A stretch of 64,000 nt of DNA, taken from positions 96,001 to 160,000 of the IMG/VR virus record IMGVR_UViG_3300043788_000040. The stretch is one strand, 5' to 3'. The translations under genes were made by a program, and so were the position numbers. Positions 1-64,000 of this stretch are shown here, piece after piece. This stretch comes from a virus. The notes under the pieces are model-generated. The model did no database searches. It saw only the letters and a program-made list of their open reading frames with translations, and had not been told where the DNA came from. How positions within the stretch are numbered: position 1 is the first letter of the stretch; the number at the start of each line of letters is the position of its first letter.

Positions 1-1
1 T

Positions 2-571
2 TCTATCATCGGTCTCAACTATCTCTGGAAGCTCCCCATCGTTGCCACCATCAAAGCCAACCCCGGCCACACCGCGATCCTGATCGCCAGCTATTTTGCC
101 ATCGGCATCGCTTGGTCATTCGCGAAGTGGGTTCTCTTCCTGCACAAGCAGAATTTCAAGTACCGGGACTTCAAGACGCAGTTCTTGTCCAAGAACAACG
201 CCAAGGAACTGACGCCGGAGCTTGCCGCCTCGCTGATGGAAGAACTGGAAAGCCACAACAGGTACGAGTCTTACGTTGACAGGCGGATCAGTGCGACCCC
301 GCCCCAATTCCTTGACCACAAAGGCAAGCTGACCCGCTGGGCGACCTACTGGCCTTTCTCCATCATCGGCACGCTTCTCAACGATGTCGTCCGCAAGTCG
401 TGGACTTACATCATCAATATGCTCCAAGGCGCTTACCAGCGTGTCTCCAACTACATCTTCCGTGGTGCTCTTGCCGACAAGGCATTGGCAGAAAACTACA
501 AAGCCAAACAAGCAGCCGCAGGTGCGGATGGCGGATCAAGTGACGCCCCGTCTCGCAGACGTGGCTACTAA
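2..571 (+). CDS. Hypothetical membrane protein, 5' end outside the window
   Basis: Frame is open from base 2 (SIIGLNYLWKLP...AILIASYFAIGIAWSFAKWVLFL) into track ORF 185..571; hydrophobic segment. Confidence 0.7.
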   Translation, partial: SIIGLNYLWKLPIVATIKANPGHTAILIASYFAIGIAWSFAKWVLFLHKQNFKYRDFKTQFLSKNNAKELTPELAASLMEELESHNRYESYVDRRISATPPQFLDHKGKLTRWATYWPFSIIGTLLNDVVRKSWTYIINMLQGAYQRVSNYIFRGALADKALAENYKAKQAAAGADGGSSDAPSRRRGY

Positions 572-590
572 GACCCTGATCACAGCCCCG

Positions 591-941
591 ATGTCCGCAA
601 GCCGGGGCTGTGATCTCTTCCTCACCGCTGCGAAGAAATTGCTGCGGGAGCTTGTGGTGGGTCGCCCTCCGATGGAGATGTATCCGGGCGAGATAGACGG
701 GACTCTGGAGTACCAGAGACGTCTTGACCGCTTGCGCACGCCGAATCCGTTTGAGGGTGAGGCGACTGAGGCTCGCTCGTGCTTTCTGCTCCGGTACTAT
801 TCTGGCAAGCGTGAATGCTTCTTTGCAGACACCGACACGCAGGAGCTTACGCCCTTGTCCTTCTTCGCTTCCTACAGGGGACAGTCCGAATACTACCCTG
901 ACCTTGAAATCGGTACCCCGAAGGGGATTCCGCAGTATTAG
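591..941 (+). CDS. Hypothetical protein
   Basis: In-frame ATG at 591 within track ORF 384..941; fills the gap between neighbours. Confidence 0.45.
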   Translation: MSASRGCDLFLTAAKKLLRELVVGRPPMEMYPGEIDGTLEYQRRLDRLRTPNPFEGEATEARSCFLLRYYSGKRECFFADTDTQELTPLSFFASYRGQSEYYPDLEIGTPKGIPQY

Positions 942-961
942 CCTCATGGAGGATCATCTCT

Positions 962-1195
962 ATGAGCGTTGACGCAGTAGGCAATTTGGACACTCCGGTA
1001 GAAGAGCCGAAGAAAAAGCGGGTCAAGATTGTGTCCGCGAATACTGGGGTGCGCAAGCATCTCCTAACCACGGCATACAAGCAGGACGTCGCCGAGAAGC
1101 TGGACAAGCTCCACGCGGCGGGACACACCATCGTTTCCATCACCTCATCTTCCGATATTCGGGGTTTTGAGGTCGTTAGCTACAAAGAGGAGTAA
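962..1195 (+). CDS. Hypothetical protein
   Basis: GGAGG RBS upstream; GTATTA motif at 935. Confidence 0.75.
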   Translation: MSVDAVGNLDTPVEEPKKKRVKIVSANTGVRKHLLTTAYKQDVAEKLDKLHAAGHTIVSITSSSDIRGFEVVSYKEE

Positions 1196-1197
1196 CC

Positions 1198-1845
1198 GTG
1201 GATCAGGCACTCGTCTCCCGGCTGGGAAAAGTGCATGCCACCGTCTCATCTATCGCTCAGCGGCTTGAGTATGAGACTGCGACTATCACCCGGCTGACAT
1301 CCAGAATCAAACAGCTTGAAGAAGAGAAGGCTCACTTGGTGAAAGCCGTGGGCACGATAGACCGCTGCGTCCAGATTGTGTCGGCAAACGGCATCGGCAA
1401 GATTGAAGGCATTGTGTCAGATGGTCTTCACCGGGTCTTCGGCAATGACCAGCTTGGTCTTTTCATTGAGAAGAAAGAGACAGCGAGGGGTAACACCTAC
1501 CGCCTGCTCATCCGCAAGGGCGAAACTGTGGGCAACCCCATGGACTCGTTCGGTGGGGGCGTCCAGAACGTAGTCGCCTTCCTGCTCCGTGTCATCCTGA
1601 TCAAACGCTTCAAGCTGGCTCCATTCATCGCCTTGGACGAGCAGTTCTCCAACGTGTCTTCCGAGTACCAACCTAAGATTTCTGAGATGCTGAAGGTGCT
1701 GTCCAAGATGGGCTTCACGATCTTCGCCATATCGCACCAGCCCACAATCACCTCCGCTGCTGATACAATATACGAGGTGGTGGTTGATGAAGGCTTCCCA
1801 CCCGTTCTACGTAAGCAGGTCTTGCCTCAATCTGAGGTGTTGTGA
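1198..1845 (+). CDS. SbcC/Rad50-like ABC-ATPase, C-terminal half only
   Basis: Coiled coil, then signature-like SFGGG, Walker B/D-loop FIALDEQFSNV and H-loop AISHQ; no Walker A. Confidence 0.8.
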   Translation: MDQALVSRLGKVHATVSSIAQRLEYETATITRLTSRIKQLEEEKAHLVKAVGTIDRCVQIVSANGIGKIEGIVSDGLHRVFGNDQLGLFIEKKETARGNTYRLLIRKGETVGNPMDSFGGGVQNVVAFLLRVILIKRFKLAPFIALDEQFSNVSSEYQPKISEMLKVLSKMGFTIFAISHQPTITSAADTIYEVVVDEGFPPVLRKQVLPQSEVL

Positions 1846-2095
1846 TGGCTGAACATTACTGTGAAACATTTCATGTCCCAAAGCCTCATCGCTTTAAGGC
1901 TGACGACTATCCCCACGCCCATGCTGAGTGTCTGCACTGTTACCGTCCAGCACAGGAACATGTATGCGGTAAGGTGGCAAGGTTCTTCCATTGTGAACGT
2001 TGGTATTGTGCTGCCCACTATGACGAACGTATCGCCTTTGAGGAGGCAATACAAGCGAGGCGCTTAGACACCGCAGGTTACGACGGGGACACACG

Positions 2096-2623
2096 ATGAA
2101 CGACCCGCTGGTCAGCAAAGTCAAGCTTAAGGCTCTGGAAGAGATCATCGCGGCGGCACGGGAAACCATCCACCGTCACCGCAGGCGCTTCCTTCAGCGC
2201 AACCTACGCCCTTGCCCGGAGAACTGCAAAGGTGTTAGTATGTTGGGACGGGAGATTATCGGATGCACTAACTGCGGCAGTCCTAGCGGTGACAAGTGCA
2301 TCAGGGAAGATAAGTTCGTTCCTGTGTTCACGAAGGAAGAACTGGCTCAGCAATTTGCCGAGCAGCTTCGGAACCCGGAAATTCTTCTCCGCGAGTACCG
2401 GGACGTGACCGTTTTCCTGTGGGTTTTGGGGGCTTTTGACAAGCAGAAGAAGACTTTGGACGAGACCATTGTTGAGAGGGTGGAGCAAAGTGAAAACAAG
2501 TCTAGGAAGATGGCTGCTAGTGGCGACGGTGCTGTTACTCCTGTACGTGAACATCCAACAGGCGGCAACAATAGCGAAGCAGAAACACGAACTGGTAGAG
2601 ACCCTGAAGACTTTAATCGCTAG
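2096..2623 (+). CDS. Hypothetical Cys-containing protein
   Basis: ATGA overlap with upstream ORF; CPENC and CTNC motifs. Confidence 0.65.
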   Translation: MNDPLVSKVKLKALEEIIAAARETIHRHRRRFLQRNLRPCPENCKGVSMLGREIIGCTNCGSPSGDKCIREDKFVPVFTKEELAQQFAEQLRNPEILLREYRDVTVFLWVLGAFDKQKKTLDETIVERVEQSENKSRKMAASGDGAVTPVREHPTGGNNSEAETRTGRDPEDFNR

Positions 2624-2687
2624 CCAGAAGCACGAAGTAGAGATGAACCAGCAACTTCTTGAAGCGCAAAAGTCCTGCCAAAAGTAA
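2490..2687 (+). CDS. Small membrane-anchored coiled-coil protein overlapping the previous gene
   Basis: GGAG RBS then GTG at 2490; TM segment WLLVATVLLLLYV. Confidence 0.5.
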   Translation: MKTSLGRWLLVATVLLLLYVNIQQAATIAKQKHELVETLKTLIASQKHEVEMNQQLLEAQKSCQK

Positions 2688-2722
2688 CCGCTTTTTCCCA
2701 ATAAAATACAGTATCTAGTCGT

Positions 2723-3049
2723 GTGGACGATGCTGACGTTATCCTTGAGCTTGATGCGGCCATCCGCAACGACCCGGATGCTCCCGTCTTAGAGCAGCAA
2801 TTTGATCCTCTTGACCCCGTGGCAATTGAGATCGTGCTGCACGAGGCGGATTTTGCCGTAGACAGGTACATGGAAAAGTGGGAAAGCTTTCGTGCCAAGT
2901 TCTCCAATCCAGCCATGTACGACGCATTCATCCTTGACTACCAGACGAGGGTGCGCAGGGACTTGAAGATGATAATCTCCAACGCGCAGCAGTTCTTGGC
3001 TGATGCAATGAATCAGCCCGAAGAGGACGAGGATGAGGGACAAGAATAA
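2723..3049 (+). CDS. Hypothetical acidic protein
   Basis: GTATCT motif 12 nt before the GTG start. Confidence 0.7.
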   Translation: MDDADVILELDAAIRNDPDAPVLEQQFDPLDPVAIEIVLHEADFAVDRYMEKWESFRAKFSNPAMYDAFILDYQTRVRRDLKMIISNAQQFLADAMNQPEEDEDEGQE

Positions 3050-3368
3050 GCGCACGCTGACGGTGGTCATTGAGAACGTGACGGAAGCGCAAGAGATCGC
3101 GCTGAACGACCTGTTCGCCACGTGGCAGTACCTCGGCAACATCGGAGCGTCACGTGATACGACGTTCTTCGCTGACGGCGATGGCGATTTCAGACCGAAG
3201 ATCACGGTCAACGGCGAGAAGGCTAGGTTCACTGACCTGATACCCCGTGAGGAAATGTGGCGTGGCGGTCGCCACGGCGAGTATCGGATTGATTTTGACT
3301 GGATCGGATGGAAGCTTCAGGAGAAGGAAGATGGCAAAGGCAAAGACGGCGAAAGCCAAGAAGGCTAA
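3033..3368 (+). CDS. Hypothetical phage protein
   Basis: Overlapping start, coding-like codon usage, motif FFADGDGDFRPK. Confidence 0.75.
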   Translation: MRDKNKRTLTVVIENVTEAQEIALNDLFATWQYLGNIGASRDTTFFADGDGDFRPKITVNGEKARFTDLIPREEMWRGGRHGEYRIDFDWIGWKLQEKEDGKGKDGESQEG

Positions 3369-3582
3369 GAACCACAAGTTCATCCTCGTTGAGGCGGACT
3401 ACTGGGTCGGGCTGTACGTGGACGGCAAGCTCGTTGAGCAGCACCATGACATAGACCTCGTGGAGTACCTGCGCAAGTACGGCGTGGACATCAAGACGAA
3501 GTACGCCTACAACGATCCGCAGGTCACCACTGAGGGGACGCTGCCGGAGGATTTGTCGGACGTCAAGTTTGACCGAGGGTAA
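3331..3582 (+). CDS. Hypothetical protein
   Basis: AGGAGAAGGA RBS before ATG 3331. Confidence 0.65.
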   Translation: MAKAKTAKAKKAKNHKFILVEADYWVGLYVDGKLVEQHHDIDLVEYLRKYGVDIKTKYAYNDPQVTTEGTLPEDLSDVKFDRG

Positions 3583-3592
3583 GGAGAAGCCA

Positions 3593-3922
3593 ATGAAACA
3601 AACTGGTGTAGTGATGGTGACGATTCCTGTTGAAGAAACTGTTCTGATACATGCTTTTGACGGGATGGTGAAAAATCTCCCCACGCAGTTCGCCGATGGG
3701 ATAGTAGTCCGACCGGGGTCTGGGGAGGCCGGGTCGGAAAATTTTTACATCCTTCCGATCAATGAGCTTGAAAGCCTTGGGGCTTTGGTCAGACTGGACA
3801 TCACGGTAGACGGTCAATCCTGTTCTATTTTCGTCCCAGTAGATAGGATTCGTTTCGCGCTAATCGGGGGGAACTTAAGCAAGCTAGGATTCGTCCCGAA
3901 GGCTCTCGCAAGTGGGGCCTGA
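3593..3922 (+). CDS. Hypothetical protein
   Basis: AAGGAG RBS before ATG 3593. Confidence 0.6.
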   Translation: MKQTGVVMVTIPVEETVLIHAFDGMVKNLPTQFADGIVVRPGSGEAGSENFYILPINELESLGALVRLDITVDGQSCSIFVPVDRIRFALIGGNLSKLGFVPKALASGA

Positions 3923-4361
3923 TTGTCCCCGCTGCAACCGCCCGTTCAGTGAGGGAGGCAAGCCCCGCCGACCGGGAGATCGGCGCTGTGGCGCGGCTAA
4001 AGGACTGTGCAGTGAGTGCTATCACAAGGAGTATCACGCTGGTAAAACACCAGAACAGCGTGAGGCTCATCGCAAACGCACCCGAGAGCGCAGTGCTGAG
4101 GCTAAGGCTGAAGTCTACCGAATTCTAGGACGTGCTTGTGCCTGCTGCGATGAGAGGCGAGAAGAGTTCCTGACTGTTGACCATATCGGCGGAGGCGGAC
4201 GCAAGCACAGGAAGAAGATTGGGTCAGGCCTTTGGTTTTACCAGACGATTCTCAAAGAAGGCGTCCCCAGAGATAAGTATCGGTTGTTGTGTTGGAACTG
4301 CAACAGCGCCATTGGCGTGTTTGGGTATTGCCCGCACGAAAGGGAGAGAAATGGGAGTTGA
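3912..4361 (+). CDS. HNH-type endonuclease (free-standing)
   Basis: CACC...LTVDHIGGGG...LLCWNCN..IG.FGYCPH zinc/HNH pattern. Confidence 0.8.
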   Translation: MGPDCPRCNRPFSEGGKPRRPGDRRCGAAKGLCSECYHKEYHAGKTPEQREAHRKRTRERSAEAKAEVYRILGRACACCDERREEFLTVDHIGGGGRKHRKKIGSGLWFYQTILKEGVPRDKYRLLCWNCNSAIGVFGYCPHERERNGS

Positions 4362-5514
4362 TACACATAAGGTGGAGATTGTTCCAGTCAGTCTTGAACC
4401 GCACCCGAATGCGGATCGCTTATCTGTGGTGCGGGTGTACAACTTCACTTGCGTCGTGAATACCGCCGACTGGACTGGTGTTGAGAAGGCTGCGTACGTC
4501 CAGCCGGACTCCGTCATGCCGGACACGCCCGAGTACCGCTTCCTCAAGAACACCTCCAGCTTCCGCAAGGAACGTGAGGCTCTTGATGCCGTGCTTGCGG
4601 CAGATCACGAGAGCGACCTTTGCCGACTGGATTACAACGAGAAGGTCGCTGCCCTTGAGGCGAAGATTGACGCCAACACCAAGCACCTCCGCATCACCGT
4701 GAAGAAGCTACGTGGCATCATCTCCATGGGTATGCTCCTGCCCGCGCCGGAAGGCTCACAGATCGGCGACGACGTGGCGGAGCAGCTTGGCATCACGCAC
4801 TACGAACCGCCCTCTATGGACGAGCTTGACGGCCGCAGGCAGCATGCCGGGGACGATGTCGGACCCGCGTCGCCGATGATCTACGCCCCGAAGTACGACG
4901 TGGAGTCCATTTACAAATTCGCCGACTGCTTTGACGCGGGCGAGCCTGTGTACGTGTCCGAGAAGCTGGACGGGCAGAACGGCCGCTTCGTGGCGACTGA
5001 GAACGGCAACGAGACGGTCATAGAGCCGGGACGACGGTCCACCCTCGTCTCCCTGTACGCCGGATCGCGCACCGAGTGGAAGAAGAAGGAAGGCGGCTCA
5101 AACTGGTGGAGGGTCATGGAGGACAACCCTTGGATTGATCGGTGGTGCTACGACAACCAAGACTCCGTCCTTTACGGGGAAGTCTTCGGCTGGGTGCAGG
5201 CTCTCAAGTACGGAGCCAAGCCAGGGCAGCTTTTCTTCCGCGCCTTTGACGTCATGGAAGGCATGGAATACTGGGATGCCGAAAAGTTCATTGCGGAGAT
5301 TTATAAGGATTGCCGAGTACCGGACTTCGGCGTCATGCCGTACGACTTTGAGAAGTTGCAGGCCTTAGCGGATGGACCCTCCCTCATCAAGGGTGCCGAC
5401 CACATGCGCGAGGGCATCGTGATCAAGCCAGTCAAGGAGCGCAAGCACTGGAAGCTGGGGCGTGTTATGTTGAAGATGGTTTCCAACGCGTACCTTGAGA
5501 AATCCGCAAGATAG
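4351..5514 (+). CDS. RNA ligase, DRB0094/Rnl5-like
   Basis: N-terminal HPNADRL module; motif I SEKLDGQNG, YGEVFG, FRAFD, REGIVIK, MLKMVSNAYL. Confidence 0.9.
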   Translation: MGVDTHKVEIVPVSLEPHPNADRLSVVRVYNFTCVVNTADWTGVEKAAYVQPDSVMPDTPEYRFLKNTSSFRKEREALDAVLAADHESDLCRLDYNEKVAALEAKIDANTKHLRITVKKLRGIISMGMLLPAPEGSQIGDDVAEQLGITHYEPPSMDELDGRRQHAGDDVGPASPMIYAPKYDVESIYKFADCFDAGEPVYVSEKLDGQNGRFVATENGNETVIEPGRRSTLVSLYAGSRTEWKKKEGGSNWWRVMEDNPWIDRWCYDNQDSVLYGEVFGWVQALKYGAKPGQLFFRAFDVMEGMEYWDAEKFIAEIYKDCRVPDFGVMPYDFEKLQALADGPSLIKGADHMREGIVIKPVKERKHWKLGRVMLKMVSNAYLEKSAR

Positions 5515-5531
5515 CAGTATTACTGGAGAGA

Positions 5532-5885
5532 ATGATGGCTGTGGCAAAACACGAGACCAATACGTTGCTGGATGCAGTCCGCAAGCTCTACTACGCTGCC
5601 GTTTGGCATGCTGATCGTCCGGTGGACGAGCAAGCCCTATGGACAGCAATCCGAGACGCTGCGGGGTTCAAGCCAGGCGGTTCACCCGAAGCGCTTCCGT
5701 TTGACGGCATCAAAGCAACCTACACCGTGGATCGCTTGCGGCAGATAGGGCACCTCGTCAGCGCCAAGAACGGCAAAGAGTTTGGTACCGCAGAGACCCG
5801 TGCTTTCCTTCTGCTGTACGGTACGGAGTTGGAAAGCAAAATCGACGCCGCAGTGCGGCAATTCCTTGAGGAGAAACTAAGCTAA
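5532..5885 (+). CDS. Hypothetical protein
   Basis: GTATTA at 5517, GGAG RBS, TAATG coupling downstream. Confidence 0.7.
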   Translation: MMAVAKHETNTLLDAVRKLYYAAVWHADRPVDEQALWTAIRDAAGFKPGGSPEALPFDGIKATYTVDRLRQIGHLVSAKNGKEFGTAETRAFLLLYGTELESKIDAAVRQFLEEKLS

Positions 5886-6265
5886 TGGCAACGCAAATCG
5901 CAGTACAACCAGTTGTGGGTCCTTACCCGACAGTTCCAGTCGCGGCAGCATCGCTTGACTTGACTTTCGTGGCAGCCGACATCACCGGAAACTTCTTCAC
6001 CGCAGACCAGATTGCCGTAACCGTAGGCGCTGGCAGCATTGGTGGGGACATCCTTCTCGTGTGGAACACCGATGCTGCTCCGCACAACCTGACGATTGCC
6101 TCCCAGCCGCTCAACGGCCGCACGGGCGACATCACGTCCTATGTGGTCGGACCGGGCGTCATCTCGGCGTTCAAGTTCAGCCAACTCGCAGGATGGCAGA
6201 GTGGCACCACTGTGACTTTCACCGCCGACAACGTGCTGGTGAAGCTCGCTGTCCTAACACGGTAA
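5885..6265 (+). CDS. Small beta-rich protein, possibly a virion decoration protein
   Basis: T/A/V/G-rich all-beta composition; translational coupling. Confidence 0.5.
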   Translation: MATQIAVQPVVGPYPTVPVAAASLDLTFVAADITGNFFTADQIAVTVGAGSIGGDILLVWNTDAAPHNLTIASQPLNGRTGDITSYVVGPGVISAFKFSQLAGWQSGTTVTFTADNVLVKLAVLTR

Positions 6266-6268
6266 CAG

Positions 6269-6544
6269 ATGCCCAGCCTACGTGAGATCGCGAACGAGTA
6301 TCACCACGCCGCCAACCGGATAGCTGCCCGTGCAGATCGTGCCGGGCAACTGACCGAGAACCAGCGTCGTGCCATTGACTCGTTCCGTGACAGCGCAGCC
6401 AAAGTTGAAGCGCTCATCCGTCCTGAGGACTCCGCCCCTAAACAGGTTGAGGTTCAGGACACGGAAGCGCCTGTCACGCCGACAAAGAAATTTAAGGCTC
6501 ACAAGGCGGCAACGCCGCAGGAGCTTCTGGAGAAGGCACAATGA
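6269..6544 (+). CDS. Hypothetical protein
   Basis: Operon packing. Confidence 0.65.
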   Translation: MPSLREIANEYHHAANRIAARADRAGQLTENQRRAIDSFRDSAAKVEALIRPEDSAPKQVEVQDTEAPVTPTKKFKAHKAATPQELLEKAQ

Positions 6545-6960
6545 ACTTTGGAAACGAAGGCACACAACCCGCTCAGCAGGCTGACGGCTACTCGGACCCT
6601 ATTGACGAGATCGTCGGGCAACTTTCCGGCGAAGTCAACGACGACCCGGAGCTTGTAGAGGAGCTTGCCGACACGGTCACCATTGAGAAGCTCATGGACG
6701 CGTTCATCGCCGAGGTGAGTGAAATCCTTGGGACTACCGTTGAGGTGTCGCTGGATGGCAACCCCGTGCGTACCCACTTGGAACTAGCCAACGCGGAGCA
6801 GGACATCGTTGAGTTGGCTTACGAACTGAGGCAAGACCTTCTCACTAAGATCGCCAACCGTGCGGAAGCAATAACCGAGCAGAATTTCGGTGCGACGCAG
6901 ATCGCCGCAGCCACCCACCCTTCCGAACTACGCAAGCAAGTCATCGTTGAGGAGAACTAA
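6541..6960 (+). CDS. Hypothetical acidic protein
   Basis: ATGA and TAATG overlaps. Confidence 0.7.
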   Translation: MNFGNEGTQPAQQADGYSDPIDEIVGQLSGEVNDDPELVEELADTVTIEKLMDAFIAEVSEILGTTVEVSLDGNPVRTHLELANAEQDIVELAYELRQDLLTKIANRAEAITEQNFGATQIAAATHPSELRKQVIVEEN

Positions 6961-8156
6961 TGTTCGCACGCGGCTCGTGGGCAATCTTCGGCATCAAGTC
7001 CGACTCTGAGGCTGCTTTCGTCAAGAGCCTTGACGACTACAGCAGCGTGAGCCAAGCGGTTGCTGTCCAGAAAGCCAAGAACGACAGCCTGCCGACCAAC
7101 GGCATCAACCCATACGACCGCCCACGCCACGATGAGAGCGACGATTTGCAATCAACGGTTGACTCCAACAGTTTCAAGCTGGGCGACCACGTCTACGGAT
7201 TCTGGTACTGCCTGAATGGCTTTGAGGATGTCACCGACCCCAAGTCCAAGCAGGAAGCCCTCGCCTACGAACACTTCGGAAAGCCCTTCAAATTCCTCAA
7301 GAAGGAAGAGAAGGCGCACGTGGATTCACTGGTCGCGGCAAGCGCCGTTGCATCACGCAAGCAGTTCCCAGTCCTGATTGACTTTGTTGAGGAGCGTGTG
7401 TACGCAGAGACCACCAGCCCGGAAGAGATCGGCGACCTGCGTAGGCTTCTTGAGGTCACGGGAGCCGTGCCCTACAACCTGACTTGGAATTTCGGAAGCG
7501 CCGAGTGGCCTTTTCAGTTCCTCGCCAAGGTCAACGAAGCGAACAAGTTTCACAAAGAGATGCAAGACCGTGCTGGTGAGCTTAGCCGCTTCCATGCCAA
7601 CGAGGTTGAGAAGCTGGAAGACAAGATGATGGAGTCCATCGTCTCCGGCTACTTCGCCATGTCCGAGCTTGAGACCGGACAGTGGGCCGGGCTTTCCACT
7701 CCGGCGAAGATCAGGCTGTTCAACACGACCGACCCATCAACAGAGTCCGCCGTGAGCACTGCGTTCACGATACTCGGGCTTGTAGACACCGCGACGGTCG
7801 TGTCGGCAGCGGTCGTCTTCCAGAACCTTGACTCAAAATTTGCCAAGAAGACGGGCGAGGAGAAGCAGTTTCGTACCGACCTGTTCACCGTTGACATCAA
7901 CGACAAGGTCGTCATCTCCGACGCCGGGGCGGCGGCTCTGCGTGGCTTTGACCTACCGCAGTACAAGAAAGACATGAAGCGACTCGCCAAGAGCGGTGAG
8001 GTGCCCATCAAGGTCTACTGGTTTGATTGGCTGATCGCCATGAAGAATGCGATCCACTTCTTCGTTGACAACGTCACCGAGACGCTGAAGGTTGACAAGA
8101 AGCTGGGATTGAAAGCCTATGAGGCTGACATTGTGGAAGAGACGGAGGAGGTCTAA
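6960..8156 (+). CDS. Hypothetical 398-aa protein
   Basis: Long ORF with coding-like codon usage, coupled at both ends. Confidence 0.85.
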   Translation: MFARGSWAIFGIKSDSEAAFVKSLDDYSSVSQAVAVQKAKNDSLPTNGINPYDRPRHDESDDLQSTVDSNSFKLGDHVYGFWYCLNGFEDVTDPKSKQEALAYEHFGKPFKFLKKEEKAHVDSLVAASAVASRKQFPVLIDFVEERVYAETTSPEEIGDLRRLLEVTGAVPYNLTWNFGSAEWPFQFLAKVNEANKFHKEMQDRAGELSRFHANEVEKLEDKMMESIVSGYFAMSELETGQWAGLSTPAKIRLFNTTDPSTESAVSTAFTILGLVDTATVVSAAVVFQNLDSKFAKKTGEEKQFRTDLFTVDINDKVVISDAGAAALRGFDLPQYKKDMKRLAKSGEVPIKVYWFDWLIAMKNAIHFFVDNVTETLKVDKKLGLKAYEADIVEETEEV

Positions 8157-8599
8157 TGCCACAGCTTGAGGTAGCGACAATCGTGATGAAGGATGCAGTT
8201 AATGTCTTGATCGGCAAACAGAAGGAAGGTCCGGACGCCGGGAAGTGGGTCATCCCCAGCAGCTTTGTCAAGGAAGGCGAGCGCATGATTGACACGTGCT
8301 CACGTTCCATTCTTGAAGAGGCTGGAATTGAAGTCCAGCCCAAGCAGATACTCTTCCTGTCCGAGGTTTTGGAGCCAGGGCAGCACCGCACGGCGGTGTT
8401 CTGCTTCGCCGAGTACGTGAGCGGTGAGCCTTCTCCGGGCACATCCCTGACCGAGGTCAAGTTCGTGGACCCGAGGACTCTGGGCGAGTACCAGACCGAG
8501 GGCATGTCGGAACTGACGCAGGACGCTTTCTACAAATTCAGTATGGTTCTCAGGAGTCAACAACAAGCGGCTTCCGCTCCGACCTCCGGCACGGTATAA
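8156..8599 (+). CDS. NUDIX hydrolase (degenerate box)
   Basis: GKWVIPSSFVKEGERMIDTCSRSILEEAGI resembles the Nudix box. Confidence 0.8.
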   Translation: MPQLEVATIVMKDAVNVLIGKQKEGPDAGKWVIPSSFVKEGERMIDTCSRSILEEAGIEVQPKQILFLSEVLEPGQHRTAVFCFAEYVSGEPSPGTSLTEVKFVDPRTLGEYQTEGMSELTQDAFYKFSMVLRSQQQAASAPTSGTV

Positions 8600-8622
8600 T
8601 AGGGCACGGAAAGTGAGACCCA

Positions 8623-9102
8623 GTGAAGCCGTTCGTATTGTTGCTTGTCATTCTGCTTTTTGCTGTTCCCACGTTCGCTGATGACCAAGTCGGCGTAGCG
8701 CTAGATTTCCACACCAAGAAAGCCACTCTCGGCGTCCGCCTCATGAACGACGGCGTGGACTTTGGTGCGAGCATCCCTACATTTAAGCATCAAGCTTTGG
8801 TGCTGGATTTTGAGACCGACAGAATCGCCGGGCAAACCTCCATGTCCCCCGCCTTGGGCTGGCAGTTCTTCACCACGTACAAGCGGTTCACGCCATACGC
8901 CTACTTCAACGTCGGCGGCACGGAGACCATTCACCAAGGCGCAGTGTTCAACAGCACTGTCGGGCAGGGACTTGATTTCCGGCTGACTTCCCGCTATGGG
9001 CTGAGGTTTGAGCACGAATTTGATTGGTCAAAGCAGATGGCAAACCAGTGGGATCAGCGATACACCGTGCTTTTCGTCGTGCATTTCGGAGGTAAGAAAT
9101 AG
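8623..9102 (+). CDS. Secreted outer-membrane beta-barrel-like protein
   Basis: Signal peptide; amphipathic strands FTPYAYFNVGG, GQGLDFRL, YGLRFE; near-terminal F. Confidence 0.65.
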   Translation: MKPFVLLLVILLFAVPTFADDQVGVALDFHTKKATLGVRLMNDGVDFGASIPTFKHQALVLDFETDRIAGQTSMSPALGWQFFTTYKRFTPYAYFNVGGTETIHQGAVFNSTVGQGLDFRLTSRYGLRFEHEFDWSKQMANQWDQRYTVLFVVHFGGKK

Positions 9103-10244
9103 TGCCGACCCTGATAGCACAGCGACCCTCGCATTGGAATGATGTGATCGGTCAGACGAGAGCCTTAGATGTCCTTCAGGCTGCGTTGCGCAACCAGCGT
9201 TTCCTCAGCCGTGGGATCATCCTGCACGGTGTTGTTGGCGTTGGCAAGACCACCAGTGCCTACCTCGCAGCGAAGGCTCTCATGTGTACTGGGGAAGAGA
9301 CCTTGCTGGGCTGCGGGGAATGTCCTTCCTGCCTGCTCGTCCAGAGTGACGGCATTGACAAACACCCGGACTTCATTGAGATTGACGGCGCTGTCAAGCC
9401 CGGCGTGGAGGGCGCACGTGAAACCATTGAATCCACGCTCACACTCCCAGTCCTCGGCAAGCGCCGTGTGACGATCATTGACGAAGCACATTGGCTTAGC
9501 CCCGAGGCATGGAGCGCCTACCTCAAGACCTTAGAATCCGGCGAGACCGATTCCATCTTCCTGTTTGTGTCACAGGACTACGGCAGGATTCAGCCCAACA
9601 TCCGCTCACGCTGCATCCGCATCGCCTTTGATCGTGTGAACCTAGAGGTGCTTGTCGGACACCTTGCGAACGTCGCATCCAAGAACGAGATCGCCTGCGA
9701 CCTAGATGCCCTGAAGCTCATCGCCCGGCAAACTAAGGGCATCGTGCGGGATGCTGTCCAGTATCTCAACACGTGCGGAGCGCTAGGCGTTCGGGTGGAT
9801 GTGAAAGTCGTGCGGCAGGTGATTGACACGACACTGGACGACTTGTGCGAGAAGCTTCTCTTGACGCTGGCGGCACGGGATCAAGTCGGGGCAATAAAGC
9901 TGGCGGACGATCTTGTCCGCAAGGACATGCCCGGCAAGGTCGCCGAGCGCATGCTGTCCCTGTACAGCCGGGCGATCTACACCGATGACGCCCACCTCCG
10001 CAAGATATACCTCGGGCTGCCAGATGTCAGCGCCGTCGCCGGGGTGCTCATAAAGTGGGCTGCCGTGCAGCACGCCCCCGCCGACATCGTGACCATTATC
10101 GTGTACGAGCTTCTCCGCACGCAGAACGCCGTCAGGACGCACTCCGTGGCGTCTGCCCACCCCAAACCCCAGCCTACCCCCCAAATCACGCCTACGAGCC
10201 GGAAATCGTCATTAGAGGCTATGCTGGACGACGAGGCGGTCTGA
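9102..10244 (+). CDS. dnaX: DNA polymerase III gamma/tau (clamp loader) homologue
   Basis: RP..W.DVIGQ, Walker A GVVGVGKTT, Zn motif CGECPSC, DFIEIDGA, IIDEAH, IRSRC. Confidence 0.92.
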   Translation: MPTLIAQRPSHWNDVIGQTRALDVLQAALRNQRFLSRGIILHGVVGVGKTTSAYLAAKALMCTGEETLLGCGECPSCLLVQSDGIDKHPDFIEIDGAVKPGVEGARETIESTLTLPVLGKRRVTIIDEAHWLSPEAWSAYLKTLESGETDSIFLFVSQDYGRIQPNIRSRCIRIAFDRVNLEVLVGHLANVASKNEIACDLDALKLIARQTKGIVRDAVQYLNTCGALGVRVDVKVVRQVIDTTLDDLCEKLLLTLAARDQVGAIKLADDLVRKDMPGKVAERMLSLYSRAIYTDDAHLRKIYLGLPDVSAVAGVLIKWAAVQHAPADIVTIIVYELLRTQNAVRTHSVASAHPKPQPTPQITPTSRKSSLEAMLDDEAV

Positions 10245-10527
10245 TCATGCCCTATTTATGCGATTTTGTGTTCACAGGAAGACCGGATGTTTCCATGTTT
10301 AGTGCGGCTGAGCGTTCAAGGTTCGGGGGCACGGTCTGCCGCCGAGACAAATACCCCGATGCGGCGTGCTGCCCGGAGATCGCCACAGTCAAGCACAAGG
10401 GCTGGTGGCTGTGCGAGGAACATTACGATCTTGTGAAGACCACGGACGAGATTGGGTTTGAGGACGAGGACGGAATGATCACCTACCCCCACGAGATACT
10501 GCACCGAGATTTAGTGGACGGCAAGTT

Positions 10528-11292
10528 TTAGGGGATCGGGTGCGGTAATTCCCGCTTCTGGATCGCGGTTCGTGTAGCCGCAAGCGTTGCCCGAAGAGAG
10601 TCCTCGGGTAGGTGGCTTATGATCGGGTTCACGAGCCAGCGAAAGAGGAAAGGCACGTCACGGCTCAGCCCCACCGCTTCCAGTTCAATGTAAACCCCGC
10701 CGTCCGCTTCCTCAAAACTGGTGATGGTGTAAAGCCTCCAGACGTAACCCGGTCCTTGGTCAGGCGGGTCAAGTTGTTCGTCCGTCGTACCGAAGTTTTC
10801 CACCGCTTGCAGCTTGGTGCTCTGACTGATGCTATACCAGTGGGTGGGGTCTATTTGGAGGTACAGGGTTTCGTACTCCCCGTCTATCGCTGCCGTGGTG
10901 AAAGCCGTGTGTGTGACGGTGAGGATGGAGTAGTGGTCAATCATCCCCGTGGAGGCGAGTTCCTTGCCCCGGACGATGGACGGATTGAAGAAGCCCCCAC
11001 GTGCGGTGGCTAAAGCCTCGGTCATGGTGACACCGGGGATGAACACGACACCCGCCCAGTCGTGGATCAAGCCGTGAGGTACTTTGATGGGGTTCACCTC
11101 GGCGACGGGCCAGACGATGATCTGTCCGCTTTGCGCTTCGTTACGCTGCATCGGGGAGAGCTTGAGGGGTTGGTTGTGCTTGGCGACGATGTAAGCTGTC
11201 CAAGCTGCGAGAGTTTCGGGTTTCAGTTCCCCTGCGGAGACGTTCGGCACGAAAACAAGAACCAGCAGGAGAGGCAAAAATCTACGAAACAT
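10528..11292 (-). CDS. Secreted protein resembling an Acidobacteriota-type conserved hypothetical family
   Basis: Signal peptide; LKPETLAAW, GLIHDWAGVVFIPG, GYVWRL...DGGVYIELEAVGLSRDVP (family recalled, not searched). Confidence 0.7.
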   Translation of the reverse strand: MFRRFLPLLLVLVFVPNVSAGELKPETLAAWTAYIVAKHNQPLKLSPMQRNEAQSGQIIVWPVAEVNPIKVPHGLIHDWAGVVFIPGVTMTEALATARGGFFNPSIVRGKELASTGMIDHYSILTVTHTAFTTAAIDGEYETLYLQIDPTHWYSISQSTKLQAVENFGTTDEQLDPPDQGPGYVWRLYTITSFEEADGGVYIELEAVGLSRDVPFLFRWLVNPIISHLPEDSLRATLAATRTAIQKRELPHPIP

Positions 11293-11298
11293 AGAGGC

Positions 11299-11478
11299 CT
11301 ACCTTTCTGTGAGGTGCAGGGCTTTCTCACGGAAAAACCGCTCCAAGTTCTCATCCATCTCCACGTTCCCATCCGCCTCCCTCACAAGGTCATTGAACGC
11401 CCGCAGGGAAATGTGCCTCTCAACAAGCAAATAGAGAAGCTGGATCAGGCGGTCGTTTACCTTGCGTGGAGTTGCCAT
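11299..11478 (-). CDS. Small hypothetical protein (59 aa, not in track)
   Basis: MATPRKVNDRLIQLLY...LHLTER read from sequence. Confidence 0.45.
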   Translation of the reverse strand: MATPRKVNDRLIQLLYLLVERHISLRAFNDLVREADGNVEMDENLERFFREKALHLTER

Positions 11479-11556
11479 CCCTTCATGATACTGCCCTTAC
11501 AAGGGTAAATCAACCCCGAAAAAGGTAATTTTTCCCTGTATCGGGTATCTATATCC

Positions 11557-12867
11557 ATGATCCTAGAGTACGGAGATGTGTCCAAGCTTCAGGGAACGAA
11601 TTGGTTCATGATGGAATTGAGGTCTGAGAAGACCATCGAATCCACCATGCGCCGTGTCGGCAAGCAGCTTTCCGGCATCTTCCGCCACGACCCCATAGAA
11701 ATTTTCATCCCAGTCGTCAAGCGCGATCTGGACGTGTTTGAACTCAGCACCGGGCCTTACGTGTTCGTCCGCAGCACCAGCTTCAACGCCCTGCTTCGGC
11801 TCAAGAGCATCACGGGAGTTGTCAGCTTGGTCACCGAGGGTGATACCAACCGCCCGAACAAGGCGATCTCAGTTGAAGACACTTACGTCCAAGGTTTGAT
11901 CAAGCAGGCTGAGGAAGAGCACCGCAAGCGCGCCATCGGCATTGAAGTGGGGAGCTTTGTCCGCATCCTGAACGGCGAGACCCGTGACTTCTGCGGTGAA
12001 GTTGAGATCATCGGCGACGGCAAGGCAGTGATCCGTGTCACGCTCCGCACCAAGTCCATCCTGCTAGAAACCCCGGTACGAAACCTTTTGAACCTCTCCC
12101 ATGTCCCCAAAGAACAGCGTGTCTATTACTACAGCCCGCTCGTAGAGGAACTGTTCAAGGACAACCCAACCGCCGCGACCGCGATGGTGGAGGAAGACCT
12201 GCACTTGGACGAGGCGACTCCGATGCCGGAGCAGGTTGAAGTGCAGCCGACCGAGGAGCCGAAGAAGCACTCACGCCAACGCACCGTTACCGCACTGGTC
12301 AAGAAGCTCGTCCTAATTGAAGGACTGCACACGCCTCTGGAGATCGCCAAGGCGGTCGTCCACGCTCTGCGCACCAAAGAGATCAGGGCACCGAAGAATC
12401 TGTTCATCGTGTACTGCATCATCAAGGACAGACTCCGGCAGGACTACTTCGCCAAGATTGATCCGAGCCTCTCCAACTACCGTGAGATCATCAAGAAGTA
12501 CGGCAAGGACTACAAGTTCAGCGCCCAGCAGATCGCCAAGATAGACCCCGACCTCGGCGTCCCCGTGCAGACCGTAGACGTATGCAAGGACGGTCGCAGC
12601 CGGGAGGCTCGTCAGAAGTCCAAGACAAAGATTCAGCCAGCGTCGGAGGTCAAGAAGCTAGCGGCGAAGAGCAAGCAGGACAAGGACAAAAAGAAGAAGG
12701 GTCCGACCGACAAGTGCGGCGAATGCTTCCACGAACGCAAAGCGCACAAGCTGTCCCCGAAAGGCGCATGGATGCGCTGCACCGGAGTATCAAACCATGA
12801 TATTCACCCTTGGGTCAAGGAACGTGGCCCCTGCTGGTGCAAGAGGTTTAAGGAGAAGGAGAAATAG
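11557..12867 (+). CDS. NusG/RfaH-family transcription elongation factor with long C-terminal extension
   Basis: NGN-like WF...IEIFIP...GPYVFV...LKSITGVVSLV and KOW IEVGSFVRILNGETRDFCGEVE. Confidence 0.85.
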   Translation: MILEYGDVSKLQGTNWFMMELRSEKTIESTMRRVGKQLSGIFRHDPIEIFIPVVKRDLDVFELSTGPYVFVRSTSFNALLRLKSITGVVSLVTEGDTNRPNKAISVEDTYVQGLIKQAEEEHRKRAIGIEVGSFVRILNGETRDFCGEVEIIGDGKAVIRVTLRTKSILLETPVRNLLNLSHVPKEQRVYYYSPLVEELFKDNPTAATAMVEEDLHLDEATPMPEQVEVQPTEEPKKHSRQRTVTALVKKLVLIEGLHTPLEIAKAVVHALRTKEIRAPKNLFIVYCIIKDRLRQDYFAKIDPSLSNYREIIKKYGKDYKFSAQQIAKIDPDLGVPVQTVDVCKDGRSREARQKSKTKIQPASEVKKLAAKSKQDKDKKKKGPTDKCGECFHERKAHKLSPKGAWMRCTGVSNHDIHPWVKERGPCWCKRFKEKEK

Positions 12868-12897
12868 GGCTTTTAAGGCTTTATTAGAGGTACATTT

Positions 12898-13689
12898 ATG
12901 CCATCAATCGCACCCATAACCGGGGGAGAGTTGGGGAAGATTCGGTCTTTCCTGATTGACCACGAGAAACTACTCATCGTTGTCATCGCCGCTGTTCTAA
13001 TCTTCGCCGGGTACGTCAAGGTCACCAACATCATCGCCGCACACGACGAGGCGCAGCTTAAACAGGCGCAGATCGTGGCAAACGCTCAGCAAGCCGCCAA
13101 CGTGCAGCTTGCGCAGCAGGCAGCACAGAACGCACAACAGATCGCGCAGGACAAGGCACAGCTTCAGGCTTTATCCGACAAACTGACCGCCCAGAACCAG
13201 CAGCTTGTGAACGCCAACACGGCGCTCGCAACTGCCCTGACAAAGCAGCAGAAGACTGACGCCTCACTTCCAGTCCCCGCGCTCGTTGACCGCTGGGCGC
13301 AACTTGCGCCAGGCACCAACTTCACCGGGGCAATAGGTTCCGGCAACAACGTAGAGGTCACGCCGTCCAACGCCTTGGCGACCGTGCAGCAGCTTGAGAA
13401 GGTTCCCGTCTTGACGCAGCAGCTTGCGAACGAGACGACTGAGAAGATCAACGACGACCAGCTTATCACGCAGCAGGGGAAGAGCATCTTTGACCTGAAC
13501 GGCCAAGTGGGCACGCTGAACGCATCCATCGTGGGGCTGAACAAGCAGATCGTGGACAACAACGCAGTGTGCCAAGACCAGATCAAGGTGGTCAAGGCCG
13601 AGGCGTCCAAGTCCAAGCGACGCTGGTTTATCATCGGCTTCGTGACTGGCTTTATTAGTCGCCAGTTGTTGATAGGAAAAACTTTGTAA
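12898..13689 (+). CDS. Membrane-anchored Q/N-rich coiled-coil protein (spanin-like role possible)
   Basis: N-terminal and C-terminal hydrophobic segments flank long heptad repeats. Confidence 0.6.
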   Translation: MPSIAPITGGELGKIRSFLIDHEKLLIVVIAAVLIFAGYVKVTNIIAAHDEAQLKQAQIVANAQQAANVQLAQQAAQNAQQIAQDKAQLQALSDKLTAQNQQLVNANTALATALTKQQKTDASLPVPALVDRWAQLAPGTNFTGAIGSGNNVEVTPSNALATVQQLEKVPVLTQQLANETTEKINDDQLITQQGKSIFDLNGQVGTLNASIVGLNKQIVDNNAVCQDQIKVVKAEASKSKRRWFIIGFVTGFISRQLLIGKTL

Positions 13690-13719
13690 GGCAGTATTAA
13701 ATCGCTGAGGAGCACCAAA

Positions 13720-14043
13720 ATGAAGATAGTGTTTTTGCTGGACAACAACGAGTACGTTGAAGTTGCACCGGAGAAGTTGCAGATCAGGCAGATCGCGCCA
13801 GGTCAGTCCGCTCTCGGTATTGAAGTCACGGTTCCTGTGCGCAAGGAAGACGGCACGCCCGAGACGAACGAAGACGGCAGCGCCAAGTTGCAGACCGGGT
13901 TCCGCCCGTTCATCAACTACGCGGTGGACCTGACGGTTCCAAAGCCTGCTGAAGCCCCAGCGGCAACCCCGGTTGCGGAAGAAAAGACCGCCCCGAAAGC
14001 TGCAAAGTCCAAGAGCAAGGCTGCAAAGCGTCGCTCAAATTGA
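13720..14043 (+). CDS. Hypothetical protein with K/A-rich tail
   Basis: GAGGAG RBS; GTATTA at 13694. Confidence 0.75.
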   Translation: MKIVFLLDNNEYVEVAPEKLQIRQIAPGQSALGIEVTVPVRKEDGTPETNEDGSAKLQTGFRPFINYAVDLTVPKPAEAPAATPVAEEKTAPKAAKSKSKAAKRRSN

Positions 14044-14259
14044 TCGAGGGCTAAGTGGCTGCCGTATATACACTTGACCCCGAATTAGGATGGGTGCCAG
14101 CAATACCGGAACCATTCTGGTACAGGGGTTGGCGCACGCTGTTTCGCTACCGCCCGGCTTGCTACCAGTGCAAGAAGGGCAAACAGCCGACGATCTTCAA
14201 GACGCGGCATGAGTGGCAGACGCACTACGTGCTGAGCCACCTCCAAGGGGATTGGAAAG

Positions 14260-14874
14260 ATGAAGGTCACCAAAACTTCCGTTCATAGGCTCACCATTGA
14301 AAAAACTTGCGGCTGCCAAGCCACCCGCGAGTACGAGGACGTCCGCTATACCAAGCCTGTTGCGGAAGGCGTGTTCACCGCGTGCGAGAAGCACGAGAAG
14401 AACAAGCTGATTGCCGAGTTCGCCGGGGAGATGCTGATTGAGGCGCTTGACAAGGAAGCCGAGACTGCTGGCAAGACCGTAGTCGCCTCCGTCCGAGAGA
14501 CCGCCACAGCTTTGTCTGGTACCAGCGGCGGAAGCGTCACATCTATGGGCGCACCAAACGTCCCGAAGAGTCGGGAGAAGGTGGACCCTCTGAAACCCAA
14601 GACCGCACACTTTGACCGACCTGACCCACGGCGTCCCAGCAACACATCCCCCACAGGGAACCTGAACCTTGCCCAGCATGAAGACATCTCCGACGAGGAG
14701 TTGCAGGAGCAAGGTATTACCATGACCGGAGACATTGACGGCGTCCCAGTAGACCCGAGGGTTGACCAAGCACTAGGCGAGGGTCTCCGTGACCTTGAGA
14801 ACATCTTTGACGATGAAGACGCCAAGGCTGGCGGCGTGTCGCAAAAGCTGATCAACATCCAAGCTGTAGACTAA
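14260..14874 (+). CDS. Hypothetical protein
   Basis: Long ORF with coding-like codon usage. Confidence 0.75.
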   Translation: MKVTKTSVHRLTIEKTCGCQATREYEDVRYTKPVAEGVFTACEKHEKNKLIAEFAGEMLIEALDKEAETAGKTVVASVRETATALSGTSGGSVTSMGAPNVPKSREKVDPLKPKTAHFDRPDPRRPSNTSPTGNLNLAQHEDISDEELQEQGITMTGDIDGVPVDPRVDQALGEGLRDLENIFDDEDAKAGGVSQKLINIQAVD

Positions 14875-15003
14875 TTCCCTAAACCTGTTACAATCAAGAC
14901 ATGAACGCACCGAAACCAGACCCGGTTGAGGAGTGCATAGAATACCTGCGCCAACACGGGGACTATTTTGGCGTGAGCCTACTCAAGGCATGGCGGGTGG
15001 AAC

Positions 15004-15366
15004 GTGGACAAAAAGACGCCGAAGATTCTGAACGCACACGCAAAGAAACGGGCGGAGGAGAGGTACGGTCTTAACCTCAACAAAGAAGCCCGGCACGAGA
15101 TCGTGCAAATGATCCAGACGAACCAAGCTGAGTTCGTCGGCAAGCAAAGCAACAACCGCACGCTCTGGCGTGTCACGTACCAAGATCAGCCCCTCAACGT
15201 CGTCTACGACAAAGCACGGAGCACCATGTGTACCGTGCTTCCGAAAGAGGCGCACGAGTTTCAAGAAGGCGGATGGGTAGAGCCGGAACACGAACATTCC
15301 ACTTCTGCGCAGAGCCGTGCCGACATCACAGCGGAATTGAAAGAACTTTGGAAGGATACCGAATGA
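15004..15366 (+). CDS. Hypothetical protein (HA..RA.ER motif as in RelE/BECR-like folds)
   Basis: NAHAKKRAEERYG...VVYDK...TVLP pattern. Confidence 0.55.
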   Translation: MDKKTPKILNAHAKKRAEERYGLNLNKEARHEIVQMIQTNQAEFVGKQSNNRTLWRVTYQDQPLNVVYDKARSTMCTVLPKEAHEFQEGGWVEPEHEHSTSAQSRADITAELKELWKDTE

Positions 15367-15797
15367 ATTTCCTCTACTATTTTGCGGCGGCAATCCTCGG
15401 GCACTTCGTGGGTGATTACATCTTCCAGAACCAGTGGATGGCTATTGGTAAGTCACAACCCGGAAGGCTGGGGCACGTCGCTTGCACCGTCCACGTCCTG
15501 CTTTACACGTTCGCCGTGGCGCTGCTCACGGGTTGGCACCCGCTGTTCCTGCTCGTGGTTGCGGTGCCGCACTGGATCATTGACCGCTGGAGCCTTGCGA
15601 CCTATATTCTGTGGCTCAAGAACGGCTACTCCCCTTGGACGGCGTGGGATAAGACCCAGCCGACCGATGTAGCGGAGGAAAGACTGGTCAAGAACGTGTG
15701 GAAGGTTTCATTCGCCGCCCCGGTTTACATCTTCAACGACAACACCCTGCATTGGGTGTGCCTGTGGTTCACCTGCAAGTACTTCTTTCACGGTTAG
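15363..15797 (+). CDS. DUF3307-like membrane protein
   Basis: HFVGDYIFQ...HVLLY...HWIIDR...DNTLH conserved His/Asp pattern. Confidence 0.8.
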   Translation: MNFLYYFAAAILGHFVGDYIFQNQWMAIGKSQPGRLGHVACTVHVLLYTFAVALLTGWHPLFLLVVAVPHWIIDRWSLATYILWLKNGYSPWTAWDKTQPTDVAEERLVKNVWKVSFAAPVYIFNDNTLHWVCLWFTCKYFFHG

Positions 15798-16321
15798 TGT
15801 CGGGTGCGAATCGGTTCGTACTGTGTCGCTGGTTGCATACCTTCCGGCGCATCAAAGGGTTCGTGAATCTCGCCGTTGGACTCAGCTTCCAAGCGGTCTA
15901 GCGCCTCACGGCGCATCTGATCGTTGTGGGTGTCTGAGGAATCCAGTCGGGTGCTGAACAGTGCCGCCACTGTCAGAAGGATAAAGACCAAGAGCAGTTT
16001 GCCGACGTTGTTCCACACGAATCGCAGTGCGCTGTCAACTGAGGACGACCCGGTCGTGCTTGGGGCAATCAAGGCGTCGTCGCCGTTGGAGTAGCCGTTG
16101 GCTTGCACGATATGCTGTGCTAGATACCAATCCGCATCCCGTTGCACGGTGACATCGTTCGGAGTCCAAGTCACGACTCTATTGACGCTTGGCTTCGTCA
16201 CAGCAGACATGATTCCGGGCGTAGGAATAAACCCGTGGTCAATGCCAGCCTTGAGTCCGATCACGGTCAGCATCATCAGGATGAAAGCGAAAACCATCTT
16301 GGGGAAAGGTTTCATGTTCAC
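15794..16321 (-). CDS. Hypothetical membrane protein
   Basis: Two TM segments; coupled minus-strand operon. Confidence 0.65.
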   Translation of the reverse strand: MNMKPFPKMVFAFILMMLTVIGLKAGIDHGFIPTPGIMSAVTKPSVNRVVTWTPNDVTVQRDADWYLAQHIVQANGYSNGDDALIAPSTTGSSSVDSALRFVWNNVGKLLLVFILLTVAALFSTRLDSSDTHNDQMRREALDRLEAESNGEIHEPFDAPEGMQPATQYEPIRTRH

Positions 16322-16689
16322 AGGATTGGCTCCTCTTCTTCCGGCTCCGGTTCGTCGTCGGGTTCTGGCTCTTCGTCGTATTCCTCGTCAAATTCGTCTT
16401 CCGAGACGTAGTGTCCTTCAACGGTGCAGACTTCACGCCCCTCAAAGCGGCTGAGAATGTCCAGCAGGATTGCTGTGCGCCCAGAGTTGCTGACTACCCA
16501 ATGGTAGACCAGTTGGGCGAACACCAAGGCTAGAATGAAATCAACGGCAGTGGCGTACTCTACGTGTCGGGCGTCAATGCCGACCAGCCGGGGAATGAGG
16601 CTCTCGGCGACGGCAAGACCGCAGCCTACCAGCCAAACAATGAACAGTCTCGGGTACTGCTGAACATTCATTCTGAATCGTGTGAACAT
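16318..16689 (-). CDS. Hypothetical membrane protein with acidic tail
   Basis: Two TM segments; overlaps neighbours. Confidence 0.65.
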   Translation of the reverse strand: MFTRFRMNVQQYPRLFIVWLVGCGLAVAESLIPRLVGIDARHVEYATAVDFILALVFAQLVYHWVVSNSGRTAILLDILSRFEGREVCTVEGHYVSEDEFDEEYDEEPEPDDEPEPEEEEPIL

Positions 16690-17414
16690 TATCGGCTCTC
16701 CCTTTCAATTTGAACTCGGAATTTGTTGTAGGCGACGCTGAACGCTTGCTTCTCGTCTAGTTCGCCGTCTTGGTAGTAGTTCTCGGGGGCTTCGGACTTG
16801 TACGTGATAATGCGTGCCCGAATCATAGCATCAACCTCGCTGGTGTTGTCCGTGATCGGGGCGGGGGCTGCGCTGCCGCTTGCTTGCACCGCTGGTTTCG
16901 GCTGGCGTGCGGAGCCGTCAAAGTTCAGGTTGTGCGAGGCGGCTGCGCCAGAAGCGATCACAGTCACGACGGCTGCTGCCAAACCCATCATCTGGATACA
17001 ATCAGGTCCAAAGCCGGATGCGATAGACTCAGGCACGGTCAGCTTTTTACCGCAGCGACCGCACTTGCCTTCGTGCCAGACTTCAAAGCCGCACATGGTG
17101 TCCGCTTGGAGCGATTCAAAAACAAATTGGAAGCCGACGAGGGACGGCGCATCTTGGGCGACCTTGGACTTTCCAGTCCAACGAAATTGGTTGTTCTTGA
17201 TCATGCCGATGTACTTGTAGTTCGCCCAATTGTCGGGTCCCATCAGGAGACTCACGAACCAAGTGTCGGTGTCGTTCGGGTTGCGCTTGTCGGCTTGCTC
17301 AATTTTGTAGGTATAGCGGTTACCGCTCTTGAGGCTCACGAGGGTGACGAATGCTTTGCCGCCAAGAATGAAGGTCAAGGCTGCCTTTGGGTCGGTGATT
17401 TGTCCCTGCGTCAT
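16689..17414 (-). CDS. DUF6011-like zinc-finger protein
   Basis: CGRCGKKLTVPESIASGFGPDC; GGAGG RBS before ATG at 17414. Confidence 0.8.
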   Translation of the reverse strand: MTQGQITDPKAALTFILGGKAFVTLVSLKSGNRYTYKIEQADKRNPNDTDTWFVSLLMGPDNWANYKYIGMIKNNQFRWTGKSKVAQDAPSLVGFQFVFESLQADTMCGFEVWHEGKCGRCGKKLTVPESIASGFGPDCIQMMGLAAAVVTVIASGAAASHNLNFDGSARQPKPAVQASGSAAPAPITDNTSEVDAMIRARIITYKSEAPENYYQDGELDEKQAFSVAYNKFRVQIERESR

Positions 17415-17527
17415 TGTTTCCCTCCACATGAAGTATACAGCGGGGCACTCGGAAACGTCCATTTTCATGTCTTTTATTTTCAACAGTTTGCAACTAAAAA
17501 CGTCACCGGGGCGCTGAAGTGCATCTT

Positions 17528-18241
17528 ATGGGTATGAGAACGTTCGCAGCGCTTATGCTTCTTCTGTGCTTCCCCGCCGTTGTGACGGCTCGGAAACACC
17601 AGAAGCGCAAGCCCGTGATAGTGGACAACCGCTTATTCGTGGGCACGTCCGAGAGCTTGATCTCGCAGAACGAGGCGATAGATGCGATGGGTCTCCCCCG
17701 CATCCGTGATGATAAGCAGCTTCGGTCGCTGATCGGTGAAGAAGCACTCGTGCCTGTGACCTTGAACCAGTACGTCATAATCTCCCCTAAACTGGAAGTG
17801 AAGCGCCGCTACGTCAATCCACTCGTCAATGAGTTCCTTCAGGAACTCGGGCAAGAATACTATGCACAGTTCGGTAAGCCGATCCAAGTCAATTCCGCTG
17901 TCCGTACTGTGCGAACACAGCTAAGTCTCCTGCGCTGGAACCGCAATGCGGCTCCCATTCACGGAGAAAAAGCAAGCGCACACCTCGCAGGCGTCGCAGT
18001 GGACTTGCAGCGCCGAGGTTTGACGACGGAACAGATCAGGTTCCTTCAGCAAAAGCTCTTGCCTTTCGCAAGGGCGGACATGATAATCGTTGAGGAAGAA
18101 ATAAAGGAACCGTGCTTTCATATCGTGGTGACAGGGAACTATCCGAACCCGCTGCCTCCCGATTTGCCGACCGCATTGCCGTTTATTGACCCGCTGCTCT
18201 TGCAGCAAACCCAACCGGAGGCACCGAATGAACTTCACTAA
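17528..18241 (+). CDS. DUF5715/peptidase M15-like secreted cell-wall peptidase
   Basis: Signal peptide; VNSAVRT, SAH.AGVAVDL, EPCFHIVV metal-ligand pattern. Confidence 0.75.
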   Translation: MGMRTFAALMLLLCFPAVVTARKHQKRKPVIVDNRLFVGTSESLISQNEAIDAMGLPRIRDDKQLRSLIGEEALVPVTLNQYVIISPKLEVKRRYVNPLVNEFLQELGQEYYAQFGKPIQVNSAVRTVRTQLSLLRWNRNAAPIHGEKASAHLAGVAVDLQRRGLTTEQIRFLQQKLLPFARADMIIVEEEIKEPCFHIVVTGNYPNPLPPDLPTALPFIDPLLLQQTQPEAPNELH

Positions 18242-18704
18242 AATTCCGACGAACCACGTCTGGACGGGAGAACAGATTCAGGAACTCCTAGACACACAGG
18301 TCAAGTACAAAGACTGGGTCTTCGTCGTGCAGGAAGAAAAAGTCGCCGAGACGATTGAGTTGCTGGGGTCGGGCGTCACCATCGCTGGCGACATTGACAT
18401 CCACATCCGTGCCGAGTGGTTTGCCCCGGATAATGTCACCGGAGAGATGGGAAAGCAGACGTCACGCTGGTGGAGGGTGTCAAAGCATTCCCGCAAGAAT
18501 GAGATCATCGCCGCAGCCTTTGCGTGCATCCAAAGAGCAGAGGAGCACGAGATGCGTGAGTGCTTCAAGTACCTGTTTAAGGGCCAGTGGACGATGCCGT
18601 ACAACACCCACACCGACGTGGACGAGCTTGCCGACGCTTCGCTGCACTTGGACGTTCGCACCGACACTCGCCCGGAAGCGCCGAAGAACCAGAGGAGAGA
18701 TTGA
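18228..18704 (+). CDS. Hypothetical phage protein
   Basis: GGAGG RBS; motif AEEHEMRECFKY. Confidence 0.75.
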   Translation: MNFTKIPTNHVWTGEQIQELLDTQVKYKDWVFVVQEEKVAETIELLGSGVTIAGDIDIHIRAEWFAPDNVTGEMGKQTSRWWRVSKHSRKNEIIAAAFACIQRAEEHEMRECFKYLFKGQWTMPYNTHTDVDELADASLHLDVRTDTRPEAPKNQRRD

Positions 18705-19389
18705 TGTTCACCCACGGGGAACAACTGGCGCATGGCGAGAAGCTTGTCGCTGTGGCTGGGAAATGGGCGGAAGAAAAGGGCTTCGGTTCAACGAAGACTG
18801 TTTACGCCAAAACCTTCGCAGCGGCGCTCTCTGCTGTACAGGACATGGGGCCGAGCATGCTCACCTTTGACGAGATGAGAGAGCTTACCGAAGTCCTTGC
18901 AAAGGTGGAGTGATGGAAGACGGACACAGTTGCCAGACGATTTTGGCACGCAGGATGGCGGAACAATTCTACGACATCCCCATCGCTGTAACCGTGTTTG
19001 GCGACAAAGTTTACGGGGCGTATATCGGCAACTGGAGGCCCTATGAGTTGACCGCCTATACGCCGATGATTGCGACGCTGGCAATTGAGATGGGGCTGTT
19101 TAGCAACTCGCAGCCCGGCGAGATTGACGGCAAAGAAGTGACATGGTGGAGGAACCGACGTGCCTAATTGCCCAGTAAAGACGTTAGCTGAACGGATGGA
19201 TGATGAGCACAACCCCAGCACTCGCTGGGAGTTCATCGTAGGCAAGGCGCTGAAGGATTGGGCGACGGCTCTGATGCAGTTCGGCATGACCCGAGACGAG
19301 GCACGAGTGCATGTGCTCTCCGAGATCAAGCGTGAAACAGAGCGTATCAAGTTTGATTACGAGGAAAAGAAGAAGGGAGGATTAGTAAA

Positions 19390-19770
19390 ATGAACGGCTT
19401 CAAAATTGAACTCAACGAGTTCGTGGCGAGCGCCTTGCTTATCACCATCGCGGCGGTTACCGTGGGCTACTGGCAGACGCACCGACCCGCAGAGGTCATC
19501 AAGGAGGCGACGGTCAAGGTGGAGACGCAGTACATCCCCGCCCCAGCGGCGAAGGTCAATGTCCGCGTGATCTACCCGAAACTGAAGCCTCAGACGGACA
19601 TGTTCATTCAGCCGACCCCGCAGGATCAGTTGAACCTGCCGCCGACGCAACCATTGCCGCAGGCGCAGCCAAGGGTTTGGAACAACGACAACATGCTTCG
19701 CGCCTCCGATCCGCCGACGTTTGAACATCGGACGCCGAAGATTACGGCATCGCTCAGGGACAGTCAGTGA
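19390..19770 (+). CDS. Membrane-anchored Pro/Gln-rich protein
   Basis: N-terminal TM; GGAGG RBS. Confidence 0.6.
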   Translation: MNGFKIELNEFVASALLITIAAVTVGYWQTHRPAEVIKEATVKVETQYIPAPAAKVNVRVIYPKLKPQTDMFIQPTPQDQLNLPPTQPLPQAQPRVWNNDNMLRASDPPTFEHRTPKITASLRDSQ

Positions 19771-20488
19771 AGCCGGAAACCCACATCACGACCGTCTCGT
19801 CGCCCCACTGGGGGCCGGGCGACGATTACGAGGTGGTTGAGGTGCAAGTATTTGACCTCCCGGCGCGGACCCCCGTTCGCATAACCGTGGTACCTCTCTC
19901 GCAGGAGGAGTATAATTCGTACCTTGAGGGGAAGACGGACGCAGCGGGCAATGAGATCAAGAAGGCGAGTCGTGGAAGAAAAAGAGCTAAAAGCTAAGCT
20001 GAAGGAACTTGACGACAAACTTGCCGTGCTGTCGGGCGAGATTGAAGACATGCAGTACGAAGCCGAGGCGCTGCTGAAGAAGCGTCGGGCGTTCGCACGC
20101 CGGAACTGCAAGCACCAACGCACCCGCCAACGCAGCGTGATGGGCAAAGAGATCGTCACCTACTGCGACATCTGCGACGAAGAACTATAAAGCCCCTACA
20201 ATCCCCTAATCTTTTTGCCTTCCCGCATCCTTTGGTAGGGGGAAGCGCATGAACCGCATCACCCACTTCATAAACTCGGAGTGCGAAATCTACATCACCC
20301 GAGTCGCCGAAAACGGCGTGAGAATCCGCATAGCAGAGAAAGACACCAGCCTGCCCGACCCCACCGACTTTGAAATAGAGGGAAATCCTGCATATATCGC
20401 TGAAGCGTTCGCATCGCTCGCGTCAGTTTTGAGAAGCCTTGACCAGATACTCAAGGAACCTTCGTGATCTCAGTTCAGGAGATGTCCT

Positions 20489-21187
20489 ATCCGTTCGAAG
20501 CATAAGAAGTCGCACGATAAACCGCACGAAAAGCCATCGTTCACCGTACGCAGATCATTCGCCCCACTCAACGACTCCCAACGTGAATACGTTGCCGCCA
20601 TCGGTGAGGGCGGCATTCTGTTTGGCGTCGGTCCCGCAGGTACAGGGAAGACATACGCCGCTGTTGCCATGGCTCTCGCGGCTCTCAACGCCGGGCGCGT
20701 GAAGAGGATTATTTTCACTCGTCCCGCCATTGAAGCTGGGGAAAAGCTGGGGTTTCTTCCCGGCACCATGCAGGAAAAAGTAGACCCCTACATGCGCCCA
20801 CTTTTTGATGCCCTACATGACATGGTGGACAACGAAGAACTTCTCAAGATGATGGCCGGGGGCATCATTGAAATCGCCCCTCTGGCTTTCATGCGGGGTC
20901 GGACTTTGAGCAAGGCCTTCGTCATTTTGGACGAGGCGCAGAACACCACCAGCGAGCAGATGAAGATGTTCCTGACTCGTTTGGGGTTTGGCTCGCAGAT
21001 GGTGATCACCGGGGATGTCACCCAAGTGGACTTGCCCAACGGGAAAGTGTCTGGTCTGGTTGAGGCAGTAGAACTGTTCAAGGACGTGCCGGAGATCGGC
21101 ATCTTCCATTTCAACGCTACGGATGTCGTCCGTAACGCCCTTGTACAGGTGGTGGTCAACACTTACGAGAGTAAGCGCTCGCGTTAG
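20489..21187 (+). CDS. phoH: PhoH-family ATPase, probable non-canonical ATC start
   Basis: In-frame [10 protein letters not shown] lies upstream of the track start 20669; TRPAIE, LGFLPG, AFMRGRT, ILDEAQN, GDVTQVD. Confidence 0.92.
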
Positions 21188-21483
21188 AAAATGAACGTGC
21201 CCGTGACGATGTAGTCTGTCGCGGCAAGCAAAGCGGATGAAAAGGTCAGCGTAATCGAGTCTGTCAATCCAATTGCTCCTGTGACCGTGATCGTGTTGTC
21301 TGAACAATTCAGATTTGTCACGCTAGTGGGCATGAGGGCCATGGCTGTGAAGCCATCAGAGATAGTTTGACCAGTGGGGGAAGCATAGCTGAGTGCTGCC
21401 GTGCCGAGTGAGATGGTGATGGACGTTGCAGACCCGTCACCGTGCAATTGGACGCCGAAGTTGATGGACTGTTTGATAGCCAT
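21184..21483 (-). CDS. Small beta-rich virion-associated protein
   Basis: N-terminus (MAIKQ...GDGSATS) resembles that of the 418-aa neighbour. Confidence 0.6.
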
Positions 21484-21484
21484 T

Positions 21485-22692
21485 TTAGTATTCGTACCCG
21501 CAGATGGTGACGTTGAGGATGTTGGTTGTCGCCTGATCCAAGTGACTGACGCCGATAGTCTGCGTACCGTTGCCGAAGAACTCGATGCCGTCTGGAATAT
21601 CTATGACAACCTCGCCGCCTGAACCCGACGTGGCGTTCAGCGTATTTGCTTCAGGCACCAAGTACGCGATGGGGCTGGCAGCAGTAGTGGCTCCAGCGGT
21701 GTTGTGGCGCAGAGCGATGCGTGAAAACGCGATAGCAGCCGCACCGGAACGCACGCTTACACCGATTGATGTGATGCGAAGAGTCTTGCCGGATGTGATT
21801 GTGTAACTGGTGACGCCAGCCGTGTTGACGCCCTGCTTGTTTTGAGCCATGGACAGCAGAGCTTCAGCCGTGACGCCCGCTGCTGCGAGTGCGGTAAAGG
21901 AAACGTAGGTACGACCCGAATCCTTCATGTCCTGCGTGGTGAGCGCACGTGCGCCCTGCGTTGCCTTGGCGACGGTGTTGACCGCGTTACCGCCAGCCGC
22001 ATCGTCCAGTGTCATGTGCAGGTTCGCACCGTTAGCTTGTCCCACGGTGGGAACAGGCTCTACGCTGACGTCGTTCCCCTCCATGATGAACGTGACGGTG
22101 CCCGTTCCGGTAAGCTGCGGATTGAGGCGTAGACGCATGTAGGATAGACCTGCTACGTCGAACTGGATAGCGCGGCTGCCGACGCCGTTTGTCCAGCCTG
22201 TAAGTGCGGTGTAGCCGTCAGCGATGGCTCCTTGAATTGGAAACCAAGCTGCGCCGTCTTGTGAAACTTCAAAAAGAATTGTGCCGCCCGTGATAGAGCC
22301 GCTGACCACGAATCCTACTTCAACGGAATTTGAACCAGACAACGGCAGAGTCCATGTGGTGTTGAGAGCAGTGGCACTTGTCCAAGCAGCCGTGGTGCCT
22401 TGCAAAGTGCCAGAGTTGAAGAACAGTCCAACGAAAGCTGTGCCCTGACCAGACCAAGCCGAGGGGAAAGACAGAATCAGGTTGCCAAAGCCGTCGAGGG
22501 AGGCTGATCCGCCAGCCGGAAGTGCTCCGACTACGTTGTTCAGAGTCGCGCTGTTCGGGAGAGTTCCAGGGTTGACAACTTGCCCAGAGTCCAACACAAG
22601 CTGAAACAGTTTCGCGAAGCTGTACGTGAAAGAAGTAGCGACGTTGTCGCCATTCAATAAAATTTCTACTGTGACCACTTGCTGGATCGCCA
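21485..22692 (-). CDS. Putative virion surface/fibre protein (module set A)
   Basis: Likely start MAIQQVVTVE; AAWTSATALNT module; C-terminal domain QDMKDSGRT...GKTLRI...PDGIE...GYEY shared with the 665-aa gene. Confidence 0.7.
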
Positions 22693-22769
22693 TAGTGTTT
22701 GACTGCCTCCTGCCCAAGGAACGTAAAGTGCGCCGACGCATCGGCTTGCGACAAGGGCAAACTTAGGGA

Positions 22770-24767
22770 TTAGTATTCGTACCCCACGACGCACACAGTC
22801 GCGTTGCCAGTGTTCACCTGCGAAAGTGTGCTGATGCCCACTTGCTGACCAGCCGCTATTTCTAATCCATCTGGAAAAACTTGCTCGGCGTTGCCTACGT
22901 CAGCCGTGCCTGAGGTCGTAGATGGAGAGGCGAATAGGGTGCAGTAAATCGGCGAGGTGACGAGGACAGCCGCAGCAGCGCGGATGCGTGCTTTGACTGC
23001 GCCGATGCCAGTATTGACTTGCGAAGCCAGCGTCATGCTCTGCATGCGGAACGTTTTACCAGCCGTCACGGTGTACGAAGTTCCCGTTGTCGTTGCACCG
23101 TTCTTGGTGATGCTCATCGTCTGCAAAGCTTCCGCCGCTGGGGCTGTAACGTTGTCGATATACAACACCACTACGGTGCGACCAGAGTCCTTGAGTTCTT
23201 GCACCTTGGTCGGTGGTACTCCGTTGGATTGTGCCGCGAAACCAACGGTGACCGTGCCCGTCCCTGTGATAGCTGGGCTGAGTCGGACGCGGAAGTATTG
23301 CCAGCCTCCGATGTTGAACTTGAAGGAGATGTAGGTGCTGGCTTGGAACGTGTAGGACTGGATGTCATTGCCGTCAGCGGCATAGTTGACACCTGAGGCT
23401 GCGACCCAGTTGGCGTTATCGTTGCTGACTTCGAAGTTGGCAGCACCACCCGTGATCGTCGTCGTCTGGTTGAAAGTGACTAGGATAGTGTTGTACGAAA
23501 AGTTCGCACTGAGCAGGGTGACGGCTGTATTGTTCGCTGTGGCAGATGTCCAAGATGCAGCGGCGGTGTTGCTAGTGCCGCTGTTCGCTTCCTTCAAAGC
23601 ACCAATGGCGTCAACCTGCAAGGGCGATACGTTACCCGTGGTGATTGTAGTGGGGGTCGTGTTGAACTGTCCGGCGATCAGAAGCTCGTTGGCAGGAGAG
23701 GCTGCGTTTTGACCCGCAGCATCCATCGCCGCGCCCGTATTTCCGACAATGCCAACCTTCTGCACACCAGCCGCAGCCGTTACGACAGCCACACCTGCCA
23801 CTGCTTGCAGATCGTGATTGAGTGCGCCGTGTAAATCGGTAACGGGCAGGACTTGATCGCCTGTCGTGTAAGTGACAGTCGTGTACGCGGTCTCAGCAAT
23901 CGCAGGCAGTACGCCAAGATTTTGAGCGTTCGGAGCCGCGTTATTGTTGGTCAAGTTGCCAACGACTGTGAACGGTGCGGCTGGGTTTGTCACATTGACG
24001 TTCAGCGACGTGCCTGTCGCGGTGATCCCGGTGACGCCAGCGAACAGAGAAGAGTTGACGGCTGGAACTGCAACGGCTGCTGGAGCCGATCCGAAGTTTA
24101 CAATCGCCGTGGCACCGAGTGCTGTACCTGCGACAGCTTGCAAATCTTGGTTGAGAGCACCGTGCAGGTCCGTGACGGGAAGCACCATGTCGCCCGTGGT
24201 GTAGGTGACGGTCGTGTACGCAGTCTCAGCAATAGCACCCAGTACGCCAACTAGCGTTGCGGTAGGAGCCGCGTTGTTGTTCGTTAGGTTTCCGTCAACG
24301 ACCCATGGGGTTGTGCTCTGCGTGACACCCACGGTCCCTGAGATTGCTGTCGTGGAGAGGGAACTGACAAACGAGTCAGCGGAGTATCCGATGGTGACCG
24401 TTCCCGTGCCTGTGATTGCCGAACTAAGAAGAACTTGAAAATACGGAATGGCGGTTAGGTTAAACTGGAAGACCGCGTAGGTGTTCGCTTGAAGCGTGTA
24501 CGTAGCTCCCACCAACGCCAGCGTGGAGGTGTTGAATCCTTGAAGGTTGAAGAAGTTTACGCCGTCGAAGCTGCCCTGAAATGTGACCACGCCGCCTGTG
24601 ATCGTGGTGGTCTGTGACAGGGAAATGTTCAGGGTGTTGTAGGAGATGTCATTGCTGACCAGCGAGGCGACTGTGTTGAGAGCAGTGCTGCTGTTCCACG
24701 CGACAAACGAAGGGTTCTGCGAACCTACGCTGATACTTGCCGTGATGGAATACTGTGACTCAGGCAT
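22770..24767 (-). CDS. Putative virion surface/fibre protein with GNLTNNNAAP repeats
   Basis: T/A/V/G/N-rich; two W.S.TA.NT modules, two GNLTNNNAAP/TDLHGALN repeats, shared C-terminal domain. Confidence 0.8.
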   Translation of the reverse strand: MPESQYSITASISVGSQNPSFVAWNSSTALNTVASLVSNDISYNTLNISLSQTTTITGGVVTFQGSFDGVNFFNLQGFNTSTLALVGATYTLQANTYAVFQFNLTAIPYFQVLLSSAITGTGTVTIGYSADSFVSSLSTTAISGTVGVTQSTTPWVVDGNLTNNNAAPTATLVGVLGAIAETAYTTVTYTTGDMVLPVTDLHGALNQDLQAVAGTALGATAIVNFGSAPAAVAVPAVNSSLFAGVTGITATGTSLNVNVTNPAAPFTVVGNLTNNNAAPNAQNLGVLPAIAETAYTTVTYTTGDQVLPVTDLHGALNHDLQAVAGVAVVTAAAGVQKVGIVGNTGAAMDAAGQNAASPANELLIAGQFNTTPTTITTGNVSPLQVDAIGALKEANSGTSNTAAASWTSATANNTAVTLLSANFSYNTILVTFNQTTTITGGAANFEVSNDNANWVAASGVNYAADGNDIQSYTFQASTYISFKFNIGGWQYFRVRLSPAITGTGTVTVGFAAQSNGVPPTKVQELKDSGRTVVVLYIDNVTAPAAEALQTMSITKNGATTTGTSYTVTAGKTFRMQSMTLASQVNTGIGAVKARIRAAAAVLVTSPIYCTLFASPSTTSGTADVGNAEQVFPDGLEIAAGQQVGISTLSQVNTGNATVCVVGYEY

Positions 24768-24799
24768 TGGATAATCCCCTACAAATCCCTTAGAAAGTC

Positions 24800-24828
24800 A
24801 AAAGAAAAGGGGCACCTTGCGGTGCCCC
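24800..24828 (-). terminator. Rho-independent terminator of the minus-strand ncRNA unit
   Basis: GGGGCACC-GCAA-GGTGCCCC followed by TTTTCTTTT on the minus strand. Confidence 0.85.
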
Positions 24829-24905
24829 TCGTCCGAATGCCTCAACTTCAAGGCACGCCCTGATAAAGATCAAAATTGATGACAGGCAGGATGGGTACGA
24901 TCAAG

Positions 24906-24990
24906 CGGAAGGCACCGGAGTTGAACCGGAGAGGTTTCCCTCCCATCGCTTTATCAGGGCGTGCTCAATGACCTATTGAGATTACCTTCC
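24906..24990 (-). tRNA. Non-canonical tRNA-Sec-like (8/4 allo-tRNA type) RNA, anticodon GAU, no encoded CCA
   Basis: Minus strand: GGAAGGTA/TGCCTTCC acceptor, CTCAAT/ATTGAG D-stem, loop CTGATAA, V-arm GGAGG-GAAA-CCTCT, T-arm CCGG-TTCAACT-CCGG, G discriminator. Confidence 0.8.
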
Positions 24991-25045
24991 GAGAGCAGCC
25001 CTGCCTGTCAAATGTCTAATACCCTCTCCCCAACAATTCAGCCGA

Positions 25046-26602
25046 TTAGATTGCAGCGGCTTCTTCTGACCAGCGGATGGAACCAAAAGCCTTGGAAGTA
25101 CCAGTGCCGAACTTCTGAGCGGCAAGGGTGTAGGTGTCTCCAGGTGCCCCGGCAGCCATGTACTGCAACAGCATGTCGGTGTGCGCGGGAGCCGAAGCAA
25201 GCATAGATGACCAAACCACGGTTCCGGTGCCGATAGTGACAGCAGTCGCCGTGACGTCACGCTTGATGTGCGAACCAGTCGGAATACCAGTCGCCGTGAA
25301 CGCTGCGCCCGTGAGGGTTTGGGGGTTCTTGATGAGCACGACCTTGACCTGCGAGCCGTCTCCGTACGCCTGAACCTCGCGGATAAGGAATGACTCCGTG
25401 GTTGAGTTGGACTGAATCGAGATCAGCGGTACCAGCGTGGCGTTCGGCAGTGTGATGAGGGTCGTGAAGCCGGAGTCGTCAGCGAAGTAGTTGATTGACT
25501 GGGCATACTGCTCATCCGCAGGAATCGTGACCAGCGAACCGCCCTGCGACACGCGCAGAAGTTCTTGGTCGCCAGCGGTGTAAGCCGGGAGGGTGACGGT
25601 CGGGAACGTGCCGGAGTCCGTGACTGCGATCAACGCGCCGATGTTGTTCGTAGTCGGAGCCGCGTTGTTGTTCGTCAGGTTGCCAGCGATTACCCAAGGC
25701 GTGGTGCCCTGCGTGACTGCGACCGTGCCGCCCGTGACATCCACGTTCAGGCTGGAGCCTGTCGCGGTGATGCCCGTGGTTCCGGCGAAGATTGAAACGT
25801 TCGCGCCGATTACGTTTGCAGCAGCGGGTGCCGTACCGAAGGCGGTAACAGCAGTCGCACCCAGTTGGACGCCAGCCGAAGCCTGCATGTCGTTGTTGAC
25901 TGCGCCATGGAGGTCGGTGACTGCCAGTACTTGGTTGCCCGTCGTGTAGGTGACGGTGTTGTAAGCGGTCTCAGCGATGAAGCCCAGCACGCCCATGTTG
26001 TCGGCAATCGGGGCTGCCGTGTTGTTAGACAGGTTGCCAGCAACCGTGACGGTAGTCGTGCTACCAGTCAGGTTGACGTTCAGCGCACCGCCCGTGTTCG
26101 TCAGAGCCGTGGTGCCTGAGAAGATTGAGGAGTTGACAGCCGGAACGTTTACAGCGGCCGGAGCCGAACCGAAGGCGACTACTGCGGTCGCGCCAAGCTG
26201 GACGCCAGCAACAGCCTGCAAGTCGTCATTGACTGCTCCATGCAAGTCGGTGGTCGCCAGAACTTGGAAGCCGTTCGTGTAGGTGTTGGTCGTGTACGCG
26301 GTTGAAGCAAGGAAGCCAAGCGTGCCGAGGTTGTCTGCAACGGGCGCTGCGTTGTTGTTCGTCAACGTGCCCATGACGTTCGTGGTGCCCGCGAACGTGG
26401 CGTTGACGTTTAGAAAGCCGTTTGGAGTGGACGAGAGCGGCTGGAAGTTGCCGTTGCTGTCCATGCTGCCGACTAGGATGCCCGATGTCGGGGACGCTGT
26501 GCCATTAGCAGCAAATAAAGGCGATTCGGTGTTGTTGTCGTACAACCCGGAGACTGTGACTGTCGTGTACTGGTCAGTTCCGGGGAATAGTGTCAATGGC
26601 AT
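25046..26602 (-). CDS. Putative virion surface/fibre protein with G.L.NN.AAP repeats
   Basis: Two full and one partial ~110-aa repeats; C-terminal LVPLISI...DTYTL...WSEE domain shared with the 396-aa gene. Confidence 0.8.
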   Translation of the reverse strand: MPLTLFPGTDQYTTVTVSGLYDNNTESPLFAANGTASPTSGILVGSMDSNGNFQPLSSTPNGFLNVNATFAGTTNVMGTLTNNNAAPVADNLGTLGFLASTAYTTNTYTNGFQVLATTDLHGAVNDDLQAVAGVQLGATAVVAFGSAPAAVNVPAVNSSIFSGTTALTNTGGALNVNLTGSTTTVTVAGNLSNNTAAPIADNMGVLGFIAETAYNTVTYTTGNQVLAVTDLHGAVNNDMQASAGVQLGATAVTAFGTAPAAANVIGANVSIFAGTTGITATGSSLNVDVTGGTVAVTQGTTPWVIAGNLTNNNAAPTTNNIGALIAVTDSGTFPTVTLPAYTAGDQELLRVSQGGSLVTIPADEQYAQSINYFADDSGFTTLITLPNATLVPLISIQSNSTTESFLIREVQAYGDGSQVKVVLIKNPQTLTGAAFTATGIPTGSHIKRDVTATAVTIGTGTVVWSSMLASAPAHTDMLLQYMAAGAPGDTYTLAAQKFGTGTSKAFGSIRWSEEAAAI

Positions 26603-26679
26603 ATAGGGGAGTCCTCTCCAACTTCGGGTTCAAAATCGCTTCTATCTGAGGGAATGGTAGTCGAAAAAGGGCTATCTCG

Positions 26680-27870
26680 TTAGAGACACGTGGCTTGTTC
26701 ATCCCAAGCAAACGAACACCCAGCTATTGATTTTGGGGTGCCCGTGGAGACAGCGCCGACATAAACGAGGGTGATGGTGTCCGGCGTCCCTCCGGTGAAT
26801 CCGAAGTGCATCTCATAATCGTGACGCTCGTGGTCAGCGCCGACGAACCCGGAGTCAATGAGCCTGCCCCCGGTGTAGGATGTCGCGGAGACGTCGTACT
26901 GGGCTTGGGACGCGGCGTCCACGTTCACGAAGCTCGCCCCGGTCAGCGTCGCGTTGAGGAGAAGCTGGTAATGGGACAGGTTCCCACCGCTGAGGAAGTC
27001 CGAGTTCCTGAGAGTGAATGTGACAGCGGTCGCCGCAACCTTTGGCCGGATGGACAGCAGGGGCACCAAGGCAGCCGTGGCGTTCGTCTTGAGCGCCGCG
27101 CCCGTGGTCGCACCGAAGCGCAGGACGTTGATGTCCGTCTCTTGGTCTTGCGTGAGCGTGACGATCTTGCCGCCCGTGGTAACCGAGATGTTTTGGAGTA
27201 CACCGTTGCAATCCGCACCGCCGATGAGGATAGGCTGGATGCAGGTCGGCGGGACGTACGCGGGCGCTGGGCAGATGGTGCTGCCTGCTGCATACAAACC
27301 CTGAACCTGAGGGTCCATCCAAGCCGCTGAGGTATTGCCCGGCTGCGAGATCAGGAGCATTCCGGGGTGCGTTGGGTGGCTGATGTTGGTGACAACCGGG
27401 GTGCAGGTATCGGTCGCAAGTTCGGTCGCCTCAATGACGCCTGTGCTACCACATTCAACGGTCAGCGTCGCACCGCTGCCGACCACCATCGTCGCTACGG
27501 TGTTCGTGCCGGACAGGATTTGGTCAAAGTGTACCGTTGTGCCTGAGGTCGTGTAGTAGGCGCTGATGTTTCCGCTGCCATCGGTCTGCCAAAAGACGTT
27601 GGACGAACCTGCCGGGGGTGCCGGGGTCAAGTTGTTGAAGTTCGGAGCCGCAGGGCCAAACAGAACTGCGGTGCCGTTGACGAATACCTCGTCAACGTCG
27701 GGACCTGTCGGCAAGAGGCACGGATCAATCTTGCAGTCGGGGCCAAGTAGGACTATAGCGCCGGGCTGCGCGGGGCAGCAGCCGTCAACGGCGGGGACAC
27801 GATACTCAGTCCAGAAGGGCTGGTTCGCTTTGTCCTTGCGATTTGCCAGTATGCTGTAGATGGGAGCCAT
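26680..27870 (-). CDS. Putative virion protein with Cys/Pro-rich N-terminus
   Basis: C-terminal LVPLLSIRP...LTGASF...DTITL...WDEQ domain paralogous to the 518-aa gene. Confidence 0.75.
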   Translation of the reverse strand: MAPIYSILANRKDKANQPFWTEYRVPAVDGCCPAQPGAIVLLGPDCKIDPCLLPTGPDVDEVFVNGTAVLFGPAAPNFNNLTPAPPAGSSNVFWQTDGSGNISAYYTTSGTTVHFDQILSGTNTVATMVVGSGATLTVECGSTGVIEATELATDTCTPVVTNISHPTHPGMLLISQPGNTSAAWMDPQVQGLYAAGSTICPAPAYVPPTCIQPILIGGADCNGVLQNISVTTGGKIVTLTQDQETDINVLRFGATTGAALKTNATAALVPLLSIRPKVAATAVTFTLRNSDFLSGGNLSHYQLLLNATLTGASFVNVDAASQAQYDVSATSYTGGRLIDSGFVGADHERHDYEMHFGFTGGTPDTITLVYVGAVSTGTPKSIAGCSFAWDEQATCL

Positions 27871-28064
27871 TACTGGTTACCCCCTTGGCGCATCTGGTCT
27901 ATCATGTCGGGGCTGAAGCGGAGGTTACGTCCAATGCGAATGCACGGAATCTTGCCTGCGGAGGCGAGGCGGTAGAGAGTCTTCGGAGCGATCTTGACGA
28001 GCTTCGCAAACTCCTTGATCGTCAAAAGCTCGGTCTGGGAGCCTTTTTGTGTTCCAGAAGCCAT
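27870..28064 (-). CDS. Excisionase/MerR-like helix-turn-helix protein
   Basis: LLTIKEFAKLVKIAPKTLYRL...GKIPCIRIGRNLRF. Confidence 0.85.
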   Translation of the reverse strand: MASGTQKGSQTELLTIKEFAKLVKIAPKTLYRLASAGKIPCIRIGRNLRFSPDMIDQMRQGGNQ

Positions 28065-28121
28065 TTCCTCAGTTTTCCCCGCTTTTCACTTAGGGGTTTG
28101 GTAGCAGGTTTTTACTTTTGA

Positions 28122-28901
28122 TTAGCCGAACAGGGCTTCCATATCGGTGATGAAGGCTTGCGCAGCGACCCCGATCAGTTGGCGGGGGGCCTGAGAAGGC
28201 GAGACGTTGGTCTCGCTATAGAAGAGCCAAACCTTGCGGGCTGCCGGGTCGGTCACGGTGCCGGAGTCGGCATTGCTGTAGCCGTTTGTGTTCAGTGTCG
28301 CCAAGCCCACATCGCCGCTCGCCCCGCATCCCGCCGTGCCGTAGTCTGCGTGTGTGAACGGTGCTGTGAAGCTGGCGTAGCCGGATGGGTCGGAGGGATT
28401 TTTTGAGACGCTGGCGATGGTCACAGTCTGGGCGTTGAGGAACGTCGCATTCACCAAGCCAGAGAAAGTCACGGTCATACCTACGACCCAATCCTGCCGG
28501 GCGGTGACAGTCAGCACGTTGGACACGATTTCAACCGCCGACACGGGCGCTGTGATAGCGGGCATGGTCGCCGTGAAGGCTCCAGGCGTTGCTGTGCTGA
28601 CGTTCACGATCTTGCCGTTCAGGAATGAGGCATTGGTCAGCCCGTTAATCAGGGCGGCGTTCATGTTCGCTTGGAAGGTGTTGACGCCAGTGACGGTGAG
28701 CAAGCCGCCTGCGATTGCGATGTTGGTGATTTGGGGCATGCGGATAGTGGGCTGATCCGCTTCAAGATACTGAAGCCCGTTGACGTTGATCATCACTTCC
28801 TTACCGTGTGGGTCAAAGGTAAAGTCCGGCTTGTAAATCCAGAAAGCCGCGTGGATCGTCGTGTTTAGTTGGAAGCCCGCTTCAAACTGATTCAACGGCA
28901 T
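28122..28901 (-). CDS. Putative virion protein with two short beta repeats
   Basis: Repeat LTVT...GL.NA.FLN...V occurs twice. Confidence 0.7.
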   Translation of the reverse strand: MPLNQFEAGFQLNTTIHAAFWIYKPDFTFDPHGKEVMINVNGLQYLEADQPTIRMPQITNIAIAGGLLTVTGVNTFQANMNAALINGLTNASFLNGKIVNVSTATPGAFTATMPAITAPVSAVEIVSNVLTVTARQDWVVGMTVTFSGLVNATFLNAQTVTIASVSKNPSDPSGYASFTAPFTHADYGTAGCGASGDVGLATLNTNGYSNADSGTVTDPAARKVWLFYSETNVSPSQAPRQLIGVAAQAFITDMEALFG

Positions 28902-29324
28902 GTACCCCTACCTATGGTGGGAAAGCCCACGAATACCAAGTACTCGGGCTGGACAAAAATGTCCATTTCGCTGTATACTATTGCTGTGAGAGACCCTCTA
29001 AAATGCCCACGGTGTGGGCTTGGCAAAGACACGGACGGCGACGGCGATTGTCCGGTATGCGCCCACTGGGAAGACGGTCGAGAAGTCGGCCCGGCGCTCG
29101 CTAAGCTGATCCGCAGGAGCAAGAAGAAACAATGAGCCGCACCTACTCGCGGAGGACATGCCGATGCGGGCGGGAAGTCAGCGCCAACGGCGCAGCGTGG
29201 CACAACCACATGATGGGGCACGTCCGCAAGGGCGAGGCAACCAAATCATTCGTAATCTCCGGCTGCCTCACGCCGGGCGCTGGTTCACGGTACACCGAAT
29301 TTCGCTGGATAAAGGAGCCTGCTA

Positions 29325-30146
29325 ATGCGACGAGGAAGTAAGCCCGCTTTGATCTACGACGAGGTTCGCAAGAACGCAGACGGCAAACCGCTGCTTCTCG
29401 GCATCAACCTTTCCTCGGACTTTTGCGCCGAGCACGAGTGGGGCATCAAGGACATCAAGTCCGCTTTTGGCATCCCCGAAAAAGGTTACGGCTTGAAGCG
29501 CCGCCAGATCACAGCTACGCCCAAAGGACTTGCATGGGTGAAGTACGCTGCCAAGACCTACATGGGACGTTACGACGTGGAACGAGGTTTGGCGAAGAAG
29601 GTTGGGGATGTGACTCTCAAGAACGAGGGCTTTGTCTTCCATGGCTGGTACGGATTGGAGCCAGAGAAGATGGCGGTCTCCAGCGAGTTGTCTGGCGCTG
29701 GTCTCCGGGGCGCATGGTCGGACGACGATTTCGCTGCCGTGTCCAGCAGCCCGGAGGACATCGTCGCCCTCAAGGAAATTTTCTCCGCGTTTGAAAACAA
29801 AAACATCGCTGTCTGCTTCTCCGCTGCACTGCCCGCTTTTGACAACGCAGGTCTCGTCTTCGCCATCGCCGACCGCCTGCCCGAGAGTGTCACCGAAGAT
29901 TGGGACAAGTACGACCGGGAACAGGAGAAGATCAAGAAAGAGTTCACGGCGACTGGTATTGAGAAGCTTCTCGCCGATGCGGGCAAGCGGTACTATGCCC
30001 TTTCACCACGCCGCCGTGACGACGGTAGTCTGTGGTACTGGCTGAACCCTATGGAACAGCAGCAGCACAACTACGGCTGGTTCACTCTTGAAGACCTTCA
30101 GGCATGGGCACGCAACGAAGGTCCGATCCCGATGAAGCAAAAGTAG
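29325..30146 (+). CDS. Hypothetical phage protein
   Basis: AAGGAG RBS; motifs DFCAEHEWGI and WLNPMEQ. Confidence 0.8.
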   Translation: MRRGSKPALIYDEVRKNADGKPLLLGINLSSDFCAEHEWGIKDIKSAFGIPEKGYGLKRRQITATPKGLAWVKYAAKTYMGRYDVERGLAKKVGDVTLKNEGFVFHGWYGLEPEKMAVSSELSGAGLRGAWSDDDFAAVSSSPEDIVALKEIFSAFENKNIAVCFSAALPAFDNAGLVFAIADRLPESVTEDWDKYDREQEKIKKEFTATGIEKLLADAGKRYYALSPRRRDDGSLWYWLNPMEQQQHNYGWFTLEDLQAWARNEGPIPMKQK

Positions 30147-30159
30147 TTCAGTATTAGAC

Positions 30160-30570
30160 GTGATGGAAAGACCATCACGAATCATTGACGCAATCCGTGC
30201 TGAACTCGGACCGCACCTCGTCAAATCCAACTACCGCAAATTTCTCCCCAAGGACGCCAAGCCGTCGTGGGGCACCTGCTACGTGGCGTCCGAAGCCCTG
30301 TACCACTTGTGGGGTAAAGAGAATGGCTTCACGCCCGTCCGCATACCGTACAAGGTCAATCGCACTATGAACGGGCAGCACTGGTTCCTTGAGCATAGGC
30401 CTTCGGGGTTCCAAGTGGACATCACGGCAGACCAGTTCACAAAGTCCCCGCCGAACCGGGTGCCGGACTGGACGAAGGCGGTTCCAGCCGGATTCCTTAC
30501 CAAAAAGCCCTCCAAACGTGCCCAACAGATCATTGACGTCGTCCGCAAAAAATTTCAGTTTGATAATTGA
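30160..30570 (+). CDS. Hypothetical protein with Cys-His-Asp triad (papain/transglutaminase-like)
   Basis: GTCYVASEALY...HWFL...VDITADQF. Confidence 0.6.
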   Translation: MMERPSRIIDAIRAELGPHLVKSNYRKFLPKDAKPSWGTCYVASEALYHLWGKENGFTPVRIPYKVNRTMNGQHWFLEHRPSGFQVDITADQFTKSPPNRVPDWTKAVPAGFLTKKPSKRAQQIIDVVRKKFQFDN

Positions 30571-30595
30571 CAGAATCCCCTAACTACGGTATTCT
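30567..30595 (+). promoter_or_regulatory. Sigma70-type promoter for the Y RNA/Ro60 locus
   Basis: TTGACA-N17-TATTCT. Confidence 0.7.
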
Positions 30596-30664
30596 CCCTT
30601 AGAGAGACTTTGACGGTGGCGTTTCCCTGCGTCCGCAGGGCGACATCCCCTCTTAGCAATTTTG

Positions 30665-30766
30665 GTCGTGCAGCGGTGTTTAGCTGACGGATACTTCTTC
30701 CAATGAACAGCCCGCTAGGGCTGCGGAGGCTTGCCTCCTTTCCGTTGCTTATTGTTCCCTGCCGAC
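30665..30766 (+). ncRNA. Y-RNA-like RNA 1
   Basis: Ends pair; shares 5' GTGCRGCGGT..ACGG.TACTTC and 3' CCG..GC.TATTGTTCCC.GC blocks with copy 2; two internal hairpins; upstream of TROVE. Confidence 0.7.
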
Positions 30767-30775
30767 AATTCTTGT

Positions 30776-30901
30776 GTGCGGCGGTTTTTGGTTACGGTTA
30801 CTTCTGCCTGTAAAGCAGACGAGCGGGGTTCGACCCCCCGGCGACCCGTGAGGGTCGTGGCGTGGGCCTAGTCAAATACCGAAGCCTATTGTTCCCCGCA
30901 C
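30776..30901 (+). ncRNA. Y-RNA-like RNA 2 with permuted tRNA-mimic domain (YrlA-like)
   Basis: T-arm CGGGG-TTCGACC-CCCCG, capped acceptor GCGACCC-GTGA-GGGTCGT, anticodon-like arm TCTGC-CTGTAAA-GCAGA. Confidence 0.8.
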
Positions 30902-31019
30902 CTAATTTCACTCAGCACCAAACGGGACGCTTGCATGAGTACGCTGCCCGTGCTGTTGCCGAAACATGGCGTAGAACCAAGCGATAGGCACAGCAAATTT
31001 TAGTTCAAAGAGGTGAACT

Positions 31020-32450
31020 ATGGCATCACTCAACACTGCAACGAAGACTGCAAAGACTGCAATCAAGACCGCCGAGGGCGGCAAGGCTGTCAACATTGGC
31101 AAGGCGCTTCAGCTTCAGCGCTTGCTGAACGCATGCCTCCTGTGGGAGGACAACTTTTACTCTGACGGCGAGTCCGTCGCCAACGCGATGCGCAAGCTCG
31201 TGCGTGAGGTTCCTGCCGAGAAGGTCGCCGAACTCGCGATCAAGGCTCGTGAAGAGCAGAAGCTTCGCCACGCCCCGCTGCTCATCGTGTACGAGATGAC
31301 CCTCGCCTCCAAGTCTCACCGTGAGCTTGTCGGGGAGACGCTCGCCCGTGTGGTTCAGCGCCCGGACGAGATCACTGAGTTCGTGGCGATCTACTACAAG
31401 CTTGGCGGCGGGAAGCGTCCGCTCTCCAAGCAGGTCAAGAAGGGTCTGGCCGCAGCCTTCAACAAGTTCAACGAGTACTCGCTCGCAAAGTACAACCGTG
31501 ATAAGGACATCAAGCTCGCGGACGTGCTGGCGCTCGTTCACCCGAAGCCGAAGGACAAGGAACAGGGTCTTCTTTTCGCGAAGCTTGCGAACAAGGATCA
31601 CCTGCCGAAGAAGACGAAGTACGCCGCGTTTCCGGTGGCTAACACCTACCGTGCGCTCGCAAAGAACTTCGTCGGCCTCGTCACGCCGGACACTTGGGAG
31701 GTCGCACTCTCTGGTGGAGCGGACAAGAAGGAGACTTTCACTCGTCTCATCGCCGAGGACAAGCTTGGTGGTCTGGCAATGATCCGCAACCTGCGCAACA
31801 TGCAGGAAGCGGGCGTGTCGGATGCGGTCATCAAGCAGGGTCTCTCGCAGATGAACGCTGAGCGTGTGCTTCCGTTCCGCTTCATCTCGGCGGCGAAGTA
31901 CGCTCCGAAGTTTGAGCAGCACCTTGAGGCAGCGATGTTCAAGTGCCTTGAGGGCTTCTCCAAGCTGAAGGGCAAGACTGTGCTGCTCGTGGACGTTTCT
32001 GGTTCCATGGACAACAAGGTCGGCGGCAAGTCTGATCTCCAGCGTGTGGACGCAGCCGTAGCTCTCGCAATGTTGCTCCGTGAGATCGGCGAGGACGTGG
32101 TTGTCTACTCGTTCTCGGACAATGAGGTTCTCGTTCCGACTCGTCGTGGCTTCGGCCTCGCTGAGGCGATCAAGAAGTCTCAGCGCCACTCCGGCACCTA
32201 CCTTGGTCGCTCTTTGACTGCGGTGGCTCGTGCCGAGAATGACGCAGACCGTGTCATTGTGATCTCGGACGAACAGGCTCACGATAACGTCTCCAACCCG
32301 TTCCACAAGACCGGGACGAAGGCATACATGCTCAACGTCGCTTCTGAAAAGAACGGCGTCGGCTACAAGAACGGCTGGAACCACATTGATGGCTGGTCTG
32401 AAGCTTGCGTTGACTATATCCTCGCGGAGGAAGGTTCTTCCCGCGACTAA
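31020..32450 (+). CDS. rsr: Ro60/TROVE-domain RNA-binding protein with vWA domain
   Basis: LLWEDNFY, RPDEITE, FNEYSLAKY, TWEVALS, IRNLRNM, LPFRF; vWA LVDVSGSM and ISDEQ. Confidence 0.93.
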   Translation: MASLNTATKTAKTAIKTAEGGKAVNIGKALQLQRLLNACLLWEDNFYSDGESVANAMRKLVREVPAEKVAELAIKAREEQKLRHAPLLIVYEMTLASKSHRELVGETLARVVQRPDEITEFVAIYYKLGGGKRPLSKQVKKGLAAAFNKFNEYSLAKYNRDKDIKLADVLALVHPKPKDKEQGLLFAKLANKDHLPKKTKYAAFPVANTYRALAKNFVGLVTPDTWEVALSGGADKKETFTRLIAEDKLGGLAMIRNLRNMQEAGVSDAVIKQGLSQMNAERVLPFRFISAAKYAPKFEQHLEAAMFKCLEGFSKLKGKTVLLVDVSGSMDNKVGGKSDLQRVDAAVALAMLLREIGEDVVVYSFSDNEVLVPTRRGFGLAEAIKKSQRHSGTYLGRSLTAVARAENDADRVIVISDEQAHDNVSNPFHKTGTKAYMLNVASEKNGVGYKNGWNHIDGWSEACVDYILAEEGSSRD

Positions 32451-32456
32451 CACAAA

Positions 32457-32481
32457 GGGGGCACCGAAAGTGCCCCCTTTT
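32457..32481 (+). terminator. Rho-independent terminator after Ro60
   Basis: GGGGGCAC-CGAAA-GTGCCCCC-TTTT, also A-rich upstream (possibly bidirectional). Confidence 0.8.
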
Positions 32482-32495
32482 GCATCTAAGGACAT

Positions 32496-32894
32496 GTGGA
32501 CATAGAGAAGCTGGATGCTTCGTGGAAACGTACCGAAGCTCAGTGGAACAAAGCGAAGCGTTTCTGGCACAAGTGCAAGGTTGTAATAGGCACTATCATT
32601 TTCATCGGGATTGTGATCGCCGCAATAGTGGGCATCCCGTACCTCGTTTGGGACATAGCAGTGCATCCCGTGCAGCGACAGGCGTTCGGGCATGGCGTGG
32701 TCATCAATGCAAGGTGGTACCTGCTGTGGGCTGTCGTAAGTTGGGTTGTAAGCTGGGTGGTGGGCAAGTTTCATCGCAAGAAGTCCACTGAGCCAGAGGA
32801 GATTGAAAGTGGCACATTACCACAAGAGAGTATTCAAGGCAGTCAACCGAAAGATCGACGGAAAAACCACCGTCGTGTACAAAGAAGGCGTTAA
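32496..32894 (+). CDS. Hypothetical membrane protein
   Basis: Two TM segments. Confidence 0.6.
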   Translation: MDIEKLDASWKRTEAQWNKAKRFWHKCKVVIGTIIFIGIVIAAIVGIPYLVWDIAVHPVQRQAFGHGVVINARWYLLWAVVSWVVSWVVGKFHRKKSTEPEEIESGTLPQESIQGSQPKDRRKNHRRVQRRR

Positions 32895-33227
32895 CGGCAC
32901 AGGGATCACCCTGCCGTTCATTTGCGGGTTCTGCCGGGATCGTGACGGCAACCCGACATTCGCGTGCCGCACGCAAAACGAGCGGAACCATCACGCGTTG
33001 GACTGCCCCGACAAGGGCTAAGATCACGGCGGGCGGTGCTAGAAACGCTTACTTCACCGTCAAAGCGAAAACAGCGTTTCACCTTTGTTCCCCCGCCATC
33101 AGTATTAGAAAAGATCAGAGGGTCTGGAAAGAAAACGGAGAATGGGACGCCCAGACAAGCACCACGGGCTGATACCTCACCCGCCGTCTGAAGAGGCTCC
33201 CATTCATGGTGGGAGCCTCGGTACTTT

Positions 33228-33776
33228 ATGGGCATAATTTACAAAGCCACCAATACCGTTAACGGCAAAGTCTATGTCGGCAAGACGGTACTCACCCTCT
33301 CTCAACGCATCCGCAAGCACCAAGCCGTAAGGAAACATCCTCGCCAAGTCATCCAGAAAGCTCTCGCTAAATACGGATTTGACAAGTTCACGTGGACAGT
33401 GTTGGAGGCCGTATCGGACGAAGCCCTAAACGACGCAGAGAAACGGTGGATTGCTGCTCTCAACTCTACGCACACGAACATCGGGTATAACCGATCTGAG
33501 GGTGGAGACGGAGGTCGGCGAACTGTTCCAGACTCTCCTGAGACTAGACGCAAAAAGTCCGTGGGTATGCGCGGAAAGCAGAATGCAAAAGGACTTAGAA
33601 AAACTCCAATGTCACAGGCTCATAAAGACGCCATAGCACTCGCCAATAAAAATCCTGAGAATGGACGTATTCAAGGACGCAAAAATACTGAAAACGGACA
33701 CATGCAAAAAATGCGACATATCCGTTGGCATGTTCACCGTGGTATTATTATGCCTAGCTGTTCTTTGTGCCAATGA
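33228..33776 (+). CDS. GIY-YIG homing endonuclease with NUMOD3-like motifs
   Basis: GIIYKATNTVNGKVYVGKT...GYN.SEGG; SPETRRKKS. Confidence 0.9.
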   Translation: MGIIYKATNTVNGKVYVGKTVLTLSQRIRKHQAVRKHPRQVIQKALAKYGFDKFTWTVLEAVSDEALNDAEKRWIAALNSTHTNIGYNRSEGGDGGRRTVPDSPETRRKKSVGMRGKQNAKGLRKTPMSQAHKDAIALANKNPENGRIQGRKNTENGHMQKMRHIRWHVHRGIIMPSCSLCQ

Positions 33777-33789
33777 ATGGACACTCTCG

Positions 33790-34158
33790 ATGAAATTTTC
33801 ACGGATGTTACTGGCTTCAATTTTTCTCGCCTTGCCATTGCTGATTGCCGCCCCTAAACCTAAGAAGGGACAGACACAACCGGACGCAAAGCGTGTCGCC
33901 GAGATTCAACAAGCCCTCACCGATCACGGCTACGATCCAGGTAAGACTTGGCGGGAGACGAGGGCAACTTGCCGCAAAATCGCCGACGAACACGGCTGGC
34001 AAAACATGTTTGCACCTGATTCCCGAGTGCTTTTCTTGTTAGGCCTCGCACCGAACCTCAACTTGACGGAGGCAGACCTGAAACCCAACAGTCTAGACGA
34101 GGACGAACGCAAGTGGGTTGAGCAACACGGCGGCGAGCAAGCGAGAGATGCGGAATGA
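33790..34158 (+). CDS. Secreted protein with peptidoglycan-binding-like domain
   Basis: Signal peptide; RVAEIQQALTDHGY...PDSRVLFLLGL. Confidence 0.6.
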   Translation: MKFSRMLLASIFLALPLLIAAPKPKKGQTQPDAKRVAEIQQALTDHGYDPGKTWRETRATCRKIADEHGWQNMFAPDSRVLFLLGLAPNLNLTEADLKPNSLDEDERKWVEQHGGEQARDAE

Positions 34159-34613
34159 GCAGGAAGGTCGGATTCACGGGCACGCACAAGGGCGCTCGTC
34201 TCGCCGAGCTTGAGGCGTTGTCGGAGAAACTGCAAGCCCTCAAGGAAGCGGGCTTTGACGAATTCCACCACGGCATGTGCATCGGAGCCGACGAGCAAGC
34301 CGCCCGGATCGCGAAGGTGATCGGTTTCCGTGTGGTCGCCCATCCCGGCTTGGCGAAAGACCCAACGAACCTGATGTACCGCTCCGAGTGGGATGGAAAC
34401 GACGAGGTGCGTGAGGCGAAGCCGTTCATTGAACGTGACCACGACATCGTGGACGAAACCGAGATCATGCTCGCCACGCCTCTGACGCACGAAGAAACTA
34501 TCCGATCTGGAACTTGGACAACGGTGCGCTACGCAAGGAAGCAGGGACGTGTGGAAGGAACCACGCTGCACGTGATCAAACCAGCATGGGAACCGCCGAG
34601 GTGGGCACGATGA
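34155..34613 (+). CDS. SLOG-superfamily (DprA/YspA-like) protein
   Basis: VGFTGT, FHHGMCIGAD, RDHDIVD, SGTWTTVRYA. Confidence 0.7.
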   Translation: MSRKVGFTGTHKGARLAELEALSEKLQALKEAGFDEFHHGMCIGADEQAARIAKVIGFRVVAHPGLAKDPTNLMYRSEWDGNDEVREAKPFIERDHDIVDETEIMLATPLTHEETIRSGTWTTVRYARKQGRVEGTTLHVIKPAWEPPRWAR

Positions 34614-35348
34614 GCATCAAGGAAAACCGATTCGGTGGAGTCATGATTGAGTACGGTGCGATCACAGCGCTGTTTGAGGACATCCCAGCGTCCGAGGTCA
34701 GCGTCACGTCCGGCGCACAGTCGGCGTTTAATGCCGCTCGTGCCTTCATCAAAGAGATGGTCGCCAATCAGTGCAAGCTCGCCGGGTGCAAGTTGACCGG
34801 GCATCCCTACGGCGAGGGGGATGAACACTCGCACGAGTGCTGGTTCGGTATGAGGCGGGACTTCTACGCGGATAGGAACGCAAAACGTGGATAAGGCTAC
34901 TGAAGAAAAGCAGTGGGAACTCTGCGGCTTCTGCGGAGCGCAGAAGGTACCAGACCAGCGCATCGTCGCCGAAGCCGGGGAAGAGTACGCCCGCCAGCAT
35001 CAGTACTACGTCTGCCCCAACGCCGGGTGCAGCAAGCTCAACAAGCATTCCGAATGCCTGCGTATGCCGTTCGTGGACGGGGCGTACTACCACGGGATTT
35101 GCCGCAACGCAAGAGTCGCCCGCTATGTGGCTGCGACCAACCGCTTCGTGTACATGCGCCAGAAGTTCGGCTCCGTCTTTCCAGAGGGTATCGGACACGC
35201 CGAGAACGACAACGGCTTTGACCTGTTCAAACCCTTCGGTCTGCTGGAAGCGCCGCCCTTTGACATCCCGCAACTGACTGAGATTTGACGACTTAAATCA
35301 CTAGCCAAAACTCGTCTCTTGGCTGTATACTACGGCTGGAGGCGACTC

Positions 35349-35765
35349 ATGTACATTGGGACAATCGTCAACGACGGCGAGATCAAGGACGTTGACCGCT
35401 TCGTCGTCAACACCGTAACTGGCAAGAAGCTTGACCTGAATGCAAGTCTCAAGATCGTGAACCACTCCCCCACGGGCTTTTGCTGGGGGTACGCAGGTTC
35501 GGGTCCAGCGCAACTCGCGCTCGCCATTATGCTTGACTACTTCAAGGGCGACCGTGAACGTGCCCTGTCGTTGTATCAAGATTTCAAGTTCAAGGTCATT
35601 GCCCGGCTTCCGATGGACAACGACTTCTCGCTCACCGACCGGGAAGTAGAGAACGCCATCACCGAGATTGACATTGCGAGGATGCGAGCATCCGAAGGCT
35701 CGCCCTCCCGAATCAAGGACGACCCCGACGAAATGGAAAGACTGATTCAACGGGATAGCCAGTAA
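35349..35765 (+). CDS. DUF6166-like protein
   Basis: NHSPTGFCWGYAGSGPAQLALAI...YQDFKF. Confidence 0.75.
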   Translation: MYIGTIVNDGEIKDVDRFVVNTVTGKKLDLNASLKIVNHSPTGFCWGYAGSGPAQLALAIMLDYFKGDRERALSLYQDFKFKVIARLPMDNDFSLTDREVENAITEIDIARMRASEGSPSRIKDDPDEMERLIQRDSQ

Positions 35766-35767
35766 CC

Positions 35768-36319
35768 ATGAGTAAGACGTTACCGCTGCGGTATTGGAAT
35801 GACCCCATTTTGTCCGTGATCTGTGATAAGATCGGGGACGGCGAATTCGGCTCGCAGCTTGAGGAATTCGGGCGGGAACTCGTCACCACCATGACCGCAA
35901 AGAACGGCATCGGGCTGGCGGCACCGCAGGTCGGCGTGGCGAAGCGTATGTTCGCCATGGGATTCCCCGATCACCGGGAAAAAGACCCGATTGTAGTTTG
36001 CAATCCGATGCTGGTTCTGAACGGCGGGACGACAGCGGAACGTGAAGGTTGCCTCTCGCTGCCGAATGTCTACCAGCAGGTGTACCGAGCGGCGGGTGCC
36101 ACGATGCAGTACCAAGACCCGACCGGGAAGCACTTTGAGATGCTGCTGACCACGGCTTGGGATGCGAGAGTTGCGCAGCACGAATTTGACCATTTGAACG
36201 GCATCATGTTCTTTGACTTCAAGGACAAGCGCCCGGAACCTTGGGGCGCAAGAATGAGTAAGCAGATGAGCAAGACAGTCCTTCGGGAGTGGGAGAAAAT
36301 GAAGCAGAAGGGATTTTGA
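35768..36319 (+). CDS. def: Peptide deformylase
   Basis: GIGLAAPQVG, EGCLSLP, QHEFDHLNG. Confidence 0.95.
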   Translation: MSKTLPLRYWNDPILSVICDKIGDGEFGSQLEEFGRELVTTMTAKNGIGLAAPQVGVAKRMFAMGFPDHREKDPIVVCNPMLVLNGGTTAEREGCLSLPNVYQQVYRAAGATMQYQDPTGKHFEMLLTTAWDARVAQHEFDHLNGIMFFDFKDKRPEPWGARMSKQMSKTVLREWEKMKQKGF

Positions 36320-36693
36320 TATGGCAACAACCGACTTAGACGGCACGAACCTGATGCTCCTGCGTGAGGGTACACTGGTGACTCTTGTCCTCGGGGACAA
36401 AAGCTACATGGGCACGCTCAAGATGCGCAAGACAGAGTCTCAGGAAAGCTGGTACATCTCGCTGGCGGACGGCGGTGAGATTGAGATTCACAAGCGTGAG
36501 GGTACGGCAACCGCATGATCACAGGCACGCTTGATCTACCGAAAATGGATGGAATGGAAGTTCGCCCCGGAGTTGTGCTGATCGGAGAGCCGACGCCGAT
36601 GCCCGGCAGCGACAAGCTGCGGTGCTTGGCGAATGTTTTGGGTGCTTTGTGCGTTGTGGAACTGAGCCTCAAATTTAAGGACAAGGCAGCGGA

Positions 36694-37821
36694 ATGAAGA
36701 ACGAATTCACAGAACAGCGATTTGACTACTCGCAGGGACGTCCCAACGCCCCGGAGTTGACCATCACTGTCGGTCTGTCCGGCTGTGGTAAGTCCACGTG
36801 GGCGAAGCAGGAAGTAACCCGGAACCGTGGCGACATCGTGCGCCTGAACCGTGACGATATGCGCAAGATGCTGTTCGCTGACGTGCCGTGGAACTCGTTC
36901 AACGAGAACCTCGTGCGCAACTGGCAGCAGGAAGGCGCTCGTCAGGCGCTCCAGATGGGCAAGAACGTGATCATTGACGACACCAACTGCGTCCGGCGCA
37001 CCCGGCAGGGTTGGGAAGAGTTTGCACAGAAGAACTTTGTCAAGCTGCGCATCGTGACGTTCAACACGGACTTCAAGGTCTGCGTTGAGCGTGACAAGGG
37101 ACGTGGAGTGATTTGCACCGCATGCGGCAAGGCTAACGGCGTAATGGTCGGTGAGGGCGTGATCGCAAAGCAGCGGAAGGATTTGGGTGACAACAAGGTG
37201 AAGGACAAGACTCCAAAGGTTTACAAGCTGACTCGTCCGTTCTTTGAGCGTACTGAGTACCTCAAGAACGGCGGGTGGGTCACCCGTCTGCCCAACGCCA
37301 AGTGGGTGTTGGTGGACGTGGACGGCACGCTGGCGACCTTCACAGCCAAGGACGGCACCTCGCTTCGGGGTCCGTTTGAAGAGCACAAGGTGCTCGTTGA
37401 CGAACTCATAGAGTCCGTCGCCGAGATGGTTCGGTCGCTGTACCCGACTCATAACGTCTGCATAATGTCCGGTCGCCACGACTTCTGCGGCGACGACACC
37501 TGCGACTGGCTGGAGATGAACGCTGTCCCGTTTGACCACATACTGATGCGATACAGTGGGGACAACCGCTCCGACGCTGTCGTCAAGCAGGAGTTGCTGG
37601 ACGAACTCACTGCCGTGATAGGCAAGGACAACGTGGCGTTCGTGATAGACGACCGCCCACGTGTCTGCGACATGTGGAGGGGCAACGGTCTCACGGTGAA
37701 GCAGGTTTACGCCGGAGAGGTCTTGGAGAACCCGACCGTCAAGCACGCAGACGGCTGCGCCTACGAGAATCAGAAGGGTTACAGGCGTTGCCCCGATTGC
37801 GGAGCATTGGAGTATTTTTGA
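36694..37821 (+). CDS. pseT: Polynucleotide 5'-kinase/3'-phosphatase (T4 PseT-like)
   Basis: GLSGCGKST, LNRDDMR, IIDDTN; HAD DVDGTLA, SGR, IDDRP. Confidence 0.92.
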   Translation: MKNEFTEQRFDYSQGRPNAPELTITVGLSGCGKSTWAKQEVTRNRGDIVRLNRDDMRKMLFADVPWNSFNENLVRNWQQEGARQALQMGKNVIIDDTNCVRRTRQGWEEFAQKNFVKLRIVTFNTDFKVCVERDKGRGVICTACGKANGVMVGEGVIAKQRKDLGDNKVKDKTPKVYKLTRPFFERTEYLKNGGWVTRLPNAKWVLVDVDGTLATFTAKDGTSLRGPFEEHKVLVDELIESVAEMVRSLYPTHNVCIMSGRHDFCGDDTCDWLEMNAVPFDHILMRYSGDNRSDAVVKQELLDELTAVIGKDNVAFVIDDRPRVCDMWRGNGLTVKQVYAGEVLENPTVKHADGCAYENQKGYRRCPDCGALEYF

Positions 37822-38480
37822 TGATCCCTTACGGCGGTCCCGTCATTAAACCTCCGGTGCAGCGGGTAGACCCGCCGTCCCCGAGGGAGCGGCGACAGAC
37901 GCAAAGGCTATTGCTTCTGTGTGTGTTGTTCGCAGCGGGTTTGTATCTTCTGCTGGTCGGCTTTGGCGAGGATGGCTTCAACGAATCCTTCGTCCAGTCG
38001 TACCAGCACTACCTCGCCAGCATAGGATTTTTTGCAGCTTGGCTGGCGGTTAAAATATGCTGGACGAAAGAGTAGTCTGATGACCCTGAAAGAGATCGTC
38101 AAGGACAACAACAAGGCGCTGTTCTCCCACTACCGTGACGGGAACTTCTTCTACGTCGTGGAAGTGGGAGGCAAGCGCTACAGCTTCCCCATCTCGCTTG
38201 AGGAAGCCAAGGGCGCTACGCTGTTCGCCGAGTTCAAGGCGATCACGCTCATGCGCTGGATTCGCAAGGCGCTTGAAGCCAAAACATTCCAACTGGCGAG
38301 GTAACCGCATGTCCGAGATTGCCGACATCAAGCAGAGGCGGGAAGTGGTAGAAGCTAGCTTGGAACTCAACGGATACGTTGAGGACTTGCGCAACAAATT
38401 CAAACTGTCGCCGTTGCAGATAGTGGTATTGCTGCAAGAACAGGCGCAGATTTACCTCAAGGCAGTGGCACGGAGGGCAC

Positions 38481-38879
38481 TTGGAAAACGTTAAAGCCCC
38501 AGCGCCGAAGGTCTTCTACTTCGGCTGCATGGGAGGAAAAGGGCACCGCCTGTACGACGCTGACGGCGAGGACATGCGCCGCATCGTCACGACCCCATGG
38601 GGGAACCAGATTGACGGCATGCTCGCGCCGGACGGTCTCGTCCTACGGAAAGTCGGCGAGGGCGAAAGGATGCAGCCAGAGGGCAGGGCGCTCCTGCACC
38701 ACAAGGAGGGCTGGACGGCGATAGGCTTTTGGGACAGGAGTGGCGATCAGCGCTTCAATTCCAACAGCAACTTCCTCGTGCGAGGCACATACACGTTTGA
38801 CGAGATGCTGGCGCTGGCGAAGGCTCAGTTTCCCGGCATTTTCGCTACGATCAAATTTCCAATCACTGAAATCAAGTAG
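38481..38879 (+). CDS. Hypothetical phage protein
   Basis: YFGC...GWTAIGFWDRSGD.R.NSNS. Confidence 0.7.
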   Translation: MENVKAPAPKVFYFGCMGGKGHRLYDADGEDMRRIVTTPWGNQIDGMLAPDGLVLRKVGEGERMQPEGRALLHHKEGWTAIGFWDRSGDQRFNSNSNFLVRGTYTFDEMLALAKAQFPGIFATIKFPITEIK

Positions 38880-38938
38880 ACTTCAGTTCTTGCTTGTGGT
38901 AACTTGGGGATAAGTCAGGTGTGGAGAAAAGGTGTTCT

Positions 38939-39736
38939 ATGAAACGAGCTATTTTAGCTGCGTTCGCAGTTATGTTTTTGTGTGCGTCTGTTGGTAAGGC
39001 ACAAGCCATTCCAGCAGCAACGTCCATTTACGATGAGCATTTCCGCTTCCTCACTGGCGTCAGTGGCGGGGGCGATCTCGGCAACTTGTTCCTGTCTTTG
39101 AACGCGGGTATGGAGATTCCGGTCACGAGGCGGTTTGAGATTGATCTCGGAGACGGGTTCTCTCCGGTGTTTCATGTGAATGGCATCGTCATCCCTTTCG
39201 AGCAGCACATTAACCTCGGCACGGGATCGGCGAACATTGCCAGCGGCGGCGTACTTGTCTGGGTCTCGCCGGGCAGGAGTCTTGGATTGAGTGGCGGCGT
39301 TGACTACTCGTCCTACAGCGTGAACATCCACAAGGGCAGCTATTACGCTCACGGCGACTTGGTGTGGCGCAAGATTGCATGGGGGATGCCGACACGATTC
39401 AATTTCGGCTACTTCCAGCAGTTCAACAACGGAATCGCGTGCGGCACCATCGCGGCGTGCTCTCTACCCGGTGCTAACGGCACCGAGACAGACCACGTGC
39501 AGGGCGGTGAGTTCGGTCTGACAACTCGCATGGGAGCCGTTGGACCGACCGTAATCAGGATGACGTTCAGCACCAACGTGGCGCACCTACTGACACAGGG
39601 CAACCAAGCCTGCGATGGGAGCCTCGGCGTCTTCATCCCGTCTTGCAAGCGCGGCAGCACGGTGGGCGGTGGCGCAACAATGGGAGTCAGCTTTGAGTTC
39701 CCACGTCATCGTGGAGACGAATACAAAGCGTTCTAA
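38939..39736 (+). CDS. Secreted beta-barrel-like protein
   Basis: Signal peptide (AQA); alternating beta strands; paired Cys in loops. Confidence 0.6.
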   Translation: MKRAILAAFAVMFLCASVGKAQAIPAATSIYDEHFRFLTGVSGGGDLGNLFLSLNAGMEIPVTRRFEIDLGDGFSPVFHVNGIVIPFEQHINLGTGSANIASGGVLVWVSPGRSLGLSGGVDYSSYSVNIHKGSYYAHGDLVWRKIAWGMPTRFNFGYFQQFNNGIACGTIAACSLPGANGTETDHVQGGEFGLTTRMGAVGPTVIRMTFSTNVAHLLTQGNQACDGSLGVFIPSCKRGSTVGGGATMGVSFEFPRHRGDEYKAF

Positions 39737-39757
39737 CCCCGCTCTAGCGGACGAGTG

Positions 39758-39795
39758 CGCCGGGGAGAGAAAGTTCTTCCCGGCGTTTTCTTTTT
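39758..39795 (+). terminator. Rho-independent terminator
   Basis: GCCGGGGA...TTCCCGGC then GTTTTCTTTTT. Confidence 0.7.
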
Positions 39796-39906
39796 GGTGT
39801 ACTATACGAACATGTGCGAAGTGTGCGTTGCAGGAGCAGCGGCCGTGTTGGTGGGCTGGCGGTACTATCGCTGGCATGTGATTGAGTTTTGCAGGAGGGC
39901 AGGATT

Positions 39907-40494
39907 ATGGCTCCTAAAAAGAAAATAGTGCCCAACAAAGACGTAGAGAAAGCCAAAGGCGAGATTGGCGATGCCGCTCGTGCTGTCGGCAAGGCGGCAG
40001 AGGCTCTGCGGAAGCAGCCTGTCCTTACCGTGACAGACCAGTACGGCAATCCGTGGGAGCAGGTCGTTGAAGACGTTGACGCCTTGGATCAGGAATTCGG
40101 CGAAGAAGAAGTTCTTCAAAAAGAGAGCTTCATGGATTTCTTGCAAAAGAAGCTCAAAAGTGGTGACACCGAGGTGCGTGTGATGCAGATCGGACCAAGA
40201 GGTGAGCTAATTGATGTCTCAGACAAAATCAAGGCGGGAGACCTTAAACCCGAGGACATCACTAGCATCCGAGACGAGGATAACGGGAGGACTATGCCCC
40301 TCGGTCGGAACCGACAGAATCGCGAGGCGGCCATGAGGCTCCTGCAAGAAATGGTAAGCGGTCTGCAACCACCGCAACGACCGAGCCTAGATGGCTGGAA
40401 ACCAAGACCAGTAAAGGGTAAATCGGAGTCAATTCGAAGAATGGAACTGATCTTAGAAGATAGTGACAAAATCCTAGAACACTGGAAAAAATGA
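39907..40494 (+). CDS. Hypothetical protein
   Basis: AGGA RBS before MAPKKK. Confidence 0.65.
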   Translation: MAPKKKIVPNKDVEKAKGEIGDAARAVGKAAEALRKQPVLTVTDQYGNPWEQVVEDVDALDQEFGEEEVLQKESFMDFLQKKLKSGDTEVRVMQIGPRGELIDVSDKIKAGDLKPEDITSIRDEDNGRTMPLGRNRQNREAAMRLLQEMVSGLQPPQRPSLDGWKPRPVKGKSESIRRMELILEDSDKILEHWKK

Positions 40495-40535
40495 CCCCTC
40501 CTCGGTATTAGACCCGAGAGGGTCTGGTACCGAAA

Positions 40536-41648
40536 ATGATACTCCTCAAGAACATTCTGCCTTACGACTTGTTCAAGCGCATGCTTGACGAGGGATACAT
40601 CCGTTCACAGGTACACCCCCTCTATCCCGAGTTGGTGATCTTCAACTACACCGAGGCGGCGCAGTTTGACCGCCTGTGGAATGAGGCGACCAACGTGTGC
40701 CGTGGCTTGATCGTGCGGCTCGCGAACGGCGTGCTTGACGGCGATGCCGAGGTCGTGGCTCGTCCGTTCAACAAGTTCCACAACCTGAACACTGCCTACG
40801 TGCCGGAGACGATGGAAGAGAACTTGCCGAACGAGGCTCCGCTCGTGACCACGAAGATGGACGGTTCCATGGGGATCATCTACGAGTACGACGACAAGGC
40901 GTGGGTGGCGACTCGTGGATCGTTTGACTCGGATCAGGCTCGCCGGGCGACGGCGTGGTATCGTCAGCACGCGGCGATGTTGCCGCAGGGTTGGCCGGAC
41001 GGCGTTACGCCCGTGTGCGAGATCATCTACCCGGAGAACCGGATCGTCGTTGACTACGACTTTGAGGGGCTTGTCCTGCTCTCAATCATAGACAACGAGA
41101 CTGGGAAGGAGTTGTCGCGCTTTGATGTTGAAATGTGGGGTGCGATCAACACGCTCCAGGTTGTCACAAAGTTTGACAAGTCACTCGCTGAGTGCGCAGC
41201 CGAGAACACGCTGAACGAGGAGGGGTATGTCCTGACCTACTCCAACGGCGTGAAGGTCAAGGTGAAGTTTGCGGAGTATGTCCGGCTCCACCGTGTCCTC
41301 ACTGGGCTGAATCCGAAGGCGATCTGGGAGATGCTTGCCCAGAACGGCGGCGAGGCAGTTGACGCAATCCTCGCAGACCCGAAGATGCCGACCACTTTCA
41401 TCTCGTGGTTCAAGGGATGGGTGGATCAGCTTCGGGGGAAGTATGCGGAGATTGAGCGTGAGGCGCTGGCTATTTTCGCAGCACGTCCGCAGTCGTCTGT
41501 CCGCAAGGATCAGGCACTCTACTTCAAGCAGACACCGCTGCACATGTCGCTCCTGTTTGCAATGCTGGACGGCAAGAACTACGCCGGAATCATCTGGGAC
41601 AGGATCGCACCGAAGGGTAACCAGACGTTCAAGAAGGATGGGGAGTAA
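40536..41648 (+). CDS. rnlA: RNA ligase, T4 Rnl1-like
   Basis: CRGLI, RPFNKFHN, motif I TKMDGSMG, ATRGSF, EIIYPENRIVV.Y, EEGYV, KVKFAEY. Confidence 0.92.
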   Translation: MILLKNILPYDLFKRMLDEGYIRSQVHPLYPELVIFNYTEAAQFDRLWNEATNVCRGLIVRLANGVLDGDAEVVARPFNKFHNLNTAYVPETMEENLPNEAPLVTTKMDGSMGIIYEYDDKAWVATRGSFDSDQARRATAWYRQHAAMLPQGWPDGVTPVCEIIYPENRIVVDYDFEGLVLLSIIDNETGKELSRFDVEMWGAINTLQVVTKFDKSLAECAAENTLNEEGYVLTYSNGVKVKVKFAEYVRLHRVLTGLNPKAIWEMLAQNGGEAVDAILADPKMPTTFISWFKGWVDQLRGKYAEIEREALAIFAARPQSSVRKDQALYFKQTPLHMSLLFAMLDGKNYAGIIWDRIAPKGNQTFKKDGE

Positions 41649-41974
41649 CCTACTGATTTTAAGGTGGTTATTCCCTAGCCTTTTTGGCGGACTCCGCTGT
41701 ATACTACTGGTGGAGGCAACAGCCTCAAAAGTTTCGGCGGGGCGTTCCGTGGCGTAACTGAAAGGGCGGCTCGAAAAGTCTTGGCACTGCGACCAAGGCC
41801 CCAAAGTTTGAGCAAGGCAAACCATGATGAACTTCTGCACAGCCTGCCAGAAACCGTACGACGAAGAAACGCCGTGCGACTGCGACGCGGCTGGGCTGCA
41901 ACCTGTTCCGGCGTTCACTCAATGGTTTGAAGATCAAGAAGACATTGACTTCAAAGATTCACGAAGAATCAACA

Positions 41975-43276
41975 ATGACTGATTCCTTCCATCTCGCAGC
42001 GCACGTCAAGGTGATGCACACCCTTGAGCACCACGGCTTTGAGGCTTTCCTCGTCGGTGGCTGCGTGCGTGACCGCCTTCTCCAACGGCAATCCAAAGAC
42101 TTTGACGTGACGACTAACGCCACGCCCGATGAAGTTCGTGCGATCTTCCCCAAGACCATTCCAGTCGGCGCAAAGTTCGGCGTCGTGGTCGTGGTGATGG
42201 ACGGTGTTCAGATTGAAGTCGCCACCTACCGTGCTGATGGCGCATACACTGACGGTCGGCGACCGGATGAAGTCACGTACAGCAAGAGTGCGAAGGACGA
42301 CGTGACTCGCCGGGACTTCACCATGAACGGCTTGCTGATGAATTCCCTCGGCGAGATCACTGACTACGTTGAAGGTCAGGCAGACATCAATCGTGGAATC
42401 ATCCGTGCCATCGGTGACCCGAACGTGCGCTTCACTGAGGACGCACTGCGCATGCTTCGTGCCGTCCGTTTCGCAGCACAGCTTGGTTTTGAAATTGAGA
42501 TCAGGACTCTTGAGGCAATCAGGGACAACGCACGGCTGCTCAAGGTCATTAGCCGGGAGCGTGTCGCTGCCGAACTGTTCAAAATCTTCTCTGCACCCTT
42601 TCCCCTCAAGGGAATCGTGCCTTTCATTTCCACCGGGCTGTTCCGCTACGCCCTGCCGGACAATTTCGCTGAGCAAGCGAACATGACACGCACGATTCAG
42701 CGCTTCGGCACGTTCACGGCAAACAAAGACGCCATGCTCGGCATGGGAATGTTCTTCGCCGATCTGGAATACCTCGGACACAATGCTGACCGCTTGGCAG
42801 ATTACCTCAAGCTGTCCACGGCGCAGAAGGAAGAGATCGTTTACATGCGGTACCACGTGACCCGTTTCGGGCAGCACTTGACCGGAGACCTGTTGACCGA
42901 GGCTACGCTCAAGCGCAAGCTGCGCACGCCGGGCGTTGAACTGGCGCTGGAGATCATGACGCAAAACGAAGTCATGGGCAAGACCAATTTCGGCTTTGAG
43001 GCGCTGATGGGTTTTGTTCACAAGGTCAGGGCGTACACACCGGAGCAGATCAAGCCGAAGCCGCTCGTCACGGGCAAGGACTTGATTGATGCCGGGATAC
43101 CAGCCGGACCGATCTTCACGAGCATCCTGTTTGACGTGGAGAGTCACCAACTTAACGGCGTGTTCACGACGAAAGAGCAGGGCATGAGTTTCGTGCGTGA
43201 GCGCACCTACCAAGACACGCTCAAGGAATGGAACTACATGGGCTTGTCCACGGCGGAAGTGCGGGAGCTAGAATGA
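41975..43276 (+). CDS. cca: CCA-adding tRNA nucleotidyltransferase (PolyA_pol family)
   Basis: VGGCVRDRL, DFDVTT, EVATYR, RRDFTMN, RFTEDALRMLRAVRF, SRERV. Confidence 0.9.
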   Translation: MTDSFHLAAHVKVMHTLEHHGFEAFLVGGCVRDRLLQRQSKDFDVTTNATPDEVRAIFPKTIPVGAKFGVVVVVMDGVQIEVATYRADGAYTDGRRPDEVTYSKSAKDDVTRRDFTMNGLLMNSLGEITDYVEGQADINRGIIRAIGDPNVRFTEDALRMLRAVRFAAQLGFEIEIRTLEAIRDNARLLKVISRERVAAELFKIFSAPFPLKGIVPFISTGLFRYALPDNFAEQANMTRTIQRFGTFTANKDAMLGMGMFFADLEYLGHNADRLADYLKLSTAQKEEIVYMRYHVTRFGQHLTGDLLTEATLKRKLRTPGVELALEIMTQNEVMGKTNFGFEALMGFVHKVRAYTPEQIKPKPLVTGKDLIDAGIPAGPIFTSILFDVESHQLNGVFTTKEQGMSFVRERTYQDTLKEWNYMGLSTAEVRELE

Positions 43277-43821
43277 TCACCCCACGCTTCAACCAGATCA
43301 CTTTCCTGCACGGGCGGGATGAGCTTCCAAGCGGGTACATGGAACGCTTGGAAGCCATCCTGCATACGTCGTATCCGACCGTGCTCTTTGCCCGTCCCTT
43401 TGTTCCGTCCGATCTTGACACCAAGGATGCGTTTGAATTCGTGCGGAGGAACTACGCCAGCCGGATACAAGCCGACTCGCTGATTGTCGGGCTGGAACGT
43501 GGGGGACTGATCGCATGCGCCATACAGGACGCCTTTCCTGCGCTGCGCTTGTCCGTATTCGCCATCAACTCGCCCACGGAAGAGGATGGTCTCTTTGCGG
43601 AGCCGTCCGTTCCCCACACCCGTTTCGCCCTGTATTCCAGTGCCTACCCCCCGATCAAGGGGCGCTGTAACTGGAGCACGACCACACCCCTCGCATACGA
43701 CGTTCCGTGGCTGGCTCCCGGCTGCAACGTCATATACCCCCTCGCCTACCTGATCTCCGGGTACAGCCACGGCGCTGACATGGATAAGCAGGTTGCTATG
43801 TTGTTCGGCGACAAGCTATAA
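43273..43821 (+). CDS. Degenerate alpha/beta-hydrolase-like protein
   Basis: TFLHG, IVGLERGG elbow lacking Ser, FAINSP. Confidence 0.5.
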   Translation: MITPRFNQITFLHGRDELPSGYMERLEAILHTSYPTVLFARPFVPSDLDTKDAFEFVRRNYASRIQADSLIVGLERGGLIACAIQDAFPALRLSVFAINSPTEEDGLFAEPSVPHTRFALYSSAYPPIKGRCNWSTTTPLAYDVPWLAPGCNVIYPLAYLISGYSHGADMDKQVAMLFGDKL

Positions 43822-43828
43822 TCAAAGC

Positions 43829-44572
43829 ATGGACAGAGCAACGCTACGGTTTGACAAGTGGCCCTCGCTTTTGCGAATCGCAAGGCATGGCTACAGCACC
43901 GCCAACAAGCGCAAGGACGATGCGAAGAAGGCGGGTCAGGAGCCGCAGTGGACTGAGGTTGAGCGTGATCAAGATTGCAACCTCACGTCCATCGGGCACC
44001 AACAGGCATTTGATCTAGGCGTGGGAATCGCCCTGTCCGGCGACCCGCTGCCGGAAGTCATCGTCACATCACCGTACACCCGTGCCAAGCAAACCACCGA
44101 GGGTCTCGTTCGTGGTATCCAGAGCGTCCACCCTGAGTACAATCCCACAATCGTCGTTGAGGAACGTGTCCGTGAAATTGAGTTCGGGATCATGGACGGC
44201 ATAGACCGTGCCACATTCCGCAAGCTCTTTCCATCCGAGGCGGATCGCCGGGAACGTGACGGGAAGTACTATTACCGTCCGCCAGGTGGCGAGAATCGCC
44301 CCGACGTGCGCCTGCGAGTGCATTCCGTCCTTGACACCCTGAACCGTGACTACGTCGGCATGAACGTCCTGATCGTCTGCCATAGCGTAGTCGTGCTTGC
44401 CTTCCGCAGTCTGATAGAGCGCTGGGAGGAGGCCGAGTACCTTCAGGTGGACAAAGAAGATGACGTTAAGAATTGTGGGTTGACCACCTACGACCGTGTT
44501 GACAATCGGAAGCTAAAACTGCGAGAATACAACAAGGTCGCTCCGGCATCTAACCAAGAAGGGATGCAATGA
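43829..44572 (+). CDS. Histidine phosphatase (phosphoglycerate mutase family)
   Basis: ARHG, SPYTRAKQT, REIEFG, PPGGE, IVCHS, KNCG. Confidence 0.9.
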   Translation: MDRATLRFDKWPSLLRIARHGYSTANKRKDDAKKAGQEPQWTEVERDQDCNLTSIGHQQAFDLGVGIALSGDPLPEVIVTSPYTRAKQTTEGLVRGIQSVHPEYNPTIVVEERVREIEFGIMDGIDRATFRKLFPSEADRRERDGKYYYRPPGGENRPDVRLRVHSVLDTLNRDYVGMNVLIVCHSVVVLAFRSLIERWEEAEYLQVDKEDDVKNCGLTTYDRVDNRKLKLREYNKVAPASNQEGMQ

Positions 44573-45464
44573 TCAAAGTAGCAGTGTTTGAAGCAACAGG
44601 CTTGTCGCAATGTGACGAGATGAACAAGTTCATTGACAAGAACGTTGAAACCTTGATCTCTGTCCATACGTCGTCATCAGCGACCCAGTACTCAGCCCGA
44701 AATTACGTCACGATTGTGTACTACCCGACGCAAGAGGGACAATGACACTCCACACTAAACTGAGCTACGCCAAGAGCGGCGTCCGCATCATCGGTTACGC
44801 TTGCCTGATCCTCGTCGGCGTCGTGACAGAGACACCCGGCTTGTGGATCGGCGGCGGGCTGCTCCTCCTCGCGGAGCTTCTCGGGATCGCCGAGGAAGCT
44901 TGGCCCGGCGCTTACAAAGGCACCGAAACAGACGCCAAATGAGCACCACCCTCATGATGAAGTGCTTGTACCGTGCTGATGGACTTGTGTGCGGCTCCGG
45001 CATGCTTTACAACTCCGTCACATTAGAGCCGATCCTACTGGAAGGCACGAGTGTCTACTGCCCAGCGTGTGAAGGCAGGGGCATGCTCATAACATCCGAA
45101 GGGCGTGACGTACTTGCGTTGCTGGAGAAGTTTGGCAGGTCTCAACTCCGTGATATAATTGAAGAGATTTTAGAGCGATGAACGAAAACGAGTGGTCTTC
45201 TAAGAAACTGCCTGAGTACTGCGGGAAGCACGGCGGGGCACGGATCGTCGGCTTCGTCAACGGCGTAGGCGTCTGTGAGCATTGCGTTGATGTTGGTGAC
45301 GATTATTCCGAACAGCGAGACGACCTCTGCGTAACTTGCGACAGCACCGGGGAGATTGATGGGCGGGTTTGCAAGAACTGCCAAGGCAAAGGTTACGTGC
45401 AACCCCCTAGTTCCAAATGACTTATACCTAGACGAAATCCCCTTCCCCGCTGTATACTTACGGT

Positions 45465-45719
45465 ATGAGCCAGACTGCATGGAACCCGCGCTATCTCGCT
45501 TACTGCCGAGCGCACAAAAAGACCCCGGAGCAAATGCTGGAGCACGACCGAGAACAGTATCCGGGCGGCTGCATGTGCGGCTACATTCTCTGGCACAGCG
45601 CCAAGCTGGCTGAGGCGAAGCGCACACACCCTGAGTTCTTTTACATTGGATTCGCTGGCATTGACGGGCTGCTTGATCACAAGAACTACGACAAGTGGCT
45701 GAATGCGAGCATACAATGA
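45465..45719 (+). CDS. Hypothetical protein, leaderless
   Basis: TATACT 6 nt before ATG; WNPRYLAYCRAH. Confidence 0.7.
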   Translation: MSQTAWNPRYLAYCRAHKKTPEQMLEHDREQYPGGCMCGYILWHSAKLAEAKRTHPEFFYIGFAGIDGLLDHKNYDKWLNASIQ

Positions 45720-45915
45720 GCATCTACAAATCAGATCACCGCTGTGACCGCACGCTGAAACAGATTCTCGTCGGATTCTTTTTGCGCCGGACGTGCCCGT
45801 CGTATGTGACCTACCAAGACCAGCGGCACGAGTGTAAACTCCTGTCAGGGCACAAGGGGCGGCATGGTGATGGCGAACTGTTTTGGGGATACGGCGACAA
45901 CTGGCTGGAGATGCC

Positions 45916-46206
45916 ATGAAAATTGAGAAGCTGCAACCCGGTCAGGTGGTGTTCAACGTGGTGCGCCAGAACATGGGCAACACGACCATGAAAACCACGT
46001 CCGTGTACAAAGTCTACATCAAGGAAATTGACCCGGAGTTTCAGTGGGTACTGGCTTCGTGGAACGGCAATCCGGCACGCAAGTTCTACAAGCGCACGGT
46101 CAGCAAGTGGCGTGAAAAGAAGCCCGTGATGATCACCAGCCCGATGGGTAGCCAACGTCTGGCAACCCGTGAAGAGATCAAGGCGATGGAGCAGAAGAGT
46201 GTTTGA
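45916..46206 (+). CDS. Hypothetical protein
   Basis: GGAG RBS; ATGA overlap. Confidence 0.7.
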   Translation: MKIEKLQPGQVVFNVVRQNMGNTTMKTTSVYKVYIKEIDPEFQWVLASWNGNPARKFYKRTVSKWREKKPVMITSPMGSQRLATREEIKAMEQKSV

Positions 46207-46750
46207 TCACGTACATCACGGTCAGGTGGACTCACACCGCTACCGCAGCTACTACGACGCCCAGAACGGCTCTAATACGCAATGTGCCTATTGTGGGAGG
46301 GTGATCCGGTACTGCTACGCCATCCACAACCAGCACGGCAAGACTTTCGTGATCGGCTCCTGTGATTTCGCCCAATACCGAGGCACCAAGCTGTACGCCC
46401 AACTCAAGGCAGCGCAAGTATTGCAGGAAGCCCTTACCAAAAACATCCGGCACGACCTCAAATTCTACGGCGACAAGGCGGAAGTCCGCGAACGTCGCAA
46501 GGCTTGGGCACGTGCCCGGCGCAAGGGCGAGAAGCTGGTGCGCACGTGGGTCATGGTCAAGGGCGAATGGCTACCGGAGAGCCTCTACAACCTTCGTCGT
46601 GCCGCCGAAGAGAAACCCCGCCAATACAAGCGGCCATCCGCCGCTCTCCGCTGGTATCAGCAACAAACCGAAAAAATAATCTCCTTGACGAAAGACGTTC
46701 CCAGTATTTAACGTTCTACGAACCCCCCAAGTAGGAGAGGTCACTGATCA

Positions 46751-46945
46751 ATGCCACGGTTCTTGGAAGACGAGGACTTTATTGACCGCGAGGACGAGGA
46801 CGAAGTCCCCGAGGACAAAGAGGACGACGACGAAGGTCTTCTTGAAGAAGAAGAGACCCTTGAAGAGCTTGATGTGGACGACCGTGGGCATGTGCGCCCC
46901 CGTCGTCGCCAGCGCGACGAGGAAATAGACCCCGAGGAGTACTGA
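46751..46945 (+). CDS. Very acidic small protein
   Basis: About half D/E; AGGAGAGG upstream. Confidence 0.65.
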   Translation: MPRFLEDEDFIDREDEDEVPEDKEDDDEGLLEEEETLEELDVDDRGHVRPRRRQRDEEIDPEEY

Positions 46946-47842
46946 ATCCTTTCGGTCAGTGGGGGCATCCAATGCGTATGAGTGGCACCGTGAAGTGGTT
47001 CTTGATAACCGCACTGCTGCTCGCTGCTGCCATTTTTGCCTACGTCCGTATCGCCGACGCCCTTAACGATTACGAGATGCAAATAAGCAACCCCGGTGAG
47101 ACCCAGCCTGAGACCCCAACCCCGCCTGCACCTGACGCCCGACCTTGGATGCACGATCAGTTGATCCGCACCTAAAAACGCAGTATTATAGAAGGTATGA
47201 GCCAAAAAGTTGATCGCTACTACGTTGACTCGGACGGCAATCCGAAATCAAACATCGTGATTAGAGATCGGATTTCCCCGCTTGGGAAGCAGACTTATCC
47301 CACCGACATCGCTGTTGAAGTCACGATGGGGATGTTTTCCAACAGAGAAACAACCGTCGCCATCGCGCATGCCATCTGCCAACTCCTGAACGAAGAGTAA
47401 CCCCTAAGCAATTCCGTCCTTGTCGTGGCTACCGTCCCCTTTCATAGGAGCCATGCGAGAGCGCCTCATATTCGAAACCGACACCGAACGGGCAGAGGTT
47501 CGCAAGTCCCTGTCCGAAACGTTTCCGCTTGGCAAACTTTGGTACGTGCCGGATGACACCGATTTTCTCATGGATGCCGAGTTTCCTTGCTCCGAAGAAG
47601 CTTTCTTCCGCTACGCCCTGTTGGCTCCAGGCCCGCACGGGCAACTGGTTTTCTCCTGTCTTCACCTCACTCTGCTGATGCTTGACCCCCCACCGTGGAT
47701 GATCGCCGAGCTTAGCAAGCCCCAGCGCCAACTCCCCGCAAAGACCTGAAAAAGGGAATTTCCTCGCTACCGGGTACTGTAGTGTGGGCAGCCTTATCGC
47801 CCTAGTGCAGTCAAATCTAACAGTGAAGTACAGTGAGGTTCT

Positions 47843-48784
47843 ATGTCTCAGCAGGAAGCCGTTTTCGGCACAGCACGTTCGTCTGTTGTAAAATCCACCT
47901 ACAAGCACCTTTCCGATGTTCTCTCAGCCTATTGGGCTGGCAATCGTCTTGGCAATGGACTGGTAGACACCATCCATAATTCGCCACGTCTTACCCAGTG
48001 GGCAAAGACGGCCGAGGGGTATCGCATCTGGTCAACCGATGAGGCGTTATCGGTGACTGTGACCCCGGAAAAAATCTATACCACCAAAGGGAACCGTGTT
48101 GATCCCGTTCAAGACGGCCTCCCGGCGCAGACGCTATACAACGCCATCCAGACGGCACAAGCCATAGTCAACACCAGCGGTGCGGATGAAAAAGAGGACG
48201 AATGGTTTGAGGAGGACGAGGACTTCTCGGGCGGCGCGGGCTTGGATGCCGCGTTGGCGGAGACACACTCCGAGCCGCTCGTGGAAGATGACGCCGAGCT
48301 TATTGAAGATGTCTGCCTAGAAACTATCTCGCCCACGCCCGACACGTCAATCAGCATGGACACGGAACCGTACGATCCCGAGCGTGTCTACTCGCAGGAA
48401 GTGATCCCCGAGAGTTTCACGGCGCAGGCGAACCGCAAGAACGCCGCTACGGACGGCGTTGAGTGCTCCTACTGCGGTAACCTCAACCGTGCTGCGTACA
48501 AGGGCACCTGCCCGAAATGCCCGAAGCAGACAGCAGCGGAAGTCGCTGCCATGAAAGAGCCGAAGAAGGCGTCTAAACCCGAAAGTGCAATCTCCGAGGC
48601 ATGGCTCATGGCTCGCCTTAAATCGCTCCAAGGCCGGGTTCTGACCATCCTAGACGCCTCCCCCATCGCTGACAAAGCTCAGCGGGACGCAGTGAAAACA
48701 CTGCTCAACAAGGAATTCCGTCGTGAGATGAACAAGGTCAGCGACGGCGGTTGGCGGCAAAACGACCCAAGGTACGAGGAATAA
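47843..48784 (+). CDS. Hypothetical acidic protein with zinc ribbon
   Basis: CSYC...CPKC; GAGGT RBS. Confidence 0.75.
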   Translation: MSQQEAVFGTARSSVVKSTYKHLSDVLSAYWAGNRLGNGLVDTIHNSPRLTQWAKTAEGYRIWSTDEALSVTVTPEKIYTTKGNRVDPVQDGLPAQTLYNAIQTAQAIVNTSGADEKEDEWFEEDEDFSGGAGLDAALAETHSEPLVEDDAELIEDVCLETISPTPDTSISMDTEPYDPERVYSQEVIPESFTAQANRKNAATDGVECSYCGNLNRAAYKGTCPKCPKQTAAEVAAMKEPKKASKPESAISEAWLMARLKSLQGRVLTILDASPIADKAQRDAVKTLLNKEFRREMNKVSDGGWRQNDPRYEE

Positions 48785-48997
48785 CCATGCGACCCAAAGA
48801 GACCGAGATCGCCAAGGTTGTTCGCAACTGCGACGGCTCCATGGACATCACTTTCCGTGACGATTCCAACGCCCGGTACGCAGTGTTCACCATGCAAGAC
48901 GGTGGCAAGATCAAGTTCAAGGACCCCAAAGGGGCGTACCAAGCCAGCAGGCGAGTGGTTGAGGTTTCCATTCGCGGTTGACGGCGTATTAGACTAG

Positions 48998-50980
48998 GTG
49001 CCAGATCAAGAAAATTTCTCCAGTTGCCCTCTGTGGACGGCATACGCGACAGACGAAGGTCTAAAGACCGACGTCCGTCCGTTTGCCGCCCTCAGCAGGG
49101 ATATGCTTGAACGGCTCTACATCATCCGCAAGTGGCCGATTGACGCTGTAAACAATCCCATCCCCCTAAAGCTGCCTGACCTCGTTCGTACGCATCACTA
49201 CGACCCGTTCACGCACAGTCTCACCGATACCCCACTGGTTGTCAAAGAATTCCAGAAGCAAGCGATCCTCCACCTCGTCAGGATGCCTCGGTTCATCCTC
49301 GGCGATGCCGTGGGTCTAGGTAAGACACTGGACGCCCTCGTGGCGTTCGCCTGGCTCAAGGCGAAGAACCCGCAGGCGAAAATGGTCGTCGTCACCACCA
49401 AGTCCACCACGTACCAGTGGGCGGACGAATGCCAGAAGTACACCAAGCTGCGGCCGAGAGTCATGACCGACACGTACAACGGGATGAAGTCCAAGAATGC
49501 CCGCTACGCCCAGATGCGGGACTTCCTTGAAAAGGACGATTACGACATCCTGATCTGCAAGTACGACTCGCTCAAAGGCAACCGCAAAATTATCATGGTG
49601 GACGGTGTGAAGCAGCGTGAACGTGAGTCCGAGGAAACCACGTTTTACAAGGGCATATTCAAGGAGCACCGCAGCAAGCTGGTGCTGACGTTGGATGAGT
49701 GTCACCGATTCCGCAAGACCGGAACCCAGACCCGGCACTTCATCGCCCGTGTCTGCCGTTTCCCAGAGCGTGTGTGGGCACTAACAGCGACAGCCATCAA
49801 GAACGGACTGGACGAATTCTACTCCATAGCGCACGCTATCGGCGTGCAGCCACTCGGCCCGATGACCCAGTTCTGGGAGGAGTACTGCCTGTGGCGTGAA
49901 CAGCACATCGGAAACGGGCGTAAAATCAGGCTGATTAGAGGGTATCAGAACGTCGCACACTTCAAGGAACAGTTGCGCCCTTTCTTCCTTGGGCGTTCAC
50001 AGAAGCAGGTCAACGAAAAGCTCCCTGCGCTGACTACTGTCTATCACCCAATTGATCTTGACGAGAAGCAAGCAAAGTTGCTCATAGAAATTCCGCTGGG
50101 TTTGATTGAGCTTCCGCCGATCTTTTTCAAGGTCGCCGGAGAAGTGTTTGAGAAGGAGCGTGACGCCTCCAACGAGATGACCCAGCTTTCTTGCCAGCAG
50201 CTTGTGGCAAACCACTGGGCACTGCTTGACCGCAACACCCCCGAGACGTTTCTCACAACACAGCTTTCCCCGAAGGAAGATGCACTGCTGGACATGCTTG
50301 ACGGCGAGTACCGGGGTGAGAAGGTCGTGGTCTACACGAAATACCGAAGCTGGATTGATCGCCTCCAGTGGCTCACCGAGAACGGGAAGTTCACCGAACG
50401 TAAGTTCCTGCGCATCACAGGTGCCGAGAATGAAGCTCAGCGCAACGAGAACAAGCGAAAGTTTCAAGACCCCAACTCCGGCTACGATCTGATCGTGGTC
50501 AATGCGGCGGGTATGGAGGGCATCAACCTTCAGCAGGCGGCGCACATGGTCATGCTGGACGTGCCGTGGTCGTGGGGCGATCTGATCCAGCTTGTGGGAC
50601 GCATGGTGCGCATGGCTTCACCACATTCCGCCTGCACGCTGCACATCATGGTTGCCAAGGGAACGATTGACGAGTACGCTATAGACACGCTGCGGGGAAA
50701 GAAGGGGGTCTTTGAGGCCATCTTGGGTAATAGCCACTCGGCTGGTATCCTAGACAGTGGAGACAGTTTAGACTTACAAGCAGGCATGGAGGTCGCCGGG
50801 AGCGACACGGAGTTCAAGAGTTTGCTGAAGGCGTACGCCAAGAAGATAGGCATGGGAAAGTACCTCAAGGGCGACCAGATCACGGCAGCGCAGGATTTGG
50901 AATATCAGATGGGGTTTGAGCGTGAACCTGGCAAGAAGAAGCGCAAGAAAAAGGAGCAAGACAACTCATGGGCATTTTAG
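48998..50980 (+). CDS. SNF2-family helicase/ATPase
   Basis: GDAVGLGKT, LDECH, LTATAIKN, EGINLQ, QLVGRMVR, GTIDE. Confidence 0.92.
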   Translation: MPDQENFSSCPLWTAYATDEGLKTDVRPFAALSRDMLERLYIIRKWPIDAVNNPIPLKLPDLVRTHHYDPFTHSLTDTPLVVKEFQKQAILHLVRMPRFILGDAVGLGKTLDALVAFAWLKAKNPQAKMVVVTTKSTTYQWADECQKYTKLRPRVMTDTYNGMKSKNARYAQMRDFLEKDDYDILICKYDSLKGNRKIIMVDGVKQRERESEETTFYKGIFKEHRSKLVLTLDECHRFRKTGTQTRHFIARVCRFPERVWALTATAIKNGLDEFYSIAHAIGVQPLGPMTQFWEEYCLWREQHIGNGRKIRLIRGYQNVAHFKEQLRPFFLGRSQKQVNEKLPALTTVYHPIDLDEKQAKLLIEIPLGLIELPPIFFKVAGEVFEKERDASNEMTQLSCQQLVANHWALLDRNTPETFLTTQLSPKEDALLDMLDGEYRGEKVVVYTKYRSWIDRLQWLTENGKFTERKFLRITGAENEAQRNENKRKFQDPNSGYDLIVVNAAGMEGINLQQAAHMVMLDVPWSWGDLIQLVGRMVRMASPHSACTLHIMVAKGTIDEYAIDTLRGKKGVFEAILGNSHSAGILDSGDSLDLQAGMEVAGSDTEFKSLLKAYAKKIGMGKYLKGDQITAAQDLEYQMGFEREPGKKKRKKKEQDNSWAF

Positions 50981-51314
50981 AGATACTACTTCCGTTCGTG
51001 TTGCTCGTGCTGGTCATGTTGGGCATCAAAGCCGTGTGGATGTCCGGCTTCGTCGCTGGCACTTTGGGCGAGGCGAAGCTCTGGATTGACAGTATAGACA
51101 GGCTCTTTGTACCGAACTGGCAGTCCTTGCCTGTTGTGATAACGGCGGACGATCAACCTCTGACCCCTGAACAAACCAAGTGGATGAACCAAATCTACGT
51201 GTCGGCTTATGACTTGGCGCTGACGACCATCAAGGTAGAAATCGCTGAGGCACGCCGTGACATAGTAGCAAAAGCGGCAGCCGAGGAAGAGCAGCAGCGA
51301 CGAAGGTTTGAACG

Positions 51315-51641
51315 ATGAGTGATCCGATCAAAGGTGACTTCAATACATTCTCCGAGTTCTGCCACAGGGAAGACCCGGAGCCTTACCCGAAGGGGAAGAA
51401 CGGGAAGTTTCAGTGTCCCTGCTGCCTGCACTTCACCCTAGACGAGGTCGCAGGATACGACATCTGCCCGGTGTGCTTCTGGGAGGATGACGGAACTACC
51501 AGCGAGCACGGCTTCTCACCCAACGGCATATCCTTGGATCAAGGTCGGATCAACTACCTCAAGCTGGGTGCAAGCAAAGAACGGGATGTTCAGTATGTCA
51601 GGAAGCCTACGCCCGAGGAAATTCCAAGTATTAGTGAGTAA
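51315..51641 (+). CDS. CPCC-family cysteine-rich protein
   Basis: CPCC...YDICPVCFWEDDG...PNGISL. Confidence 0.85.
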   Translation: MSDPIKGDFNTFSEFCHREDPEPYPKGKNGKFQCPCCLHFTLDEVAGYDICPVCFWEDDGTTSEHGFSPNGISLDQGRINYLKLGASKERDVQYVRKPTPEEIPSISE

Positions 51642-52003
51642 TGGCTAAAGTCAACAAGCTCGCTCTGGCACGCTTCGCGCTGCGCATGACTATCAACCAA
51701 TTGGATGATAGGGAACTGCTGTGCGTCCTCACCGATCTGTACACGGGCGTCTCTGGCGCTGACCAGCCTCCCCGTTGGTACGGTAATGGCAACGGCACAA
51801 GCGGCCTTGAACAAGGCATCTACAACCACATGACGACGTTCCGTCGTGTGACGAACCTGTGGACGAAGATCAGCCTCCTCCTCGGTGGCGACAAGGACAA
51901 GCTCAAGCAAGAGACCATTCGGGTGCGTGATCTTATCGTGAAGCGGCTCAACGAAAAGGGCGTAGACCTGAAGGAAATTGAGGTAGAGGAGCCGAATGAG
52001 TAA
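51641..52003 (+). CDS. Hypothetical protein
   Basis: GTATTA 13 nt upstream of ATG. Confidence 0.7.
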   Translation: MAKVNKLALARFALRMTINQLDDRELLCVLTDLYTGVSGADQPPRWYGNGNGTSGLEQGIYNHMTTFRRVTNLWTKISLLLGGDKDKLKQETIRVRDLIVKRLNEKGVDLKEIEVEEPNE

Positions 52004-52964
52004 CGCAGTTTCCGGCGTGATGAACGCCCTGAAGGCCGAAACGCTTTTGGAAGGCTCACAGCTTTTTGACCAGATTGAGAAGCTGCGTGCGAATGTCTCG
52101 TACACCACGGTGGACGGGAAGCTTGCTTTTGACGATTACTTCAAGACGCTTGTAGACGCCATTGACGCTATCCCGAAGCTCCAGCTTGAGGATGACGTTG
52201 CCCCCGGAACCGAGACCACCTACACCATTCAGCTTACCCAAGAAGTAGAGCGTATCGTTGACGAATGCGACCGGATTTTCCGCAGGCTGAACCAGTTTGA
52301 AGGGAAGCTCCACGAGGCAGAGCGTCAAGTCCTGAACCAGAAAGCAGAGTTCGTGGCATGGTACATGCTCGCCGCGGCGACCCTGTTGAAGGACTTGGAG
52401 GACATCAAGCTCCCGCAGGCGGAGATTCGCAAGCTGGGCGAGGCTGAGTTCTCCCGACTCATGCACGGACTGGATGTCGCACTCGCAACGTTGCTTGACG
52501 CTGTCAAGATTGAGACCAATCGGGCGTCGCAGCATAAGGCTTCGCAAAAAGAGAAGTACAACCTCGGCAGGGATCAGGCAAACGCAAGTTGGACAAGTTC
52601 GCTCCCGGCGTTCGGCAACGCCTTCACCGAAGACCGTGGCGACGTGTCCGGCGTCCAAGAACTGGACGAAGAAGACGTACCAGCGCAAGTCAAGGCAGCG
52701 CCGAAGGTTTCCATCGGCGACACGCTGCGCATCATCAAGCCCGAGGATGCCGAGATCAAGGGCACGTTCGTGAAACGTGGCGACCCGGCACCAGTCAAGG
52801 TCATCGCAGATAGCGTTCCAGTGCTGAAGGATGGCAAGCCGTACTGCGACATGTGCCACGAGCCTGGTTGCCCGTGGTGCTATCCGAAACCGGAAACGAA
52901 GGTGGCTGTCATACCCAAGTCCCCACGTAAGAGGCTCATTGAAGAAGAAGACGAGGGGCTGTGA
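51996..52964 (+). CDS. Hypothetical helical protein with C-terminal Cys cluster
   Basis: GAGGAG RBS; coiled coil; CDMC..CPWC. Confidence 0.75.
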   Translation: MSNAVSGVMNALKAETLLEGSQLFDQIEKLRANVSYTTVDGKLAFDDYFKTLVDAIDAIPKLQLEDDVAPGTETTYTIQLTQEVERIVDECDRIFRRLNQFEGKLHEAERQVLNQKAEFVAWYMLAAATLLKDLEDIKLPQAEIRKLGEAEFSRLMHGLDVALATLLDAVKIETNRASQHKASQKEKYNLGRDQANASWTSSLPAFGNAFTEDRGDVSGVQELDEEDVPAQVKAAPKVSIGDTLRIIKPEDAEIKGTFVKRGDPAPVKVIADSVPVLKDGKPYCDMCHEPGCPWCYPKPETKVAVIPKSPRKRLIEEEDEGL

Positions 52965-53406
52965 TTAACTGCACCCCAAACCGTGACCGCTGGAAGATGC
53001 TGACGCTCGCCCTGCATTGTGTCGCCCTAATCTCCCACTTGCTTGACTTGAAACATAACCGCATGAGCGTTGAGGAAGACGGTCAGACACGGCTCTTCAA
53101 GATGACGCTGAAGGATCGTGAGGATTTCGTCAAGTTCGCCGCGAACCTGCGCTGGCTCATCACTGACCACAAAGTCGGCGACAAGGACTTCTGGGGTGGC
53201 TACAGCGAGTTTCAGTACACAGACTACGAATTCCGAACTCTCTTTGATCCGTTCTACAGGGAGCAGACGGAAGCCATCGTCACCTTACTGGAAAAGATCG
53301 GAAACGGCGAGGAACTTACCGAGGACGAGGCTAAGACAGCGATAGATTTTCTTCACTTGCTTAACGGTCGTGCCCTTGCGAGAATAGACCATGGAGGATG
53401 CTTCTA

Positions 53407-54045
53407 ATGGCAACCGCAAAGCAAGCCCCGGCTTTCCGCACGACAGTGCATGCCGAGCTTCGACTCGCCACCCTTGAGGTGGAGCAAGGTCATTACCTAG
53501 ACCTCGTTGCGTTGCTCGCGCTGATCCCCAACCCGAACCATCGTAAGTTCGTGCAGATTCTCCACGAACACAAAGCGCAGATCATTGAAGGTTTCGGTTC
53601 CAGCCATAACCACCAAGCGTGGGAGGGCGGCTACCTTGACCACGTGGTGGAGACCATGAACCTCGCCTGCCAGCTTTATCACACGCTGAGCGGGCTTCGC
53701 AAGCTGCCGTTTGCGCTTCACGAGGCGCTGGAAGTCATGTTCCTGCACGACATTGAGAAACCGTTCAAGGTAGGCGACAAGCTGCTGTTCAAGGGGGATT
53801 TGTCACCTGCTACTAAGGGCAACCGCAAGGCGTTCCGTTCCTCGGTCATATACAACTACAAAATTGTCCTGACACCGGAACAAGAAAACGCCCTGCGTTA
53901 CGTGGAGGGCGTGCCGGACAGCGAGTACACACCGGGTGAACGTACCATGGGCAAGCTTGCAGCATTCTGCCATACCTGTGACATCCTCAGTGCCAGGATG
54001 TGGCACGACAAGGGCGCAAATGTCCCTGCTCCTGACTGGGAGTGA
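53407..54045 (+). CDS. HD-domain phosphohydrolase
   Basis: HNHQAWEGGYLDHV, LHDIEK, HTCD. Confidence 0.8.
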   Translation: MATAKQAPAFRTTVHAELRLATLEVEQGHYLDLVALLALIPNPNHRKFVQILHEHKAQIIEGFGSSHNHQAWEGGYLDHVVETMNLACQLYHTLSGLRKLPFALHEALEVMFLHDIEKPFKVGDKLLFKGDLSPATKGNRKAFRSSVIYNYKIVLTPEQENALRYVEGVPDSEYTPGERTMGKLAAFCHTCDILSARMWHDKGANVPAPDWE

Positions 54046-54250
54046 GTATTATTCAGTATGGCTAACCTACTGAATCCGATCTATCTTGATGATGCAATAT
54101 CCCCGGACCCGATCATTTCAGCCGACGAAAGCGAGCTTTTTCAGTCTCTCCATCTTCAGATGTGCGCCGAAACCGGGGCAGACCCGGCTTTGATCAGCGT
54201 CCGTCGTGTCATGGACTGGCTGAATACCACCCCGAAAGTTAAGGCTGCGA

Positions 54251-54724
54251 ATGCGTGATGTTGAGGTTCTCGTCAACAAGGATTTTGAGGGTCCAGACAT
54301 CCTTGAGATGGCTGAGAACATTCCTGAGATAGACGAGACGATCACCGTCTATTGGTCAAACACCCCCGACGAGATCGGCACGCTCCTTCGGTTCCCCAAC
54401 AAGAAATTCATCCTGTATGTCCGTGACTTGCACATGCGTGACCGCACCGTGGAGAAACTTGGTCTTTTTCTCAAGCTGGAAGAGCCTGTGGTCAACAAAG
54501 CGTGGGCATCCCTTGCAGCCCCAAAAGAGTACGATTGGCGCAACTTCTGCAAGCAAAACGAACACGGGGTGTCCACCCGCAACATCCTGCTCAAGCTGGC
54601 GGCAGACTCGCTGCGCAGAGGCAATCGTCCAATCATAGCCGATCTCATTGAGCCGCTTTTCCTCGGCAGGATCAGTATTGTAGATGTGGATGTACTCATG
54701 CGCCTCAGAGGCAGACAGAAATGA
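54251..54724 (+). CDS. Hypothetical protein
   Basis: Overlapping start; coding-like codon usage. Confidence 0.7.
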   Translation: MRDVEVLVNKDFEGPDILEMAENIPEIDETITVYWSNTPDEIGTLLRFPNKKFILYVRDLHMRDRTVEKLGLFLKLEEPVVNKAWASLAAPKEYDWRNFCKQNEHGVSTRNILLKLAADSLRRGNRPIIADLIEPLFLGRISIVDVDVLMRLRGRQK

Positions 54725-55169
54725 CCGAGAAGCCCACTAAATTTGAGCTTAAGATCGCGAAGGTGATCTGCGATGCGCAGGGCGACTTTGATTGGAAGTA
54801 CCTCAAGGACGTGAAGGGCAACCCGTCCACGGCGTATGCCTACTACGACTACATAGAGACGGCACGGAAGGTCATCAAGAAGCTGGGGCTAAAAGCGTGA
54901 CGCTGAAAAGTCGGAAGCCTGACGTGGCGTGGAAGTGGCGCAAGTGGACGTTCGGATTCTGGACTGATCCAGAGAACTGGACGGCGTTCGGCATTGACGT
55001 GGGTCCGCTGGAGATCGTCTGGCGGTACGAGGGGTACAGGCAATGAGCAGATGTCCAACATGCGGCACAGAATTTATTGAGGACATGTGTCCCACTGCGG
55101 TAGCGTACCGCAAGCGCCAGAAGGCACGTCGTGTGCGGGCAGCCAAGAAGGGTTGGCGGAAGAGGAAGA

Positions 55170-55412
55170 ATGCCGGGCTATCACACAGTAGAAATCGCTA
55201 AGGGCGTCCTCGGCAAGAGCAGCAAGATTCAAGAGGAGCTTGACGAGCTTCTGGATGCTGAGAAGCAGGGTGTCAAGATTCTGATCCACTGCGAGCTTGC
55301 TGATCTTTACGGCGCTTTGCGTGAATACGCAGCAACCCACGGGCTGACGATGGAAGACTTGAGGGCTATGGTTGATCTGACCAAGAGCGCCTTTGAGCAC
55401 GGAGAAAGATGA
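55170..55412 (+). CDS. MazG-like all-alpha NTP pyrophosphatase
   Basis: KIQEELDEL...ELADLY (EExxE...ExxD). Confidence 0.7.
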   Translation: MPGYHTVEIAKGVLGKSSKIQEELDELLDAEKQGVKILIHCELADLYGALREYAATHGLTMEDLRAMVDLTKSAFEHGER

Positions 55413-56335
55413 AAACTCTCGCTCAAGAAATGGCGGAAGAGAACGACCGCCTCAACATGCGTATCCGCTACCTCACCACCATGAAGGGCAAGACGTTCAC
55501 GATGGGAGAGGCGCACGCCTTGTGCCAGCAGCGGGACGAAGAACTCAAAGCGCTGAAGGAAAAATATGGCACTACCGAAATATCCTAACCGGGGCTTTCA
55601 ACCCGAGAGGGTGACGTTTGACAGGCTTGTCGTCAGTATGGACGCGGCCGTCTCTGACGCCGTCCTGCACGATCTCGCCGCCGTGCATCGTGATATGCCA
55701 CTGAGAATGAGCACCGTGTTTTCAGAGCACAGTTCTATTGCCCCTCACATGTTGTTTAGCATGCGTGCTTGGTTGCTGAAGAGCATGCACGTTGAGAAGG
55801 GTGCCCGGAAACCGTTCCTTGTTCCTAAGACGTGGTGGGATCACGCCAAGCATGACATGCTGGGCAGCCCGAACAAACGGGTGGTATGGTTCGCAAAGCT
55901 GTTCACCGCCCCGGAATACGACACGATATTCCAAGAGGAAATTTACGAGACTCGTGTCTGCCCACATGACAACACCTACCTCCCCGAGGACAAGCAGCAC
56001 ATTGAGTACCTGCTGTGGAGAAACGATGAGTGACCTCCAACTCATGGCGTCAATCTCCGAGATCGCCCTCGGGCTGGCAGTTTTGGCACGGGTTTGGAGC
56101 GTAATCAAATGGCGATAGACTGGAAGAAAGAACTAAACCTCATCAGACGATGCTGGTGGTGGTGGATGAAGGTAGGCTTCATCGCCGCCCCGTTCGGCGC
56201 AGTCTATGGATGCGTGACGGTGTACCTTGGGCACGAAAGCTTGTCAGTCCTGATCCCCCTCCTCGTCGCAGCCCTCCTCACCATCTACAAAATTCAGGGG
56301 ATGCCTCCGATTGAGTGATGTGGTAGACTTAAATC

Positions 56336-57001
56336 ATGAAGTATGTAGGCACACTTCAGTACGCACGACTTCTTGACGCACGGGAGTACTTTGAGAAGTA
56401 TGGGTACAAGTTTGTGGATGCACCTTGGACAGTGTCACGTGAAGCAGTCCTCCTCACACGCCCGCCGTGGGTGCAGGGCGAGCCTTTCAGCTACGCCGCA
56501 GGCGGTGTGTTCCAGTTCCCAGTCGCTTCAGCAGAACAGTCTTTCATTCAGATGCAGATGGATGCACGGGCAGCAGGCAGTCCGATCACCGGGAGTTACT
56601 GTGCCCTGACGCCGTGCTTTCGCAACGAGGCTATTCTCAACGACCTGCACCAGCCGTATTTCATGAAGCTGGAACTGATCACGTGGGACGGAACGGAAGC
56701 CGACTTGAGCCGAATGATACAACTTGCACGTATTTGGTTTGAGAGCGAACACCCCGGAGATCATCCCGGCGATGACTTGATGCTCAGCATAGTACCGAAC
56801 AACGATGAGGACTCGCTTGGGGTGACGCAGGCTTACGACATCACCACCGCGTTCACCGGGATTGAGCTTGGAAGCTATGGGATCAGAGAACACGCCAAAG
56901 TTGGACGCTGGGTCTACGGCACAGGACTCGCCGAACCAAGATACAGCCTCGCGCTTGAAAAAGAAAAAGCGTTCAGAACCGCCGCACGGAGACCCTCGTA
57001 A
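56336..57001 (+). CDS. Minimal class II aminoacyl-tRNA synthetase-like catalytic domain
   Basis: Motif 1 REYFEKYGYKFVDAP, SAEQ, motif 2 PCFRNE...F.KLE, IELGS, motif 3 GTGLAEPR; no anticodon-binding domain. Confidence 0.8.
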   Translation: MKYVGTLQYARLLDAREYFEKYGYKFVDAPWTVSREAVLLTRPPWVQGEPFSYAAGGVFQFPVASAEQSFIQMQMDARAAGSPITGSYCALTPCFRNEAILNDLHQPYFMKLELITWDGTEADLSRMIQLARIWFESEHPGDHPGDDLMLSIVPNNDEDSLGVTQAYDITTAFTGIELGSYGIREHAKVGRWVYGTGLAEPRYSLALEKEKAFRTAARRPS

Positions 57002-57311
57002 TGTTCGGGATCATAGGCGGGGCAAGGCGGCGAGCGAGGCTACGACGCAGGCCCGCTTTGACCCACGTCAGCGCTCCCTCTTCGGAGAAGGACACGAGAA
57101 TGAACTGGCTGATCAAAGTATTTTACATCGTCACGGGCGGTAGACCGATGAAGCGGGAGTGCTCCGCTTTTTACGATCCCATTGCCAACGAGCCTGTGTA
57201 CTTTTTCCGTGACCGCCTGAACAACGTCCGCTACATGGCGACCCACAAATGGTCACGCTTCCGTGTGGAAGCTGAAAATCAGAATTAGCCTCTCTTAGGT
57301 AGGAGCCTTCG

Positions 57312-58061
57312 GTGAACAACTGGTACGACATCCTCGGCATGAGCCAAGTTGGTCATCGCCTCTTCGTGGGCGGATACGCCCGAGCAGCAGACCTAGCAAA
57401 GGACAACCCCCACAAGATTACTGCGGTTTTGTGCGTCCACCAAGCGATGGATTACCCCAAGAACCCCGACATCGTTTACATGCACGTCCCCTTCGCTGAC
57501 GGCGCGGGCATCCCACCCAAGGCTTTTGTCAAGTGCCTCGGCTGGCTGAAGCACATGTACGAGAGCGGGCACATAATCTACATTCACTGTGCCGCTGGCA
57601 TCTCCCGGTCGGTAACGATCATGGCGTCCTTCATGCACTACGAAGGCATTGCAGACTTTAACGATGCGCTTGACCAGATCAGGATGGTGCGCCCGAACGC
57701 CAGCCCTGCACCGAACGTGCTCAACTCCGCGAAGCAAATGCTTGGCGTGTACCCTTACGACGGGTCGTACGACTCCGAACCGGAGCACCAGAAGACCGTC
57801 CACAGCGACTTGATTGAACAAGTGCAGAACCGTCGTGCGGCCGAACAGCACCCGGACCCGAACTGTCCAATGCGCCAGTTCCTCTTGTCCGGCGAAGAAA
57901 GCAACGTGCCACGCCACGAGATTCCGTGTTCCTGTACGCAGTTGCTTTCGGCTCTGGATCGAGCTAAGCTTGAGACAGCGAAGCAGAGAGAGATAAACGG
58001 GCCTCTGGGTGAACCCGTAGATTTCAACACGCTTCAGAGAAAAGTTGATGACGACGCCTGA
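57312..58061 (+). CDS. Dual-specificity protein phosphatase
   Basis: LFVGG, PFAD, HCAAGISRS, RP.ASP. Confidence 0.9.
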   Translation: MNNWYDILGMSQVGHRLFVGGYARAADLAKDNPHKITAVLCVHQAMDYPKNPDIVYMHVPFADGAGIPPKAFVKCLGWLKHMYESGHIIYIHCAAGISRSVTIMASFMHYEGIADFNDALDQIRMVRPNASPAPNVLNSAKQMLGVYPYDGSYDSEPEHQKTVHSDLIEQVQNRRAAEQHPDPNCPMRQFLLSGEESNVPRHEIPCSCTQLLSALDRAKLETAKQREINGPLGEPVDFNTLQRKVDDDA

Positions 58062-58683
58062 GCAAATTCTTGATGAAGCCTTTGAGACCGAGGGCGTTGC
58101 GCAGAACCACCGCGACGACATCAAGGACTACCTCCACATCCTGAAGAACCGTGATCCGAAGACCTACGAGCACAGTATCCGTGTCGGCGTGCTCGCCAGC
58201 AAGATCGCCCTCTACGCCGCCAAGCCGGGAATAAGCGCCAAAATGATGCTCTGGGCAGGCTTGCTGCACGACATCGGCAAGACCCTGGTACCGCCTGGTG
58301 TCCTGACCAAGACGACGAACTTTACACCGGAAGACTACGCTGCCATGGAGCCGCACGTGAAGTACGGCTGGGACATGCTCAACAGCGTCCACGACTGGAC
58401 GGCGCACGTCATCGTCCGGCACCACCAATTCGGTCCCCATCCTTACCCCGCCGTGCTCCCGCCCCTCCCCGAGTACCTTCAAGCCAAAGCTGAGCTAATC
58501 CAGACCGCTGCCCGCCTGCTTGCTATGGCTGATTACTATGACGCCTTGACGAGCCGGGGCAACGACAAGAACGGGAAGAAGCCCCTGACTCCCAGCGAGC
58601 GCCGGGAAATCTACATGCGGGACAACGCTGACCAGAAGGAACTTGCCGAGCTTCTTGAGTCCATGGGTGTGCTAAAATTCTGA
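58048..58683 (+). CDS. HD-GYP-like phosphodiesterase
   Basis: TYEHSIRVG, GLLHDIGK, HVKYG, RHHQ, ADYYDALTSR. Confidence 0.85.
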   Translation: MTTPEQILDEAFETEGVAQNHRDDIKDYLHILKNRDPKTYEHSIRVGVLASKIALYAAKPGISAKMMLWAGLLHDIGKTLVPPGVLTKTTNFTPEDYAAMEPHVKYGWDMLNSVHDWTAHVIVRHHQFGPHPYPAVLPPLPEYLQAKAELIQTAARLLAMADYYDALTSRGNDKNGKKPLTPSERREIYMRDNADQKELAELLESMGVLKF

Positions 58684-58703
58684 CTTTTCGGTATTAGAAA
58701 GTC

Positions 58704-59135
58704 ATGAGTGAAGTTTGTCCTAAGTGCGGTGAGACCGATCTGTCTAAGTTCTCCAAGAATAAGAGACGACCTAACGGATACCAAGGTTACTGCAAGATTT
58801 GCATGAAGGATTATCGTGCTAATTGGCTAGCGCGAAATCCGGACCAGACAGCCATACGGTTTGGAAGAAGACTCGCTTCTTGGCAAAAGCGGGGCGTGAG
58901 CATCACGAAAGAAGTGTATGACGGAATGCTCAGCAAGCAGCAAAATCTGTGTGCTCTCTGCCATGAACCGTTTGACGAACCACAAGCGCCTGCGGTAGAC
59001 CATGATCACATTACGGGGAAAGTTCGGGCTTTACTACATAAACGCTGCAATGCGGCTATTGGGTTTTTGGGTGATGACCCTAAAAAAGTCCGTTGTGCGT
59101 TGGAGTATCTGGAAAGCCATCTACAAAAGCCATAG
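58704..59135 (+). CDS. Endonuclease VII-like homing endonuclease
   Basis: Q.NLCALC...VDHDHITGKVRALL...CNAAIG. Confidence 0.88.
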   Translation: MSEVCPKCGETDLSKFSKNKRRPNGYQGYCKICMKDYRANWLARNPDQTAIRFGRRLASWQKRGVSITKEVYDGMLSKQQNLCALCHEPFDEPQAPAVDHDHITGKVRALLHKRCNAAIGFLGDDPKKVRCALEYLESHLQKP

Positions 59136-59148
59136 TAGGGGAAATCCT

Positions 59149-59619
59149 ATGGCTATTGAAGTCAAAGCGCCCGGAAAGTACGACGCCTCAGCGCGTTATA
59201 CGATCTTTTTGGCCGGAGCCATTGACCAAGGGAAGGCGGAGGACTGGCAGGCAAAGGTCGCTCGTGCCCTTGATTCATTTGACATTACCATCCTGAACCC
59301 CCGCCGTGACGACTGGGACCCAAGCTGGGATCAATCCGCCGACAACCCCGAGTTCGCCAAGCAGGTAAACTGGGAGCTTGACGCACAGGAAGCGGCCGAC
59401 ATGGTGATCTTCGTGTTCACCAAGGACAGTAAGGCTCCGATCACCTTTCTTGAGTTCGGGCTATTCGCCCCGAAAAAGGACGCTATCGTCTGCGCCGAGG
59501 AAGGCTTCTACCGGATCGGCAACCTTGACATCGTCGCCGAGCGCCACAAGGTTCCGATGTACCACAATTTGGACGAGATGATCGCCGACCTGCAAACCGT
59601 TCTGAGGGAGAAGGTCTGA
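59149..59619 (+). CDS. Nucleoside 2-deoxyribosyltransferase-like protein
   Basis: IFLAGAI, NPRR, QVNWEL, APITFLEFGL, GFYRIGN. Confidence 0.85.
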   Translation: MAIEVKAPGKYDASARYTIFLAGAIDQGKAEDWQAKVARALDSFDITILNPRRDDWDPSWDQSADNPEFAKQVNWELDAQEAADMVIFVFTKDSKAPITFLEFGLFAPKKDAIVCAEEGFYRIGNLDIVAERHKVPMYHNLDEMIADLQTVLREKV

Positions 59620-60353
59620 TGGCCGAAACAGTCTACGTGCTGATGAGCCAAGAAGGCTCCGGCAAGAACAAGATGTGGCGTCCCGTTGCCGTGGTGTCCA
59701 ACCCGGACCTCGCGACCCAGTGGATGGAGTACGGCAAGGACGTGGACTGGGTTCCTCTCGAACTTGACGAGGTCAAGAACATCTCGCCGGGAAACACGCC
59801 CTCTTTCCACGCCCGCGAGACCACGCCAGGCGAAGCAAAAGCGACTGAACTGAGCGAGCGGATGGACGCAACGATTGAGCGGATGCAGAAAATCATTGAC
59901 GATCAAGCGAAGCTCATCAAGAAGCTGATGAAGGGAAAGCAGGGCGCAGCCGAAGACTCAACGCCGCCGAAGCCCTCCGGCTTCGCTGAGCGCCTGAATA
60001 ATGGCGATGAGATAGCCGACTACATAGAGACATGGGCAGGCTACCCCGTTGATAACGAATTTGTGAGTGAACGGTTTCGTGACCATCATGCTGAATTGAA
60101 GCTCTTGCCCATCACGGAGATAAAGCCGGGCTGGCAGGGCGCGAACGTGCGGAACCCAGCGAACGAGCGCAAGTATCAACGCATGAGTGTGAAGACGATC
60201 CCGCCGATACTCGTACAGGACGGCGTGATTGTAGACGGGCATCACAGGTTCCGCGCTGCCCAGAAGCGTGGCTTGACTCACCTGTGGGCGTATGTAGTAG
60301 ACTGGGACAAGGGAGATGAACATGGTGACAGTAACGTCAACGGCAGCCGCTAA
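59619..60353 (+). CDS. Protein with C-terminal ParB/Srx-like domain
   Basis: IPPILV...IVDGHHRFRAA. Confidence 0.75.
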   Translation: MAETVYVLMSQEGSGKNKMWRPVAVVSNPDLATQWMEYGKDVDWVPLELDEVKNISPGNTPSFHARETTPGEAKATELSERMDATIERMQKIIDDQAKLIKKLMKGKQGAAEDSTPPKPSGFAERLNNGDEIADYIETWAGYPVDNEFVSERFRDHHAELKLLPITEIKPGWQGANVRNPANERKYQRMSVKTIPPILVQDGVIVDGHHRFRAAQKRGLTHLWAYVVDWDKGDEHGDSNVNGSR

Positions 60354-60651
60354 GCTCAAAGAAATCTTGGAAAAACAGGACCCGATACCTGCTGCGGTGC
60401 GCATCGGTGTGCGTGGAGGCGGGTGTTCAGGCTTCTCCTACGCCTTGGAGTTTGACCACAATCCCAACGTGTCCGAGAACGATGAAGAGATTGATTTAGA
60501 CGGACTGAAGGTCAGGGTGGACAACATGTCTGCCATGTACCTTGAGGGCTGCGAGGTTGACTACGTGGAATCACTGGCGGGTGCGGGCTTCAAGTTCAAC
60601 AACCCGAATGTGACACGTACCTGTGGCTGCGGAAGCTCTTTCAGCGTATAA
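60316..60651 (+). CDS. A-type Fe-S carrier (IscA/HesB family)
   Basis: VRGGGCSGFSY, VD..S..YL.G..VDY, FNNPN...CGCGSSF. Confidence 0.93.
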   Translation: MNMVTVTSTAAAKLKEILEKQDPIPAAVRIGVRGGGCSGFSYALEFDHNPNVSENDEEIDLDGLKVRVDNMSAMYLEGCEVDYVESLAGAGFKFNNPNVTRTCGCGSSFSV

Positions 60652-61217
60652 TTATGGGAATGTCAAACAGCGACGACGAAGGGGCAATCGCAGAACGCGA
60701 AGCCCTGTTGCGGTGGGCGGACGAAGCACCGGAACATCCCGGCAGCTACGAGCGAGCACCGACCGAGGAAGAATCCGCTGCGCACAATGAAACTGTGCGT
60801 AAGTGGAAGGAACGGAAGCCACGCAGGCGACCGAAGTACGACCGATAGTTATGACTAACAAGCCAAGACGGGTCATCGTTGTTCACCTCGGCACCGAACG
60901 TGTAATCGAACTAGAAAACGGCCCGTTCAAGCTCTTCGGCAAAGACACAGAATACTACGAGGGGTGGGTCATGCCTCAGCCCCTTGATCCCTACGGCGAA
61001 CCATACCACATCGTCTTCACAGCAGACCGCATAGTGAGAGAAGCATGAACAATTGCTGCGCCCGTGGCGAGCACGAGGGCAAGGTTGACGAGTATTACTG
61101 TACAGACGGCGGCACGGTCTTCCTGTGCGAGCGCCACTTGCCGACAGCCAGCATCGTCGTGTATGATGGGAAGCAGCCGATCACGGTGAAGTACTACGAC
61201 GAGGTCTACAGCAAGAA

Positions 61218-61847
61218 ATGAAATTCCCCTACAACAAAGTCCTTGTGATTCAAGCGCAGTACCAAGCGGGGAAGCTCAGCCGTGAGGATGCGAAGGAGCA
61301 GCTTGCGTACCTGCTTGATCTGAAGAACGACAACGATTTTTGTGCCGAAGCAGCAGGCGAGCCGACCGAGTACTACAAGCCCGCAAGCCACGGTCCGCTC
61401 CTGCGGCTGTCCGATGTCTGCAACACTCTACGCCTTTTCGCACGACTGTTCTGCACGCCCCAGCCAACCGATGATGAATGGAAGAAGAAAGAACGCCTTG
61501 AGCACTACGAGCATTTCCAGAAGGTAGACTTGGCGATCTCAAAAAGTTCTCTGCTGGATCGCCTGTTCTTCCAAGAAGAAGGCGTCCGCACAGTTCCTTG
61601 CCCCGAGCACAAGGGACGTTGGAGCGGATGCGTTTGGGACAAGCTGCCGTGCGGCTGCCAAAACGGCGCGAACGTGACGGGCTGGCTGCCGCTGCCGGAG
61701 GATGAGGGCTACGTGGATGCCCCCGAGGCTCCGCTCTGTGACTTCTGCGGCAAGCCGCCACGCAAACAAGGGCTATGGAGCAGCCGGGTTGACAACAAGC
61801 ACGGGCACCCTGAGTGCATGGACAAGAATCCAATGGTGAAGCCATGA
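61218..61847 (+). CDS. Hypothetical Cys-rich protein
   Basis: CPEHKGRWSGC...CGC...TGWLP; CDFC..H.EC. Confidence 0.7.
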   Translation: MKFPYNKVLVIQAQYQAGKLSREDAKEQLAYLLDLKNDNDFCAEAAGEPTEYYKPASHGPLLRLSDVCNTLRLFARLFCTPQPTDDEWKKKERLEHYEHFQKVDLAISKSSLLDRLFFQEEGVRTVPCPEHKGRWSGCVWDKLPCGCQNGANVTGWLPLPEDEGYVDAPEAPLCDFCGKPPRKQGLWSSRVDNKHGHPECMDKNPMVKP

Positions 61848-62690
61848 TCGGCGCAGGCACAACAGCAACCGCTATTGACTGGCACAACCGTGTGAACTAC
61901 TCGTCCCAACCCCCGACCGGAGGCTGGGACTACGAAGACGGCACACGCTACGCCAACTCGTACTGTTCGCCTTCAAAGCCCGAACCGCCGAACCCACGCA
62001 AAGACCCCAAGAACTGGGCGCTGTGGTTCAGGGAGTTTCTGGCTGAAATCTTTCCCCGTGTCCGTATGGAGATTCTGACTCCAGCGGAGCCGATCTTGCA
62101 GAGACTTGCATACCGCTGCCGATCCGGTACAATCCCCATTCGTGAGTGGAAGATGAAGAACTGGGTGCAAGCCTTAAACCAGCAAATCTGAAAATTCCCG
62201 GTATTTGTTTCCCTAATAGGCGGATCAACCGCTAGAAAGGGAAACATGTACAAACAACCTAAAGCACCACGGCAGCGTACTCCGCGTTGCCCGCACCCCA
62301 ATTGCCCATCAAATCAGGAGCCTTGGAACGACCCTTGGGAAGAGGCGCAATGCACTCTTAACAAGCCCCTTTGGATGGTCATACCGCCCGAGGGAGTCCA
62401 TATCTCATGCCCGGTTCACCCGGAAGGGCACCACATCTACGGGCCGAGCATCACGTGGATGGAGGATCGTCTTCCCGACCCTCCCGGCACAACCCCTTGG
62501 GACTACAGGGAGACCAACCTGCCTGACCGTAAAAACGAGCCGAAATGCACCGGGACGGGCTTCACGGGAAATGACACATTTAAGTTCTCAATGTGATTTT
62601 CCCTAATTTCGGGTATTATAGTAGAGCAGTCAAATCCAACCGACTTTAAGCAGACAGGTCTTAGTCGGTGACCTGAAAAGGAGACCCACC

Positions 62691-63557
62691 ATGGTCTATA
62701 GCCCGAACAAGGTAGTAGCTTGCGTTAAAGTGGACGGAAAGATTCTGCGTGAAGACGGTAATGCTGTCACGCTGCCTTTCGGTTCCGAGTATTCCGTTTT
62801 CATCAAAAACCTCAACCCACGCCGCATCAAGGTCAAAGTGTCTGTAGACGGTACCGACGCCACGGAAGGCGCTTGGCTCGTCGTGGAACCGAACTCAGAC
62901 TTCAACCTAGAACGCTTCATCCGTGCAGGCAACATGGAGAGAGGCAACCGCTTCAAGTTCATTGAGCGCACTGCGGCAATTGAAGAGCACCGGGGCATCA
63001 AGGCGGACGATGGTCTGATCCGCATTGAGTACCAAGTTGAGAAGGAAAAACCCCTCGTCATTGACGTTGAAGAGCATTACCACCACTACGATCATTACGA
63101 TTCGTGGCCTCGCCCGTGGCGGTACAGTGGCATCGCCCGTGGCGCTTCCCTTGGAAGCACTTTGAAGTCCGCCCAGCGACCGCTCCGACCCAGCGCAAGC
63201 GCAGGGAATCGGAAAGAAAGCGCAAAGAAGAGCGTTCGCCCCACGGGCGGCGCGGAATTCGGCGACCAACTCGGCTTTGAATCAACGATGGACTCGGCGG
63301 TGGTACAGTGCTCTTTCAACGACCAAGGCATCACCGTGCCGGGCAGCGAGTCTAACCAGCAGTTTCGTTGGACAGCAGGGTTTGAGACGGGACCGAGTGA
63401 GGTCATCGTTCTCCAGCTTCGTGGCTGCATCGCTGGCAAAGAAGTGGTCAAAGCAGTGACCGTGGAAACCAAGCTCCGTTGCGTGACGTGCAACAAGACG
63501 TCAAAGAGCACGGAGAAATTCTGCGGACAGTGCGGCACTGCTCTGGAGATCATCTAA
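62691..63557 (+). CDS. Conserved phage hypothetical protein with C-terminal zinc ribbon
   Basis: GKILRE...LPFGSEYS...VSVDG...FKFIE; CVTC...FCGQCG; AAGGAG RBS. Confidence 0.85.
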   Translation: MVYSPNKVVACVKVDGKILREDGNAVTLPFGSEYSVFIKNLNPRRIKVKVSVDGTDATEGAWLVVEPNSDFNLERFIRAGNMERGNRFKFIERTAAIEEHRGIKADDGLIRIEYQVEKEKPLVIDVEEHYHHYDHYDSWPRPWRYSGIARGASLGSTLKSAQRPLRPSASAGNRKESAKKSVRPTGGAEFGDQLGFESTMDSAVVQCSFNDQGITVPGSESNQQFRWTAGFETGPSEVIVLQLRGCIAGKEVVKAVTVETKLRCVTCNKTSKSTEKFCGQCGTALEII

Positions 63558-63579
63558 CTAAATCGGGTATTAGATAGGC

Positions 63580-64000
63580 ATGACGCCTCAAGAACATCAT
63601 GCCTATCTTGATACCTGTTGCGAGTACGCCCGAATGTCCCCCTGCGCGAAGGCGCGGGTAGGCGCTCTAGTAGTGTCGGCTGGTCAGGTCGTCGGTACTG
63701 GCTACAACCATTCTCCAAATCCCGCATGCAACGATTGCGCCACGATGTGCTCTGGCGGTATCCGTAAAGGCATCCCCTCCGGCACACGGCTGGAACTTTG
63801 CTACGCCGTCCACGCAGAGCAGTGGGCGATCCACGAGGCCGGACCACTCGCCAAGGGCGGCACGCTCTACGTCGCATCGTTTGACCAGGACTGGAAGAGG
63901 CGGCTCAAAGACCCGTCCCTCCCGCTGGGGCATCCCATGCGGGGTTTCTACTGCTCCCTCTGCGCCCGTGCCATCTGGATGGCGGGCATTGATCTTGTCA
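63580..64000 (+). CDS. dCMP deaminase-like protein, runs off the window (not in track)
   Basis: Translated by eye: SPC.K.RVGA.V...GYN...CYAVHAEQ...TLYV...CSLCAR.I..AGI. Confidence 0.88.
   Translation, partial: MTPQEHHAYLDTCCEYARMSPCAKARVGALVVSAGQVVGTGYNHSPNPACNDCATMCSGGIRKGIPSGTRLELCYAVHAEQWAIHEAGPLAKGGTLYVASFDQDWKRRLKDPSLPLGHPMRGFYCSLCARAIWMAGIDLV

What the first reader, a model, noticed from the sequence alone, without database searches (positions are those of the whole stretch)
24800..25022. Self-locking tRNA unit: a tRNA-like RNA followed in cis by a perfect antisense copy of its own anticodon arm
Seen: on the minus strand, between two fibre-like genes, lies a complete small transcription unit. 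A GTATTAGA motif (25022-25015) sits 12 nt before UGACAGGCAGG (25010-25000). That leader pairs perfectly with CCUGCCUGUCA (24890-24880), clamping the tRNA-like domain. After a small AUCA-AUUU-UGAU hairpin comes CUUUAUCAGGGCGUGC (24868-24853), the exact complement of the anticodon-arm segment GCACGCCCUGAUAAAG (24964-24949). A competing hairpin UGCCU/AGGCA and a terminator follow. The native anticodon stem is weak (C-A pair, bulged A), so the 16-bp duplex should outcompete it. Inference: the precursor is made with its anticodon masked and is activated only by processing or refolding. It could be a single-transcript tRNA toxin/antitoxin, a timed translational switch, or a nuclease-protected reserve tRNA. 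I know of no described system with this architecture.
Basis: partly seen in the sequence, partly recalled or inferred. Interest (0 to 1): 0.93.

Follow-up and report, generated by a model that had tools for sequence, protein, structure and literature searches.

The report
Odd phage tRNA with antisense mask
A jumbo-phage fragment carries an unusually shaped tRNA (serine-type body, isoleucine anticodon) followed by an RNA segment that is the exact antisense of its anticodon arm; the same pairing recurs and changes in step in more than 20 relatives from bacteria and phages, so it looks like a built-in way to silence a tRNA that would otherwise misread the genetic code.

Summary
On the minus strand, 24990-24906 is a tRNA-like gene with an 8-bp acceptor stem and a 4-bp T stem. 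It has a long variable arm, discriminator G73 and an Ile anticodon loop (GAU). This makes it a member of the published (8/4) allo-tRNA class (Mukai 2017).

The 16-nt trailer block (24868-24853) is a perfect antisense copy of its anticodon arm. This is not chance. I collected 23 members from two phages, Actinomycetota, Acidobacteriota and other metagenome contigs, with anticodons GAU, GAC and GCG. In every one, a downstream segment pairs with the whole anticodon loop plus the 5' strand of the stem, and it co-varies with them. Model hits added GCC and a GAG-like anticodon.

Among tRNAs sharing the same acceptor and T arm, those with serine anticodons lack the antisense (1 of 199).

In 18 of 23 members the antisense starts 6-8 nt after an extended -10 promoter, so it is a separate small RNA. 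The window has no such promoter. Its antisense is co-transcribed, and a window-specific 11-bp leader/trailer clamp is added.

Function is inferred: neutralising a potentially mistranslating tRNA. I obtained no transcript data. I found no published description of the antisense partner. This scan has already reported the same arrangement on at least seven other genomes.

The parts
25015..25022 (-). GTATTAGA motif, candidate phage-specific promoter element for the unit
   Evidence: It occurs 11 times in the 170.5-kb record against about 3 expected, and mostly after stop codons or before structured leaders. There is no sigma-70 promoter in the region. Promoter activity is inferred, not shown.
25000..25010 (-). 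Leader arm A of the 11-bp clamp (TGACAGGCAGG)
   Evidence: It is a perfect complement of 24890-24880 and forms in the MFE of the precursor. It is specific to the window, so it cannot be tested by covariation. The overlapping bases 25003-24998 (CAGGGC) also complement the 5' strand of the anticodon stem over 6 nt.
24906..24990 (-). (8/4) allo-tRNA-type gene: 85 nt to G73, anticodon GAU at 24955-24953, no encoded CCA
   Evidence: Rfam tRNA-Sec hit of 32 bits. Family model R1 scores it at 61 bits, E 3e-11. The cloverleaf is supported by covariation in 23 sequences: 88% of cells paired, and pair 8:86 is GC in 12 and AU in 10.
24949..24964 (-). Target block B: last D-stem base, 5' strand of the anticodon stem, the whole anticodon loop, and 2 nt beyond
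   Evidence: Perfect 16-nt complement of 24868-24853. The same tRNA positions are the target in all 23 family members.
24880..24890 (-). Trailer arm A' of the clamp (CCTGCCTGTCA)
   Evidence: In alignment A1 it lies where relatives carry the extended -10 TGnTAnnnT. The window has TGTCATCAA, which lacks the final T.
24869..24880 (-). Small AUCA-AUUU-UGAU hairpin or spacer
   Evidence: Read directly from the sequence. It corresponds to the 6-8-nt promoter-to-start spacer of relatives.
24853..24868 (-). Anti-anticodon block B' (CTTTATCAGGGCGTGC)
   Evidence: It is homologous in position and role to the 5' seed of the small RNA in relatives. There is no other match of 10 nt or more for it in the phage record.
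24837..24856 (-). 7-bp hairpin that overlaps the 3' end of B' and so competes with the B:B' duplex
   Evidence: MFE of the trailer alone and of the precursor.
24798..24830 (-). Intrinsic terminator (10-bp stem, GCAA loop, T run)
   Evidence: Every family member ends in a comparable terminator.
25046..26602 (-). Upstream flanking gene (518 aa), a repeat-containing structural-region protein
   Evidence: Paralogous to the downstream gene. No Pfam or PHROG family. Relatives of this gene in other viral contigs have no such tRNA beside them.
22770..24767 (-). Downstream flanking gene (665 aa), paralogue of the upstream one

Best explanation
The unit is a two-part, RNA-only cassette.

**Part 1: the tRNA.** It is an (8/4) allo-tRNA. 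Its body carries the marks of serine identity (long variable arm, G73, G1-C72/G2-C71/A3-U70), but its anticodon loop is a canonical isoleucine one (C-U-GAU-A-A). Published work shows that tRNAs of this class can be charged with serine, decode non-serine codons in E. coli, and be toxic.

**Part 2: the anti-anticodon RNA.** This segment lies just downstream and ends at a shared terminator.
- I infer that its single-stranded 5' part first pairs with the pre-ordered 7-nt anticodon loop.
- It would then invade the deliberately weak anticodon stem, giving a 13-20-bp duplex (16 bp here).
- That duplex would remove the anticodon from decoding. It would probably also make both RNAs a substrate for a double-strand RNase.

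**Trans versus cis.** In most relatives the antisense is a separate small RNA with its own extended -10 promoter, like an antidote made in excess. In this phage that promoter is missing. The antisense is therefore made as the trailer of the tRNA transcript, which is driven by a phage-type GTATTAGA element, and an extra 11-bp leader/trailer clamp encloses the tRNA.

**Shown versus inferred.**
- Shown: the sequences; the cloverleaf and its covariation; the antisense covariation; the restriction to non-serine anticodons; the promoter and terminator placement in relatives.
- Inferred: serine charging, mistranslation or toxicity, neutralisation by the antisense, and whatever relieves it.
For: 1. 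The 8/4 cloverleaf has compensatory changes in all arms of 23 sequences. Of all cells, 88% are paired, against 36-48% when partners are slid. The eighth acceptor pair switches between GC and AU.
2. In all 23 members the full anticodon loop is complementary to a downstream segment, together with 4-8 nt of the 5' stem strand and about 2 nt on the 3' side. There are 3-5 pair types per variable column, and pairing stops sharply at +9. Loop variants CTGATAA, TTGATAA, TTGATAT, CTGACAC, ATGACAA, CTGACAT, GTGACAT, CTGACAA and CTGCGAA are each matched. The only exception is position 32 of GTGACAT in L284, which is a G-G mismatch.
3. The model search added members with anticodons GCC and GAG-like, each with a matching antisense.
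4. In a set drawn without any anticodon or antisense requirement, tRNAs with serine anticodons had the antisense in 1 of 199 cases. Non-serine ones had it in 11 of 15, and the 4 exceptions are 2 true tRNA-Sec and 2 doubtful loop calls. Fisher p = 2e-14.
5. An extended -10 ends 6-8 nt before the antisense in 18 of 23 members, against a 0.4% background.
6. Cognate tRNA plus small RNA gain a mean of -11.5 kcal/mol on dimerising, against -0.8 for non-cognate pairs. The window's value is -12.9.
7. The anticodon stem is systematically the weakest helix: 64.5% of cells paired, and pair 31:39 unpaired in 12 of 23.
8. There is no conserved protein neighbour. Distribution is patchy: 3 of 101 and 1 of 151 genomes sampled. 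This is the pattern of a self-contained accessory cassette.
9. PMC5389517 reports that allo-tRNAs insert Ser at Leu codons in E. coli and that their induction stops growth.
Against: - There is no expression, processing, charging or toxicity data for any member.
- The weak anticodon stem (C31-A39 mismatch, bulge) may make the RNA a poor decoder. PMC5389517 found that allo-tRNA-UAU variants with destabilised stems did not suppress in E. coli.
- In the window's full precursor the nested MFE keeps the cloverleaf plus clamp by 4.3 kcal/mol over the antisense duplex. Masking in cis is therefore not predicted by that model, and pseudoknots were not evaluated.
- One allo-tRNA-GAU with a perfect anticodon stem (L337) has no antisense within 1.5 kb.
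- The genome surveys scored only a small share of first-look candidates, so 'patchy' is a weak statement.
- Why a lytic-looking jumbo phage would carry such a cassette is unexplained.
Confidence: 0.55

Rival explanations
1. This is a non-decoding regulatory RNA pair. The tRNA-shaped RNA never reaches the ribosome. It serves as a structured decoy, sponge or stabiliser for the small RNA (or the reverse), and the anticodon loop is used only as a pre-ordered U-turn 'kissing' loop for fast antisense recognition. The small RNA or trailer may have other targets, such as the identical 7-nt loop of the host's genuine tRNA-Ile.
For: - The anticodon stems are weak or mismatched across the family.
- Destabilised allo-tRNA-UAU species were inactive in translation in E. 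coli, and the authors suggested regulatory noncoding roles.
- The partner has the shape of a typical small RNA: 5' seed, hairpin, terminator and its own promoter.
- From my own knowledge: tRNA-spacer-derived sponges (3'ETS-leuZ) and YUNR U-turn loops in antisense systems are established.
Against: - All tRNA features needed for processing, charging and decoding are kept under covariation: the 8/4 branch, the T loop GTTCRA, G73, U33 and A37 in 23 of 23.
- The antisense is restricted to non-serine anticodons. A pure decoy would not be expected to show this.
- The window antisense has no other match of 10 nt or more in the phage record.
Confidence: 0.22
2. This is a phage counter-defence or takeover tool. 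The tRNA mimic is a bait for host enzymes that cut or modify the anticodon loop, or a deliberately released mistranslator used against the host. The antisense and clamp keep it inert, or protected from nucleases, until late infection.
For: - The cassette sits as a promoter-to-terminator insert between two late structural paralogues.
- It is absent from relatives of those genes.
- The phage already invests in 31 ordinary tRNAs.
- A second, nearly complete phage (L015) carries a homologue near its terminase and portal genes.
Against: - Most members are chromosomal, lie next to housekeeping genes, and carry host-type promoters. The cassette is therefore not phage-specific.
- No nuclease or defence gene is linked to it.
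- Mistranslation would hit phage proteins as well.
Confidence: 0.1
3. This is a DNA-level or relic feature. The inverted repeats would be terminal repeats of a miniature mobile element, a recombination site, or the scar of an inverted duplication of part of a tRNA gene, with no RNA function.
For: - The B and B' blocks would delimit a 112-bp segment with perfect 16-bp terminal inverted repeats.
Against: - The cloverleaf spans the left 'end' of such an element, with 8 acceptor pairs formed across it.
- Complementarity is maintained by compensatory changes across distant lineages and different anticodons.
- A promoter sits at a fixed 6-8 nt from the antisense, and a terminator follows it.
- There are no further copies in the phage record.
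Confidence: 0.03

Closest known systems
(8/4) allo-tRNAs (Mukai et al., Nucleic Acids Res 2017, PMC5389517; reviewed in PMC7609411)
   Same: - A 12-bp acceptor branch split 8+4.
- A tRNA-Sec-like long D stem with a small loop.
- A long variable arm and G73.
- A non-serine anticodon on a serine-type body.
- Sporadic occurrence in soil bacteria and phages.
- Found as near-misses of the tRNA-Sec model.
   Different: - The papers' main texts do not mention any antisense or complementary flanking segment: 0 occurrences of 'antisense' or 'complementary'.
- The hosts found here (Solirubrobacterales, Conexibacter, Gaiellaceae) are outside the taxa those papers list.
- Those papers stress links to protein toxin-antitoxin genes. 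Here the neighbours are unrelated housekeeping or phage structural genes.
Bacterial tRNA-Sec (Rfam RF01852)
   Same: The long acceptor stem, the 6-bp D stem and the long variable arm. It is the best Rfam hit.
   Different: - The anticodon is GAU, not UCA.
- The T stem is 4 bp, not 5 bp.
- The score of 32 bits is below the gathering score of 47.
RNA-antitoxin systems (type I such as hok/sok, and type VIII such as SdsR/RyeA and CreT/CreA); cited from my own knowledge
   Same: A small, promoter-driven antisense RNA is encoded beside the element it neutralises by base pairing. The cassette is self-contained and patchily distributed.
   Different: The target is a tRNA's anticodon arm, not an mRNA or a small-RNA toxin. 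Toxicity, differential stability and addiction have not been tested.
Kissing-loop antisense control with U-turn (YUNR) loops: CopA/CopT, RNAI/RNAII, Sok/hok; cited from my own knowledge
   Same: Recognition starts at a 6-7-nt loop pre-ordered by a U-turn, like an anticodon loop, and then spreads into a stem.
   Different: Here the loop is a real tRNA anticodon loop, and the outcome is not replication or translation control of a linked gene.
Functional tRNA spacers (3'ETS-leuZ sponge) and T-box leaders; cited from my own knowledge
   Same: A tRNA trailer has a base-pairing function (3'ETS). An RNA reads a tRNA anticodon by pairing (T-box specifier).
   Different: - 3'ETS pairs with other small RNAs, not with its own tRNA.
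- T-box leaders pair with 3-4 nt only, sense charging through the acceptor end, and control downstream genes.
- The window's unit is closed by its own terminator, so it does not control a downstream gene.

Membership tests
(8/4) allo-tRNA | 12-bp acceptor branch composed of an 8-bp acceptor stem and a 4-bp T stem | tested here: met
   Window: GGAAGGTA/TGCCTTCC plus CCGG/CCGG. Across 23 sequences, acceptor cells are 99.5% paired and pair 8:86 is GC in 12 and AU in 10. T-stem pairs 71:85 and 72:84 each change on both sides in 12 sequences.
(8/4) allo-tRNA | tRNA-Sec-like D arm (long stem, small loop) and long variable arm | tested here: met
   The D stem is 6 bp and all 6 pairs show compensatory change. 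The loop is 4 nt in most members and 5 nt in the window. The variable arm is a 5-6-bp stem that covaries.
(8/4) allo-tRNA | Discriminator G73 or U73 (serine-type identity) with a non-serine anticodon | tested here: met
   G73 is invariant, although the search pattern required it. The anticodon is GAU in a canonical C-U-NNN-A-A loop.
(8/4) allo-tRNA | Charged (with Ser) and active in decoding | not testable with these tools
   This is known only for other members tested in E. coli (PMC5389517). The weak anticodon stem here leaves it open.
tRNA-Sec | UCA anticodon, 8/5 (bacterial) branch, Rfam gathering score | tested here: not met
   The anticodon is GAU, the T stem is 4 bp, and the score is 32 bits against 47.
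allo-tRNA + anti-anticodon RNA cassette (the family defined here and in earlier notes of this scan) | A downstream segment on the same strand is complementary to the whole anticodon loop plus the 5' stem strand, and co-varies with them | tested here: met
   16 of 16 nt in the window. All 23 of 23 members show it, with compensatory changes.
allo-tRNA + anti-anticodon RNA cassette (the family defined here and in earlier notes of this scan) | The antisense is the 5' end of a separate small RNA with its own promoter | tested here: not met
   18 of 23 relatives have TGnTAnnnT 6-8 nt upstream. The window has TGTCATCAA at that place and no sigma-70-type site. The window is therefore a co-transcribed (cis) variant. 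Promoterless trailer copies also occur in L217, L220 and L336, beside a promoter-driven copy.
allo-tRNA + anti-anticodon RNA cassette (the family defined here and in earlier notes of this scan) | A shared intrinsic terminator closes the unit | tested here: met
   window; relatives.
RNA-antitoxin toxin-antitoxin systems | The toxic product is neutralised by a less stable antisense RNA; loss of the antitoxin arrests growth | not testable with these tools
   Only the pairing potential is shown. Toxicity is inferred from other allo-tRNAs.

The most novel reading that the evidence does not exclude
This is an all-RNA toxin/antidote system in which the toxin is a mistranslating tRNA (serine inserted at Ile, Val, Arg, Gly or Leu codons). 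The antidote is a small RNA or trailer that unzips and masks its anticodon arm. Bacteria and phages would use it as an addiction, abortive-infection or takeover module. In this jumbo phage it has been rewired into a single self-clamped transcript under a phage promoter.
Probability: 0.35. Interest if true: 0.9.

Novelty: new variant of a known kind. Interest (0 to 1): 0.8.

Why it matters
Natural tRNAs that deliberately misread sense codons are known, but how cells tolerate them has been an open question. A dedicated antisense RNA that co-evolves with the anticodon would be a direct answer.

It would be a new way of controlling a tRNA: by base pairing to its anticodon arm, rather than by charging, modification or cleavage. 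It would also be a candidate for a toxin-antitoxin type whose toxin is a tRNA.

It is directly testable with short synthetic genes in E. coli. It also offers a natural, programmable off-switch for engineered suppressor tRNAs.

The phage copy shows that the cassette moves between cellular and viral genomes and can be rewired from a trans to a cis arrangement.

Tried and rejected
- **Tool misses.** ARAGORN found no tRNA in the window, and Rfam at gathering thresholds found nothing. These are misses by the tools, not absence.
- **Phage collection.** blastn of the region against 50,697 phage records gave no match.
- **Relatives of the flanking genes.** blastn and nhmmer of the unit against these loci gave nothing, and the covariance model also found nothing there. 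The cassette is therefore not part of that gene neighbourhood.
- **False positives from the first pattern scan.**
  - L013 and L017 are tandem repeats of a hairpin plus a T-arm.
  - L016 and L018 are an ordinary tRNA with a chance TTATCAG downstream.
  - About 50 metagenome hits showed no extension of the complementarity.
- **Rfam on 12 family loci.** There is no family for the small RNA.
- **Conserved protein partner.** None was found. The neighbours are MFS, DUF2332, YkuD, PAP2, Lhr, RmlD, AdoHcyase and YbeY.
- **Other targets of the antisense.** There is no match of 10 nt or more elsewhere in the phage record.
- **Genome surveys.** The surveys with the model scored only a small share of candidates and should not be read as absence.
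- **MITE or recombination-site reading.** Rejected, because the cloverleaf crosses the repeat boundary and the pairing co-varies.
- **Retron msr/msd reading.** Rejected. It was prompted by the flanking inverted repeat, but there is no reverse transcriptase nearby and the inner fold is a tRNA cloverleaf.
- **attP reading.** Rejected. A whole tRNA gene is present, not a 3' fragment, and no integrase was seen.

Full report
**1. The observation**

- GTATTAGA at 25022-25015.
- TGACAGGCAGG at 25010-25000 and its perfect complement at 24890-24880.
- GCACGCCCTGATAAAG at 24964-24949 and its perfect complement at 24868-24853.
- A small hairpin, a second hairpin, and a terminator at 24830-24807 followed by a T run.

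The repeat finder returns the 16-nt and 11-nt pairs as 100% complementary, and the terminator scan finds the hairpin. By simple arithmetic, a perfect 16-mer complement within 231 nt is expected about 6e-6 times.

The window is part of a 170.5-kb viral record estimated at 54% complete, that is, a jumbo-phage fragment. That record carries 31 ordinary tRNA genes elsewhere, on the other strand.

**2. The tRNA-like domain**

ARAGORN calls nothing here. Rfam gives only a sub-threshold tRNA-Sec hit, 32 bits against 47.

The fold is nevertheless a clean cloverleaf:
- an 8-bp acceptor stem;
- a 6-bp D stem;
- an anticodon loop C-U-GAU-A-A on a weak stem (C-A at 31:39, one bulged A);
- a 5-bp variable arm capped by GAAA;
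- a 4-bp T stem with loop TTCAACT;
- G73, and no encoded CCA.

This is the (8/4) architecture of the allo-tRNAs described by Mukai et al. (PMC5389517). Those authors showed that such tRNAs can insert serine at leucine codons in E. coli, and that inducing them stops growth.

**3. Relatives exist and keep the antisense**

I first scanned for the anticodon loop, a T loop and the reverse complement of the loop. This gave one viral homologue (L015) and nine metagenomic ones in two clades.
- The scan required only 7 nt of complementarity.
- In every true homologue the complementarity extends a further 4-8 nt into the 5' strand of the anticodon stem.
- The stem sequences differ between homologues (CACGCC, GCCCAC, CGTCGC, CGCCAC, CACTGA and others), so the extension is compensatory.
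- In the chance hits the extension is 0-2 nt.

I then scanned viral and GTDB genome contigs with a pattern built only from the acceptor stem and T arm, with no anticodon or antisense requirement. This gave 240 distinct tRNAs.
- In 25 of them the longest complement to the 170 nt downstream is 10 nt or more. Nearly all of these map to tRNA positions 23-33, the anticodon arm.
- The upstream control peaks at 6-7 nt and never exceeds 11 nt.
- The new members carry other anticodons, GAC and GCG, each with a matching antisense of up to 20 nt.
- Model hits added members with anticodons GCC and GAG-like.

**4. Quantification**

*The tRNA:antisense pairing.* Aligned on the loop, positions -4 to +8 are paired in 20-23 of 23 sequences, with 3-5 different pair types at the variable columns. 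Pairing collapses at +9.

*Cognate versus non-cognate.*
- Cognate pairs have a mean of 14.2 of 16 Watson-Crick pairs, against 9.2 for non-cognate pairs.
- Cognate dimers gain a mean of -11.5 kcal/mol, against -0.8 for non-cognate ones.

*The cloverleaf.*
- 88% of cells are paired, against 36-48% when partners are slid.
- 21 of 30 pairs show changes on both sides.
- The eighth acceptor pair is GC in 12 sequences and AU in 10.
- The anticodon stem is the weakest helix: 64.5% of cells paired, and pair 31:39 unpaired in 12 of 23.

*Association with anticodon type.* In the unbiased set, serine-anticodon tRNAs with the same acceptor and T arm have an antisense in 1 of 199 cases. Non-serine ones have it in 11 of 15. 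The four exceptions are two genuine tRNA-Sec and two doubtful loop calls. Fisher p = 2e-14.

*One exception found with the model.* L337 is an allo-tRNA-GAU with a perfectly paired anticodon stem and no antisense within 1.5 kb.

**5. Anatomy of the partner**

In 18 of 23 members an extended -10 element (TGnTAnnnT) ends 6-8 nt before the first complementary base. The background rate is 0.4%. In most members, therefore, the antisense is the 5' seed of a separate small RNA that runs into a hairpin and a terminator.

In the members I inspected I saw no terminator-like hairpin followed by a T run between the tRNA and this promoter. I did not scan the relatives for this. If none is there, read-through tRNA transcripts would carry the antisense in cis as well.

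Other variants:
- L217, L220 and L336 carry two antisense copies: a promoterless one in the trailer and a promoter-driven one further on.
- The L042 clade also has an 8-9-nt anti-anticodon stretch in the 5' leader.

Rfam has no family for the small RNA.

**6. What is special in the window**

- There is no sigma-70-type promoter anywhere in the unit.
- Where relatives have the -10, the window has TGTCATCAA. This is part of clamp arm A', which pairs with the leader.
- The only promoter candidate is GTATTAGA. It occurs 11 times in the phage record against about 3 expected, and mostly in intergenic positions.
- The phage version therefore looks like a single transcript: leader, tRNA, spacer, antisense, terminator.

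Folding results:
- Nested-structure folding of that precursor keeps the cloverleaf enclosed by the clamp (-87.7 kcal/mol) over the forced 16-bp duplex (-83.4 kcal/mol).
- Once tRNA and trailer are separate molecules, the duplex is favoured by 12.9 kcal/mol.
- 'Born locked' is thus not shown. The lock may act after processing, or as a pseudoknot that these tools cannot score.

The clamp is specific to the window, so it cannot be tested by covariation.

**7. Context**

- The flanking genes are paralogues with about 100-aa repeats and have no known family.
- Relatives of these genes in other viral contigs have no such tRNA. The cassette behaves like a promoter-to-terminator insert (a moron).
- In bacteria the neighbours are unrelated housekeeping genes.
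- In the second phage (L015, 96% complete) it lies near the terminase and portal genes.
- Surveys with the model found it in 3 of 101 and 1 of 151 sampled genomes of two groups, with low sensitivity.
- The antisense has no other match of 10 nt or more in the phage record.

**8. Interpretation**

The best-supported reading is an RNA-only cassette in which an anti-anticodon RNA neutralises a potentially mistranslating serine-type tRNA (confidence 0.55).

Alternatives:
- The main alternative is a non-decoding regulatory pair that merely exploits the anticodon loop as a kissing loop (0.22).
- A phage-specific bait or weapon role (0.10) is possible for this copy, but it cannot explain the chromosomal majority.
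- A DNA-level relic is essentially excluded (0.03).

**9. Novelty**

- Allo-tRNAs are published. Their main texts and a review contain no mention of an antisense or complementary flank, and five further literature searches found none.
- The library is incomplete, so this means 'not found', not 'absent'.
- Within this scan the same arrangement has already been reported by follow-up agents on at least seven other genomes. I saw those notes only. They agree with my results but are not independent evidence.
  - the serine versus non-serine association test;
  - the promoter-position statistic;
  - members with GAU, GAC, GCG and GCC anticodons;
  - the description of a promoterless, clamped cis variant in a jumbo phage.

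Noticed in passing
genome record outside the window: G000:C1 30590-33571, 68467-70662, 75052-79681 (+ strand): The 31 ordinary tRNA genes are grouped by codon family. One block holds Val/Ala/Asp/Cys/Gly/Glu, one holds Tyr/Leu, and one holds Pro/Met/Phe. No Ile, Ser, Thr, Asn, Lys, Arg, His, Gln or Trp tRNA lies in the 54% of the genome that is held.
   Followed up: no
window 30151, 33102, 40505, 48986, 58691, 63567 (+) and 25022, 46278 (-), plus three sites outside the window: GTATTAGA occurs 11 times against about 3 expected, and mostly just after stop codons or before structured leaders. It is a candidate phage-specific promoter element.
   Followed up: partly
window 22770-24767 and 25046-26602 (-): The two genes flanking the RNA unit are paralogues built from about 100-aa repeats (GNLTNNNAAP...TAYTTVTYTTG...VTDLHGA). 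They are 68% identical over 165 aa and have no Pfam or PHROG family.
   Followed up: partly
L013 and L017 (viral contigs IMGVR_UViG_3300010885_036597 and 3300044633_001820): These carry tandem copies of a unit made of a perfect hairpin (CCCTGATAAGATAT...ATATCTTATCAGGG) followed by a T-arm-like GTGGGTTCGACTCCCAC. They look like repeated tRNA 3' halves, perhaps integration scars.
   Followed up: no
L337 (G002:C2:47889-47971, -): This is an allo-tRNA-like gene with a GAU loop and a perfectly paired anticodon stem, but no antisense within 1.5 kb. It is the one clear exception, and it hints that a weak stem and an antisense go together.
   Followed up: partly
L339 (G023:C78:59900-59991, +) and its trailer: The small RNA of this member pairs with the anticodon arm (11 nt) and also with the 5' strand of the acceptor and D region (11 nt). 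Some partners may therefore unfold more than the anticodon arm.
   Followed up: no
all 23 family members plus L340: Every anticodon seen starts with G34 (GAU, GAC, GCG, GCC, GAG-like). U33 and A37 are invariant.
   Followed up: no
L213, L214, L282, L284, L301 trailers: In the Solirubrobacterales clade, a T-arm-like stretch in the spacer (GGGTTCGAGTCTGG) is complementary to CCAGACTCGACCC inside the small RNA. This is a second long-range pairing that brackets the promoter and the seed.
   Followed up: no
window 30567-32481: An earlier first-reader note (e1-5735341) reports a phage Ro60 operon with Y-like RNAs in this window. I did not check it.
   Followed up: no

What the first reader, a model, noticed from the sequence alone, without database searches (positions are those of the whole stretch)
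24906..24990. tRNA-Sec-like 8/4 body carrying an isoleucine GAU anticodon (candidate mistranslating allo-tRNA)
Seen: 8-bp acceptor GGAAGGUA/UGCCUUCC, 4-bp T-stem, 6-bp D-stem, long GAAA-capped variable arm, G discriminator, anticodon loop CU-GAU-AA, no encoded CCA. Established: the GGAAG...CUUCC-G acceptor, long D-stem and long V-arm are tRNA-Sec/Ser features read by SerRS, which ignores the anticodon. 8/4 allo-tRNAs with non-Ser anticodons are a described class. The arm resembles the common bacterial tRNA-Ile arm CACGC-CUGAUAA-GCGUG with three inserted bases. Inference: it may insert Ser at AUC/AUU codons or act as a decoy for anticodon nucleases or IleRS. The phage CCA enzyme could mature it.
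Basis: partly seen in the sequence, partly recalled or inferred. Interest (0 to 1): 0.85.

Follow-up and report, generated by a model that had tools for sequence, protein, structure and literature searches.

The report
Self-masked tRNA-like RNA cassette in phage
A large uncultured phage carries a unique 191-base inserted cassette encoding a serine-tRNA-shaped RNA with an isoleucine anticodon, a sealed acceptor end and a built-in perfect antisense to its own anticodon arm. It is therefore more likely a masked tRNA mimic than a working mistranslating tRNA.

Summary
On the minus strand, 24990..24906 folds as its lowest-energy structure into a cloverleaf: 8-bp acceptor stem, 4-bp T stem, 6-bp D stem, long GAAA-capped variable arm, G73, loop CU-GAU-AA and no CCA.

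It is homologous to serine tRNAs. Its acceptor stem and the "CUU" after G73 match tRNA-Ser(GCU) genes found mostly in Planctomycetota, and also some phage 8/4 tRNA-Ser genes. GAU is one substitution away from GCU.

New context:
- It is the core of a ~191-nt cassette inserted between a tail-fibre-like gene's stop codon and its terminator. The three nearest relatives with DNA lack it; three more have gene spacing too short to hold it.
- The cassette carries its own phage promoter motif (GTATTAGA), which predicts a transcript start at the first base of an 11-12-bp leader/trailer stalk.
- It ends in a 16-nt perfect antisense of the anticodon arm. This is the longest such spaced inverted repeat in the 170-kb contig and has no equal near about 900 other tRNA genes.
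- The anticodon stem is degraded. 30 of the phage's 31 real tRNA genes encode CCA; this one does not.

Best reading (about 0.45): a ~210-nt non-decoding tRNA mimic. A latent Ser-for-Ile tRNA (0.18) or a young relic (0.25) remain possible. I found no homologue, so function is inferred. Other first readers of this scan flagged the same stretch of this genome.

The parts
24847..25037 (-). Inserted cassette of about 191 nt (an 'RNA moron'), lying between the stop codon of the upstream gene and the resident terminator
   Evidence: Alignment A2. Relatives L153, L154 and L155 go directly from TAA plus about 10 nt to the terminator. The gene-to-gene spacer is 83-91 nt in six relative contigs (five homologues; DNA held for three) against 278 nt here.
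25015..25022 (-). GTATTAGA, a phage promoter-like motif inside the cassette. The predicted transcript start is G at 25009.
   Evidence: The motif occurs 11 times in the genome against about 3 expected. Four copies have a start codon 4-5 nt downstream, which indicates leaderless mRNAs. The same spacing here puts the start on the first base of the stalk. This is inference.
25000..25010 (-). 5' arm of the stalk (TGACAGGCAGG)
   Evidence: It is an 11-nt perfect inverted repeat with 24880-24890. Pairing probability is 0.8-0.99 in the predicted transcript. In 834 other phage tRNA contexts the longest perfect leader/trailer complement is 3-10 nt.
24906..24990 (-). tRNA-shaped core: 8/4 cloverleaf with a serine-type body; anticodon GAU at 24953-24955
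24949..24964 (-). Masked segment: last D-stem base, 5' strand of the anticodon stem, the whole anticodon loop and two further bases (GCACGCCCUGAUAAAG)
   Evidence: It is perfectly complementary to 24853-24868.
24880..24890 (-). 3' arm of the stalk (CCUGCCUGUCA)
24853..24868 (-). 'Lock': a 16-nt perfect antisense of the anticodon arm, at the 3' end of the cassette
   Evidence: The duplex energy is -28.9 kcal/mol. A nested locked fold is -83.4 against a minimum of -87.2 kcal/mol. It is the longest spaced perfect inverted repeat in the 170.5-kb contig; only one other reaches 12 nt. Among 781 phage tRNA genes the longest complement to the flanks is 11 nt, and among 120 cellular tRNA-Ser genes it is 10 nt.
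24807..24830 (-). Resident intrinsic terminator, which pre-dates the insertion
   Evidence: It is conserved in L153, L154 and L155 with compensatory stem changes.
25046..26602 (-). Upstream repeat-rich, tail-fibre-like gene (518 aa)
   Evidence: No Pfam or PHROG family matched.
22770..24767 (-). Downstream paralogous repeat-rich gene (665 aa)
   Evidence: 68% identity over shared repeat modules. Homologous to the same 1257-aa ORF of L001.

Best explanation
The element is a tRNA-Ser(GCU)-derived RNA gene that has been rebuilt into a self-contained, self-masked small RNA.

A ~191-nt cassette was inserted behind a tail-fibre-like gene of this phage lineage. I read its parts, in order, as follows:
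1. A phage-type promoter (GTATTAGA) starts transcription at the first base of a stalk.
2. The 8/4 cloverleaf folds.
3. The trailer pairs back onto the leader over 11-12 bp plus a short interrupted helix. This extends and seals the acceptor end.
4. A 16-nt perfect antisense follows. It can nucleate on the open anticodon loop and displace the weak anticodon stem.
5. The pre-existing terminator ends a transcript of about 210 nt.

I infer that the main product is this full-length RNA. In it the 3' end is not free for CCA addition or charging, and the GAU loop is masked or maskable. It would therefore act as a non-decoding tRNA mimic. It could be a decoy or sponge for some tRNA-directed host or phage factor, such as an anticodon nuclease, a modification enzyme or a synthetase. 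That fits a phage that also carries RNase P RNA, Ro60 with Y RNAs, a polynucleotide kinase-phosphatase, two RNA ligases and a CCA-adding enzyme.

Shown: the fold, the homology to tRNA-Ser, the insertion, the two exceptional inverted repeats and the missing CCA.
Inferred: the transcript ends, which structure dominates in the cell, and the partner and purpose.
For: - Fold and homology.
- Acceptor stem GGAAGGUA/UGCCUUCC plus G73 plus 'CU' is shared with 120 cellular genes. Of the 116 that ARAGORN called, 114 are tRNA-Ser(GCU). Nearly all are from Planctomycetota, and none encodes CCA.
- All 119 phage tRNAs fetched with a similar body (first six acceptor pairs GGAAGG/CCTTCC plus G73) carry serine anticodons.
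- The cassette is absent from three relatives with DNA and from three more judged by spacer length. Its borders are sharp.
- The promoter motif is enriched and sits at leaderless-mRNA spacing.
- The stalk pairs with probability about 0.99, the lock duplex is -28.9 kcal/mol, and the locked fold lies within 3.8 kcal/mol of the minimum.
- Both repeats are outliers against 781 and 834 phage tRNA contexts and 120 cellular tRNA contexts, and against the whole genome.
- 30 of the 31 genuine tRNA genes encode CCA, all are on the other strand, and all lie in arrays.
- The anticodon stem has only three Watson-Crick pairs in the standard frame.
- RNA-repair and tRNA-mimic gene content.
Against: - There is only one instance. 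I found no homologue of the cassette in IMG/VR, JGI metagenome contigs, the GTDB species genomes or the phage records. There is therefore no covariation and no test of selection.
- Nothing shows that the RNA is made or where its ends lie.
- In the nested-fold ensemble the lock is paired in only 0.6% of structures. Whether a pseudoknotted or dimeric locked form is sterically possible is not known.
- No target for a decoy is identified.
- The T loop, the D-loop GG, U33 and purine 37 are all intact. A decoding tRNA would need them too.
Confidence: 0.45

Rival explanations
1. Latent ('pro-') mistranslating tRNA. The stalk and lock keep a serine-accepting, GAU-reading tRNA inert until RNase P and a 3' nuclease release it. 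The phage or host CCA enzyme then completes it, SerRS charges it, and it inserts Ser at AUC/AUU codons.
For: - The body carries the features SerRS reads, by established knowledge and as stated in PMC5389517: a long variable arm and G73.
- The first three acceptor pairs are identical to real tRNA-Ser genes.
- 8/4 allo-tRNAs with sense anticodons insert Ser in E. coli (PMC5389517, read).
- U33, A37, the T loop and G18G19 are intact.
- The phage has RNase P RNA and a CCA-adding enzyme.
- Cellular genes with this acceptor also lack CCA, so a missing CCA alone does not disqualify it.
- A safety lock would make sense for a toxic tRNA.
Against: - The anticodon stem has two mismatches, or a bulge with a 9-nt loop. 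Allo-tRNA(UAU) species with destabilised stems were inactive in translation (PMC5389517).
- The 11-12-bp leader/trailer helix extends the acceptor stem. From general knowledge, this hinders RNase P.
- 47 per 1000 of the phage's own codons are AUC or AUU, including 22 in the gene just upstream.
- The cassette is dispensable in relatives.
- The element lies outside the tRNA arrays and lacks their encoded CCA.
Confidence: 0.18
2. Young relic. A tRNA-Ser(GCU) gene was picked up by illegitimate recombination and is decaying (GCU to GAU, stem mismatches). The inverted repeats are recent by-products of replication template switching, and the cassette has no function.
For: - Single occurrence with no conservation.
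- GAU is one step from GCU.
- The anticodon stem is degraded.
- Relatives do without the cassette.
- The tail-gene region shows other variable insertions in relatives, such as GIY-YIG/HTH and acetyltransferase genes.
Against: - There are two separate, perfect and interleaved inverted repeats, so one hairpin event cannot explain them. The genome has only one other spaced repeat of 12 nt or more.
- The promoter motif is placed so that the transcript would start exactly at the stalk.
- The complementarity has sharp 16-nt borders at the very end of a compact cassette.
- All tertiary-interaction bases are still intact.
Confidence: 0.25
3. DNA-level element. The inverted repeats are protein-binding or recombination sites (an invertible switch, or the ends of a small mobile element), and the tRNA shape is incidental cargo.
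For: - It is an insertion with repeats near its ends.
- There is a weak direct repeat, TGAA(N)TTG, at both junctions (read).
Against: - The 16-nt arms enclose only 80 bp, which is short for an invertase.
- The two repeat pairs are interleaved.
- There is a single copy in the genome, and no copies elsewhere.
- I saw no recombinase next to it.
Confidence: 0.05

Closest known systems
(8/4) allo-tRNAs (Mukai et al. 2017, PMC5389517; review PMC7609411)
   Same: 12-bp acceptor branch split 8+4, long variable arm, long D stem, G73 and a non-serine anticodon on a serine-type body. The described allo-tRNA(UAU) group also has destabilised stems, an Ile-box anticodon and no activity in translation.
   Different: - Here the RNA sits in a phage cassette with its own promoter, a leader/trailer stalk and a 16-nt cis antisense of the anticodon arm. 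Neither paper mentions any of these where I read them.
- The D loop has 5 nt, not 4.
- The anticodon stem is not a regular 6-bp helix.
- 'GAU' has no occurrence in the main text of PMC5389517. Its anticodon table is a figure, which I could not read.
tRNA-Ser(GCU) genes found mostly in Planctomycetota, and phage 8/4 tRNA-Ser (for example in L142, L147, L076)
   Same: Identical acceptor stem GGAAGGUA/UGCCUUCC and G73. The cellular genes also share 'CU' after G73 and the lack of encoded CCA. The anticodon loop is CU-GNU-AA. The T loop UUCAACU is shared with L076 and L142.
   Different: - The anticodon is GAU instead of GCU.
- Overall identity is only about 72-76%.
- The D arm has a different shape from the cellular genes (6 bp with a 5-nt loop, against 4 bp with a 10-nt loop).
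- None of the 120 cellular genes, nor any of the phage tRNA genes checked (781 for the lock, 834 contexts for the stalk), has a comparable stalk or lock.
YrlA-type bacterial and phage Y RNAs with a tRNA-like module (PMC4201824)
   Same: A non-decoding RNA built from tRNA parts with its ends locked in a helix. This phage has Ro60 and two Y-like RNAs 6 kb away.
   Different: - In YrlA (from my own recollection of the paper, not read here) the ends emerge on the anticodon side and the acceptor end is looped. Here the ends extend the acceptor stem and an anticodon arm is kept.
- There is no Rfam match to a Y RNA.
- The stalk lacks the bulged C and the UAUUGUU strand of this phage's Y RNAs.
Functional tRNA trailers such as the 3'ETS of leuZ, an sRNA sponge in E. 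coli (from my own knowledge; not checked here)
   Same: A tRNA 3' trailer that carries a base-pairing sequence.
   Different: Here the trailer is antisense to the RNA's own anticodon arm, not to other small RNAs.

Membership tests
(8/4) allo-tRNA | 12-bp acceptor branch split as an 8-bp acceptor stem and a 4-bp T stem | tested here: met
   Minimum-energy fold. Pair 8 is A-U and a fifth T pair would be U.U.
(8/4) allo-tRNA | Long variable arm and a G73 or U73 discriminator (the SerRS-type elements) | tested here: met
   5-bp variable arm with a GAAA loop, and G73.
(8/4) allo-tRNA | Long D stem with a tetraloop, as in tRNA-Sec | tested here: inconclusive
   The stem is 6 bp, but the loop is AGGUC, 5 nt.
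(8/4) allo-tRNA | Lengthened, regular anticodon stem | tested here: not met
   Either 5 pairs with a bulged A and a 9-nt loop, or three Watson-Crick pairs flanked by A.A and C.A in the standard frame. The Rfam alignment marks three non-standard pairs.
(8/4) allo-tRNA | Non-serine anticodon | tested here: met
   GAU at 24955..24953.
(8/4) allo-tRNA | Charged and used in translation | not testable with these tools
   This needs charging assays or tRNA sequencing.
Canonical tRNA / tRNA-Sec as curated (Rfam RF00005, RF01852; ARAGORN default) | Reaches the curated detection threshold | tested here: not met
   No match at gathering score. tRNA-Sec scores 32 bits against a cut-off of 47. ARAGORN at default finds none.
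This phage's own tRNA gene set | In a plus-strand array with an encoded 3' CCA | tested here: not met
   30 of 31 genes encode CCA, and all lie on the plus strand at 30-80 kb. The element is alone on the minus strand and is followed by CUU.
tRNA-Ser(GCU), type found mostly in Planctomycetota | Acceptor stem GGAAGGUA/UGCCUUCC, G73, and no encoded CCA | tested here: met
tRNA-Ser(GCU), type found mostly in Planctomycetota | Serine anticodon | tested here: not met
   GAU, one substitution from GCU.
tRNA-Ile(GAU) | Class I 7/5 body with A73 and a CUGAUAA loop | tested here: not met
   Only the loop matches. The body is 8/4 and class II with G73. A phage tRNA-Ile with the arm CACGC-CUGAUAA-GCGUG exists in L119.
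YrlA / Y RNA | Match to the family model, or this phage's own Y-RNA terminal helix motifs | tested here: not met
   No Rfam match. The bulged-C helix and the UAUUGUU strand seen at 30670-30900 are absent from the stalk.

The most novel reading that the evidence does not exclude
A phage-borne 'pro-tRNA'. This would be a serine-accepting tRNA that reads isoleucine codons and is kept harmless by a sealed acceptor end and a cis antisense of its own anticodon arm. Nucleolytic processing would release it at a chosen moment, causing Ile-to-Ser mistranslation as a weapon against the host or a competing phage. It would be the first natural tRNA with a built-in antisense safety catch.
Probability: 0.12. 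Interest if true: 0.9.

Novelty: new variant of a known kind. Interest (0 to 1): 0.55.

Why it matters
tRNA-shaped RNAs that do not decode are emerging as tools in phage-host conflict, and allo-tRNAs still have no established natural role. This cassette is a compact, directly testable case. It is a serine-tRNA derivative with an isoleucine anticodon whose two functional ends (the acceptor end and the anticodon) are each paired to a dedicated cis partner. In my searches I found no description of a tRNA or tRNA mimic carrying a perfect antisense of its own anticodon arm. If the masking is real, it is either a new way to switch a tRNA-like RNA on and off or a new decoy design. If the RNA is matured and charged, it would be a regulated mistranslating tRNA. 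The weakness is that there is only one example and no expression data.

Tried and rejected
**Searches for homologues (all empty or chance)**
- Phage records by blastn with the intergenic region and with the 3.8-kb neighbourhood: no match.
- IMG/VR exact scan for the anticodon arm: no match.
- IMG/VR scan for a perfect 6-bp version of the arm: no match.
- IMG/VR scan for the stalk pair: one chance hit inside a gene.
- JGI metagenome scan for the body pattern: no match.
- JGI metagenome scan for the arm pattern: 16 hits, none in a tRNA-like context; they read as coding sequence.
- GTDB genome scan with a strict body pattern: no match.
- Paralogues inside the 170-kb contig by blastn and by the covariance model: none.
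- Related contigs carrying the tail-fibre-like genes or Ro60: cmsearch on the fetched Ro60 loci found only ordinary tRNA genes. The whole-contig searches returned nothing, but their first-pass filter also missed tRNA-Ser genes that cmsearch finds. Those two calls therefore carry no weight.

**Ideas rejected**
- A split tail-fibre gene interrupted by the element. The two flanking genes are paralogues, each matching the same region of a longer ORF.
- A Y RNA.
- A retron or DGR-like element. This rests only on the Pfam and PHROG scans of the four nearest ORFs, which matched no family of either kind.
- An attenuator of the resident terminator. I found only 5 nt of possible anti-terminator pairing by eye.
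- A 33-codon ORF running from the anticodon arm through the trailer. It has no ribosome-binding site and only 3 Ile codons, so I treat it as chance.

**Literature**
- Searches for phage tRNA decoys and tRNA-like RNAs gave background only.

Full report

Yes. RNAfold gives the cloverleaf as both minimum-energy and centroid structure (-31 kcal/mol, z = -2.7). Its parts are:
- an 8-bp acceptor stem, GGAAGGUA/UGCCUUCC
- an AU linker
- a 6-bp D stem with loop AGGUC, which keeps the GG
- an anticodon arm with loop CU-GAU-AA
- a 5-bp variable arm capped by GAAA
- a 4-bp T stem with the standard loop UUCAACU
- G73, followed by CUU rather than CCA

The 8/4 split is forced. Pair 8 is A-U, and a fifth T pair would be U.U.

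Standard detectors do not accept it. ARAGORN at default settings finds no tRNA in the window and calls 'tRNA-Ile (gat)' here only at a relaxed threshold. Rfam has nothing at gathering score. The best sub-threshold match is tRNA-Sec at 32 bits against a cut-off of 47. Homology to tRNA is nevertheless secure, because a covariance model built from this single sequence recovers real phage tRNA-Ser genes at up to 49.7 bits, E = 8e-12.

**2. What body is it?**

A scan of IMG/VR for the same general acceptor and T-arm pattern returned 119 tRNAs. Every one has a serine anticodon: ARAGORN called 106, and I read the other 13 by eye. Of the 85 distinct sequences, 21 are clearly 8/4.

The nearest neighbours are L142, L147 and L076. 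They share the identical 8-bp acceptor stem, and L142 and L076 also share the T loop. L142, a tRNA-Ser(GCU), also shares the first 11 bases and has the arm CCCGC-CUGCUAA-GCGUG.

ARAGORN called 116 of them, and 114 of those are tRNA-Ser(GCU). Nearly all come from Planctomycetota. They are followed by CTT, CTC or CTG and never by CCA. In samples of 151 genomes each, the pattern occurred in 5 of that phylum. In the phylum of a MAG labelled Gammaproteobacteria it occurred only in the seed genome. The skew is real, but the type is confined to part of the phylum.

The element therefore looks like a copy of this tRNA-Ser(GCU) type, down to the CUU after G73, and GAU is a single substitution from GCU. 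In standard numbering no insertion is needed, but A27.A43 and C31.A39 are mismatches around three G-C pairs. Either way the stem is weak.

**3. Context: a private cassette**

The element lies between two paralogous, repeat-rich, tail-fibre-like genes. Homologues of the upstream gene at 72-86% identity exist in metagenomes. In six contigs carrying five of them, the spacer to the next gene is 83-91 nt. Here it is 278 nt.

Aligning the three contigs whose DNA could be fetched shows a clean insertion of about 191 nt, roughly 24847-25037. It lies between the stop codon plus about 10 nt and a terminator that is conserved in all of them.

The inserted piece begins with GTATTAGA. This motif occurs 11 times in the 170.5-kb contig against about 3 expected. 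In four cases a start codon follows after 4-5 nt, as expected for a -10-like element driving leaderless mRNAs. One copy precedes the RNA ligase gene, which is followed by the CCA-enzyme gene. The same spacing here predicts a transcript starting at G 25009, the first base of the stalk.

**4. The two inverted repeats**

Stalk:
- An 11-nt perfect repeat (25000-25010 with 24880-24890) pairs leader with trailer around the cloverleaf.
- In the predicted 212-nt transcript it pairs with probability about 0.99, and the cloverleaf survives inside it.

Lock:
- A 16-nt perfect repeat pairs 24949-24964 with 24853-24868, the last bases of the cassette.
- The first arm covers the 5' strand of the anticodon stem, the whole loop and two more bases.
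- The duplex is worth -28.9 kcal/mol.
- A fully nested 'locked' fold lies only 3.8 kcal/mol above the minimum. A pseudoknotted or dimeric form that keeps the other helices could be lower still, but I could not evaluate that.

Controls:
- Among 781 distinct phage tRNA genes, the longest perfect complement between a tRNA and its 250-nt flanks is 5-11 nt.
- Among 834 contexts, the longest leader/trailer complement is 3-10 nt.
- Among 120 cellular tRNA-Ser genes the maxima are 10 and 8 nt.
- In the whole contig, only one other spaced perfect inverted repeat reaches 12 nt.

Both features are therefore real outliers. They are interleaved, so a single hairpin-forming mutation cannot explain both.

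**5. Does it decode?**

Points in favour:
- The body has what SerRS reads, and SerRS ignores the anticodon (established knowledge, stated in PMC5389517).
- 8/4 allo-tRNAs with sense anticodons do insert Ser in E. coli.
- U33, A37, the T loop and the D-loop GG are intact.
- The phage has RNase P RNA and a CCA-adding enzyme.

Points against:
- The anticodon stem is degraded. Comparable allo-tRNA(UAU) species were inactive in translation.
- The extended leader/trailer helix should hinder 5' and 3' maturation. This rests on general knowledge and was not tested here.
- 30 of the phage's 31 genuine tRNA genes encode CCA and sit in plus-strand arrays. This element does neither.
- AUC plus AUU are 47 per 1000 of the phage's own codons, 22 of them in the gene just upstream.
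- Relatives live without the cassette.

I therefore rank the readings as follows:

| Reading | Confidence |
|---|---|
| Non-decoding, self-masked tRNA mimic | about 0.45 |
| Young non-functional relic | about 0.25 |
| Latent mistranslating tRNA | about 0.18 |
| DNA-level site | about 0.05 |

That content includes a polynucleotide kinase-phosphatase, two RNA ligases, a CCA enzyme, and Ro60 with two Y-like RNAs. No target is identified, however.

**6. Comparison with known systems**

By structure the element meets most, but not all, defining features of 8/4 allo-tRNAs (PMC5389517, PMC7609411). The regular long anticodon stem is not met, and the D loop is a pentaloop. It is not a Y RNA and not a tRNA-Ile.

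What I did not find described is the packaging. That means a promoter-to-lock cassette (an 'RNA moron'), the sealed acceptor end, and the cis antisense of the anticodon arm. I rate it a new variant of a known kind.

**7. Limits**

- There is one instance and no homologue. There is therefore no covariation.
- The promoter, the transcript ends and the fold in the cell are all inferred.
- The contig has no terminal repeats and is probably incomplete. Missing tRNA-Ile and tRNA-Ser genes may lie elsewhere in the genome.
- The whole-contig searches were insensitive and carry no weight.
- Other first readers of this scan noted the same stretch and its 'antisense lock' in overlapping windows of the same genome. 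I had already seen the repeats.

Noticed in passing
window 30151, 33102, 40505, 48986, 58691, 63567 (+) and 25022, 46278 (-); genome 1504, 47036, 78833: GTATTAGA is enriched (11 copies against about 3 expected). It lies 4-5 nt before the start codon of four ORFs, which suggests a phage-specific promoter without a -35 element that drives leaderless mRNAs. One copy precedes the Rnl1-like ligase gene, which is followed by the CCA-enzyme gene. I did not see the motif at the matching places in the relatives' loci.
   Followed up: partly
window 36694-37821, 40536-41648, 4177-5514, 41975-43276, 31020-32450: A full RNA-repair and RNA-surveillance kit: a polynucleotide kinase-phosphatase, a T4 Rnl1-like ligase, a second RNA ligase, a CCA-adding enzyme and Ro60. 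The phage also has RNase P RNA, at L009:11609-11959.
   Followed up: partly
window 22770-24767 and 25046-26602 (-); L001:3299-7072: The two flanking genes are paralogues built from repeated modules of about 60 aa (motif GNLTNNNAAP...TDLHGALNQDLQAVAG). A relative has one 1257-aa ORF with many such modules. No Pfam or PHROG family matches.
   Followed up: partly
L172-L291 (GTDB genome contigs): The acceptor stem GGAAGGUA/UGCCUUCC-G marks tRNA-Ser(GCU) genes that come almost only from Planctomycetota (Pirellulales, Planctomycetales, Gemmatales, Isosphaerales). Position 8 is A and can pair, so these may be natural 8/4 tRNAs. This hints at a planctomycete host or donor for the phage's element.
   Followed up: partly
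L031:14044-14137, L117:1719-1809 (-), L135:2976-3065: Phage contigs carry 90-94-nt tRNAs with a long variable arm, an encoded CCA and the isoleucine-box anticodon UAU. L031 is a Ro60-bearing relative of this phage. These are class II bodies with an Ile anticodon, called at ARAGORN's default threshold. L031's lies in a run of tRNA genes.
   Followed up: no
L011:19604-19678 (genome 79604-79681): The second tRNA-Phe(GAA) copy has G73 instead of the usual A73 and two extra bases before the anticodon. It was the best hit of the element's model within the genome (30.5 bits).
   Followed up: no
contigs of P0003, P0004, P0005, P0007: In relatives, the region upstream of the tail-fibre-like gene varies by small insertions: a GIY-YIG plus HTH_17 gene, an HTH_17 gene alone, or a GNAT acetyltransferase. 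This gene block is therefore a hot spot for accessory cassettes.
   Followed up: no
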